DNA of 57,479 bases, filler included, from Sphacelaria rigidula (taxonomy: Eukaryota): NCBI GenBank assembly GCA_964200075.2. It is 8 parts of 8 records of this genome, joined end to end, with 100 filler letters (N's around TTAATTAATTAA, not from the genome) between each part and the next. Parts side by side here need not be neighbours in the genome. Positions count along the whole stretch, not along the records: positions 1 to 7,098 come from CAXNAA020016495.1; 7 more parts are not named here. One strand, 5' to 3'. The position numbers were made by a program, and so were the translations under genes. How positions within the stretch are numbered: position 1 is the stretch's first letter; each line of letters opens with the position of its first letter. Of this stretch, positions 1-57,479 are shown one piece after another. The notes beneath the pieces are model-generated. The model saw nothing but the letters and a program-made list of their open reading frames with translations. It was not told where the DNA came from and did not search any database.

Positions 1-1038
1 CTCTACTTCTCCAACTCCTCGCGACGTTAACACGCCCTGAACTGGTCTCGTTTGCTGCAAACTGATCAGGCCTGCAGACTTCCCTATCTTGAAATGTCAG
101 CTGCTTTTCAGCGAAACTACCGCCTCAGCGGACTGAATGAACGTTCATTATAGACCTCTGTCAGTCAAGATCAGATTGCCATGTGGACTCCTCCCATCAC
201 GGGCACATGGACTTCAGCAGCTTTAGTTATTTATGTATTAACCCTCAGCATAGTACAGGAAAACAGGACCATATAGCCTCTCTCCACCAGAGTAACAAAA
301 CCGGCTGTACTCGTCATGGAGATCACCATCACAGAGTCCGGCAATCAGACCCGCAAAGTCCCTGACCTTAGGTAACAATGGTGGCTAGGTCTACAGACCT
401 ACCTTACGGGCTCATTTGGGAGGCCGAGTTTTTCGGGGTAAATTGTAGTAGCCTGGAGTTCGAAGCAACAGCAGGGTTACGCCCTACCCCGTCAGCACCG
501 TGCATTCCGTTTTTGACTATTGATAGCCCCCGACGTGCCGCCCAGGATATACTCTCTGCCCTGGACCCGCTCAAGAATGCCCGTTCGCTAGTCACGCCTT
601 CCCCTGTGCCTTGTACGTTCCCCAGTTACAGCGACGTTGCCTGGGAAGACGGCGGCACGAGGGAGTGGAGCGTGAGGCTGGCCGTGCGTTCCGTCTCCAT
701 CGATGGGTTCATAAGTATGGCGGTGGAAACGGTGATTATGGGACCCCAACCGCAGGACAAGCAGCTACTTCTGATGCTACCCTTGGCTTAGTACGATCTA
801 GACGGTGAAGCGTTGGTAAGGATAGCCAAATGAGTGTTATGATGGATGCCAGGGTTTCTGGTTTACTGCGAGTTGGTAAACAGAGGTAAAGATGGGGCCG
901 AAGTGAAAACCTCCGGGACAATCGCGCGCTTGATAGCCCTTAACGTGCGCGATTCTGCTCGCTTTCACTCCCTTTTCGACGACACGCCGTCAATAGTAGA
1001 CCAACCTACCTTGCCCGCACCCCCTTGGTGCTCCGAGA

Positions 1039-1551
1039 GTGACCAACTACACTCAGAACCCAGCCAGGTCCGGGTATCGGGTGCAAACATGGGACAACTT
1101 GGGGAAAGCAGAGAAGGCGGAACTTGTGCGCGTACTACGGGATTTCGTGAAAGCAGGATTGTTTCCCACGGACCCCAAGCGGGTGCCAGCCTGCATCAAT
1201 GGTGAGCTAGAATTGCCATTGATGGACGAATCTAGCACACCCTTCGCCGCGGAACGACGCCATTTCTCGCCGGACGAACGCCGAATGATCAGAGAAGAAA
1301 TTCATAAGCTTCTTGACCGCAACGTTGTCCGCCCCTCAACTTCCCCCTGGGCCGCGCAATGTCTTTGTGTCAAAAAGAAGAATGGTACCTTGCGCCTGTG
1401 CATCGACTGGCGCGCTCTGAACAAGCGTTTAGTGTCTACTAGCGGTGGGCTGGGTGATATGCAGTCTGTATTTGATGGTCTCAAAAGCAAGAGATACTTC
1501 ACGCAACTAGATCTCGCCTCAGGATTTCACCAAATTGAGATCGCTGAGAAG
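1039..1551 (+). pseudogene. Gypsy reverse transcriptase N-terminal fragment
   Basis: ORF 1039-1605 carries IREEIHKLLDRNVVRPSTSPWAA, LRLCIDWRALN and LDLASGFHQI. Similarity stops abruptly after QIEIAEK (~1551) and no YxDD is seen, implying an internal deletion. Confidence 0.9.
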
Positions 1552-1707
1552 GTCTGGATGCCTTCGTGGAGCAGCGCAGATAAGACCTCAAAGAGGTACG
1601 TCTAGCTCTAGAGAAGAGGCACACCGCGAAGGAATCAACTCGTGCGAAAATAACCGTCTCTTTCATGAGACCCTCACCCGGAGTGTGCTAGAGAAGGAGA
1701 TCTGGTC

Positions 1708-2421
1708 ATGGTACACGAATCAGACAGCACGATACACCGGGACGGTAAGGGTAGGCAACTACAACACGAAAGGTATACAGGGCCCTGGAGAGTGAAAGAA
1801 GTACTGATGACGGGCCTCAGTGTAGAAGTAGTCATGCAAGGTCATAGACGTTATACACGTAGGTTAGCCGTCTCGGAGATGAAACCCCGTCATGTTCGTC
1901 CACCACACCTTAGGCACTCAATAGCTGACGGGTTTGCTCAACACGTGTGGGGTACAGATTGGAAGGCCAACACCACTCCTCCTCATAATCACGAATTCGT
2001 CACCTTGGTGGATCGTCGTGAGATCTACTCCATGACAGGCACGAAGCAGTGGGAATATGAGGCGAGATCTTCGAGGTGGGAGGTATCAGACTGGTTGCCC
2101 GAGAGCCAGCTTCGAGACAGTTTTTCTCCTTTGGAACTGGACGCTTTCCACGCACTCTGGCACCTATACCACCCCGCAGTTGCACCCAATCCGCCCTCGC
2201 ACTCGAAGAAGCGCCCCGCTCCTCTGACAAGCAGTGACGCCTTGAAGGTATTTCCCATAGGTGTTACCTTCTGGAAAGACTTTGGAGGTGTTAAGGTCAA
2301 AGGTTAGGTATATGACTACGAGAGCCGCTTTTGGCGAGTACCATGCGAAGGCGGAGACTGGGAGGAGCTATCCCGCCCGGAACTAGAGCGCTTAACGCGG
2401 GAAAAGGGACACCGACGGTAG
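1708..2421 (+). pseudogene. Gypsy integrase C-terminus with chromo-like and Tudor-like domains
   Basis: GPW motif (RYTGPWRVKEV) and chromo-like TLVDRRE...WEYEAR...SDWLPESQL. Reading through TAG at 2305-2307 gives FWKDFGGVKVKG*VYDYESRFWRVPCEGGDWEELSRPELERL, ending at TAG 2419-2421. Confidence 0.7.
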
Positions 2422-2529
2422 ACTGCAGCGAAAAGGGACACCGACTTTGGACTGCAGCGGGGACGTTAAGGAGTGGTCGTTGTTTGGGATGGTACAGGAT
2501 ATCACTGCACGGGGAAGGTGCTTGTAAAA

Positions 2530-3125
2530 TAAACGAAACAAAAACTGCCACTGTCAGTGTGCCAGTCGACCATACACTCACCCGTAGCCATTGCACTACG
2601 CGTGGGCTGTGATAGATTGCAACGTTCTGGTGATATTCCGGTAGCCGATATGATGCTAGGATATAGCGAGTTGTAGTCCAGGTAGATGACATTGCTAGCA
2701 ATCATGGGCCTATCGAACAACAGTTGACCGCCTGCTATGTTGTCGATGTAGCTCGATGTAGGCACCCATGCGATGTCCCTGCCGGTGAACCGGAAAGCTC
2801 CACTAGCGAGTGCACATGATCCGATGATGCCCGTGTTATATAAGGCAACCTCCACGAACGGACATCTAGCCTCTATACACGTCGACAGTATACTCTCGAC
2901 GATGCGTCTCTTCTGACACAGTTCGAGAACTATCTCACAATCTCGCACATTGTACCTCAACAGCTGACTGTAGCTCTCGGCTGTCACATTGTAGTCAAAG
3001 CTCGATCTATCTGCCTTACCTGCCATACCCTCTGCCGTTGCTAGAGCCTCGAGTGAGAACGATGTGAACTGGGCCTGCATAGTTGAACTATACCATACGA
3101 GCGTATCTACATTGTTAACCCCCGG
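2530..3125 (-). pseudogene. Family B DNA polymerase fragment (late exonuclease domain to motif A), virus-like or Pol II-like
   Basis: Uninterrupted intronless frame PGVNNVDTLVWYSSTMQAQFTSFSLEALA...YNVRDCEIVLEL (ExoIII YxxxD)...IAGGQLL...VIYLDYNSLYPSIISATGISPE (motif A DxxSLYPS). Confidence 0.9.
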
Positions 3126-3128
3126 TAG

Positions 3129-3275
3129 AGGACCATATCGTTTGGTAAGCCACAGGAAGCCGTCGCGTCCATGGTCTGCACCAGCATGATGTACAGGAGG
3201 GAGCTAGCTAAACAGAACGGAGATGTAGATCTCGCCTGGTCGATGAAGATAGTCGCCAACAGTGTAAACGATACA
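3129..3275 (+). pseudogene. Family B DNA polymerase fragment (fingers/motif B), opposite orientation to the preceding piece
   Basis: RTISFGKPQEAVASMVCTSMMYRRELAKQNGDVDLAWSMKIVANSV matches the R...K...KxxxNS fingers motif. The YG of NSxYG reads ND here. Confidence 0.75.
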
Positions 3276-3470
3276 TTGCTAGTACCATACTTTTCAGTCA
3301 TGAATTGCGAGTGTCCTGTTTTTGCGACTTGCGAGTGTTCCTGTTTCTTTTGCTCATTCTTTCAGGGTGTTTTGCTGGTACCATACTATTCAGTCATGAA
3401 TTGCGAGTGTCCTGTTTCTGTGTCTTGCGAGTGTTCCTGTTTCTTTTGCTCTTTCTATTCGGGTGTTTTG
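3276..3470 (+). repeat. 96-bp tandem duplication
   Basis: TTGCT(A/G)GTACCATACT(T/A)TTCAGTCATGAATTGCGAGTGTCCTGTTT... starts at 3276 and again at 3372. Confidence 0.9.
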
Positions 3471-4445
3471 GCCTTGTCTGGTTCCCATTTGTGGCATACA
3501 AGTACGTGTATACCTCTCTTCTCATTTTTATCGTTTTGATCATAGTTGTTTCCCATTTTCGTAACATACGAATACATGTGTGAGCCAAGGCGCGTGGGCT
3601 CTATTCCCAGCAGCATAGACGCCAGTAGCTACAGAAGAGCACCCCTCAAAAGCTGCACTCCTGTCCCTATTGATGAGTTCGTGGAAAGGTAGGTATTAGC
3701 AAATCCAACCAACGTTGGATGTGGTTCAAGCCCCGCACTACCCCGGAATCCAGTGTAAGTTATCCGGGGTATCGACGCGCGATTAATCTAACTAGCCAAT
3801 CATTCTCCAGTCTAACTGGGATCCAGGGAAGATGACAGTGACCGTACTTGTCTGCTGTTTCTGTCGTTGGAAATGGCGCCATGGTTTTTTCCTTTCCTAA
3901 CGGATAGGGTTTTCTCCTGCCCAACAAGGTTTACCTATCCATTAGATACTGAGTTTTCCCCTGCACTGTTGATTTGCATGCTTTTCTCGCTTCATTACTC
4001 AGGGGTCGATCCATAGGCTTCGTTTTTCCGGCCCTTCCAGCCCTCAACATACTTTTTGTTTAGCCTTATATATAAGGCTGGGGGGACGTTCCGAATTTAT
4101 TCGTTATTTTCCAGTCGAGTAGATCCCATGTGTCATTCTTTTTCTATGTTTACAGTAGTTCGAAAGGTCATGTGCCATTTTATAGTCTGCGTGATTTCTG
4201 GTCAAGATATGACCCCCGGGCTTTCAGAGTCTCTTGGGAGGTACAAGTACAACAGCCATACATGAGGATAGATTTTCGTAGTGAAATGTGGAAATCAATC
4301 AATCAGAGGCCCTTCAGTGAGGAATCGGCTGAGTCTAGGGCCGATGAAATGCGACGTTCGTAGTGAATTATGTAGTGAAANNNNNNNNNNAGTGGGTCAT
4401 TGCGATGCTCGTGTATCGGTATAATCCAATCTTAGTATGGCCAGT

Positions 4446-5052
4446 TTCGTCTTTCCGTGACCGTGAGCGCTGGCGCCGATGCCAGCGGCAGCAGCCGCCG
4501 TGCTGACGGGTGCAAGCAGTATAGTACCCTGGCGGTGCAGTATATCCGCACTGGGCTGTGCGTTGCTCCTTTGATCGGAACACGGGATCTGGTCGAAGCC
4601 GGTCGAGCGGTGTATACCGGCGCTGGTTGTGTGTCACCCAGCCATGTTCGGCATCGCGCAAGTGATGGGTCCGGGTCAGATGAACTTTTCAACAGACAGT
4701 CCAGTCAAGTGTGTATACCGCACTGGTCCCGACTGATGCTATATTTTACAGAGAGATGAACCATACAGTACCTCAAGCATTCTCAGCGGAGACCAAACTG
4801 TGTTCGCAAGGTCTATACACACCATCGAACAGTGATAGCTACAGCACATGTGAGACCGGACGTGAGAGTGTTTGTGCTGCAGTGCAGTGAAACAGGAGAT
4901 GTACCATGTTTTTGTGTTAATTCTTCGGTTGATTTTGAGCTGAGTCCTCAGTGTTCGCCGGGTGTCGATCTTGAACGCTCGAACATAACGGCGCTTGGCG
5001 CAAATAATTGCATTCATTACAAAATCATCCCCATGTATGGGTGCTGTGCCTC
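4446..5052 (-). repeat. ~600-bp repeat unit, inverted copy of 5865-6496
   Basis: Colinear reverse-complement similarity, e.g. GTACCCTGGCGGTGCAGTATATCCGCAC vs GTGCGGATATACTGCACCGCCAGGGTAC. Confidence 0.85.
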
Positions 5053-5079
5053 TTGGGAACTGATGTCAAGCCACTTTAG

Positions 5080-5620
5080 CAGCTACTAGCCTTTTCGCCG
5101 TAATACAAGCAGCATCTATGCCACCTCCGGACTGCGATATCAGAAGTGTCTCTGGTCTTCTTTTGATGTAAGCCTGATCTCCCTACAAAGGATACGGTTC
5201 TAACATCCTTGCTGGCCGAGTGCATTGCCAACCGACTGTATGAACATCTGTTGACTCCAAGACCTGTAAGTCCAACTCGAGCGAATCGATACCCTTGGAG
5301 TCCGCTGAGCACGACTGCGCGGGTGCCCACCTGACCAAGACATTTTACCCCTAGACGGTGACCATCGATTCGTGACATGGTGACCAATCCGAGAACCGAA
5401 CTCTGGTTTCCACAGCTTCACGGTTGGGGGGAAGACAAGGGCAGGCCGACCAGCAAGGCGCCTATAATACTGTATCACGGACTACTGCTCGTACTTCGGA
5501 ATAAATGCGACATCGTGGCAGCAGGTTGTTGCCCAAGATGTGTCCGAACGGTCCCGAGCTGTAGAGGACGGGGCTAACATGTATATGGCAGTCTGGACGA
5601 AAGCACGCCACGCTAAGGGA
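5080..5620 (+). mobile_element. Degenerate 3' end of an RTE-like non-LTR retrotransposon
   Basis: Frameshifted PRTELWFPQLHGWGEDKGRP / CITDYCSYFGINATSWQQVVAQDVSERSRAVEDGANMYMAVW resembles the RTE ORF C-terminus (GRP...FGI...W...AQD...VEEG). Confidence 0.6.
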
Positions 5621-5864
5621 CTTTTTGCTGTGCTACTACTAGAGCTCCCCCAGTGCTTACCGAGGACCTCCAAAAAGTAACCAGTAGTCCATCGGGTGGC
5701 ACAGTCACTAGTACATCTACGGTCTTTCCGAACAGCTGTGGTGGTGGTCTATGAGGGTGCGTGGGGTTGTTTATACGCACGTGGCCACTGGGGTGCCTGG
5801 AGGGTGACATTCTGGACCCTCCAGACCCTCCACAAGGTAGGTTGTCGTGGAGGGTCAGAAAGTT

Positions 5865-6496
5865 GCAGCATGACGGCTGCTGCCGTTGGCATCGGCGCCA
5901 GCGCTCGCGGCCACGGAAAGACAAGGCACAGGAGCCATACATGCGGATAGTTTTGTAGCAGATAAAGTTATTTGCGCGAAGGGCAATTATGTCCGAGCGC
6001 TCAAGATCAGCACCCTGCAAACACTGAGTGCTCGTTCGAAATCAGCTGAAGGTCTAAAACATGGGACATGTCTTGGCTCACTGTACTGCAGCACAAACAC
6101 ACTCACTCCCACTCTCATGTGCTATAGCTATCACTGTTCTGGGGTGTGTTCAGACCTTGCGAAGACGGTTTGGTCTCTGCTGAGATTGCTTGATGTGCTG
6201 TATTGCTGTGTTCGTCTCTCTGTAACCAAGCTGTAACATATGGTATCAGTCAGGACGCAGTGCTATCTACACACTTGACTGTTGAAAATTCCAAATTTCA
6301 TGTTATCCGGACCCATCACTTGTGCCATACCGAGCACTGCCGGGTGAAGGCACGCAACCAGCACCAGTATACACCGCTCGACCAGCGGGGCCAAACCCCA
6401 TGCTCTAATGAAAGGAGCGACGCACAGCACTGTGCGGATATACTGCACCGCCAGGGTACTGCTTGCCCCCGTCAGCATGACGGCTGCTGCCGTTGA
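5865..6496 (+). repeat. ~610-bp satellite-like monomer
   Basis: Starts and ends with GCATGACGGCTGCTGCCGTTG, i.e. slightly more than one tandem unit. It is an inverted copy of 4446-5052. Confidence 0.8.
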
Positions 6497-6844
6497 CAAG
6501 AGAAGCTGATGCATACTGTATACAGTCCGTCTTCAGGTTCCAGAAAAACAAAACACTGCAGAACTGCCATGTTGTCTCGTGTTCTGTGTAGTACTCTGCA
6601 CTCTATACACCACTGCACATTTATCTCGTTTTCAGTGTACTACATTGTACTCTATATAATGGCATCATGGTTCGAGCAGTTCGTCGAAAAGTTCTCCTTG
6701 TTTTTTCAAAAGTTCTCCTTGTTTTTTCAAAAGTTCTCCTCGTTTTTTTTCAAGTATTCCTAAAAAAACGAGAGTGTTTCCTGTCACCGAAATCTAATGC
6801 CGAATCTGGAATAGCCTGACACAACAACCAATTTGAAAATTGGA

Positions 6845-7028
6845 ATAATAATAATAGTCATAATGACCATGATCACAATAATCATCGTCCTCATCATCAT
6901 AATCATAATCATCATCATAATCATGATAATCATAATAATCATAATAATCATAATCATCATAATCATCATAATCATAATAATCATAATCATAATCATAACA
7001 ACAACAACAACAACAACACAACAACAAA
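6845..7028. repeat. Compound (ATC/ATA)n and (ACA)n microsatellite
   Basis: Directly visible trinucleotide repeats. Confidence 0.95.
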
Positions 7029-7098
7029 CAGCCGATCCTATTCTTTGGGGTTGAAACATAATATGAGGTTGAAGTCCCATCCCTCCATTGCAGGGAAG

Positions 7099-7198
7099 NN
7101 NNNNNNNNNNNNNNNNNNNNNNNNNNNNNNNNNNNNNNNNNNTTAATTAATTAANNNNNNNNNNNNNNNNNNNNNNNNNNNNNNNNNNNNNNNNNNNN
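7099..7198. other. Artificial scaffold linker N44-TTAATTAATTAA-N44 (also at 14297-14396, 21495-21594, 28692-28791, 35889-35988, 43086-43185, 50283-50382)
   Basis: Identical 100-bp spacer with stops in all six frames, recurring every 7197-7198 bp. Confidence 0.98.
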
Positions 7199-7237
<39 letters not shown>

Positions 7238-7272
7238 CATAATCGTAAACATTTGTTCGACCCGGCGAGCAG

Positions 7273-7437
7273 GCGACGGACTGGTGGCCGCACGACACTT
7301 GTGGCACTTCGGCTACCGACCAACGTGCCTGTACCCCAAGCCGACGAACAAGCAGCTGTTCACCAACCTCGTGGAGCAGTGCAAACAGCTCGGCGTAGAT
7401 TTTCTGCCCTCGTGGCCCGGAGGGGAAGCACTACCAG
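7273..7437 (+). CDS. NAXE: NAD(P)H-hydrate epimerase (YjeF_N), internal exon; upstream exons off scaffold
   Basis: (G)DGLVAARHLWHFGYRPTCLYPKPTNKQLFTNLVEQCKQLGVDFL continues the GNNGGDG motif. CAG acceptor at 7270-7272, GT donor at 7438. Confidence 0.9.
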
Positions 7438-7514
7438 GTACGCGCGCGAAATATGGTAAGAGGGTGATGAGGAACGGGGTGTTACTGCCGTTTCCATTTG
7501 TACTGCAGTTTTCG

Positions 7515-7573
<59 letters not shown>

Positions 7574-7589
7574 GATGTTGATGTTGTTG
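7515..7589. repeat. (TTG)n microsatellite, intronic
   Basis: Directly visible. Confidence 0.95.
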
Positions 7590-9659
7590 CTGTCTTGATA
7601 TTAAAAAGGGTTCCGATATCTGCGCAGTGCTCTGTACTGGGCATCTGATGCGGATGACTTCCGTGGTCACATGCTATCTACCCCGAAACAGGGTTGAAAA
7701 CAAATCGAACACGGAAACATTCACACAGACGCGATACAACTCCCCTCCCCCGAATAATAAAAAAAATCATAAAAAAGAAGACGAAGGAAAACAAATACTG
7801 CTAGCCTCCTGAGTTCCGATGCCGTATGCGATCATTCGGGATACTAGGGGCAGGGCCCATTGGTCCACTGAACACGCGAAGCCAAACAGGAAGGGAGCCA
7901 ATCTCAGGGACCAAGGTCACCGACCATAGCGATAAGAATTGCAGGGTTCTATCCTTGTACTCCTAGAGGGATAGCCATGTGTACGAATTTACTAGGCATA
8001 ACAGGAAAAGCAGTGCAAACAGTTTTCGGCTGCAGACGCTCAACGGAGTACGTAGTACTCCAAAGGGTTCACCCGTCGTGTGGTAGAGGTTTGGTGGAAG
8101 CCGAGTACGAAACATTCTGGGTGGACCAAAGGCTTGTCTTGATACATGCAGAGATGTGTGTACGTATACTTGTAGCCATGAGACGATTCATGGCTGTGTT
8201 GCCAAACTACGCATGGTCTCCGGCGGTAACGGCAAGGGTGCTCTGGAAGTGCGATTCAGCAGAGCGCGGTGGTTCGGGATTGTGTGGTGAAGAATCGAAT
8301 CTCTGTAAATGCCCAAAGTTTGCGCACCCTTCCATTTCCCTCAGAGCGTCCCCGTATTTTTTCGGCGTAAAATCCTCAGCAATATTTACCTTTTGAGGGT
8401 ATTGCTTTTTCTGTTCCCAGGATTGTCGTGATTTGTCGTCACGTGTCATATTCTATGCATTACCCCTCGTGTTCGTGTGCTTGCTTGTTTTATCATGCGT
8501 ACGTGCTCTTCGCCACACGCTGCGGCGGGGCTTCTTACGTCATTTTGGGGCATTGGTTGATCGAGTAATCCGAGTTATGTGTTGCATCGCACGCCAAAAG
8601 TGATCCGCTACGCGTGAAGCCGTGGTTTGAGTAGCAGAAATAGATGTACATACCCCAGGTACGAGTGCATAATCGGATAGACATCGTTGGAGGAAACTCG
8701 AGAAAAAGTGCTGAACGTAAAGATGAACAAAAAAAGAGGAGAAGGAGACAAAGAACGGAAACAGAAAAAAAAAGGGAATAGAAGAACAAGGAACATAATA
8801 GACTAAGATCTGACTTTTAGTGCTGAGAAGATACCCGATAGCCAAAGGGTCCCGCCAGGACGGGAGATGAGGAGGCCGTACAAGAACCAAGGCTATGAAA
8901 GCAAGGTGTGACTCGGCTATTATATTTACAATTAGAATCCATTTTGTGGGAGCGAGACACGAAACGCTGATTCGGCTCCGAATTGAATGTAAAAGGGTGG
9001 GGTGGGGGGGGGCAGGAGACAGGAACGGAAATGTAGAAAAAGTGACGGGGGGGAGGGCGAAGAGCAGAAAATGAAGAAAGGGAAAAAAAGAAGACCCCGA
9101 GAGATAGATCAGAACATGAAGAGGACACACAGATGGCAGGAAATATAGCTGAAGTTGCAAGCGAAGGGAATGATTCGACAACCGTTGGGAAAAAAACAGG
9201 GGTATCAGCTTGTTGTGTGCAATCCCTGCCTGCCCCCCGTACCTCTGGCCAGGATCATGACTGGACAATCCCCTCGATCATCTCTATCTTGGATTCCTCG
9301 CGGGCTGTTGTTGCGGTTGTTTGTACCACCGGTGGCGACTCTCCCACGGTGGCTCTCAGCGCAGCAGCCTAGTGTTTTGCTACGGAGCTCTGCTTGGCGT
9401 AGATCTTCGCGGCGCCCCACCACCTCAACCCTCCCCCCCCTCCCTTCTCAACAGTGGTGGCCACAGACGGTGAAACAAGACGGGGATAAGATATGTAAAA
9501 GGTTTTTGTGTATCGTACGGAGGAGGCGTAATGAGTGCCGGAATGTTGAAGGTGGCTCTATTAGGAGTAGGAACGGTGCTCCGTCTCGAAAGGGATGCGT
9601 AGTCAATTGTCAAACGACGAAAGCAAGCAACAAATGAGTACGCGCTCAACACCTAAGCG

Positions 9660-10165
9660 TCATTTGCCGATGTTTCAGCGCAGGGACCCGGTATTGCGAC
9701 TCTTTGACATCCATAAACCACTTCCTTTGTTCTCCCTCACGTCATGTAGCCCCACAGGGCATGTAGGGCGGTCTGCCCAGTGTTTCAAAGGTCGATCAGG
9801 CAGCGTGGACCCTCGTGCGACTAGCCGTCCGAACGTGATACGCTCCGGTACACGAGATTCGTCCTGTCGGGCAAGGGCCCTCGCAAACCAAAGTTGTCTC
9901 GATACGATCGTAACTTTGTATGAAGGAGTCTTGTGTCCACTGCGATCCTTTCCACGGAAGCCAGCTACTCGCAGTAAAAGCTTGTGGCTGGCAGTGTGCA
10001 GCCTCTCGGCGTCCTTTGGGCGCAGCGTCCGTGTAGGACAGCAGATCCGTAGGGTATACTTGACACCACATCCGCTTTGAGCAGCCTGAGGTTTAGCGAT
10101 AGCTGAGTATTGGGGTGACCGTGGAGGCGCGAGATAGATTTCCGGAGGCGCATTCATGCAGCGCT
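9660..10165 (-). mobile_element. Degenerate 3' portion of an RTE-like LINE within the NAXE intron
   Basis: LNLRLLKADVVSSIPYG / LHTASHKLLLRVAGFR / ARQDESRVPERITFGRL...DRPLKHW resemble the RTE post-RT region. Frameshifted. Confidence 0.75.
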
Positions 10166-10401
10166 GATGCGGCGTGCGTGTCGATGGAACTGTTCTCGTC
10201 TACGTTCACGACACCACCAACGTGGACAAACTCGCCCATTTACCGCTGGCGTTTTCTAAACGTGAAAAGTCTTTTTCCAAAGAAAACAAAAAGAGGGGGC
10301 AACGTGCCGCTGTTGCTTTCGTGCTAAAGTGTTGCACAATGTCAAGCTCTGAAAAATTATTCTCCGAAACGCACGCCCATCCCCTCCCCTTCCCCCCCCA
10401 G

Positions 10402-10585
10402 CCTGATCCGGCGAGAACCCGGCGTGCTCCGTCCTGGCTTTGTAGGGGCGGACCCCGATGGGGGTGGCGCCGGTTGACGGTGACGCTATCAAACACGCCA
10501 CTCACTGCGGAAGCTAGGCAACCAGGTTGCCGGTGTTGTTTGCGCGCTTACGGTTTTTCTTGCGGTAACCATGATGTTAGTCGAG
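10402..10585 (+). repeat. Dispersed repeat, GGCGAGAACCCGGCGTGCTCCGTC head with long tail (second copy 21312-21494)
   Basis: Near-identical to 21312-21494 through ...GGTAACCATGATG(T/G)TAGTC. Confidence 0.85.
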
Positions 10586-10869
10586 CTAGATCATGTTGTG
10601 CGGCGTGGGAAAACCTCAACTCCGCACAATGGGGATGATCGTACTGCGTAGTGTTGAAATGGCGAGACACCACATCAGGCAGTAGAAGCCGTGGCTGTCT
10701 CTGGAAGTGGCGATACCACAAACTGAAGCAATTCATTGTAGGCTGTCATCCAAATACAAGATAACCAGTTGGCTTCGGGCCGAACAATCTTAGTAAGATG
10801 CAGCTCACCCACCCTTCATGTGACTCGCCGAACACACCACGGAGCTTCGCGCTTGGTGAATGAGTGCGA

Positions 10870-10966
10870 GCCTGGTCAGGCGAGAACCCGGCGTGCCCTG
10901 TCCGGGCTTCATAGGGATGCGAGGTCAATGTTCCTATGACTATGTCATGCATGATCATGAGTACCC
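10870..10966 (+). repeat. Dispersed repeat, same head with short CATGATCATGAG tail (copies 28492-28582, 35835-35888 minus, 43186-43253)
   Basis: GGGATGCGAGGTCAA...ATGACTA...CATGCATGATCATGAG is shared among four scaffolds. Confidence 0.85.
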
Positions 10967-11078
10967 TTCCCCCCCCTCAAAAGAGAATGTACACCGCCAA
11001 AAACGTGTGCTGTAAATTTACGGCTGAAGAGAGTATGATAGGGTAATAGAGTCTTTGCGCGGTAAATTTGTGATGCAG

Positions 11079-11218
11079 GCAGCTACGACGTAGTCCTCGA
11101 CGCGATGTTTGGCTTCGGCTTCAAGGGAGCACCACGGCCTCCGTTCGACACTATCCTCGCAGATCTCGCGCGAGGCAGCACCCCCGTAGCGTCGGTGGAC
11201 GTGCCTTCCGGTTGGTCG
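11079..11218 (+). CDS. NAXE: NAD(P)H-hydrate epimerase, internal exon
   Basis: SYDVVLDAMFGFGFKGAPRPPFDTIL...PVASVDVPSGWS contains the DAxFG and DxPSG motifs. CAG and GTGAGT boundaries are phase-compatible with the neighbouring exons. Confidence 0.93.
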
Positions 11219-11656
11219 GTGAGTGTCAAAGCCCCGTGTACCGTATGTAGAAATATAACAACATCCGTAGGTGAGCCGGCGTGGCAGTAACACCGGATAG
11301 ACAATACCTGCAGGTGACCTGATTGGTTGATTGGTTGTCGTACATTAACTGCTCCCCGAGTGATCCAGGCTTAGTCATTATCCACAGGAATACACATGGC
11401 AATTCCGATTATGCAAGAGAGTCTCCGACGGTAACCGAATCGTATCATGTGCGTATGACGTCCAGCACTCGTACGCTGAATATCACCCCCTGAACATTAC
11501 TCATGGGTGACCGGTTTTTGGCTGTTCCTGTCACCCTGCCAGTATCCCCAGTACTGTAGCGACTCGTGTTTGCTGCCGCAGGATGGGCTTTTTCTACAGT
11601 CAATAATTTTCTGTTATTGTGCCTTTGCCGTGGCGCCACTCCTTATATGGTACCAG

Positions 11657-11736
11657 GTAGACGAGGGCGATCCGCAGGGAGACGGAATCAAACCTGACAT
11701 GCTCATCTCTCTTACAGCTCCCAAGCTTAGCGCGAG
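11657..11736 (+). CDS. NAXE: NAD(P)H-hydrate epimerase, internal exon
   Basis: VDEGDPQGDGIKPDMLISLTAPKLSA(R) contains the eukaryotic NAXE signature PDMLISLTAPK. Confidence 0.93.
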
Positions 11737-13354
11737 GTACGTACTGCTACAGCATGAGGTCGCCCGGTTGTCGAGGTTTTGTGATCGTGCTTCACTAAGT
11801 TCGCACCAGCGCAAATTTGAACCCTCTCCAAAACTCAAATGTCATCGGTGCTACTGTATCGTAGAAAGACATCTGGTACTTGACATGCTCCGCCCGTGAC
11901 CTACGTGCATTTAAAACGCCGTTGTATTTTCACGTGTACTACTGAAAGCAGTCACTAAAAATGCGTGACGAAGAGGAAACGTGGTCTGGCTCGGGAAGCG
12001 CTCAGTACAACCCAATAGCTTTCCGAGGTATCATCAGTTCTTCATGCATGACACCCTTGTGTGGATCTTGCACTCCCTCATATACGCAGTGCATTCTTTG
12101 TTCCCCTGCACTCTCATGCCTACACCCAGTATACGTGCGGTACAGTAGTACAGTATATGACTGAGTGATGCTACGGTAGAGGTGTACAAACATTTTCCGA
12201 GGTTAGAATTGTTAGGAGACCTTCATCTCATCCAAAACAATACTCATTAAGTACGTGTAAGAGTACGCCAAGATGGCTATCCCAATGTGCTAGGGAAATC
12301 CCGAAGGAACTTGCAAGCGGGGATGCCCTGATCCGTATTCTTGTGCATCTAGAATCGTTAGGAGCCCTCGAACCAGACACGATTTTGCGCAACACGTGCA
12401 CCCCTATTGTAGCATTGCTCGCCTCTGAGCATCGAATCAATTATCGACGCAACGCGTAGCCTTGCTGGAGCACTGTATTGTACACCCATTTTGTTCGATG
12501 GTATTGGTTAATGGGTTCTCTCACATTAAATGGCCCGCCCACGAATCCAGCCGCGGTCGGGAGATATATTTACCACGACAAGGTGAAATCGACGGGAACA
12601 TTCGTCAAACGAACGAAAGTCGAAGAGGAGAGAGAACAAAGCGAAAAGGTGAGTAGAAAAAAATACAATGAAAAAATTAACGTTACAACCTACATCTTCG
12701 CCACACTATCCGATCCGACCGCGCTGGCCCGTACGCCTCAAAATTGAATACATTTTCTCTTTCTTTTTTTTTCCCCTCTTCCCGTCAAAGTCTCAACCCC
12801 ACCCACTTCCCGGGAGGAGTCGAGTGCGTTGTCTCGAAGGAACAAGCCATCTCTCTCTCTCTTTCTCCCCCGGCCCACACGCGCCTTACATTTCTTGCAT
12901 CGAGGATTGGATCATGACGAACATTCTAGCGCCGCGTCGACTCTCTTCGAATGAAAACTTTCTTTTGCTCCTATTAATGCTCACTTCTTCACGTTTTCAA
13001 CAGCGGGAAATATGATGCTTCTTTTCAGCACAAGACACAACAAAACGAAGCGAAGCGAAACGAAACGAAACGAAACGGAACGAAACAAATGCATCTGCCG
13101 ATAATCGAACCCTCCGCATTCAGCCTTGACAAATTTCTTTGAACTTGTGCCGGTCAGACGATCGACGTGCGGTGGTACATCGGCAGCTTATTCAGACAAA
13201 AATAAAGCACCGGACGGCACACTACTGTAGCGTTTGCCGTTCTAAATATGGAATACGCCGAAAAAGATCCAGATACGCCCCGCTGCTGATGGTGGGGGTG
13301 AACTTTGGTGAAAAAATTGACATGCCGCGGTGCAATATGTACGCATTCCTACAG

Positions 13355-13562
13355 GTTCTTCAAGGGCCAGCACCACTTTCTCGGGGGCAGGTTCGTTCCC
13401 CCAGGCATAGCGGACAAGTACTCCCTTCAGCTTCCCGACTACGTAGGGTCGGAGCAATGCGTGCGATTGGAAGGTTGGGGTCAGCAGCAGCAGCAGCAGC
13501 AGCAGCAGGGGCAGCAAACAGACGCCACGCCTGGCGGACAAGCGTCCGGACAAGAACTGTAA
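13355..13562 (+). CDS. NAXE: NAD(P)H-hydrate epimerase, last exon
   Basis: FFKGQHHFLGGRFVPPGIADKYSLQLPDYVGSEQCVRL, then a polyQ tail and TAA. CTACAG acceptor. Confidence 0.93.
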
Positions 13563-14488
13563 AACGTGTCGTTAGCCTACGAATGTGTGTCGGTACACCG
13601 TGTGCTGCGTGTGTGTTTTCGGTCGTCAATCTGCAGGGCGAATATGTATACGCGTGTACTGTAAGTGTGCTTTATGTTTGCTTCTGTGGCATGCAAGAGG
13701 AGATACTTGCGAAGAGGACGTTGCGCAGCTTTAATCAAGATTTGGCGGCGTTGTCAACCGTTTTGGGGAAAGCTAACTGTCCGTGCGCAGGAGATACGCT
13801 TGCCCTTTCCCCCCTCCTCTATTTTTTCTTGTCTACACCTGAGACCCCACCTTCCTTCCGCGGTGCTTTCCTTTTCTTTTTATCGCGAGAGGGGTTCAGC
13901 AGTCCCTTTCCCTCGTCGACCGTCATGTATATTTTGTTTATATGACCTTTGATCGCAACTGTACCGTCTGTGACTTATTTTTCTTTATTTTCATATATAT
14001 TCCAGTATGGGACAATCGGAACAGAAACAAGTGTACTACCTGTGTATTCATGTCATGACCTTCAGAGACCAGTTGCACGCGGTGCGTGTTGGTATGATCA
14101 CCAGAGGTTGCGACGTATCGGAAATCGTACATGCGCTGATGGGGGCAACCATCCTTTATACAATACCTAGAGTTGTAGCCCCTCCCTTGGTGGACTCCTT
14201 TCAACAAGGACTGCACGAGCCTGTGGGCCCCACGGGAAATCCGATCATCACTGTCTACACTCCAACAAATGATACCAACCATGGACATGATACCCCNNNN
14301 NNNNNNNNNNNNNNNNNNNNNNNNNNNNNNNNNNNNNNNNTTAATTAATTAANNNNNNNNNNNNNNNNNNNNNNNNNNNNNNNNNNNNNNNNNNNNACGA
14401 GTCGACTCATGATACTAAAACCAAGTAATTTCCGGACGAATCATTATTTGTCCGACCCTTGAACGCTTTGCAGGTTGGAACACACTCA

Positions 14489-14827
14489 TTTTCATGGAGA
14501 ATGAACTCTCCGTACCCTCATTAGTCTTGTATGCGGTTGTTAAAACTCTACTGTCCTTCATTAATACCTGGCGGGACAGGGAAGCCGTGCGTTCAACATT
14601 TTCCGTGACGCTGCTGTACCCCTATAAATCAAGTGATGGGAGACTCCTGCAGGTTAGAATACACGCATTTTCATGGAGAATGAACTCTCCGTACCCCCAT
14701 TAGTCTTGTTTGCGGTTGTTAAAACTCTACTGTCCTTCATTAATACCTGGCGGGACAGGGAGGCCGTGCGTTCAACATTTGCCGTGACGCTGCTGCACCC
14801 CTATAAATCAAGCAATGGGAGACTCCA
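14489..14827. repeat. ~179-bp tandem direct duplication
   Basis: TTTTCATGGAGAATGAACTCTCCGTACCC...GGGAGACTCC occurs twice in tandem. Confidence 0.9.
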
Positions 14828-16126
14828 ATTATGGAGTTAATGAGTTCAAATCCCGACAGATTCCCTCTTTTTTTTCGTCCGTCGTTAAGGTTATACATTA
14901 TGCAGTACGTTTTTTTCTTCTTTTTTTCTTCATTCAGCGGCGGTGCCGTGTGTTACCAGGTTGGTCTACACTTCAGTGATGTGCTTACATCAGGTTCATC
15001 CGGAAAACAGGGAAACCTGTGATGTGAGGAACATTTGGCCGCTTTTAAGCTGGCCCAGCTCGTAGTCAGAGTGTGGCGTTGGCAGACCTCATGACGGCGC
15101 CGCAGGCGCCGATTTTGACGAAAACGCGTTCTGCGCACGTCAGAGGTAGTTGGGGCTGTCAGCCCCGCTAAACACCCGAATATCGGTGTTCACACTCAAA
15201 CCAAGCAATAAAATTAAAACTTCGGGAGGGTTCAAATCGACCAATTGGTGAACACTACAGTACTGTTTTTTTCCTGTCATCGCTACCAGCCGGTTCATCA
15301 GCATTTTGAACTAAATAAAAAGCGGCCATGCATAACACACAGCACATTGCACGGGAGACAATATTTCTCGCCATATGCGGTTGTGTGTAAAAAAAGGCGG
15401 CACATGAACGTATGGAAGATCGATGACGCAACTTGCGAATATTCAGTGTCCCCCATGATGTACTCTTTTCTTTGCTGAAAAAGAAAAACAGAAAGAATCA
15501 GGTACCGCCAAAAGCCACCACGAGAACATGTATACGTTCTCCGAGCAGCACGCGTTAGCTCCTGCGAACGGGAAAAGGGTAGCCGACACCAACTTCTTAC
15601 TGGGGATTAGCTTCCCACAGGGGGAAAAAAAATGAACGAATGCACGATATCAAGAACGTTTTTCGCTCCACGGAATTCCCAGTATTGAAACACAAATCAC
15701 CAAACCACCAGCTCACTCCGCGTTTCTAGCAGCAGAGAAAACAGCGAAATGACACCGACAGCACCAACACCAACAGCACCAACACCGCCGCCGCCAATAT
15801 GGATGATGACGATCAATCACATCAAAACCGAGATCATCCAAACACCTGAAACGATTAAAAAAAAAAGCCGGTCAACGTAAGCGATGCAGATTAAAAACAC
15901 GACGAATGCGGGACGAAAGAACAAAAAGCTACATTTGCGCACGCCGAACTAACTACGCGGGATAGAGTCCAGGATACCTGTGAAGGAGAGAGGGAAAAAA
16001 CGGAGCCACTACTGTATCTCTCCCGATTTCATCGCTTACACATCGTCACATCCCCCCCCGCGTCAAAACACCCGTCCGCCGCCTGCGAAGGATTCACTCG
16101 ATGTACGTTATATCCCATCTGCAGTG

Positions 16127-16261
16127 TCATTGCTGCTGCCCCTTCCGGTTCTTCTGATGCTGCTTCTTTTTTTGCCTCTTCGGCTTCTTCGCCTTGGTTG
16201 GCTGCTCTGCTTCCCCCATTTCCGCGTCGTCCACGTCTTGCTTGTCCTCCGGCTCCTCCTC
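16127..16261 (-). CDS. Probable terminal exon of an unidentified gene (acidic then Lys-rich tail)
   Basis: After a CAG acceptor: EEEPEDKQDVDDAEMGEAEQPTKAKKPKRQKKKQHQKNRKGQQQ*. Codon style is GAG/AAG-rich. No upstream exons were recognised. Confidence 0.55.
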   Translation of the reverse strand, partial: EEEPEDKQDVDDAEMGEAEQPTKAKKPKRQKKKQHQKNRKGQQQ

Positions 16262-16392
16262 CTGCTTTGGCCCGACCATGTGTGTGGTGCAACGTCAAAA
16301 TTAAAGAATTGAAAAGAAAAAAAAAGAGCGCGGGGGAAAGAGTGAGCGCGCAACAACATGAAAAGAACCCCATCGAGGACAGAATGCACACC

Positions 16393-16616
16393 TCAACCCG
16401 TTTAGAACTCGCAAAAAACAGTGCAAACTTCCATACGAGCTTTCGTCACCGGGGAAACGTCACTTCGAGCTCGGTGCACGGATCTGTCACATTAGTATAC
16501 TTTAACTCAGAGTGATGCTCCGTTTTGGTGGGGCTGCATCATCAACACTTGCAGAAAAATCAACCATCTTGCCCAACAAAACGTCACTTTTCCATCAACG
16601 GTTCCACCAGAGTTAA
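16393..16616. mobile_element. piggyBac-like MITE (related copy 47926-48169)
   Basis: Degenerate TTAA-CCC...GGG-TTAA-type ends, and an internal sequence shared with 47926-48169 (GAACTCGCAA...AAACGTCACTTCGAG...TTTCCATCAACGGTTCCA). Confidence 0.55.
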
Positions 16617-16644
16617 AAGTAATGAAAAACACGCTAGAATATTG

Positions 16645-16960
16645 TGTTGTGTTGTGTTGTCGTCCCATGTATTCTGGACACCGATCTACACCTTTCGGTA
16701 TATATAGGCGCACCAGCCAGGGTCACACAGGAGGAAGGTCACCACAAGAGTTGTTTATTTTTTTCTTTCAGTTATCTACCCCCCTCTGCGGTAGTTGCCT
16801 TTATTTTTCAACGCGAGAGGGGCTTAGCAGTCCCTTTCCCTCGTCGACCATTAGGTCGAATTTTGTGTACCCACGACAAAGTCGCTTTCCACTGTCGGGC
16901 GTTGTGTGACAAAAAAACCCAGATCGCTCCGTGATTTGAACCCACGACCCAACTAGCTAG
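16645..16960 (-). mobile_element. tRNA-derived SINE copy (family of 46435-46780; partial copy ~13845-13925)
   Basis: Shared body GCGAGAGGGG...AGCAGTCCCTT...TCGAC and B-box remnant GAACCCACGACCCA. Confidence 0.7.
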
Positions 16961-17240
16961 AATGCTCTACTGTACAGTAAAATTGAAAACAATTAAACAT
17001 CCAACAAGTAGCGGGAACACGTGTTGAATTTTTCGGTATTCAGCGCTCCCCCGTACGGATTACGGAGCGCACAGTAGGACTCCAGTTTCAATGTAGCAAC
17101 CAAGACATCACGATCCCCTTGTGCGTCAAGGAACACTGATGCTTTCTCAACAGCGTTGTGAAGGTCGGGATACAGTAGTACAAGTTTAACATTCGTATTC
17201 GCTCAATCGTAATTTTTTTTCGCAGACGATTTGTTATTTT

Positions 17241-17707
17241 CAGGCCACTTCTTTCGTCTTAATTTTTTTTTTTAATAGGGCCTCTTTGGCCCTTTTCCGT
17301 CCGTTTTCGCCCGAAAGAGGGCGAGGCGGGTGTTGACACCCTGGATTGTCTTGCTCTACTCGTCGAGACCGTCCCGGGGCACCTTTGTGTTCTCGGTAGG
17401 CCGCGGTTTTACTTTTTGCCAAATTTACATTTTCAATATTAAACGGTCGGGTTAAAAAAAAAACGGCCGTTTCCCCCTGTTTTTTTTCAAGTTGGCCGAT
17501 TGTTAGTTGAAAATACAAGTTGGGCCAAAAACAAAACTTCGACCGACGGAAAACGCAAAGGTGCTCTGGAACGACCTCCACGAGTAGAGCAAGTCATTCC
17601 AAGGTGTCAAAATACGCCTAGCCCTCTTTCCGGGCGAAATTCGACGGAGAAGATAAAAACAAGGCACTTTTCAACAAGAGCATTTTTTTTTCCACATAAG
17701 TGGCCTG
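17241..17707. mobile_element. Foldback MITE with long imperfect TIRs (CAGGCCACTT...AAGTGGCCTG)
   Basis: Arms are complementary, e.g. TTGACACC...CTTGCTCTACTCGT vs ACGAGTAGAGCAAG...GGTGTCAA. A related element lies at 33357-33823. No TSD seen. Confidence 0.75.
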
Positions 17708-19437
17708 ACTCGAGAGTCTGAGAGTCGGTAGAGACGTTGAAAAAGAAGTCGGTTGTGCTCACGATACATTTCCCAGTTTTTGTCCTGTCGATATAATACG
17801 AAGTACAAGGTCCCCCTTCCTTTGGGAGGTTTCTAGGGGCCTCCCGGGGGTGACGCAAGTCGAAAATACACCGTCAAGAGAAGCTGCTGTTGTATCTCAA
17901 TGTACAGCAGTAGTCGCGGCTGTACAAAACATCGCACGTGTTATCGGATGTCGTTCGGAAATATGTGAATTCGGACGGAGGCCGACAGCGGAACCGCCGG
18001 CGTAGGACATGTGTAGTATACCCGAGGTGCCAGAGTGCGAACTAGCTCTCGTGCCACAAAGACATGACAACAGGAGGCTTTTCCCGAAAAATTGGAATGC
18101 GTGGAACATTTTTGGCATGTCCTTTGTCCATCACTGTGGCTTCCACATCATCGGGCCTTTTTTTAAATCAGGGTGATTGTTCACTACGGCGAAACATTGA
18201 AACATTCCTGTGCAGCGTGTTGCTGTGCCTTGTTCAACTCGCCAACGGCCCATTGCACGGTCTTGTGTTTGCTCCTGACTAAGGCCGAGGCAACATTCAA
18301 TTGTTTTCAACTGCTTTGCTCTAATGTTATCCTAACATCGGCGGCATAACCAGTGTGCTCGTGTTACCAAATGAACGAGAACGCGACGAAGAGAAACACG
18401 GGGGAAAAATACCCCGCCAAAAGTAATCTTGTTTCAAGTTTTGCATGATCTTCAACAGGCCTTTGTGGTTCGTGTTCCTGTGTCCAGTTTTCCATGATCT
18501 TGAGGCTTTCGTGGTTCGAGATCGACACCCCGCGAAAAAGGGCCAGTTTGAGCGACTTCCGGTGGCCAGAACAGGCGCCACAGGTATCAGATGACGCCCA
18601 AACCTGAACGGTAATGTACCGCTGAGCCTTCTCGGTGCGCTGCAAAAGAAGGCCTAGGAAAAAATGCCTTACCGCCAGAGAGAACTCGACAAAAGTGGTG
18701 AAAAATGTGAAATGATACATGTAGATAAAATCCCGTTTATCGAGGGGTGTTATTGACAGCATATATGAGTTGAACATAGGTTTTTCCGGTTTAGCGCGAT
18801 GAATGTCGAGAAAATCAAAGCTGAACCGTGGAACTGTTCGCTCTAACGATCTGGATCCGTTCGATCGAAATAAAATATCAAGGAGCGAGAGCCAAGGCCT
18901 GTGACATCGTAGGACCCTCGATGACCGGCGCGCCCCGTGCTCATTCAAAAATGATTGTCAAACACATTTTCCGCCGAACCTTGTGTCGGGTACTCATGTC
19001 TTTTGACTCTCGAAGTTTGGGATAAAACAGAGAACTCGATAAGTCGTGGTTTCCCAAACTCCTGACGAAAAAAAAAGGGCAACATACAAAAAAAGGGTAC
19101 ACCCTGGTACTTCTGAAACGAAAAAGGGTGACGCATTTTTCGCTTTGGGGCGCGGCGCTGCACGCGAGCTAAACACCTCGAAAACACGTTCCAGCACCTC
19201 AGCCCCACGCCCAAGGTGTCTGGGCAGCATACCCGTCCATGTTGAAACATTTTCACAAGTGTTACTGGGCTGAACTACGGCGCTGAAAATGATAGCCTGT
19301 AAGAATATCTTTTTTTTTGTAAACAAACCAGGAGGGTACACCCTGCCCCCTGCTGAAAATTCATCTCCCTGCTGAAAATTCATGTTTTACCCTTTTTTGT
19401 TCTACTGTTGACGCTTCTTTATGAAGTGGTGACCGTA

Positions 19438-20809
19438 CCGTCATCTCAGCACAAGATACGCCGAGCAGTCACAACCACAGCCATTTTCGGTAAAATTACA
19501 CCCCATCAAGAAAGGCCGAAACTGAATGCCCCAGAACGGTGTAGCACGCCTGTTGGTTGGCCCGAAGACCCAGAATATCCAACGAACACGGGTCGCTTGT
19601 GTGCCGGAGCTTGCAAAGATCCAGCGAACATGGGTGAACATCTTGCCGACACACCAGCCCGAACGGCATCATGCGGCGACAACATCAGACGGTTGCCAGA
19701 TCTGCAATTTGCGGCTCGGACACAGAGATGGACACCGACCGGATTCCGGATCGGAGGAAGCACGCCTGAATCCAACGGCATAGACTGTACAATCGGATGT
19801 CTTTCTCTGATCGTTGCCGTTGCACCCACGAGACCACCACCACTCGGGATACTCAAAGCTGTGAGACCGACGCACCACAACCCAAGCAATAGGTACATGA
19901 AGCTTTCAGATTATCGTGATGAGCAGCAAAGGTCAACACGCTACACCGCCGCGGAACAATGACGATGCTCCCCACAAATGGTGCTGTACTGCAAGGCGGC
20001 GCCGATCATTCACCAAACAGCAAATTGTTCACCTCGGCCCACCCCCACAGAAAAGGAGATTCACGGGCTCCGAGTGATGAGACATTATGGAAGGGTCATA
20101 GACGTGGGGACAGAATGAAGTCGGGTGGGGGGAAAAAGTGATCGCACGCTGTGTCGCGTCGTGTACACAGTCAAACGTCGACTATACCATCGTTCATGAA
20201 TTTTGTATTTTCGAACCCGCTTCATGTTGTACGAATTGTAGATGTGGTTATGCAGGACCAAGTCTAGTGAAAATACCGTAGGCACAAGTTTGACTCTTAC
20301 AACACAGACGCCCCTCACATGGGGTCAGATTAACGATGCCACATCTGGGTTCCAGAACAGCCGTTTCATCACAGCACAAAACGCCTTTTTTCAAGAGCAT
20401 GTGGATATATTGGGCGGTGCGCCGGTCTCGCAGCTTTGAGTATTCCAAGTGGTGGTCTCGTGGGTGCAACGGCAACGATCAGAGAAAGACACCCGATTGT
20501 ACAGTCTACGCCGTTGGATTCAGGCGTTCTTCCTCCGATCCGGAATCCGGTCGGTGTTCATTTCTGTGCCCGAGCCGCAAATGGCAGATTCGGCAACCGT
20601 CTGATGTTGTCGCCGCATGATGCCGTTCGGGCTGGTGTGTCGCAAGATGTTCACCCACGTTCGTTGGATTTTCCGGGTCTTCGGGCCAACCAACAGGGGT
20701 GCTACACTCTCCTGGTCGTGGAGTTTCGGCTTTTTTTTCGGTGGGATGTAATTTTACCGAAAATGACTATGGTTTTGACTGTTCGGGGAATCTTGTGCTG
20801 AGATGGCGG
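19438..20809. mobile_element. Non-autonomous Tc1/mariner-pogo-type element with ~400-440-bp TIRs and TA TSD
   Basis: TA|CCGTCATCTCAGCACAAGAT ... ATCTTGTGCTGAGATGGCGG|TA. Arms at 19438-19877 and 20415-20809. Confidence 0.8.
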
Positions 20810-21594
20810 TACCACGTCATCTACAACGTAGTACATCGAAACAGTTGAGCATTGCTTTCTCAAATCGCTTCCACGACCTTTTTTCTTTCTTTATTCATCA
20901 ATGCTCACGGTCTTCTCACCCAGATCCATGCTGCAAGGACCGGCCGCTTCTAGTTTTTTTCCTCTCCAGTCATAACTTTTGTTGTATTCACTGGGATCAG
21001 TCTTCCTCCCTTCCTCTCCTAGGTTTTGGCGGGGCTCCATCTCGAAAGGAACGGGTGGTCAATGATCAAACAACTAAGGCAAGCAACAAGTGAGTACCCC
21101 CTCTCCTGGGACAGACTATGCCATGCATGATCATGAGTTCATCCCTCCTGGGCCAGGTTTAGGGTTAGTTTCCCTGCTAGTGTTTTCTCGATTCTGTTTC
21201 ACCTGGTACATATGTCTAGTGGATAATAGTGACGACTGGATCCCGCGGGGATCAGCTAATGAGCGACAGTCAACAAACCAATCAGTCATGCCCACCCCCC
21301 TCTCCCTGTTAGCCTGGTTCGGCGAGAGCCCGGCGTGCTCCGTCCCGGCTTTGTAGGGGCGGACCCCCGGTGGGGTTGGCGTCGGTTGGCGATGACGCTG
21401 TAAAACACGCCACTCACTGCGTAAGCTGGGCAACCAGATTACCGGGGGTTTTTTGCGCGCTTGCGTTTTTTTTCCGGTAACCATGATGGTAGTCNNNNNN
21501 NNNNNNNNNNNNNNNNNNNNNNNNNNNNNNNNNNNNNNTTAATTAATTAANNNNNNNNNNNNNNNNNNNNNNNNNNNNNNNNNNNNNNNNNNNN

Positions 21595-22275
21595 GGTGGG
21601 GTAGGTGTTAAAATCTCGAAATACCCTGGTATCGTAGGTATCGTAGGTATGGCATTAGAAAATACCGGTTTGGGCAGGTCGGTCGAGTGATATGGAAAGT
21701 TATATGATCGGCATTTTGGCACATTGTTGTGTATTTTGTATGCCTTCTGCGACCCCCTTTTTTTTCCCCCTTATTTTCGTTCTTTTTCTGCTTGTTTGCT
21801 TACGCGTGGAATATCAGTAAGTATGATGCTCATCTTCGACATGAAACAATGTAAACCTTCAAACAAGTTATTTACCACCTATACCCGCACATCAAGAACA
21901 TCAGACATGGGGAAAATTATTTGAATGCATTATAACACGAAATTCAGGGGGAATCTCGGTGTCGACCACCAGTGAAAACAAGACGTGCCCGCTCCGACAG
22001 CTTCTGGCCTCAGCGTGAGTTGGCACCAGCTGTTGCATTGTGGGAAGTGCTTAGCGTTCGGTAATTACCGGGGTATCCCATACCGTGGTACGCGTAGGTA
22101 TCGTAGGTGTGAGATTTCAAAATACCGGATTGGGCGGGTAGGGTAGGTATTGAAATATCGAAATACCGTGGTATCGCAGGTATGCCATTTCAAAATACCG
22201 GATTGGGTCGGTATCGGTAGGGTATGAGATGTCCCAAATACCGGCACCGGGTACCTACCTTACCTATGGTGCCTG
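21595..22275. mobile_element. End of a non-autonomous DNA transposon with GGTAT/ATACCG subterminal repeat arrays (hAT-like)
   Basis: Dense AAATACCG/GGTATCG motifs at 21595-21690 and 22065-22270, ending in GGTGCCTG. Confidence 0.45.
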
Positions 22276-22499
22276 TGAAATCAACGTGTGTATGACGCCG
22301 GGGAAGCGCACGCGCGACAGCACAAAGAATACCTCTTGGTCACATTCACCAATCAGTCCAGCTCCTCGCATCATGGCATCATGTGTCAACATATGACAAA
22401 ACGAGTTGGGAATGAGGCGCGCAGCTACTCATGAGACTGCATGCCTCGGCAACCCGCCACGCACCCTCCACATAAAAATGAATTAGAAAAAGTACTCAC

Positions 22500-22629
22500 A
22501 CATCTGGTCGACGGCGCCTGTCAGGGTAAGGTCCCTGTACTCGCGGTACATATTGTGCGTGCCGGAGCGAGAGTCGTATCGGAGCCAGATACCGTAGTTC
22601 TTGATAATCCGGCTGTTCTTCTCCGTCAG
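22500..22629 (-). CDS. RPL18A: 60S ribosomal protein L18a (eL20), second coding exon; later exons off scaffold
   Basis: [46 protein letters not shown] acceptor, GTGAGT donor. Confidence 0.96.
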
Positions 22630-24034
22630 CTATTCAGCGTTGTTTTTCGGCGGTTCGACAGCAGTCCCCCCCAAAATAAAAGATTAGAAACACGTCATGG
22701 TAAAGGAAACGGCGACGGAAAGAGGAACGAGTGTTCAAATGTATGTTCACGGCCGTTCCTACTGCAAGAGGTGGCTGTGTCACGGGACATAGTGAAACAC
22801 GCGTGAAGATGAACCATACTCCATGTTTCAGATGTCAGCCAATTGGGTGAGGCGAACTCCGCCGACACCACACAAGAAACACGGGTCACAGCGACAGGTC
22901 GCATGGGATCGGACTCGCACCACGCCTGTCAATGCAGTGGCTTGTCGATCAGAGCCGCATCACCACACCCCCTTGCGATTGGTACATATTCAGCACTGGA
23001 AGGACACGAAGGAAATATCTCATCACGTGGAATAGGTGTGACTTCGAAGATATCGACGACCTCGCCGACCGACGGAATGTAACAACGTGTGAAAACACAC
23101 ACAACAGCATGAGACTGTAGTATCGAAACAAAATGTCCGCACAAAGTGCCCTCATGATACATGATGCAGCAGTGGGTCATTGCAGCTTTTGGCCGCTCGC
23201 CCGGCAAGCTTCAAGCTATCCCCCCCGCCCCTCCCCATCATCCATCATTAGTCGACATTTGAAATCGTGCCAAACCTCCAGCTCCGATTGTACGTGAGCA
23301 TATCCGCGGCCTCGACCTTTTCCGGCTCTGCCACGGTGACTTCACTCATCACTCATCACTCATCACTTCTCGCTGCTGCTTCCACTGACTATCCCTCTGA
23401 AACGCCGTAGGTTATATGCTGTTCAATGTACAATGGGCCCTATGGCACAACTAGTGTACAAAATATTACATTCGAGTAAAATATACGAGACACGTACAGA
23501 AACGTTTTTCGGATCAGACCGGCAACCATGACAATCTGGAGTATTGAATATGAAAGCCTGTCTGGTGACGAATAGTGACAGGTCACGCCATAGACCGTAG
23601 GGAGCACTTTCAAGCAGCTGATAAACATTGGATGAGGAGTCGCATGAGAAATATCGCCATTCTATGCGCGTTTCGAACATTTCAAGACCTCTTCGAGCTG
23701 TTCAAGTAAAAGCGTATTCAAGCCCGAGAACCCCAAATGACGCTAAACCTTGAGCGTGCTTACGGAGCTTATGCCCCTAGTACGCTGACAGTTTCTGAAT
23801 CATTCTTCAACTCTCCCTCAACTTTTTCACCACGAGGGTGGGTCACCTACTGAATCAGCATCAATTTCACTTGAAAAAGTGTGCTTGATTCAGATGGACT
23901 ACCCGCATCGCGGTTAGAGGGTAAAAGGCACTCAAACCAGTGCTCATCCACCCCCATTTTCAGGTTGGGGCACGGAGAAGAACAAGAAAAAAATTCCCTC
24001 ATCTGTCTGTGCTGCAGAAACACACATAACTGAC

Positions 24035-24223
24035 CTCGATGATATCAAGGATTTCGCCGGTGGTCTTCTTCATCTTCCGCATCTGGTGCATCAGGTACCA
24101 GAACTGCGAAGCGCCTGTCACCTCGTTGGGCGCAAACACCTTCATTCGGTACACCGGCGGGTTGGGCTCCTTCTCCGTGGGGGCCTTGCGACCCACCACC
24201 TGGTACTGGCGCATCGCAACCAT
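24035..24223 (-). CDS. RPL18A: 60S ribosomal protein L18a (eL20), first coding exon
   Basis: MVAMRQYQVVGRKAPTEKEPNPPVYRMKVFAPNEVTGASQFWYLMHQMRKMKKTTGEILDIIE with GTCAGT donor. The ATG is directly preceded by TTTGTAG, suggesting a 5'UTR intron. Confidence 0.96.
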
Positions 24224-26490
24224 CTACAAATATTGACAGCAGAATCCGAAAGACACGAAGGCAAAACAGAAGACAAATGAAGCAACACACAAGTTACGAC
24301 GGAGGGGAGGAGAGGGGAGGGGGGGGGGGGGTGAAGCACACAATATGCGCAGTCAGCGACGAAAATTCACCCTTAAAACAACCTTCCAGACACTCCGACC
24401 GCCTTCGCCTGGCGAGGCGGTATGATGTCCGGATTACACCCCAGTTCAAGTTTATAATCGTTCTATTTCAATCTTCAGTGAATAGACATAGCGGTTTAAT
24501 ACAACCGATATCGATCAACAAGAGGCTGAGGCGACCTGCTTAAACTCCCCTGTTCGGAGCCGCCAGCTCACGGCTCCAACAAAAACGAGTTCGGAGTGGG
24601 ACGGCGTGTTAATTACTACGGTTGACCATTCACTCATTTCCTACCGATGCTCGATGTTTGAGCGTCATGAGTTTCGATCCTACCGTGCTCAACTCTCCTG
24701 GGCTCTGTGGCGCTCACCACTGGAACAGAGGACTTTCCAGGGCACCAGCTGTCGCCGAGACACTGCAAGATCAAAGACTCATATTGCGGGGATACCCTAC
24801 GCTGTGCAGCACGACACCGGTGTGCGCAGGCAGCCACGCAGTTACATGGACATTCGAAGAGGACGAAGCACGTCTGTCCATCAATAGGATCAGGTACTCG
24901 ACATCGATCGCGGGCCAGAGGCGAATGTGCGAGTGCTCAATGCCCAACAAACCCCTCTCGAGCATCGTTGTGTCTCAACTGGGGAACAGGTGTAGTCAGT
25001 TGCGCTGGGTGATGCTACAGCGGTATGTGAACGATCTGGTGAACATGGAGCACCGTCGACTTTTTTTGGCCGACACACGTCGTGTAATGGTGAATATTGC
25101 CGTCATGTTTACAACAGGCAGCACGAGTCGCTGTGAGCAAACGGTCGCTTTCAGAGCCCAGCTGGGTTGTAGCAACCAGTATCCTCAAACTTCACCAGAC
25201 CCTAGCTCCACAACTTCTGCCTCAAGGTCATCACCCATGTCTCCACAGAATCACAGTACTGTACCGTAGCGTACACCAACTTGGGTAGCACATGGTTCCA
25301 AGAATATCCGGTGTATAGATATACAGTCTACACACAAAATGGCGTCCGCCGGAGTTGGGTGTGTGCGCTGGAAAGATGGCGAAAAGAGATGGAAGAGGCG
25401 GTGTCCGTTTTCAGACGAGACGGGCAATGATGACACTGCACGCGGATGACCATACGTGCCGTGTGAGGACGCAGGTGGATCGGCATGTCGATATCATACA
25501 CGTCTGGCGACATCACCTGTCAGTTTCCGGCGACCAAAGTAAACGGCCACATCAAACTCTGCCATACCCTCAATCGGGCCTTGCGGGAAGGGCGTGTACC
25601 GTACTGTAGTGGCGTCCTGGTACCCTTCATCCTGTACTGTCCGCAGTCAAGTGTGTTGTACTACCGTTATGTACTCTCGTAGTACTTTCCTGTTTGTAGG
25701 GCTTTCCTCTCTGTACGGTTGCATGTCTGTGCGGTACCGTTCTTATCAAATAATTAGAGTAGCAATGATCTATTGGGCCATAATAGCTCCGTAGTTTTGT
25801 ATAGCACAAGGTTTCAGCAAAGTCGCGGACAACTACTCACCACTTCGAGGGAAAAACGTGACGGGAAGCTGATGCTTCGGGCAAACTTATCTAGACGAGG
25901 GCCGCGCACTGCAGCGGCAGCTGAGCATGCCGTACGGAACAGACAAGACATAACGGAGCAAGTCAGCGCACACAATGTCTCGCCATCAATTGCCCCTCCA
26001 TATGAATCATCTTTCAAGCCCAACCAAGAACACAAAAGGAAAGATGTAGCCATACCTTGCCGGCTGGCCTAGTTCCTCCTTGCTCTCCGCGTCGGGGTGC
26101 CTGGGTTGCAGGGCTGTAAGCGGAGGGCTGAAAACCACCCACGTTGTCTAAAATATGGCATATTTACGAGGAACGAAATAAATTACGACCAAAACATACC
26201 ACAATAGGAAAACGAAGAATCTTGCGAACTGTGAACCATGTAACGCTTTTTTTTTAGGGGAAAATATGCACCGCGTTTCGACAGATACGAACAGTATGGT
26301 CAGTAGCCAAGATCTTTGAAACGTGTTCCGTGTGAATAGTACTGCGGCAGGTATAAACTCAACGCTGCGGCGTCAAACTACTATTTACGAAAAGCAGTGC
26401 GTCAGCAGGAGCACTATCTCAGCCTTGAAGTAAAAAGGAGAAAGTGAACCTTTGTGACTTTGGCTCTCACAACCGACCCGCGCGACAACA

Positions 26491-26586
26491 ATGGCGCTCG
26501 TGAGCACGGAGGCACAACTGCGAACCATGTCCCCCGGCCCCGAGCGCTTCATGACCATGAACCTCATGTCTGCCGGACCCTGTACA
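26491..26586 (+). CDS. Possible first exon of an unidentified gene
   Basis: ACAACA-ATG-G context, GC3-rich MALVSTEAQLRTMSPGPERFMTMNLMSAGPCT, followed by a GTGAGC donor. Confidence 0.4.
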
Positions 26587-28390
26587 GTGAGCAACGGCGT
26601 CACTTCCTACGGACGAACTGTGCGACGGATGAGAACGAGAGACAATCACACCACGGTAGATGTGCATGGTGCCCAGACGTTTGTCAGGACTAGTATGCTC
26701 AGCAACAAACCGGATTATCACGGTATCTCGGTAAGTTGGTCAAAAAACAATGCTGTCGTAATTGGTATAACGCGCGCGTCGGCGGGGGGGGGGGGGGGGG
26801 GGGGCGGGGGGGAATCAGAAAGAGGGCGCCGAAGAAAGAAGACCATGCGGCGGGGGGAGGNNNNNNNNNNGGGCGGGGGGGGGGGGGGTGGGGGGCGAGG
26901 AGGAGGGCCGGGGGGCACTCATGATTACGGCGTCGTAGTCATAAGACCATGCGGGGTGGGGAGGAGGCAGGAAAGGCCATATATATATGTCGTGCTCTGG
27001 ATCAATGCATTGGGATTGGATGTGTTGTACGTTCTATATATGGTTATCATGTTTGATCTGTCAGGACGAAATGTGCGCAGCACAGCTTGAGCGGGAGAGA
27101 ATGCCGGTTCAGCAACGTGTTCGTTGTGTGTCGACGCCAACAGATGCGTACAGGCTGGTTCAGGGCGAATGCCCAAAATTTACTCCTCACTGGACGCAGA
27201 ACGCAAAATTGACTCGATTGAAACATATTTGGTACCATGGTAACCCCCACGAGCAAGCGAACAGTGTGACATAGCCAGATTTTTTTTTTGCGTCCTTTGC
27301 CATGGTGCTGGTTGTGAAAATGTTTCCAGGCCAATCAGGCGCCCTTCAAATTGTTGTTCTGAAAGTAAAAATGCGAGTTCTCGGTACAATTTGTTCCCAA
27401 TCCAAATCAACTCTTGGTAAAGACATCTCAAATTCGGTTCCCAGTTACTTGATTATTCGCTGGCGCTGGGTAATGTTATATTTTTTCAAGTGAACGTGAT
27501 GGTGACTCGTAGGAGGACCTCTACCTGGCGGTCAAGGGGTCTCATCATCATCTGATGAATCACCGTCACTTTCTCTTGAAAAAATATAAGAAAACAAACC
27601 AGGCAACCGAAAACCGAGTTTGAGATACCTCTAGTAACTGCCATCAGTTGGCGAACCTAATGAAAAAATGTGTACTTGGAAGCCGCTTGTATGGGATCGG
27701 GTTATACCCGAAAACGCGGTATTTCGGTGATGTGGGTGGGGTGTTGGCGTGGTAGGACTTCAACTGATGATATGCATCAAAAACCCAGCAAGCCTCTTGA
27801 GGGTTTACCTTGTACCTTTTGTAGGAAAGCTCCGATCATCCTCAAGCTAGGCAGTCTGGTAGATATAGATGCTCCACACGGGGGAGGGGAATTTTATTTG
27901 GAGTATTTCCAAGTAGTTCCGCCCTGTACCGGCTTCCTGGGGTCCCAGCGTGGAGACCCCCAGAAGCCGGTACAGATTGCCTTAGACCTGCCTCATGTAT
28001 ACATATGTATGAATCGTCTCGAGGTATCCCGAGCAACGTTCTACAAACTTTCGTTGCGTAACTCGAAAAGCTGGTCCCAAACCACCGATCAAGCTCAACC
28101 CTTTGATCGCGAGGATAGGTTATCTGGCCAGGCAGTAATATTTCAAGTGGAACCGATGCTGATTCAGATCATGGCCTATGCTCGCGGTCAAAGGATTAAA
28201 CGCACAGGTCAAAGGTCGATATTATACTATAATCAAGTAATTAGGGGGATCCCGCGTACATTTGTACACTTCAACGAACACCCGCGTAAATTTTCATCAC
28301 ACGGCTTTCTCGAGCTAGACCCTGAAATTTTGCCCTTGTGCTCTGGGATATATCGAAACTCTGCACGAACGGTTTTTGTTGATGTTTTCT

Positions 28391-28460
28391 CGCCAAATGT
28401 CCGGGGTCTTAGGAGGCGGTGTGACACCACACCGCTTCCTAAGACCCCGGACATCTGGCG
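28391..28460. repeat. Near-perfect 33-bp-stem hairpin
   Basis: CGCCAAATGTCCGGGGTCTTAGGAGGCGGTGTG-ACAC-CACACCGCTTCCTAAGACCCCGGACATCTGGCG. Confidence 0.9.
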
Positions 28461-28589
28461 GAAACAAGAAAAAATCCCCGCCTCCCCCTTTCCTGGCCCG
28501 GCGAAAACCCGGCGTGCTCCGTCCCGGCTTTATAGGGATGCGAGGTCAACGGTCTCATGACTACGACATGCAAGATCATGAGCAGACCG

Positions 28590-28635
<46 letters not shown>

Positions 28636-31529
28636 TTGACAGCCTCCCCCCCCCCCGGGGCGCACCAATCTGAGGGTACATACAAACCACCNNNNNNNNN
28701 NNNNNNNNNNNNNNNNNNNNNNNNNNNNNNNNNNNTTAATTAATTAANNNNNNNNNNNNNNNNNNNNNNNNNNNNNNNNNNNNNNNNNNNNCATTTTTCG
28801 TACCTTTCTTAGGCAAAAAACGAGAAGGTATACCTTTTCTAGGCCATTGCCCTAAAAAAACCCGACTCGAACGAGTTCGTGCGGCGGAACTGATTCAGTT
28901 TGCTTTGCTAGGTTTGGGTCCGAGCGAATATGCACGCTTTGAATCGAAAAGGCTCAGCGAAATTCGTGAAGCGGTACTTCTTCACTTATATTCAAGAAAC
29001 AGTACAGTACAGACTGTACAGACTGTACAACAGTGACGGCCTGTACTGTCCAGATGGTGTCAACAGTGACGGCCTGTACTGTCCAGATGGTGTGTGTTTC
29101 GCACTGCATGCGGGCGCGATGTGGAAAAGAAGCGGGTAACGCGGCACACAGCAGATTAGACAGACAGCACGGCTTTCTGACTCTCTGCATACAGGAGGAT
29201 GCGAACCAGATTCGAATTACGTGCAGTTTTTCACCGCCTCTACTGTCCATGAGCGCATTGGCACTTCGATCGCCCACCCCGACACGCAAGTCCGTCGTTG
29301 GACCCTGCCACAAAATAAGATGCCTGAGGTTTTGCCAACAAGAAGAAGCACATCTTGCGAAAAGTGTGGTAGTGTCGGTTTCCTATCCCGCAGTGTATGT
29401 CTGTATCCCTGCGCTCAGTTCGTGATCTATGCCAGCAGGGTTGAGAATAAGTAGCTGCGAATGAACCATATGGGTTTTGCGTAATTCTGTGTAACGGTTA
29501 GACATGCTAATCGGGGCCAAAAGATATATGATTTTTTTGCAAAGAGTGTCTGGGATCTTTCTGACAGGAAACCGCACAAGCCAATTAGATGGGAATGATA
29601 CGCCCAGTCGATCGGCGAAGAAGCGAATGGGCCGCCCGGTCGGTTGGGAAAAGAAGCGCAGAAGGCCATCTGCACCCATGACACGCACACGTCCCCGCTG
29701 CATTGCATCGCCGGTACGGTCTATTCATCATTCATTTTCACGTCAAAACTGTGACAATGCAACACAGATGACCCGCCCTGGGGGTGCCTGTCTGTATAAG
29801 TTGAGACAAAGCCGATCGAAAACGCACTGTAAAGTACAGCAGTGCAATGCGTCACATGTCAGTACAGTGTTGTCTTTTCTCTCCCACCCGTTGCGTTCGT
29901 GCCGTTCGTCTATGGGTATCACCAAGGATCACACTGCACGAAACTCTCCGACACCGTCATCCATTCCTGCCTCCAGTTGCAAAAAACGTCCTTGGGCTGC
30001 GGTGGGCATTCATTTTTGAAGTAAATAGTTCGCCCATAACAAACACAACTGACCCATCATGAGGTGGCTGCTTTCTGTGTAAATAGACAAAGCCGAAGTG
30101 CACCGTACAGCACAGTACAATCAGTACGGGGCAGCGCAGTACAGTACAATGTTATCTTCTCTGTGCCCCCCGGCGCATTCCTCCCTTCTTCTTTGGGTAT
30201 CGTCGAGTATCGGATTACGTATTTGGAGATCGTCACTCTTCCCGCCTGCTCTAAAAGTGGCGCTTGATCGCCAGGATGATATCTTGTGTTCATTTTGCAA
30301 GTCACAATCTATGGAGACGGTCGCCTTTTCCCACAAATAACCGGCTCTAAAGTTGAACTCTCTGATCCCCGTTTAGGTCATCTGGGTTTTGCACTCATTT
30401 TTCAAGTGAAAAGTATGCCGATACGACAAGTGCCCGACACTCGGGTGAGTGGAGGGTGAGAGACATTTGTCGGTGTATTCCCAATTTACAAGCTTGAGTC
30501 GCAGCGGACGGAGACTGTAGACGCGGTACGGCGAACATGGCGGTACCAATACAATCAACACCACTGACGAAGACAAGAGCACGATTCGGTCACCATGATG
30601 TTGTCTGCTCCAGTATACGCAATGCTTTTTACCTTGGGTCCCTTGTGGGGCTGTGTACACAAGCGGCGGGGCTTTCCTCAACAGAAAATGTCTGAGGGTA
30701 TCATATTTGCACATGCACACGCACCGAAGTAAAGTTACTCCGCGACCGATTCAGATCTGCCCCCCGACGTTTCCCCCCGAGCCCCTCCTGGCTGTGATTA
30801 TTTTTCACTTGAATTTATTGGGGACGGGGCGTTGCTCAGGACATACTCCATCGATGGATAAGTTTAATCCGGGCGGTGGTTCTCCACGGTCACGTGTGCG
30901 ATTCGATGTCTAAGGCCGTGTCTTATCAAATTGTTTTCGTGTCAAAAACGTGCGGTCGAATCGAAATCCCTCGTTTCTGATTCGACCACGCTCTTCATTT
31001 CCTCAGATGGTTGAGAACATGCATGCCGCGGACGTATCAGGTAAGAGCAAATTCAATTCCACCGTACGTTTTCGAGTCGAAAACAATTTTGATAAGACAC
31101 GGCCTAACTGTATGTATGTGCGCCGCGACACCCATACCCTTCGAAGAGAATTTGCCGCTTGCAGCAAAGAGGGAAATCATGGCTCACCCCGACCACAAAG
31201 GGCTGTGTGGCAAGGTGATGGGCACAAAGATATAATCCAAAGCCACAAGTGGCGGGCGGCCCGCCGGTCACCGCATCCTGTTGAAAGCTCTCTACGGCTA
31301 CCCATAGTGCTTGTTACATCAGATGCACATTACCTAATGCACCCCCCCAAATGACAGCTTGTATCTGCACCTGAAAGTAGATTCGATGAAACTTTCGGTC
31401 TTCCTCTCAACTCGCGGTTACATGCGGTTACATACGTGGATTTTCACATGAAGCCACTGTTTCGTGCAGACGCCAGACACGTCATTCCTAACCAGCCTCA
31501 TTGGTCGTTCTGGAGGCCCGGTCCCAAAG

Positions 31530-32280
31530 GGATTCAAGCCAGCGTGGCTACTACTGGTGGTGGGAAGCCAGCTGTGCGCTCCATGAAGAGCCGAACAGTC
31601 CATGCCTTGCAACCGTGTGACGTTCCTCCTCGCATTCTCACACGAATGTCCATCCGATATCACGATAGTTAAGTCCCAAATATTAATTTTCGTGAGAGTG
31701 ATTTCGGGGGGGATGAGAATCTGGCATCAACTCACAACCAATCGGAATCACCGAAAGAAGTAAATTCCCCACGTGAGGGTCCGTGTTATCGAGTCCATAG
31801 ATGTGGGAACGCGACGTGATAGTGGTACATTGGTGATTGTGATGGTTGGGGATTTTTGTTGTTGGTGATTCCGATTGATGGTGAGTTGATGCCAGATTCT
31901 CACCTCCCTCGAAATCACTCTCAGGGCGCGTCTTCGCACATGATTTTTCGATCGCGAATGTGCGGTGGACAACGAAAATTCTGATATGATATGTTGTAAT
32001 TTCAACCGTCGTCGTTTATTTTGCAGTTGCTTGAAATCACGACTTATCATATTGGCATTTTTGTTTCCCACCGCACTTTTTCGATCGAAATATGATGTGT
32101 TGAGATACGGCCTCACGAAAATTAATCCCCAAGATATTAATTTTCGTGATTGCGGATGAACATTTGCGTGAGAATGCAAAGAGGAATGTCAAATGGTTGC
32201 AAGGCATGGGCTGTTGGGCTCTTCATGTGGCGCGCATTTGCCTTCCCATCACTAACAGTAGCCACGATGGCTTCAAATCC
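31530..32280. repeat. Diverged foldback (inverted repeat) with an insertion in the right arm
   Basis: 31530-31695 is inverted at 32113-32280, and 31693-31752 is inverted at 31863-31923. Confidence 0.75.
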
Positions 32281-33356
32281 ATTATCAGCAGTAGTTACGC
32301 GTGGGAGATACACCCGACGTGCACAGCTCCCACAGAGAGATGCGCACAGCTAGATCTCCCAGCACTTCGCCGAGTGAGCAAGCCTGCGCCCATCGGCGGG
32401 GAGTACGGACCAGCGCTGTCTAGCACGGTGGCTATCACGCGCAAGATGCCTGGGCGTTGTCGCACGATCGAAACGCGGACCGTCTCTCGCACGAGTAAGA
32501 ACAGTAGCACCAGCACCAGCAGTATCGCCACCGGCTGATTCAGACCCACCCCTAGCCGTACACATCTACTGGCCGTAGAGATCCTGCTGCTGCTGTTGCT
32601 TCCTCTCCTTCTCGTGCGAGAGGCGGTCCGCGTTTCGACTTGCGACAATGTCCACACACCCTCGCGTGTGATTGCTGCCCTGCTTGAAGTCGCTGGTATT
32701 TTTATGGCGATCACCAAGGATCGGATTACACCAAACGTTAGGAGGGCGTGACCTCGTCCTGCCGCCAGCTCCAAAAGTGAACCCTTGGACTACCACCGCG
32801 GGTCATCTAGGTCCTGCATCGATCTTCCGAGTGAAGATCATGCTGCTGCAACATACGACTTGTTTGGCACTTGCCCCACATTTTTTCTGAACACAAAGGT
32901 GAAACTTTGTCGCTGCGGACGAGTCCTGTACAAACGGCACGGCGCACATAGCGTTGCAGATAAACTCAACACAACCAACAAATAGAACCGTACAATCAAG
33001 TCACTATGATGTTGTCTGTCTCAGTACACGCCGCGCTATCTGCCTTGGCTTCATTTTGAGTTCACCGTGCGACTGGGCACACAAGCAGCACAGTTTTTCA
33101 AGTCACGTTTCTTCGGAGTGCATTACATAGGGACACAACTTCCGCACCAAACCCCAGTTATTCCGACGTCTCCCTCTCAGCTCCCTCTGCCTGGTACTTT
33201 CCGCTGGCGTGATGGTGGCTATTTGAGGTTCTTACACCGAAGTGGCGATGTCAGGAAAGGGAAAAGAAATCAGGGAACGTTCCGAGAGTATGAGGCAACC
33301 TCCGCAGAGATGCTCTGCAATCAGTTGAAAAGAAGCGCTGACAAAAGAAAATACTT

Positions 33357-33823
33357 GAGGCTGCTCCTCAGCAAACGTGAGAAAGTCCTGTAAAAACGCG
33401 TCGTTGGTCCTTCTTCGTTGTCTTCCACCCTGAAAGAGAGCTAGGCGGAGTTTAACACCTTGGAAGGACTTGCTCTACTCGTTGAGACGGCTCTCGGACA
33501 TCTTCGCGTTGTCCTGTGGCCGCAGTTTTTATTTTGGCCAAACTTGAACTTTTGGCCAAGAACGATCAAGGATGGTCAAATCGATAAAAACATGCCATTT
33601 TTCTCTGGACTTGACCGTCTCTGGAAACTAATTCTTGTTTGGTCACAATCAAAACTGCGGCCACCGGAAAACACGAAGATGTCCTGAAACCGCCTAAACG
33701 AGCACAGCAGGTCATTCCGAGGTGTCAAACTCCGCCTGGCTCTCCTCTAGCGCGTAGAACAACGAAGAAGGACAAAAAAAGCCTCTTTACAGGACTTGTT
33801 TGTTTGCTCTCAGGGGCGGCCTG
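33357..33823. mobile_element. Foldback MITE related to 17241-17707
   Basis: Shared ACACCTTGG...CTTGCTCTACTCGT and GTCATTCC.AGGTGTCAAA motifs, with complementary arms. Confidence 0.7.
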
Positions 33824-34033
33824 AGGGACGTAGAATAGGTGGCAAATTTTGGTTTGAGACGGAAACACAACACACACGAAGTAAACTTACTAAAGCAAAA
33901 GCATGTCCAACGAGGGCAGAAGCAGTAGTGGGGCCGGGGGTCCACTGCAAACGTGGCGGCCGGTAAAGGTCGAACGAGGGACGTTAACGCGCTATGGCTA
34001 GATGCTGCACGGCTGTCGAGAGCGGTTCCGGTG

Positions 34034-34581
34034 GCGCCTGACACAGAAGTCGCAACGCTACCCTGCACGAGGGAGGGGGAAATGAAAAAGGCCTAGGTGG
34101 TAGACCTGAACCGGGACTTCTTCCCAAATGAGCAGGTGGTGGTGGCGCTCGCAAATGATGCCTTGAAGCTAGGACATAGCCTCGTGCCTTCCATGGAGGA
34201 GGGCGGAGCAGACTGATATAGGTCCAGATATTACGCCCAGGAGGTTGAGGCTGCATACCGTGATGTGTCGATGGTCAACCTCAGATTGACAGCGTGCGAT
34301 TTCGACGTTCGGAAATTGCACGTCATCAATCTCCGGTTGGTCATCAACGCATCACGCTGCGCAGCCGCCACCTCCTGGGCGTGATCTCTGAACTCATATT
34401 AGTCTGCTCCACCCTCCTTCATGAAAGGCACGAGGCTATCTCCCAGCTTCATCGCAACATCTGCGAGCGCCGCCACCATCTACCCATTTGAGAAGACCCG
34501 GTCCCAGTCTGCCTGCACCTTGGCCCCTCCCATTTTCCCCTTCGTTGTGCAGGGTAGCGTTGCGACTTCTGTGCCAGGCGC
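34034..34581. repeat. ~550-bp diverged palindrome with essentially no spacer
   Basis: GCGCCTGACACAGAAGTCGCAACGCTACCCTGCAC... pairs with ...GTGCAGGGTAGCGTTGCGACTTCTGTGCCAGGCGC. Centre at ~34306. Confidence 0.9.
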
Positions 34582-36369
34582 TCGGTTTCCTTCTCGCGGG
34601 GTTTCGTCTGAGCAAAACGAAGTGCAACCTGGTCCCGCGGAGGGTGCCACGGTATTGAGGTATGTTGTGTGACAGTGAGGGAGCGGCGTATAGGATCCCC
34701 ACAAGACGAGCTTAATAAACTGAACCCGTTGATAAAGGGAAAATGTATGAGCATGAAGGTGGCGATGAGGTCGGCGTCTTTGTGGACACAGTTTGTTTTC
34801 GAGGGTGTAGGAGCATTGGACAAAAGAGTGAAAGGTGGGTGAATTACCGAGATTCCAGCACAGAAGGGTAGTGTAATTTGGGAGGGCTTGGAGCTGTTGT
34901 CAGGAGTTAACGAGCACTCGCAAGACGGGGCATGGCGCTCAGCGAGGCACTACGTGTTGACAGCTACGCGAGCGGCAGCCGATGCATCGTGATTAGCTTG
35001 GGGAGGAGTAATGAGGGTAGATGGTCAATCGTTCCAGGCAGGCGTAGATATTTCCTCGGTATGGGTGCAGTAACACATCAACGTGAAATAAGCGTTCGCT
35101 CCCGAAGCCGTGTTGAGTGAAACCTGCAGCAGATCACCAGGACAGCTGCGAGGAGCGCAGGTTCAAGTGGATGTGGACATTTCATCGGTAGTGGCGGCCT
35201 TGCAAAAATTAAACCGCGGAACCCCCGTCACGCATGCGATCTTGCTGGACTCGTACAACCTGAATGAAAGAGTTTCGGTAGCGATTGCAGCGGGTGCCGT
35301 TAGCGCGAAATGGAGACGTAGATGCTACCAAGAGACCAGGAAGGGTTGAAATTGTGCAGTTGAGGCACCAGTTCTTCGCGGGTTTTGCGGGAATCTTTCA
35401 GGGCGTCCAACGCCGACCTCCTGGCCACCAATATGTCGGCGGAACGTACACCCAGCGGGCAACCAGGGGCGGGGAAGAGATAGTCATCCTCTCTCGCTAT
35501 GCGGGCCCGGGGGCAGCAGCGATAGACATGTTGGCAGAGGAAATGCCTTAAGGCCGGGATCCCGAGACAGGTTTTGAGTTTTGCTTCCCGCCAGTGTGCA
35601 TGGTAGGGGTGGTGTTGCAGCATATGGATGAGTGTCAGGCGAGAGTGGTGGTGATTGTGCCGGCGGGAAAGGATAACAGGTATCGACTCTTTCTACGGTA
35701 CCCCCCTCCGCAGAAGGGCTGTTTGGGGAGGCAAAACCTGCACGTGAATCGAAATTAAAAAAACGACCACAACGAGCAGCTCGGAATTCCCACGCTTGAG
35801 TTCATTTTCGCCAATGTCGCGCATATGAGGCGGTACTCATGGTCATGCATGCCATAGTCATCAGACCATTGACCTCGCATCCCTACAANNNNNNNNNNNN
35901 NNNNNNNNNNNNNNNNNNNNNNNNNNNNNNNNTTAATTAATTAANNNNNNNNNNNNNNNNNNNNNNNNNNNNNNNNNNNNNNNNNNNNATTGACTGAGCG
36001 TAAGATTGGATTGATTGATTGATTGGATAGTGGAGGGTGAAAGTCAAGCAATAAAGAAGAGATATAGCCCACGAGTGAGACTCTGCTAATTTACGGACAC
36101 GTCTGTGTGGGACAGCGTCCATCATCCAGGCTTGGCCATTCAGTCTGAGAACTGATCCCCTTACCTTGCCTAGTGAGCCTGTGCTTGCCGTATACAGCGC
36201 CGTATCCATTTGGCGTTTGACTAAGGAGTCTCTTCTTTTGCAATTCGCATGGGACACCAAGTTCCAAGCCTGGCGGGAGCAGTGTAGGCGGTTTGCCTTG
36301 TGGAACGGGCTGACAAAGTCGGCCGCGGAACAAGTAAGCCACAGTCGTTCGTGGTAAGTGAGTTGCAGG

Positions 36370-39300
36370 CCTAGTGTTGGGCCGGCATCGGCAGTCCAAT
36401 CCGCCCTGCTTCGCAGTCCGGTGTCGGACCAGCAGTCACGCTTCATGGACCCCCGACTCGGTCGCCGGTTCAGTTATGCATGTTCAGATTGACAGAGATG
36501 CATTCAGTGCGAGTTTTGATGGTTGGCCGTTCTCCGAAGAAACTTGGGATGATGTGTATTTGGCTTCAACAACGGCATTCATTACAGATCATCCTCACTT
36601 GTGGAACCCACTTCTTTCGTCTCCTGCTAGGCGCAATGGCTTCAGCAGTCATGCCAACAGTTTCATCAACTGTAGCGTTCAATGCCACAGTATGTGCGAC
36701 TGCGATAATCCATGTATCAATGCCTTTGATCTCATGAACCCTGAATTACAGGACAATAAACTCACGTGACACCGATGGCAAAAACGCATGCGCGACTATC
36801 GCCCACCAAATCGAAGTTATCGTAATAAATCGAATCAACGTGGCAACAAAAGCTCTACTCGCGGTCGCCGACAAAACAACCATAATGCAAGCCCTCGTCA
36901 GAACGATCATTATTCTCGCGACAACAAACGGTCCGCTGATAAACACCAGCGGACGGGACCCACACAATACTCGAATCCCAACACTAGAAACCCAGGTACC
37001 TTCACTACGGATCGCATAGCTCCATGACGTGCCGACGCCGGTGTTATAAAGTCTTCCGCGCCGCCGACAGCACTACCGAAGCTTTTTTTAACACAGCTCG
37101 CGGAGTCCATGACTAAGATTGCTCACCCGACTGTCCCGGCATTATCCCGGAGCGCAACTGATGGCCGTTCAAACCGACCCCGGTCTCCAACCTCCACACA
37201 CTTTTCAACACAGCCCGCAGAGCCTGCGACTAAGATTGTTCGCCTGGCTCCCCCGGCACTATGCAGGAGCACAACTGACGGCCGTTTATACCGAACCCCA
37301 TCTTCACCCCTCCACTCACCGCGTAACGGTTGTGTCACCCCGCGACAGACCTACACCCAGCCCTGAACTTGGTTCTTTAGTGCCGAGTATAAGTCTGAGG
37401 TGTGGGCGGACCAACCGCCAGTCCCTGAGGCAAAGGCTTCCCCCAGCAACCGCACGCACAGGTAGTAGCAAGTGTTTTTCAGCTGACCCAAGTGTTGCTG
37501 ATTTGAACTTGACAACATCGGATCATGTGATCCCCAATCAGTTGGATCGACCTCATTCCCCGCGATTTTCAACACGCACGGAACTACCTTCGACCGGTTC
37601 TAATAACAACCGTCCCAAAATACCTTCGGCTATGACCCCTCAGCCAAGCTTGCCTACGGCAAGCAGCCCACAAGTTTCGCTCCGTCATGCCCCGACGCTG
37701 ACCCCATCTACCCGACTGGACGCAGTCGTAATTTCATCCCGAAAATTTTTGGAAGTTCCCCGACCTTTGTCACGGCGAAAGAGAAAGCCCCGTAAGCATG
37801 CCCCCTAGGACGCGCGCGCATCATCACGTACACCTCTTTCGGGCGGAAATCCTCGACCTCAATTTCTCCAAAGTGCGACGACTTTGAGCTCGACGGATCC
37901 ATGAGGTATCACGGAAGAAACAAAATCAGATATTTCTGTCAGCACTACTTCTTCAATCGACGACTCCAACCCCGCACAATCTGGATCCCCCTTGGAGGGT
38001 GATCCCTGTCTACCATAGACGATCATGTACGAAATCGCTAATGGTCACTCTGACCGTGCTACACCTGGAAATAATATACCGTTCACCCCCTTCTCTGGGG
38101 AGAAATCTGACCCACCGGCGGATTACCCACCGCGCGCTTTTGCTGTCAGCCCCGCTGATCCTGACCAATTTACCTTGCCGGAACACGGTCCGGATCTTGT
38201 CGGCGGTAAAGTGTCTGTGGATCCGACCACTTTCACTACACGCGTTGCGATCCATTCTGGTCCAAACGCTACCACACCTACGACATGCTTATCCTTGTTG
38301 AACAGCGGCAGCCCGCGAACATTTATTCGAGAATCAGCACGGAATCACATGAAATAGACTGGTGCTGCTACTGCAGCTTGCTTAACCACCACCCAACCTC
38401 GAGTATGGGACGGTCTCGGTGATTCTGCCGCACCCCTGACGACACGAAACTCCGTACGTCTCAGTGTGCAATTCCTTCATAACACCACTCGCTCTGCCAG
38501 TCTAGCGGTCTGGGCAAACATTGTCCCCAACAATGCACCACGCCATATTATTGGGCAGAGATAGCTATATGCGGTTTAATAAACGAACCTACCGCACGCT
38601 TCCACCACCATCGCCACATTCCACACCTCGTGGAGAATTCGACCTTGAACACATTGGTACACTCCACGGCGCCCTGGCCTACCAAAAGAACACCCGAGCA
38701 ACCAGAGCTGCTTACCATCTACGATACCACGGTAGCGTTGTTATTACACTCTCCGACGATCCTCAACTTCTAGAAGTTGCACTAGTTCGCCGAAATGGCA
38801 TACCAGTACTTACGGGTCATTATCTTGCCGAAATGTTACCCCGTATTAGCGCACCAGCCGACGCAGGCCATTTTGTCTCGGCGGGACAACAACTTCTCCC
38901 CCTTACGGGTCATGCTAGCTTGGAACCCGGCGATAATTCAGGAATCGCCGCTGCTCCCCTGATACACATTCCGCTCGAAACGTGCGTAAGAGAGTCTGCC
39001 GCGCCAAACGCCACATCTCCGACGGAGTCGGTCCATTGTGTCGATGAACCTTATTTCGATCTCGCCTCTTCGACTGCATCCCAGGTCCAAACCGTGGATC
39101 CTGCCCAGTCAAATTCCGATCCTCCTGCTGAAGTGCTTCAATGCCTATCACCAGCTTCTCGGAATACTTTCTTGCAAATGTGGCATCAACTGCCGCCACA
39201 CATGTGCGACATCAATTTGACCTTCATGGGCCCGGCTGGGAACCAACAATCATCTGAGAACTCAGTGGTGTCCTGCTACAGTACCAAGACCGATTTTCCC

Positions 39301-40705
39301 GATCCAAGACGGGTCTTGGGCATTGCAAAACGCTGCCCTTTGTGTTACCCTCTAACCCGGCGTCTCGCCGATCTCTTCTTGACCATACCGAACAAACCCA
39401 ATCCTTACCAAGAAGGTTGGCGCCATCTTGGACGCGTATTTGGGAGCGGAACAAATACAACAACCCTCCTTTCCTTGGGCCTCGCCACTTGTGGTCGCCC
39501 CAAAAAAGAATTGAAACATACGCAAAACCGTGAATTATCGACGGTTGAATCGCGTCACTGTGGTTGGTAAATTTCCAATTCCCCGCACCGATAAAGTCTT
39601 CGACTCCCTAGGCGAAGGAATAATATTCAGCACCTTCGACCTCGCTTCTGAATTTTTTCAGCATGCTATACACCGTGAAACAGTCCCACTGGCTGCTTTT
39701 TGCACCTCGTCCGGACTATACGAGTGGCTTCGAATGCCACAAGGCGCCGCCACTGCCCCGAGATGCCTTTAACGCTAGATGCAACGCGTCACCAAGGGCC
39801 TCGAGCACATCATCATGTACCTAGATGATGCTATCGCTTTCGATGCTTCAGTTATTGCACATATCCTTTACGAGAATTTCTCTTTCGCCGACGCACACAC
39901 GATTTGAAATTGTCGCCATCCAAAGCTCGCCTTGGTGCGACTGACTTGGATTTCTTAGGGCATCCATTTCGCCACCAGGGCTACATCCGGATTCAAACAA
40001 AGTCAAGACGATGACTGACTTGCCGATGCTAACTAACATTTCTCAACTTCGCTCATTGTTGGGCGGACTATCCTCCTACCACAAAGTCTTGCCGAATTTG
40101 TCTAAACGGATTCGCCCCCTTGCTGAGTTACTCAAAAAAAGAGCCGTGTTTACCTTCTTAACCGATGTGTAGAATATCACCCGCGAATTGCTCAAGACGT
40201 TCACCGAAAATCTGGTACTCTACTTTCCTGATTAGGAGGCAGTACAAGGTGGCTCTCGCCTTTTCCAACTCCACACTGACGCCAGCACAAACGGATTTGG
40301 AGGAGTTTTGAATCAACCTCAGGTTGATGGCTCCGTCCAACCCATCCTCTATATCAGCCGCGCCACTCCGCCGAACGAGGCCACTTGGAGCCCGCTAGAA
40401 CTGGAAGGCGGAGTAATCACCTGGGCCATTAAGCGCCTTCGACAACATCTGTTCCACGTGCCCTTCCAGATCTATACGGATCATGGAGCACTCGAACAAC
40501 TCGCCAAGGTTGGCGAACACAACCCACTTGTACAACGATGGTTGGAGTTTCTAACAGCATACCAGTATACCATCAAGCACCGTCCAGGCAAAGCCAACGG
40601 GAACGCTGATCTTCTTTCTCGACTACCCCTGCCGCCTACGGCCACAGATTCCAGGCCGGCTTGCCATTTAACGGAACCCGATGAACCTGGAATTTACCCG
40701 ATTAG
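36370..40705 (+). mobile_element. Degenerate Ty3/gypsy retrotransposon internal region (gag-like, protease, RT, RNase H; integrase not seen)
   Basis: Protease LSLLNSGSPRTFI (D>N) and AILLGRD. RT NYRRLN...FPIPR...FDLASEFFQ...YEWLRMPQG and MYLDD (~39815). RNase H LHTDAS...YISR...LELE...IYTDH...RWLEFL...HRPGKANGNADLLSR. Many stops and frameshifts; boundaries approximate. Confidence 0.9.
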
Positions 40706-41949
40706 ACGTTTTTTAACGCCCGTTTACGCTCTCGACCTCAAGTGCCCAGAAACTGGCATTGTGATGAAGCTCAGAGGCGTTGCAAGATATACTCTGTGCG
40801 GGTCTGCTCGTAGACCCTGGATTCCGTGACGCGTTGTTACCGCGTTTGCTACTGTCATAAGTTAGGGTTGTTTAGCCGCGGCCCCACGCAGCGGTCCCCC
40901 TTCTTGATCAGTTGCTGCCCTTGCCGTGGTCTACCCTGGGCCATCACTACGCTCTGCTTCTATGGCTGCCCTGCGGCTGTACTGAGTAAGAGAGCTGCTT
41001 GTAGATAAAACATGATGCTAAGCAAACACGTGAGTTCCTTATCAAGAGTCTGAACATGAATGAACCTACATTGTGATAAGTCAAGAGAGGATAGCTAGGT
41101 CTGTATGAGTTTGCCCACGTGGGAGCTTGGTGAGGCTGACACCATGGTATCTCCCGGCACTCATACTGATAGACCCCAGCCACTGCATTAGCTACTTTCT
41201 TTATTACATTGATCGATAGCCAACGGCATCCACAGCCCCCGGACGTCTGAACATGATGACGTCGGGGGGAGTAGATTTTGGTATTTCCAGCAGACTGTGT
41301 TGGGAAGAGAGGAAAATTTCTCGGGAGTTTATTCACCGAACAAAGCATAACATCAACAAAGGCGCTTGCACGCAGGTTCCGGATTGGTCGAAAAAATGTC
41401 GCTTGCTCTCATCGACAGAGAACACTCCACTATGTATGTGTAGTATCCCTAGACAGCTTCGTAACTCCTTTGCGTGATAGATGGGATGATTGATCATCGA
41501 CTGAATGGTTGATTGTCACGTATTAGCTGATTCTCGTTGTCACCATGCACAAGATAAACGTACCCAAGGACAGCAACACCGAAAGAGTCGCTTTAGGAAA
41601 CTCGAGAAGAGACAACACAACGTGGGGAGGAGCAAAAAAACATTATGCTTCAACCAAATGGAGTGAGACCTGCAAGGGCGGAAGGTTCTGGATACGATTC
41701 CCGGGGTACGTATACATCCGATTCATTTTTTTAGGAGTTCGTGATTTCTCGTCGTTGAAGACTTGAGGACGTGAGGAGCGAAGAAGTTTCTATGACGTGG
41801 GGTCGACCCGCTGCGGGAATCGTGCTGATCCACTCAACGACACCACAATGTAAGGGATGCTGTGGAGGGGTGATGCGCCGATTCCTTTAAACCTCGCCCA
41901 TAGGTGGGGGAGGGATTGGAACTGTGACGATGTATATATAGTTACATAG

Positions 41950-42710
41950 AGTAAACGTACCAATTACAGAACAGTACCAATTAAGAAACCCGTTTTGTTG
42001 ATCGTCCATAAGCCCGCAAAATATTGATAGTTTTCAATTCTGTTTTGTGCTGCGTGTGCACAAAAGCACGGCGCTTCTTTTCAGCTACTTCATGTGGATT
42101 TTGCATAAAAATACAAATACACCATCCATCCCACAGTACTACGAATAAGCGCGTGTGTCTTTCTCCAAAAACAGCATTTTGGTCGATCGGCTGCTAAGCA
42201 TGCAGAGACCAAGGGCGGACCCAGAACGTGCAGCAGTGGCCGTAGAAGCGGTACGCAGCGGTCGCATGACCTTCCATGCTGCTGCAAAGACCTTTGACAT
42301 TTCCATTGGCTCTGCAGAAGCGTGTCAGTGGTGGCGTGGGCAGAGTTGGCCTGGGTATTGTATTACTGATGGGAGGAAGAAAATTCCATCAAAGATATGC
42401 TGAAATTTCCCGCAGCTCGTCAACGGGTCTGAATAGAGATGGCCTGAAACAGGCGGTCATGGCACTCTACAGCGACAACCGACCGGTGCCATAGGACCAG
42501 ACATTAGGCCCAGGTCGAAAATGGGTCGACTTGTTCCTTTGGAGGTACCTGCGGCCAGGTGAGCGCAGCAACCGCATCTGCAAGGCCGACAGGGTGGTGC
42601 GGCCGACGAAGATCGCATGCCGAAGTTTCATGCGGCCTGTGAGGACTACGTGCACAAGGAGAAGCCAGCAACCGACCACAGATGTAACACTGACGAAACC
42701 GGTGATTTAC
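41950..42710 (+). mobile_element. pogo/Fot1-type DNA transposon relic (left end and 5' transposase pseudogene from 42200)
   Basis: HTH_psq-like AVEAVRSGRMTFHAAAKTFDI, CENP-B-like PGRKWVDLFLWRY and first catalytic motif NTDETG. Frameshifts present. TIR-like GTAAACGTACCAATTA upstream. Confidence 0.8.
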
Positions 42711-44612
42711 AGTCTGTCAAGAGCCGTTCCGTTTATATGTTACAACGCATGTGTCTGGAGCTAGAGCCAGAGGCTGTTGCTGTGGAGTGGTGTTTGTCTG
42801 CTCTCAGTTATTCTGCGTTTGAAACGGTACTATTCTCGCCGCATTCTCGGCCGACAAAGCCCTTGGCGTTTGCCTGCTCATTGCTGTCTCGGCGTGTTTT
42901 GATGATTGCTCTTACTCTTTACGAGTAAAGAGGTACTGCTTTCACTGTCTGCAGAGGTGTTGCAAGTACCGCGGTTAGAGGTGGTCTCAGTATTGTGCGT
43001 ACCACCCGATACTCTAAGGGCTGAATCTTGTACTCAGCGCGCGGGTCTGTATGAAATAGAGGTCGTGGACCTGTGTTGTTGTTCTNNNNNNNNNNNNNNN
43101 NNNNNNNNNNNNNNNNNNNNNNNNNNNNNTTAATTAATTAANNNNNNNNNNNNNNNNNNNNNNNNNNNNNNNNNNNNNNNNNNNNGTGCTCCGCCCCGGC
43201 TTTGTAGGGATGCGAGGTCAATGGCCTGATGACTACGGCATGCATGATCATGAGAAAATGTTTTGGGAGAGGACACCGAACTCGAGGTGGTGCTCATGTA
43301 GGCAGGTGTGTTATGTCGGGAAAGCAGAGGTTAGATGTCCGGGAATGGTATGTTTGAGAGCTCCTGCTTGCACATGTACGAGTAGCGATTTGCTGAGTAT
43401 TTGATCGTCGGTTGGTTGGCTCTCTGTCGAGGGTGTGCGATACCTTAGTGGACCGTGGGATGAGGAAGCGGGTGTTACTTGTATCATACTAGATATTATA
43501 TAGTTTCGACACGTTGCTGTCATACGTATCTTCTGTGACTTGTCCTAAATGTCTCGTGACAGTTTCCGATGCTCACAGCATGGAAATGGTGAGGGGTGAA
43601 GACTCGCTACACGTGCATGGCATGACACGATGCGGCTAGAATGCTTGTGGGTGGGAGGGGGGGTGGTTTGTACAACACGTGTTATGGACTGTCACCAAAA
43701 CAATCATTGTCAATATTCCCCGAGATCGTTCCTTTTTCACACGGCGAGAGTTTCTACTTGGCGAGAGAGCCTGCTGTTGAAGTTGGTGTCGGACTCGTGC
43801 ATGATCGCAAGCCAAAGCCGTGGCATTGTTCTCAACCGCATTTTTTTTACATCTTGATGTTCATGTGTGGTACCCCACCCGTTCATGGGTTGTTTGGATT
43901 TGACTGACGGTTATACGTTCCACGTGTGAGCACTTGCTCGCACTTTTTTTTTAAGCATGTTGTTCTCACCAACAGGAGGCAAGATACTTCGCCTTCCATG
44001 CGAATCACACTAGTTGAAAAAAAGGATGAAAAAGTACACGTTAAACGAGGAACAAAAAGTGAGCTTTGTTTGAAAAACTGACGTCAAGTGTTCCGAGTGT
44101 CAACTTCATTGTTTCTGATACCGTTCGTCAGCGATACGTTATACCATACCGAGGTCATCTCCGATAACGACCCCACCGAAAACCGAGAACGCGTGGATGT
44201 TCCAGGGTACCAAAGTATCCACTGAAGAAAGTACCAAGTATTCCAGAGTACTGCACCTGAAGTACGACACGCATGGAGTACGACACGTCTAGAGTGTGAC
44301 ACCTGGAGTAAAACACCCCTGGAATAGTACACCCCGTGTCCGTATCGTCCCCTCTCTCTCCCCGCTCCATCTATCTCACTCCTCCCAATTTTTGGATATA
44401 GGGGCCATTACGAGGAAGAGTTCAGTCCAGCATTGAGGTTGAGTTTTCCAGGGGCAAGCTTTGTTGGTCGAGTCACCTTGAGTTCTACTGTAAAAACATA
44501 TATTGTAGGAAACAGCATATCCTAGTGTGCTGTACTATCCATACAACCATTGAAAAGTTTTCATCATGGAAAAATATCTTCCCCCCTGCCCCCCAAATAC
44601 AAACCAAAACAG

Positions 44613-44856
44613 ATGTCTAGTCACGGTTGAAATGGGCAAGGCGTTACCAGTGGGCCAAGCCGTTCTCGCCTCGGGCGTGTCCTTCGATGCGCCCAAGCAC
44701 ATCTTCCTGATGCTATTCCTGCTGACGGATATGAAACGGCCGGACACCTTCTTCCGCCCCTACTACGATCTGCTTCCCCTTACCCTGAGCAACATGCCGA
44801 TCTTTTGGAGGGAGGGCGAGATCCGGCTCTTGCAAGGGTCGTATCTTGTGACGCAG
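44613..44856 (+). CDS. SET-domain protein methyltransferase (SETD3/Rubisco LSMT-like), internal exon
   Basis: CLVTVEMGK...HIFLMLFLL...FFRPYYDLLP...MPIFWREGEIRLLQGS with AG/GTGAG boundaries. Confidence 0.9.
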
Positions 44857-45415
44857 GTGAGGTGGCAAACGCCTTTCGTGATCACTGTACGAGTAGTTTA
44901 CTGTTCAATCGACTGGCTCACGGTAGCAGATAAACTGATGCGCTGTGAATCGAGCTGCGGTGGCGACAGGAAGCTGTCAATATGATTCTCTCAAAGGGAT
45001 AACGAACGGAAAACACGGCTAGTGCGTACGGTGCCAGCTTGTCCTACCGAGGAAAACGGTACAAGAATTAAAAAAAAAATGTTTACCCTCCGGAGAATTG
45101 TTTGCTCGAGATTCGTTGCTTCTCCGGAGACTGTTCGCTCAAGATTCTGAGAGTTTTGAGTCTGCGACACACCTTCTTCAACAACCAACCGTACGCATTC
45201 ACACCCTATCATCATACGAGTACGACCACAGCGAAGTAGTAGGCACGTATTGGAAAAACGTTTAAATTTTTTTTATATATCGTCCGGATATTCATGCTGA
45301 CATGGAAGAGAGATTCTTTGGTCGTAAATAGTAAGGTTTTTGTGCGCATGCAGTAGATTTTCGTTCAAAGAGCATCTCCAAACATTTACTTCCACACGCG
45401 TATTTGATGGCACAG

Positions 45416-45612
45416 GTGGACGAGCGTAACCAGGCGATCGAGGGTGACTACGCCGTGATCTGCGATGTCTACCCCCCTTTCCGGAACGTTGCGACGCTGG
45501 ACGAGTTCAAGTGGGCCAGGATGTGCGTGTGCAGCCGGAACTTCGGGCTAGACGTGGGCGGTTTGAGAACGAGCGCCCTTGTGCCGTATGCCGATATGCT
45601 TAATCACTACCG
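45416..45612 (+). CDS. SET-domain methyltransferase, internal exon
   Basis: FKWARMCVCSRNFG...ALVPYADMLNHY contains the SET NH motif. Confidence 0.93.
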
Positions 45613-46434
45613 GTGAGCTATACATACATGGGCTATACAAGTACATCATGTACCCTGACATGAATATTCAGATATATCACCAAATTTTGCGGCCTGATTG
45701 GTGCAGTGGTTCTTGCAGGATAACTTCTGAGGTGGGTGGCATTATTTGGGCTGGACATTGAATTCTCTCAATTTCCAGGGGGCGGGCGCGGGGGGGGGGG
45801 GGGGGGCGAATGTTCAGGGCCTGCATAAATGACATACCTCCATGTTCGGAAAAGGAAATTCGAACAAATGGTCATGCACGCCTCGATACCGTTGGAGAGA
45901 TGGGCTAGCCCCTTGAGAGGACGGATTCGTTTTGAATGAGGGAAGGTGTTTGAACGTATGATGGAGGGGCAAAAAAACAGGAGTGGAATAATATATGAGG
46001 AAATCATTTTCCGTGTGATGCTAAGGAACAAGGGATGAACATGCCGCAACTCATGTAAACAAGAATACTGGAAATGTATGTATATCTCTTGTTTTGCTGG
46101 GTTCTTGTCTGCTGGAGCTTGGGCGTAGTTATGTACTCAAGCAGAAGATTGAATTTAGGTCACAGTGTTCTGGTATATTTAGTGGTAGGGGATGTTGAGC
46201 ATAGCGAATGCACTACGGCATCAGGAAGCGCCTCGATGAGGGGCGCAAGAAGTGAGGCGCTGTGGTGGGAAAGGCTGAAGCGCAGAAATGGTCTTGGGCG
46301 ATATCTCACCGGAGCATCTCTCATCGTTCGAACATGCACGCCCCGCAGCCCACGGTGCACCCGCAAGCCTGGCCCCAAAACAGTGTCTATTTCAACCGGA
46401 CCGGATCGGTTCTGTACACGTGCTTGTGTGTGTT

Positions 46435-46780
46435 GTCATCTCATCATTCTGGACGCCAGTCTACACCTGTCGGTATATGGGTGCATCAGCCGGGGTCACA
46501 TAGGAGGGAGGCCGACACAAGAGTAATTTTTGTTTTGTTTTGTTTTACTCCTCCGGCTTCCTTCTGCGGTGCTCGCCTTGTTTTTCATCGCGAGAGGGGT
46601 TCAGCAGTCCCTTCCCCTTGTCGACCTTCAGGTTCAATTTTGTGTGCCCACGACGTGGTCGCCCTCAGCTGTTGAGCATGGTGTGGGAGAAATCTCAGAT
46701 CGCCTGACTGCACCGAGGTTCGAACCCACGACCCAGCCGTCAGAAGGTTTCGTGGTTACCGACTGAGCCACCAGGGCGAC
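46435..46780 (-). mobile_element. tRNA-derived SINE, intronic
   Basis: Minus strand has A box TGGCTCAGTCGG and B box GGTTCGAACC. The head continues into a body repeated at 16645-16960. Confidence 0.75.
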
Positions 46781-46964
46781 ACGTACTCAGCTTTCCAAAA
46801 CAATGCTCTAGATGCATGTATACCAGTATGGAGTATCAAGTAGACCGTCTTGATACGTGTTTTGAACTCTCTTGTTTTGGGGGATGAAATGAGCGAGAAG
46901 ACATCCCTCACCCCCCCCCCCCCTTCCGACATTGTCCTGAACAAATAAAAAATCGTCTATGCAG

Positions 46965-47151
46965 TCCACGAGAGACGAAGTGGACGTACGATAACGAGAG
47001 GGGGGGCTTCACGATCACCACGCTGCACCGCATCCGGGGGGGGGCGCAGGTGTATGACAGCTACGGGCAGAAATGCAATCATCGCTTCCTGCTGAACTAC
47101 GGCTTCGCGATCGAGACCAACCAGGAGGCAAATGGTTTCTGCCCCAACGAG
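46965..47151 (+). CDS. SET-domain methyltransferase, internal exon
   Basis: PRETKWTYDNERGGFTITTLHRIRGGAQVYDSYGQKCNHRFLLNYGF (SYG...LLNYGF motif). Phase-compatible. Not in the ORF track. Confidence 0.92.
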
Positions 47152-47925
47152 GTGTGCGAGAAACATTGCTTGGGTGGTTGATGAATTGTGGTTGGTTGGT
47201 TGATCGTTGCACGTTAACTTTTACCCGGGAAATCCGAAGGTTACGGCCTTATGAATATATTTTAGATAGCGGTAGCACTGCTGTAGTGATGAAAAGGCGA
47301 TTATGGCGGCGTCAATGAATGATTCACAGTCATGGTGATGATAGTTGATAAGTGATGATGGTACTAGAGTTAGCAATAGACGCCGGTGATACTCTTTTCA
47401 CGGTCTCCTTTTTCTTGTATCCGTGCGTTAGGAGCCTGTCGGGGTTTTGGTTTACGGGCCCAGGTACTGTACTACTTCCGTCGGCCTGGTGTTTTTTCCC
47501 TGCGTGTGCGTGTTGTTTTTCCCTTTCCTTTCGTTGATTTTCTTTTGATACTTGTTCTTGACTCTTTTTTTTTTTCCCAGTCTGTCCTGTTTAACCTCTT
47601 GCATCTCCTCTTTCTTCATCATTTCCCGTCCTTCGTCAAGTTTCCCTCAGCGATTTTTTTTTCTCCCTTTTATCTCTTCACCTCATGGTTACGTCGATCT
47701 ATCTTGTGAATATAAATGGTGATCACGAGTGAGTTCGGGGTAGATTAGTTGATGTGCGACAATCCATCGATCACAGCAGATCAAAGCAGATCAGATCAAA
47801 TCGAATTAGATAAGATCAATACATGTGCGTTTCTACGGAAACGCTCATGAAAAAAATGTATCTCGTTGAAAATACGTGTGCATTCTTATAGCGCACACTT
47901 TTTTTGTGGTTTGCGCTCGCTGCTA

Positions 47926-48169
47926 TTACCCCTTTTGGAACTCGCAAGAAACGGTACAAAGTCCCGTATGCGAGATTTCGTCATCGGAAAACGTCACTTC
48001 GAGTGAGTTCTGTGCATGAATCTGTCAGATTGGTATACTTGAGCTTGAAGTGGTGCACCGTGTGAGCGGGTTGCATCTTCAATTGCAGTTGCAGATTAAC
48101 AACCATATCTTCCCCACGAAAACGTCAATGTGAATCGTCACCTTTCCATCAACGGTTCCAAAAGGGTTG
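47926..48169. mobile_element. piggyBac-like MITE, intronic
   Basis: CCCTTTTGGAAC...GTTCCAAAAGGG terminal inverted repeat. Homologous to 16393-16616. Confidence 0.6.
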
Positions 48170-48207
48170 ATGTCACTGTATCACGTATGGTGCCACGCGG
48201 CGCGCAG

Positions 48208-48394
48208 GTACCGTTGGTGTTTCGCTTAGACGCGAGAGATCCTCTCCGGGAGAAAAAGGCCAAGTTTTGGAGGATGGACGGGCCGGAGCAGAGGCGAATT
48301 CGTGTGTGCGTCAGCGATAATGACGCCACTCGGAGTGCGATGTCCATGCTCAGGATTATCGCAGCGGATGCCGCTGAGATGGCGGTCGTGGAGG
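48208..48394 (+). CDS. SET-domain methyltransferase, exon of the LSMT substrate-binding-like region; gene continues off scaffold
   Basis: VPLVFRLDARDPLREKK...AMSMLRII with CAG/GTGAGC boundaries in phase. Confidence 0.85.
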
Positions 48395-49614
48395 GTGAGC
48401 CAGTTGGTCGATGATTTCAAACAAATGACCTCGCGTGATTTGACGTGACCTGGGTTGGATTGACTTGGCTAGGCTCGACTTGAGGGTCGCTGGGATTTGT
48501 TTTGGATGGGCGTGCGTATCGAGAGGGAGTTGACTCTACTACTGTAGTTTACTTTTGAGGTCGGGATGGACTCGGATTTGTACAAAGAGACGGACGGAGG
48601 GTGTGAACGTTTTCGAAGGCTTCCTGAGAGGTCGCTTTCCAGTTATTTTTCGGGTACAACTTCTTACACTCTACCCCAATTTGAGTACTGAAAGTACGAC
48701 TTTCAAAATACCCCGCAATTGAGTATGCCCTACTCTACCCGTCTTTGTACGTTCTCCCGGTGGATGAGTGTGCCATACTGCCATTTTGTTCGTCTCCCAT
48801 CGTATGATGCTGTCGAAGTTTTTAACGTGGGAGAGCGTGCTCGGTCCTTTTTACTCGTCCCAAGAACCAGATGTGCATATTGTGCTGATACGACAAGTAC
48901 AGGTACACAATCCCAATCTCCCCTTCCTACCCCCAAACCACCTCTACCCATACGACTCGACNNNNNNNNNNTTTTTTACCCCCCCAAAAAACCGACTGCG
49001 ATATTTGTTTGTTACGCCCAAACAAGGAAACAAACCCCCCCTCCCCCCCCCCCCCCCCCCCCCCCCCCCTGTACCTCTTGAATGTGCACTGTAAGGCCTT
49101 CATATGCCGTGTATAAATGTGAAATACGAAAAACGATCGGGAAGCACGTGATCGTTATGTTCTCTGTCGCCGCGGCTCATCGGACTTTTCTTTCGTCTCG
49201 CACTGGAAAAAATTGTGTGTTCAGTCGATTTGCATTGGTCGCAAATTTGATCTAGATCTTCAAGGGATCCCGCGGCGCCGTCCGGAGTTTTTTTACAGTG
49301 ATTCGCCGAATGTGTGTTTATGTGCGTCCATGTTAACGTCGAGTTTTTATTCGCAGAACGCGCTTGCTTTTTTGCTTTTTTTGGGGGGGTGGGGGGGTGG
49401 GGGCGGGGCTTATGTTGCTTGTGTTGTTGTACACGGTGGACAATAGATTATATTCTCGAGAAGTGTACTGCGTACATCATGGTATCTGTTTTCTATTGCG
49501 GTGGACGCAATAGTCAACACTCTACGCAGCACACTTTTTGACTCGTATAAATCTCTTGTCAAGGATGTGAAATAATTGTTCTCTTGAAGAACGGAACACA
49601 CACACACATACATA

Positions 49615-50211
49615 CTTCCTCTGTCCCGTAAGTAAAGTCCGTTATGATCACACGGACCTATAACCGTGTCCAATGCCGCAGGTGATTTTTTTCAATCTTC
49701 AGGGTTCTGTAGTTGAAATACGTTTTTTTTTTTTCTGTTTGCGCAACAGCCAGCGTGCCCGTGCGGTCGACAAACGATCACTTGGCCCCAAAATGGCCAT
49801 ATTTCACCCCTTTACCAGAACACAGAGAAGAACCCTGCTAACCCGAAAAACGGCAGAAATCGTGAAAAATGCATTACTGGCTTTTTTTCTCCGCTCCATT
49901 GCTGGCATACGATACCTAAGCCTAGTCCGAAACCACTCGTTTATATTGCAGCCGGCAACAACTTTAATACAAACCAAATTCGCCGAAATTCGGCCGGAAA
50001 TGTTGAGATTTGACGGAATTTGGTCGAAATTCGACCATGTTTGACCCAACGATTCTAAGGTTGCCGGTCGATTTTTTTTTTTTTAATCTTTCCAGTGGCC
50101 ATCTCCACATCTATACATTCTCGACGAGCCTAACCATAACATGGTGAGCACCTCCGTTGGTGAGATACTGCCTATCCCCCGTAACGGACTTCACCTATGG
50201 GACAGAGAAAG
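49615..50211. mobile_element. Stowaway-like MITE with TA TSD; a second copy starts at 50216
   Basis: TA|CTTCCTCTGTCCC...GGGACAGAGAAAG|TA resembles the mariner/Stowaway CTCCCTCCGTCCC TIR. Confidence 0.75.
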
Positions 50212-51483
50212 TATACTTCCTCTGTCCCATAAGTCTGTATCGTTATGTTTATACGAGCCCTTAACGATGTCCGATTTGATTTNNNNNNNNNNNNNNNNNN
50301 NNNNNNNNNNNNNNNNNNNNNNNNNNTTAATTAATTAANNNNNNNNNNNNNNNNNNNNNNNNNNNNNNNNNNNNNNNNNNNNAGAGGGGTAAAAGATATT
50401 TATTATGAGGGTTATTTTTGTTTATTATAATAGTAGGTCTAAAGAATAATTGACAAAAAAAAAGTGGTTCATTTTTTTTTTTTTCATTTTTTTTCACTGG
50501 TTTAGGGCGTTCTACTAGGGTAAGTACCATATTTCTCGAGAACGCCCTAACCTCTATGAAAAAAAGAAAATGGAAGGCCCATACGTATTTTTTTCGGCAC
50601 TCTATTGTGGTTCTCCACACCAAAAATTGTCGCCATCCGCTAAATGCATCGATCAGGAGTTTCATAGAGATTTTAGTATTTTTGGCACTATCTCCCTTAG
50701 GTATAATAGGAATGACTAGACATGGGGTTTAATCAACGAGAAAATATGGGCCCAAACTTTTGAACAGATGGGCACCTTCCCCTTGATTAGACGATTAATA
50801 CCATATGCGGATCGCGGCCCAACTCGTCTGTGTCGATGATGAGATATTGCTTTTAGAGCTTAAATTCGTTTTTAGGCTGGCCCAGCTCGTATTTTAGTAC
50901 AATAATGCTTTGCGATGCCATTTGAAATTGTATGATCACAACCCGGCCGGATAACAGATTGCGTTGACAAAAATGTACTACGCTCAGTATCAAATATGTT
51001 GTCCTATAATTAATCTGAGATTGATTTGATACTGTATGCAGTACACGTTTCGCCAATGAATGTTGTCTCTCGTCCAGGGTGTGACGATGGTTCAGGGGTA
51101 CACGCCCCCATCAGCGGGCCTGACCAACACATTTTCAGGGGAATATGGGAATATAAAAAATACCCGAAAATTTGAAAATTGCGGGAGGTGTTGAGAGGCA
51201 TCGTACTGCTAGCCAGGGTAAGTGTGGTTGCGGGCTTACAGCTTGAAGAAAATGAACGAAGGCAAGCACTGAACTTTCCTTCCTCTAACGAATCTTGTGT
51301 CGGTATTGGTTTGGTCTTCCACTACCGGGACACTGGAGCCATTTCTCAGTGACACATACAGACATCAGTTTCAAGGCCCCCTGTCTGGCCAAGACATTTA
51401 GTGCAACGGTAGTACAGTAGAGTTGGCCGTGGCACAGCACCTCACTGTATCATTGTACTGTTGTGCTCGGAACGCACAGAGTG

Positions 51484-51864
51484 ATGCCTTCACCATTGCA
51501 GACGGCGGAAATTCCTGACGCTGATGATGGCGCATTCACAGTATCCTCTTCCCTCCCGCCCATGGTGACGGGAGCTCTGGCGGGCGAGATGGAATTGTCG
51601 GTACCGTGCTTTTTCGCCAAGCCCGGAACGCTCAGACCGTCTAGGTACCTCCGTGAGCGCCAACATGGTCGCAGCCCGTTGTGTGCGGTACGAATACAAT
51701 GGTGGGGGGACGTTGGGCCCGGGACGGTGTTGAAACCGGACCTATCGGATATGCTCGATGAGAAAGGACAACGGGCGCGGAGTGCTGGCCTTTCCTCTGC
51801 GACTTGCGCGTTGTTTCCTGTTAGGTGTGGTCTCGAGGGCCTCGTCGCGTACCTCAAAGACATG
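51484..51864 (+). CDS. C2CD3: C2CD3-like centriolar C2-domain protein, first coding exon
   Basis: SSLPPMVTG...VRIQWWGD...GTVLKP...FPVRCGLEGLVAYLKDM parallels the animal C2CD3 N-terminal C2 as I recall it (SLPPLVEG...VRWWGE...YAIRCG...SYLTDM). GTGAGC donor. Confidence 0.8.
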
Positions 51865-52272
51865 GTGAGCTTCCGGAGATGCAGCAGTTTGTCAGATTGG
51901 ATAGCGACAGATTTTCCGCACCGACAGGTGGTGCATGTATTGGTTCACTTCAGTATCTACGCTCCTCGTGCATGCCTATGGGCTGTGCTGTCACGGAGCT
52001 GCAAACTGTAGCTGATGTATATATGGTAGAGCCCGCTATAGACACTAGTAGTATATTTTTGCCTGGGAGCATTTTTTCGCAGCTAACTGCTGACTACGAT
52101 GAATTACAGCACGTACATCTACTGTTCGGTACAAGTGCGGTCACTGGACTCACATTCTCTCAGACTGCAACTACAGCTACCGTGCAATCAATAGTCAGAC
52201 TATCTTACGCTCTCTTAATCAGTCAACCCAACGCTACGCATCTCCGCTGCCTACCCTCCCCCCCTCGACCAG

Positions 52273-55239
52273 AGGCACATCGCGTTGGATGTGCTGATAC
52301 ACGAAGGCGATACCAGAGGGGCGCGGCAAATCGGTCGCTGCGTTTTCCCGGTCAGTAGCTGGGACGGCCAACACCGCGCCCGCGCCGACGGACATGAGCG
52401 CAACGTTGTAGCAGAGGGGTGCTTTCCCGTGCTCTCCGTCAAAGACAGTAAGCACGTGGGTGACCTCCGCGTGCGCCTGCGAGCATGCCTTGGTCCCAGC
52501 AGCAGGCTTCGCCGCATGCTGGAAGCCGCACAAAGTAGTGTCGGCGAGACCAGGATAGTCGGCGACTCTTCTCACGCGATGAAAGCTCGTGGAGAGATCA
52601 GGTTGGGCGACAAACCTGATGGCGCTGAAATAGCGAAGCAAGCGCAAGAGGTTACTGCGGGCGAGACGTGGCAACAGCCCGCTGTGGATCGACCACAGAG
52701 ACTTCTGGCGGGTGGTGGCGGGGCTCCGGGGCTGCCTGTGCGAAGATCGTTCGATAGCGACGATCTTAGCAGTATCTCCAGTGTCGGCGCTCCCGCGAAA
52801 CGATTGCCCCCAGATGCTGCACCACTCTCCTCCTTCCAGCTCAACGAGGCTCTGGCAAAGTTCGACGTATCCGGTGCATTACCGGTGTGGCCGACCCCGA
52901 AGAGTTCCCTGTATCGCTCCCCAGAGACGCACGGTGAGGTTCCACCGACCCCGCGACATTCTGACGGGGGACGAGGTGGCCGCAGCGGAAGGCTTGCTTC
53001 TAGCGCGCAGTTCAGCGCAGCAAGAAAAAAATCCAAAATGTCCCGCCTAGCCGTTGACGGGGACCCGCGAGGTGCCCTACACCGTAGCGATGCAGGCGTT
53101 AGGGTCAGAGCGCAGGCGCCGGCTCGTGGGCAAGAGGTGACCGCAGAGCAGGAATCACGAGAAGCCGAGGAGAGGTTTAGGACTGTACTTGCGAAGAGTG
53201 TTTCGCCAGAGCGACAGGCACCGGGCGCTACCCCAACCCCTCTCTCATCCCGCCCAGACCCAACATCACAAGCAGAAAATACGTTGTCATCTGCCGATAA
53301 AGCGGTATCTCCGCACGTTCGGGCGACAGCGGTACCCGTGGCGATCGACGGACGCGACATGGATGGCGCCTGTCTAGCGCAACTGCTTGACCGCGGCAAC
53401 GAACTTCGAAAAAAAATGGTTCATTTGGTGGAGACCATCCATCGTACCGCTGCGAACGTGCCGATGACAGATGATAGCAAGCAAGACGTGTATACTGTGG
53501 CAAATCCCCCGCCGGAGCTCCAAATGGACCAGTTCGCTGACATGTCGCGGCCGGGTTTGATGAGCTCTGCGCGCCTCGGCTCGTCGCTGCGCGACGATAT
53601 TGAAGGAATTTTCGACACGCTATCAGACAACGATATGCCCATTGAGGACATTGGCGTACCTATTCGCGACCCGGAAGTGCGGGAAAACGAAGATCGTGTG
53701 GTCGACCTTCTTCTGGCGGCTGCGGGGCCCCCTCCTTCATCGCTGGCGTTCCCGGTGCTGGCTGAAGTGGAGCGCAGGCGCGCGGATTCTTTGTCGCAGG
53801 TGCGTTTCTTGCGGATCCGGATGACTCGCGTAGTCATGTTTGGCTCGATGACTTCGGCGCCCGAGGGACACGGATGGCAACTGCGTTTCCGTCTGCCCGC
53901 GTTCACGATGTCGCCTGGGCGAGGCAAGTATGCCGAGGGGTCGTTCAGGACGTCGACGAAAAAAGGCGAAAATGGGAGCGATATGCCTGCAACGCGGGTG
54001 ATTTCTTTGCCGGTTCCGGCAAGGGCTCCGAAGTCTTCACTTGATAGGTCGTCTCGGGCAAGGGGGGGGGTGGTACGAAAGAGCAAAGCTGGCAATACGG
54101 GAAGCACGGCCGGGTCCATGCTACGGGTGAGGCGAGGGTACGGTGCTGCTGATATGGTGGTCGGAGAGACGCCGCTGTTAGAGGAAGTGGTTTGCGCCGT
54201 GAACGTCAATGACGCTTGCGTTCGCCATTGGATGGATGCGGCTGTTGAATTTCTGCTCGTGGACGGCCGTTCTGACGGCGTCCGGTCATCACCTCCGAAC
54301 CGACCACGCAAGCAGAACCTCGAACAGAACCAGAGCGGGGCGGCGAAGTTTTCCTCTACCGTCGGCCCAGGTGACCGCGTTGCAGCTGTGGCCACGCTCC
54401 CTCTCCGAGATCTCGTCCTCTCGGCGGAGCTTGCCCTTGCCAGCACCCTCGATCTCACCGAAGTGGTGGACTTTTGGGCGGCGGAGGACGCTCGCGCCGC
54501 CGCCGCAGGTCGACGACGGCAGGGCGGGCGCCCTTTACGCAATCCATACCGAAGCGACTCAGCGACAGCCGCTCGACCCTTGGTGCTGGGTGATCGTGCT
54601 GTCGGTGCTCTTGCCGTGGGCATGGAGCTCCTGCCTGGCGAGTCCCCCGCATCCCCCGAACATAGCGGGCTACCGGAACGAGAGGCTGTGCACGTGTCCG
54701 AGGTTCGCCGTGGGCGGAGCGGGAGCACCGGTGGAAAGAACGAACGCCGGACTGTGCTGGGCGGTGACAAGGCATCCCTCGGGTCGGGATGCGGGGGGGC
54801 AGAACCACACTCGTCTGATGAGAGTGTATTCGAGGTTGCAGCGAGTGTGGATAAAGAGAAGGGGAAGGAGTCGCCTTCGCATTTTCCACCACTACATGCT
54901 TTGCCGAGGGTTGATGGTGGCGCCGCGGAAGCGGGAGCAGAGGAGGTTGCATTGGCGGGCGAGAGGAAGACAGAGGCCGGGCACGAAGCGAAGGATAAGG
55001 CGCGGTGGGGTACAACGCCGCATGAAAAAGGCGCATCGCCATGTGAAGGCTTCGGCGGCTGTGTTGAAGGGGAGAATGAGGGAGTCGGGGTAGCGCGGCG
55101 AGGGCCGCTTGATGTCGTGGAGAACGGGTCAGCTGAAGAAGGTTTTGCAACTATTCTCAGGCTTGACGGATTGAGGTTGGCGTCTGCTACTGCCAGTGCT
55201 TCGGTTGCTCACGTACGAGTCGCGTACTCTTTTACCCAG
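52273..55239 (+). CDS. C2CD3: C2CD3-like protein, 2967-bp second exon
   Basis: Completes the C2 domain (IGRC...GCFPVLS...VGDLRVRL), then ~990 uninterrupted codons with further C2-like strands (FLRIRM; HWMDAAVEFLL; VATLPLRDLV). CAG/GTGAGA boundaries. Confidence 0.85.
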
Positions 55240-55728
55240 GTGAGACTTGGAAATTCTACATGATGCGCACGCGGGTGAGATGTATAGATATTTTCGGCCA
55301 TCTGTGTTTATTTTGCTCTCGTTTGAACGCGGAAGCTGAGACGACTGTGGGCCTTCGCAAGTTCTTTCTGTTCACGGTAGTATATCGGTTGCAGTAAAGG
55401 TTAGACTAGATCGCATCTGATTACCCGTGTCGGGAACATGACCAGCTCAGTTTACACTCCAAGTCACAGACACCTTCGGCCGGTCGCACTCTGCTGCTTC
55501 TCAGCGGCGAGTGGACGTTCGACCACCCCATGCCTCGCCTTAGCCATGATACACTTGCGAACTGGAAGCCGACAACAGGTTCGTCCCACCTCCGTCATGT
55601 ACGTGGTGGAAGTCGGTTTCGTGTCCTCGATATCATTGAAATTACTGTATGGTACATGTCCCTCCAAAATGCTGAGATCAAAACAGCGGATTACAACAAA
55701 GGTGCCTCGCCCTCAAAATTTTGAACAG

Positions 55729-56533
55729 ACCGAAGGACACTCCGCAGGCACAGTTATGCATCGCTCCGTCCGGGGGTTCCGGAGACTCCTCCCCACCGCG
55801 GATGAAAGCCAACCCTCGCCTATGTTCATCCTACAGCACGAAGAGATCGTCCCGGCTCCTTCGCGTGGCGACAGCAGCCCCCCCGCCGGGCAGCTCAGCG
55901 CCACCACGAGCAGGGTGTTTGAGGTGTGGAGGATCGCCACTAGCACCACGAGCGACATCAACAGCTCTGCTCTTGACCGTGCCGACGGGAAAGGTCATAC
56001 GTTCGGGACGGCGGAGAACAATAATGAGAACGAAGATCTCCTCGGATTGGCGAAGATATCGCTGGCGCCGTCGTCGGAATTGATTTCAGGATCCTCCTCC
56101 GACGGCGGGGGCGGCGACGGTGGGAGCGGGGGTCCTGGACCCGAATCGCTCGCTATTGTTACCGATGGCCCTGTGTCCGTCGTGGACCCTTTTTCTGGCC
56201 GGGCCGTGGGCGAGCTCACTGTTTTTTTTGCGGTGGGTCCGGCCTCTGCTGTGGCTGGGCTGGCGGGTGGGGGGGCGGATGACAAGGGTAACACTGTCGA
56301 TGGGGCACCGACAGCGTGTGGGGTTAAAGTAGACGCCAAGGGTCCGGCGCCTGCAATGAGTATGAACAGTGAGGGGCAGAGAGAGGAGCGGTTGCTGGGA
56401 GGCACGGAGGGGCGGAAGCGTGGTCCAGGCAAGATGGATGATGCGCACGGACGCGATGGTGCTGTTGATGCTGTTGATGCTGTTGATGCTGATGACGGAG
56501 AGTCGCTTCCTCTGCTTGACGATTCTGTGTCAG
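55729..56533 (+). CDS. C2CD3: C2CD3-like protein, third exon; gene continues off scaffold
   Basis: C2-like VFEVW...LLGLAKISL...VVDPFSGRAVGELTVFFAVG with AACAG acceptor and GTGGGT donor. Confidence 0.8.
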
Positions 56534-57479
56534 GTGGGTTTATGGTGACTTCATTCAGAACGGCGTATAGAGGTGTGGTGGTCGCAGGCGTGTATTGTTG
56601 CCGAGATTTTTCGTTTCGACGCTGTGTACTGCTCTCGTTTTTCATCCCTGCGCGTTGTTTGATCTGTTCGTTACACTCTGCACCAGCACACTAGGTTTGT
56701 TATCTAGTAGCGTGCGTGCAGTATAATCGGCTGCTTTCGTGGGTTTGTATCATGTCGCCACGGAAGTGCTTTCCGTATCAAATATTTCGCACTACGTTCA
56801 GCAAAGCAACGATAAGACGAAGCCCTGCACCCTCTCTCTTCATCTGTTCGATATCGTCTGTGACGCCGTCGTCTCCTGTCGCAGCAATTGCGGCCGGCGT
56901 ATTTCTATCTGCGCGGGTATTTCGACAGAACTTGCCGGCAGAATAGAACCACTTCCATAGTACATTTTGTTGAGACCCGCCGATCCAACCAACACCACTT
57001 TTGAATCCACCCGCGCACAGCCGAGCCGGCACATGGTGTGCGCGTAGCGCACGGCTTGCAGGCAGCCAACCCAGCTACTTTGGTGTGCACATATTGTTTT
57101 TTAGTGAATTATATCCCGCAGACAGTAGGACGCTACCGCAGCGGTGTTCTCAACAGACAGCACGGGAGTGGTGACACATGGCGCGCGCGCAGCGCGCGGC
57201 TTGCAGGCAGGCAGCCCAGCTACTTTTGTGTGCATATATGCAAAAATGTACTCCACAGACAGCAGTACACTGCCGAACAGCATTGCACCTGCTACAGACA
57301 GTATTATTGTACGGTGCAGTACACACAGCACGCGAAGTGTGTTCGCCGTTGCCCTTGTCCTTCATCATTACATTTTGCGGGTGGCGGGGGGGGGGGGGGG
57401 GGCGCCGGACCAAACCCGCACCACCACCAGGGCCCCCCAGGCCCATCGGGGGAACACACCACACCGGAGCGCCGCAAGA

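Follow-up and report, generated by a model that had tools for sequence, protein, structure and literature searches.

A fragment of a family B DNA polymerase (PolB) gene, broken into two pieces on opposite strands, lies in the genome of the alga Sphacelaria rigidula, flanked on one side by the 3′ end of a Ty3/gypsy copy with an internal deletion and on the other by further repeats (Table 1). It is probably a dead, single-copy gene relic that reached the algal nuclear genome by horizontal transfer, its donor belonging to a rare lineage of DNA viruses or virus-like elements that has yet to be named. Positions refer to the window, by which we mean the whole stretch of 57,479 nt that was analyzed.

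Table 1. Features around the PolB relic (positions in the window)
Feature	Position	Strand	Remarks
Ty3/gypsy-type reverse transcriptase (RT), N-terminal part	1000-1602	+	Match ends before catalytic core
212-codon retroelement frame	1669-2304	+	Open frame continuing the retroelement; multi-copy
29-nt purine-rich tandem duplication (GAAAAGGGACACCGAC...), polypurine-tract-like	2401-2458	+	Family D2, 90% identity
46-nt linker	2459-2504		Contains TGTT at 2481 (proposed LTR start)
PolB piece 1, 213 codons	2505-3143	-	From just before PGxNN block through ExoIII and motif A to ...VDW...TFPVQ; corresponds to P0002 residues ~172-385
PolB piece 2, 41 codons	3144-3266	+	Helix ahead of motif B, and KIVANSV (3246-3266)
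Two 96-nt tandem units	3276-3467		From multi-copy repeat
Imperfect ~68-nt repeat pair	3465-3600		Family D3, 3465-3490 / 3533-3558, 73%, spacing 68
Very high-copy repeat, untyped	3567-3980		Summed depth in X1 about 95,000-104,000 for 3511-3978

The first-pass annotation of this sequence had described an intronless PolB segment containing YNVRD and LDYNSLYPSII, and such a segment is indeed present, on the minus strand. It occupies a stop-free frame of 233 codons (2502 to 3203, minus strand) that matched PHROG 262 (E = 2.5e-15) and, in the PDB, the T4-type polymerase 9e5y (E = 2e-7) and Escherichia coli Pol II (E = 1.8e-6), with a Pfam PF00136 match (E = 8e-5, 22 bits) slightly below the 23-bit cut-off. 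The Y, N and D of the ExoIII motif YNVRDCE (2934 to 2954, minus strand) fall on invariant columns of the clade alignment; motif A, LDYNSLYPSII (2652 to 2684, minus strand), lies inside both the PF00136 match (residues 167 to 199) and the PDB-chain match, and FTSFSLE stands upstream of both motifs. The spacing between motif A and motif B is compact, in agreement with the compact fingers that had been read from the sequence. None of 20,000 shuffles of the 639-nt minus-strand piece remained stop-free, indicating that the frame is young or intact. By these matches, the family B identity of the fragment is genuine.

A motif-B piece had also been reported to follow this segment. The piece itself is real, since plus-strand positions 3144 to 3266 aligned to residues 405 to 447 of the related protein P0002 (E = 1e-6, pairwise) and to residues 450 to 490 of another relative, P0151 (46% identity, E = 1.3e-4), but it lies on the opposite strand, head to head with the first piece at 3143/3144. 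Proteins of the clade were placed by tblastn from 3128 (up to 3173) to 2511 on the minus strand and from 3144 to 3266 on the plus strand; at E < 0.05 they had no further match in the window. The 639 nt of the minus-strand piece are 213 whole codons, and this piece stops at the very protein position where the plus-strand piece starts. Being colinear in the protein while lying on opposite strands, the two pieces reveal an inversion within the fragment. One of the inversion breakpoints coincides with the edge of the fragment, a coincidence that goes unexplained by our preferred reading and counts against it. L1-type twin priming, which leaves an inverted 5′ piece beside a direct 3′ piece, was considered and rejected, there being no poly(A) tail and no target-site duplication.

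To the left of the fragment, the RT part of the retroelement is multi-copy in the sequencing runs; its best PDB matches were the Ty3 RT 4ol8 (E = 6e-15) and residues 602 to 698 of the Ty3-G Gag-Pol polyprotein, and its Pfam RVT_1 match (E = 1.2e-4) was below the cut-off. The 212-codon frame that follows had no Pfam or PDB match and may, on a reading made without tool support, be an integrase C terminus or a chromodomain-like tail. This gypsy copy is internally deleted: the core of the RT is gone, and so is the larger part of the integrase. Sister gypsy copies, ∼85% alike, cover 1551 to 2410 and diverge from the window sequence at 2379 to 2410.

The copy number of the fragment was assessed in contigs of three DNA runs, X1, X3 and X4, which come from two studies and one of which may be the source of the window itself. 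At ≥80% likeness, positions 2575 to 3276 were covered by one contig in X1, one in X3 and two abutting contigs in X4, and by no other contig. The summed depth over these positions matched that of one contig, at 64.4 in X1, 23.7 in X3 and 13.4 to 13.9 in X4, with the reservation that contig depth is not copy number, that contigs may drop rare variants, and that this comparison would miss copies <80% alike as well as a 5′ LTR that has been lost. The contig exactly matching the window's own gypsy copy had a depth of 77.8, and depths in the flanks reached thousands; thus, in X1, 3277 to 3510 had a summed depth of 3378 versus 64 over PolB. These flanks are repeated up to about 2448 on the left, and from about 3291 on at the right. 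The left limit is inferred from contig ends: copy-specific contigs begin at 2398 to 2419, from which it follows that sequence identical up to ∼2448 is found elsewhere in the genome. Bordered by repeats on either side yet covered at unique-sequence depth, the fragment is present once at ≥80% likeness.

The intact frame, together with a Pfam scan of the 128 window ORFs of ≥100 amino acids, which detected no other viral gene in 57 kb, suggests that the relic would have arrived as a short fragment. It could have been a piece of DNA that was end-joined at a break, the route that we slightly prefer, or it could have been added by a template switch onto a viral transcript during reverse transcription of the defective retroelement copy. 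The site, directly behind a duplicated polypurine-like tract in an internally deleted copy, fits template switching of the RT at least as well as it fits end-joining.

Taken to its full extent, the second route would make the entire locus a one-off RT chimera, formed by a switch onto the transcript of an infecting DNA element, so that the PolB piece, the polypurine duplication and the RT-to-integrase deletion would be scars of one error-prone cDNA. We regard this as rather unlikely. In its favor, the fragment is intronless and sub-genic and is located where the internal region meets the presumed LTR, beside the 29-nt tandem duplication and in a copy without RT core and most of the integrase, and retrotransposon chimeras with exogenous viruses are known from animals. 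However, an insert downstream of the polypurine tract would be expected in both LTRs, whereas the depth is that of one copy (a 5′ LTR since lost could account for this), neither poly(A) nor any other hallmark of RNA is present, and a colinear but inverted pair is unusual for template switching. The locus resembles retrotransposon gene capture and virus cDNA chimeras in lying where the polypurine tract and the presumed LTR of a defective Ty3/gypsy copy meet, but differs from gene capture in that the PolB fragment is found once.

As the first of two readings, the first-pass annotation had offered a retroelement that carries and amplifies the polymerase sequence, with the PolB piece captured once inside the LTR of a gypsy family and copied at each retrotransposition. 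Several features invite this interpretation: a gypsy-type pol remnant has a polypurine-like tract at its 3′ end and PolB starts about 45 nt beyond it, the sequence between 2481 and 3566 has TGTT...AACA ends, and the depth of the right flank (3277 to 3510) is of the same order as that of the gypsy body (3378 versus 3258 to 11564 in X1). The putative termini, TGTT at 2481 and AACA at 3563 to 3566, amount to a 4-nt repeat only, and the polypurine-like repeats end 22 nt ahead of the TGTT. Captured fragments that ride in an LTR occur in both LTRs and in daughter copies. Here, gypsy body and right flank are multi-copy, but no other contig over 2575 to 3276 was present at ≥80% in the three DNA runs, the depth was that of unique sequence, and no protein between 42% and 100% identity was found among 1.84 billion cluster representatives. 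The sister gypsy copies part from the window sequence ahead of the PolB piece, and the window contains no second LTR, nor indeed a second copy of any part of 1 to 4400, although it begins inside the element. Carriage within the LTR is thus largely refuted and, in our estimation, very improbable, and the locus gives no demonstration of a retrotransposon spreading viral sequence. The other reading of the first-pass annotation, viral DNA patched once into this single copy, comes near to ours, with 2481 to 3566 as a putative LTR. The contig joints listed were 15 of 362, and an empty-site joint (from ∼2500 to ∼3270) in sister copies may exist beyond these.

That the junctions arose by chimeric assembly or contamination might be suspected from the N gaps and the many repeats in the window, but we give this virtually no credence, since contigs of three runs from two studies bridge 2419 to 3320 with 0 to 2 differences and with 56 to 85 nt of host repeat on each side. 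The bridging contigs were 902 nt long in X1 (0 differences) and X3 (2 differences), and two abutting contigs covered the interval in X4.

Relatives of the polymerase are few. A protein search of 1,835,955,588 cluster representatives yielded 191 matches at E ≤ 1e-3, 36 at ≤1e-10 and two at ≤1e-30, the last two being P0001, which is the window's own ORF, and P0002 (741 amino acids; 42% identity; E = 1.7e-39). The nearest relatives are thus a few metagenome proteins without a name, at about 40 to 42% identity, with nothing between 42% and 100% among the representatives. In two trees, the fragment fell into a clade of four rows with P0002, P0151 and P0003 (support of 99 and 98), nested in a clade of 15 rows (support of 100 and 99) that includes the polymerase of a virus-like contig, L001, considered below. 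In both trees this clade stood apart from the references, namely cyanophage gp43, Salmonella Pol II and a Pol delta named as such by JGI. No relative was found by three pattern scans of IMG/VR with PolB alignments or by a pattern scan of 185,579 prokaryote genomes in GTDB, and the ESM Atlas returned generic PolB clusters only. The best matches of the P0002 model in BFVD had 11 to 17% identity; the top 50 included EhV-86, HaV01, PoV, PpV, and pitho-, marseille-, pandora- and medusaviruses, at 12 to 17%. In the literature search, the papers found, as far as their accessible text extends, mention neither this PolB clade nor contigs of 15 to 16 kb with PolB plus RNA polymerase.

The first-pass annotation had likened the wording of the motifs to bacterial Pol II-type or divergent viral polymerases rather than to eukaryotic ones. 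Its Pol II half did not hold up beyond a remote likeness (22 to 25% identity; 31.5 to 34.4 bits for the NCBIfam Pol II equivalog, against cut-offs of 570 to 1435), and its other half, a divergent foreign lineage, stood. Of the solved structures, Pol II, T4-type gp43 and archaeal PolB came closest in both sequence and fold, but the lineage of the fragment is 15 to 25% identical to them and forms a separate clade in both trees; phage PolBs were at 22 to 25% identity. Nor is its PolB near any named Nucleocytoviricota polymerase in BFVD. Judged by these comparisons, the fragment belongs neither to the host's polymerases nor to the Pol II or T4-like ones, and probably not to those of a named virus, and a foreign PolB from a divergent, very rare lineage that the searched libraries do not name is supported. 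A processed pseudogene or fragment of the alga's own alpha, delta, epsilon or zeta polymerase would suit an intronless sequence in an intron-rich genome whose GC content equals that of the window, yet this origin, which had already been doubted for alpha, delta and zeta, is exceedingly improbable, because no alpha, delta, epsilon or zeta chain in the PDB matched at E ≤ 1 (T4-type, Pol II and archaeal PolB did) and the clade lies apart from JGI-named Pol delta.

The fragment is evidently far from complete. Of motif B (KxxxNSxYG), KIVANSV is kept at 3246 to 3266 and YG is gone, the family homology ending after ...NSV. No further piece carrying ExoI, ExoII or motif C (YGDTDS) was detected in the 57 kb by tblastn with 13 PolBs of the clade and that of L001 (E < 0.05), so that this is a fragment of a family B member rather than a functional member. 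About 255 codons are left of a protein of roughly 700 to 950 residues, the gene having lost its two ends and with them ExoI, ExoII, motif C and the thumb. Such a relic is incapable of polymerase action, and no function is demonstrable. X6, a run guessed to be RNA, had no contig on 2575 to 3276 and is uninformative on expression either way. The idea that the host has domesticated the 192-codon ORF (P0001) for a new role other than that of a polymerase deserves hardly any weight: its frame is intact, with 0 to 2 differences in the runs of three samples, but it is without ExoI, ExoII and motif C, ends within the palm domain and adjoins an inverted piece of itself, and a search for proteins of near length recovered P0001 alone, on a 902-nt contig, and no relative of the truncated form.

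As a locus, the relic is ordinary, a small endogenous viral relic of an already known sort; it is its lineage that is of interest. Algal genomes contain endogenous elements derived from large DNA viruses, such as those of Phaeovirus in brown algae, and these likewise place foreign, intronless sequence of viral replication genes among transposons, fixed in the nuclear genome, to judge from the available portions of the reports (PMC11890097, PMC12993054). The present locus differs in consisting of a single sub-genic fragment, 762 nt long, with no other viral gene in 57 kb.

A hint at the source comes from L001, which is part of a 16,452-bp virus-like contig encoding a PolB of 952 amino acids (32% identical to the fragment), an 833-amino-acid protein with Rpb2 domains 6/7 that resembles a compact RNA polymerase beta subunit, a TFIIS-like zinc-ribbon protein and a P-loop protein. 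Among the best 28 relatives of its RNA polymerase protein, 9 were on contigs of 15.2 to 16.5 kb, and the same 28 included one MMETSP transcript, one Attheya sp. scaffold and an NCBI protein of the brown alga Scytosiphon promiscuus on a 60-kb contig. Kin of this gene are present in both diatom and brown-alga data; a pattern scan of IMG/VR with the RNA polymerase alignment returned no relative. These data point, more weakly than those on the fragment itself, to a small element of about 15 to 16 kb with a PolB and a compact RNA polymerase of its own, in stramenopile hosts, the link to such elements being one contig, L001, whose PolB is just 32% identical to the fragment. The GC content of the fragment (0.50) equals that of the host window (0.50), unlike that of L001 (about 0.41), which fits either a long residence or a different donor.

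The cytoplasmic virus-like elements of yeasts (pGKL2-type) are linear and ∼13 kb long and code for a DNA polymerase of their own as well as an RNA polymerase of reduced multisubunit type, according to the accessible parts of two papers (PMC13348850, PMC6211774). The L001-type contigs are similar in outline, with 15 to 16 kb, a PolB and a compact Rpb2-like protein. They differ in that the PolB of the clade is of the PF00136/PF03104 type, with a weak, sub-threshold match to PF03175, and in that their hosts appear to be stramenopiles rather than fungi. It is conceivable, and we propose it tentatively, that the relic is a fossil of undescribed DNA elements or viruses of stramenopile algae, ∼15 to 16 kb in size and with PolB and a reduced multisubunit-type RNA polymerase, that parallel the yeast elements and that once gained entry to the nucleus and germ line of an alga, multicellular or flagellate, perhaps via a transcript picked up by a retrotransposon RT. 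If the 15- to 16-kb contigs are complete genomes, they would represent a new group of eukaryotic DNA elements that are very small and yet encode transcription machinery of their own, and the fragment would tie them to a host and set a minimum for their age. We value the locus as a pointer to a clade that has very few members among 1.84 billion protein clusters, was not found in the IMG/VR scans and is without a close BFVD match.

The surroundings of the relic yielded some minor observations. A scan of positions 1 to 8000 for Rfam families and tRNAs gave nothing, and besides PolB and the two retroelement pieces the Pfam scan of the ORFs recovered a C2CD3-like C2 domain and one sub-threshold New_glue match. 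A PolB-like plus-frame reading directly to the left of 2505 (...FGMVQDI) was discarded, being without tblastn or Pfam support. We also rejected the idea that the linker at 2459 to 2504 is the start of a 96-nt unit, which would have meant an insertion into one array, as 1097 of 2000 shuffles reached the alignment score. The ∼68-nt repeat crosses the proposed LTR end at 3566, and by eye it can be followed to about 3582.

By the likeness of its translation to entries in several libraries, the minus-strand frame at 2502-3203, which is stop-free over 233 codons, is a family B DNA polymerase (PolB). It matched PF00136 in Pfam (E 8e-5; 22 bits, with a cut-off of 23 bits), PHROG 262 (E 2.5e-15) and, in the PDB, the T4-type polymerase 9e5y (E 2e-7), E. 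coli Pol II (1.8e-6) and archaeal PolBs (∼2e-4). None of 20,000 shuffles kept the frame of its 639-nt core open. The first-pass annotation was right in substance: the three motifs that it had reported were all found, on the minus strand (see the table of features). Its picture of strand continuity was wrong, since the motif-B piece said simply to follow the rest lies on the plus strand, head to head with the minus-strand remainder. We regard the locus as an endogenous viral fragment, an ordinary kind of thing, and the lineage behind it may be new.

A protein search of 1,835,955,588 cluster representatives returned 191 matches at E ≤ 1e-3, 36 at ≤ 1e-10 and 2 at ≤ 1e-30. The closest relatives were P0151 (687 aa) and P0002 (741 aa), with 40-41% identity, plus the 280-aa fragment P0003; all three lack an assigned name, and the contigs that encode P0002 and P0151, 4-11 kb long, are from Logan or ENA. 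Two trees were built, one with FastTree from 85 rows (search matches P0002-P0099 of at least 550 aa, five short close matches, 11 further proteins and three proteins from JGI metagenome loci) and one by a quick IQ-TREE run (LG+G4) on 35 rows picked by hand. Both placed the fragment in a four-row clade with P0002, P0151 and P0003 (support 99 and 98), nested in a 15-row clade (support 100 and 99) separate from a JGI-named Pol delta, the ∼1000-aa JGI "elongation subunit" polymerases, Salmonella Pol II and cyanophage P-HM2 gp43. The AlphaFold model of P0002 (pLDDT 74.3, pTM 0.73) retrieved generic PolB folds only, with 11-17% identity among the best 50 BFVD matches (including hytrosavirus, halovirus, ASFV, cyanophage, pithovirus, EhV-86 and HaV01) and 15-18% for the best PDB matches (KOD, ASFV and Pol II); phage polymerases were 22-25% identical. 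Pattern scans found no relatives in IMG/VR or in 185,579 prokaryote genomes. P0003 is a second truncated polymerase of the four-row clade, its last ∼45 residues bearing no family likeness, and could represent a further insertion that has decayed in a eukaryotic genome.

These tree, structure and identity comparisons dispose of two readings: a host pseudogene, since the clade stands apart from the JGI-named Pol delta, and the Pol II-type reading suggested earlier, since Salmonella Pol II falls outside the clade and the frame scored only 31-34 bits against NCBIfam Pol II models with cut-offs of 570-1435. That the polymerase is foreign and divergent, as originally proposed, is well supported. The sequence permits no claim of membership in any named virus family.

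We searched the window by tblastn with 13 polymerases of the clade and the polymerase of L001, a metagenome contig described below. Homology fell into two stretches, one on the minus strand, 3128(-3173)->2511, and a short one on the plus strand, 3144->3266, which corresponds to P0151 residues 450-490 (46% identity, E 1.3e-4) and also matches P0002 residues 405-447. In the relatives, the counterparts of both stretches are consecutive in the protein, with a variable loop between them. The minus piece stops at ...STFPVQ (2505), and the plus piece starts with GKPQEAVASMVC... (3144) at the same protein position. Colinear in the protein and head to head in the DNA, the pieces show that 639 nt, exactly 213 codons, have been inverted between breakpoints 2504/2505 and 3143/3144. 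The plus piece terminates at KIVANSV, with the YG of motif B lost; the fragment spans approximately residues 172-447 of P0002, and the same search found ExoI, ExoII, motif C and the thumb to be absent from the whole 57 kb. As read from its sequence, the fragment cannot be a working enzyme. Just outside both breakpoints (2490-2504 and 3143-3159), TGGTA...ACAGGA can be seen by eye in the same orientation, which could be coincidental or could reflect how the rearrangement arose.

Features in and around the PolB fragment, in window positions
Feature	Position	Strand	Placement	Basis
Ty3/gypsy-type reverse transcriptase (RT), N-terminal part	1000-1602		upstream of PolB	PDB best match
212-codon ORF	1669-2304		after frame jump from RT piece	library searches
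29-nt purine-rich tandem duplication	2401-2458		3' of 212-codon ORF	repeat search
46-nt linker			between purine-rich duplication and PolB	
Motif A, LDYNSLYPSII	2652-2684	minus		sequence reading
ExoIII, YNVRDCE	2934-2954	minus		sequence reading
FTSFSLE		minus		sequence reading
Two 96-nt tandem units	3276-3467		downstream of PolB	
Imperfect ∼68-nt repeat	crosses 3566		across the proposed LTR end	repeat search and sequence reading
Very high-copy repeat			downstream of ∼68-nt repeat	

The RT piece best matched Ty3 RT 4ol8 in the PDB (E 6e-15), limited to chain residues 69-165. The 212-codon ORF was recognized by no library (Pfam, PDB) and can be read, as a reading only, as a putative integrase tail in an internally deleted gypsy copy. 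Very high-copy repeats occupy 1-468, 3511-3978, 4447-4914 and 5851-6552, with summed contig depths in sequencing run X1 of 1,500-8,000x unique sequence; no Rfam or tRNA match was found in 1-8000, these repeats included.

Sequence from window 1900-4100, or part of it, occurs in six of the ten public runs listed, with at least half of the sampled words in four; the runs bear the labels "organism A" and "algae metagenome." To judge copy number, contigs from four runs were aligned to window 1-7000, with ≥80% likeness required. Up to position 2574, and again from 3277, summed contig depth lay between thousands and hundreds of thousands. Over 2575-3276 it was exactly that of one contig, 64.4 (X1), 23.7 (X3) and 13.4-13.9 (X4), with the caveat that contig depth does not measure copy number and that contigs are better evidence of presence than of absence. 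For reference, the X1 contig identical to the window's own gypsy copy had a depth of 77.8, and single sister-copy contigs had 59.5-68.1. Since the depth equals one contig, the PolB stretch is present once at ≥80% likeness. Consistently, the protein search gave nothing between the window's own frame (100%, on a 902-nt contig) and the next match (42%). Within the window itself, nothing in 1-4400 recurs. Carriage and amplification by the retroelement, as had been envisaged, is therefore unsupported.

The junctions themselves held up. Contigs of 902 nt span 2419-3320 with zero (X1) or two (X3) differences, and two X4 contigs cover 2398-3320, so that the two outer junctions, like that of the inversion, are present in three runs from two studies, one of the runs possibly being the window's own source. 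The contig ends at 2419 and 3320 imply identical sequence elsewhere up to ∼2448 and from ∼3291. Sister gypsy copies (∼85% alike) diverge from the window at 2379-2410, and the region of gypsy depth begins only at ∼470, after another high-copy repeat. That the PolB lies inside an LTR, proposed at 2481-3566 with TGTT...AACA ends, is unproven.

Among 128 window ORFs of at least 100 aa, Pfam detected no viral gene besides the PolB fragment; its matches were the RT piece, an RT-RNase H, a C2CD3-type C2 domain and a sub-threshold New_glue. A fairly recent arrival, as a short piece, is suggested by three features: the frame is intact, the fragment is sub-genic in size, and viral genes are missing from its neighborhood. 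We slightly prefer a route in which a DNA fragment would have been end-joined at a break, one part being flipped then or later, since this needs no special assumption. The gypsy reverse transcriptase might instead have switched template onto the transcript of an infecting element, as the position of the PolB at the polypurine-tract/LTR junction and the duplicated tract and internal deletion in the same gypsy copy would favor; however, a piece inserted 3' of the polypurine tract would then be expected in both LTRs, whereas the depth is that of one copy, although the 5' LTR was possibly lost. A large insertion that decayed later fits the three features of the fragment more poorly than the recent arrival of a short one.

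A JGI metagenome scan yielded three loci. L001 covers 12.9 kb (1-12855) of a 16,452-bp contig with dense coding on both strands and a GC content of ∼0.41. It encodes a 952-aa PolB that belongs to the 15-row clade and shares 32% identity with the fragment, an 833-aa Rpb2-like protein (Rpb2 domains 6 and 7, HGQKG motif), a protein of 637 aa whose N terminus has a TFIIS-like zinc ribbon (sub-threshold, E 0.0035), a 530-aa protein with no family match and, by eye, a putative P-loop (GPANIGKTT), and three further ORFs without matches. Among the 28 proteins closest to the Rpb2-like one (P0267-P0294), nine are encoded on 15.2-16.5-kb contigs, a length suggestive of complete genomes. Named among the 28 are an MMETSP transcript, an Attheya sp. 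scaffold (EukProt) and one NCBI protein, "unnamed protein product [Scytosiphon promiscuus]," on a 60-kb contig (32% identity, E 1.5e-46). These sequences point to small DNA elements that form a family linked with stramenopiles and that have entered the nuclear genome of a brown alga at least once. L001-type contigs may represent an undescribed family of such elements with its own RNA polymerase; full-text literature searches turned up no account of them or of the polymerase clade. The tie of the window fragment to these elements is indirect, running through one contig at 32% identity.

Elsewhere in the window lie the remains of another retroelement, with an RT-associated RNase H domain (40236-40826, plus strand; PF17917, E 6.6e-25); in DNA sequence they are unrelated to the gypsy copy at 1-2400. 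A host exon at 7200-7598 (plus strand) encodes a YjeF_N (NAD(P)H-hydrate epimerase-type) piece, slightly below cut-off (E 2.8e-5), and another at 51421-52008 (plus strand) a C2CD3-type N-terminal C2 domain (E 4.1e-13). C2CD3 is a centriole/cilium protein, and its domain here would suggest a flagellate life stage.
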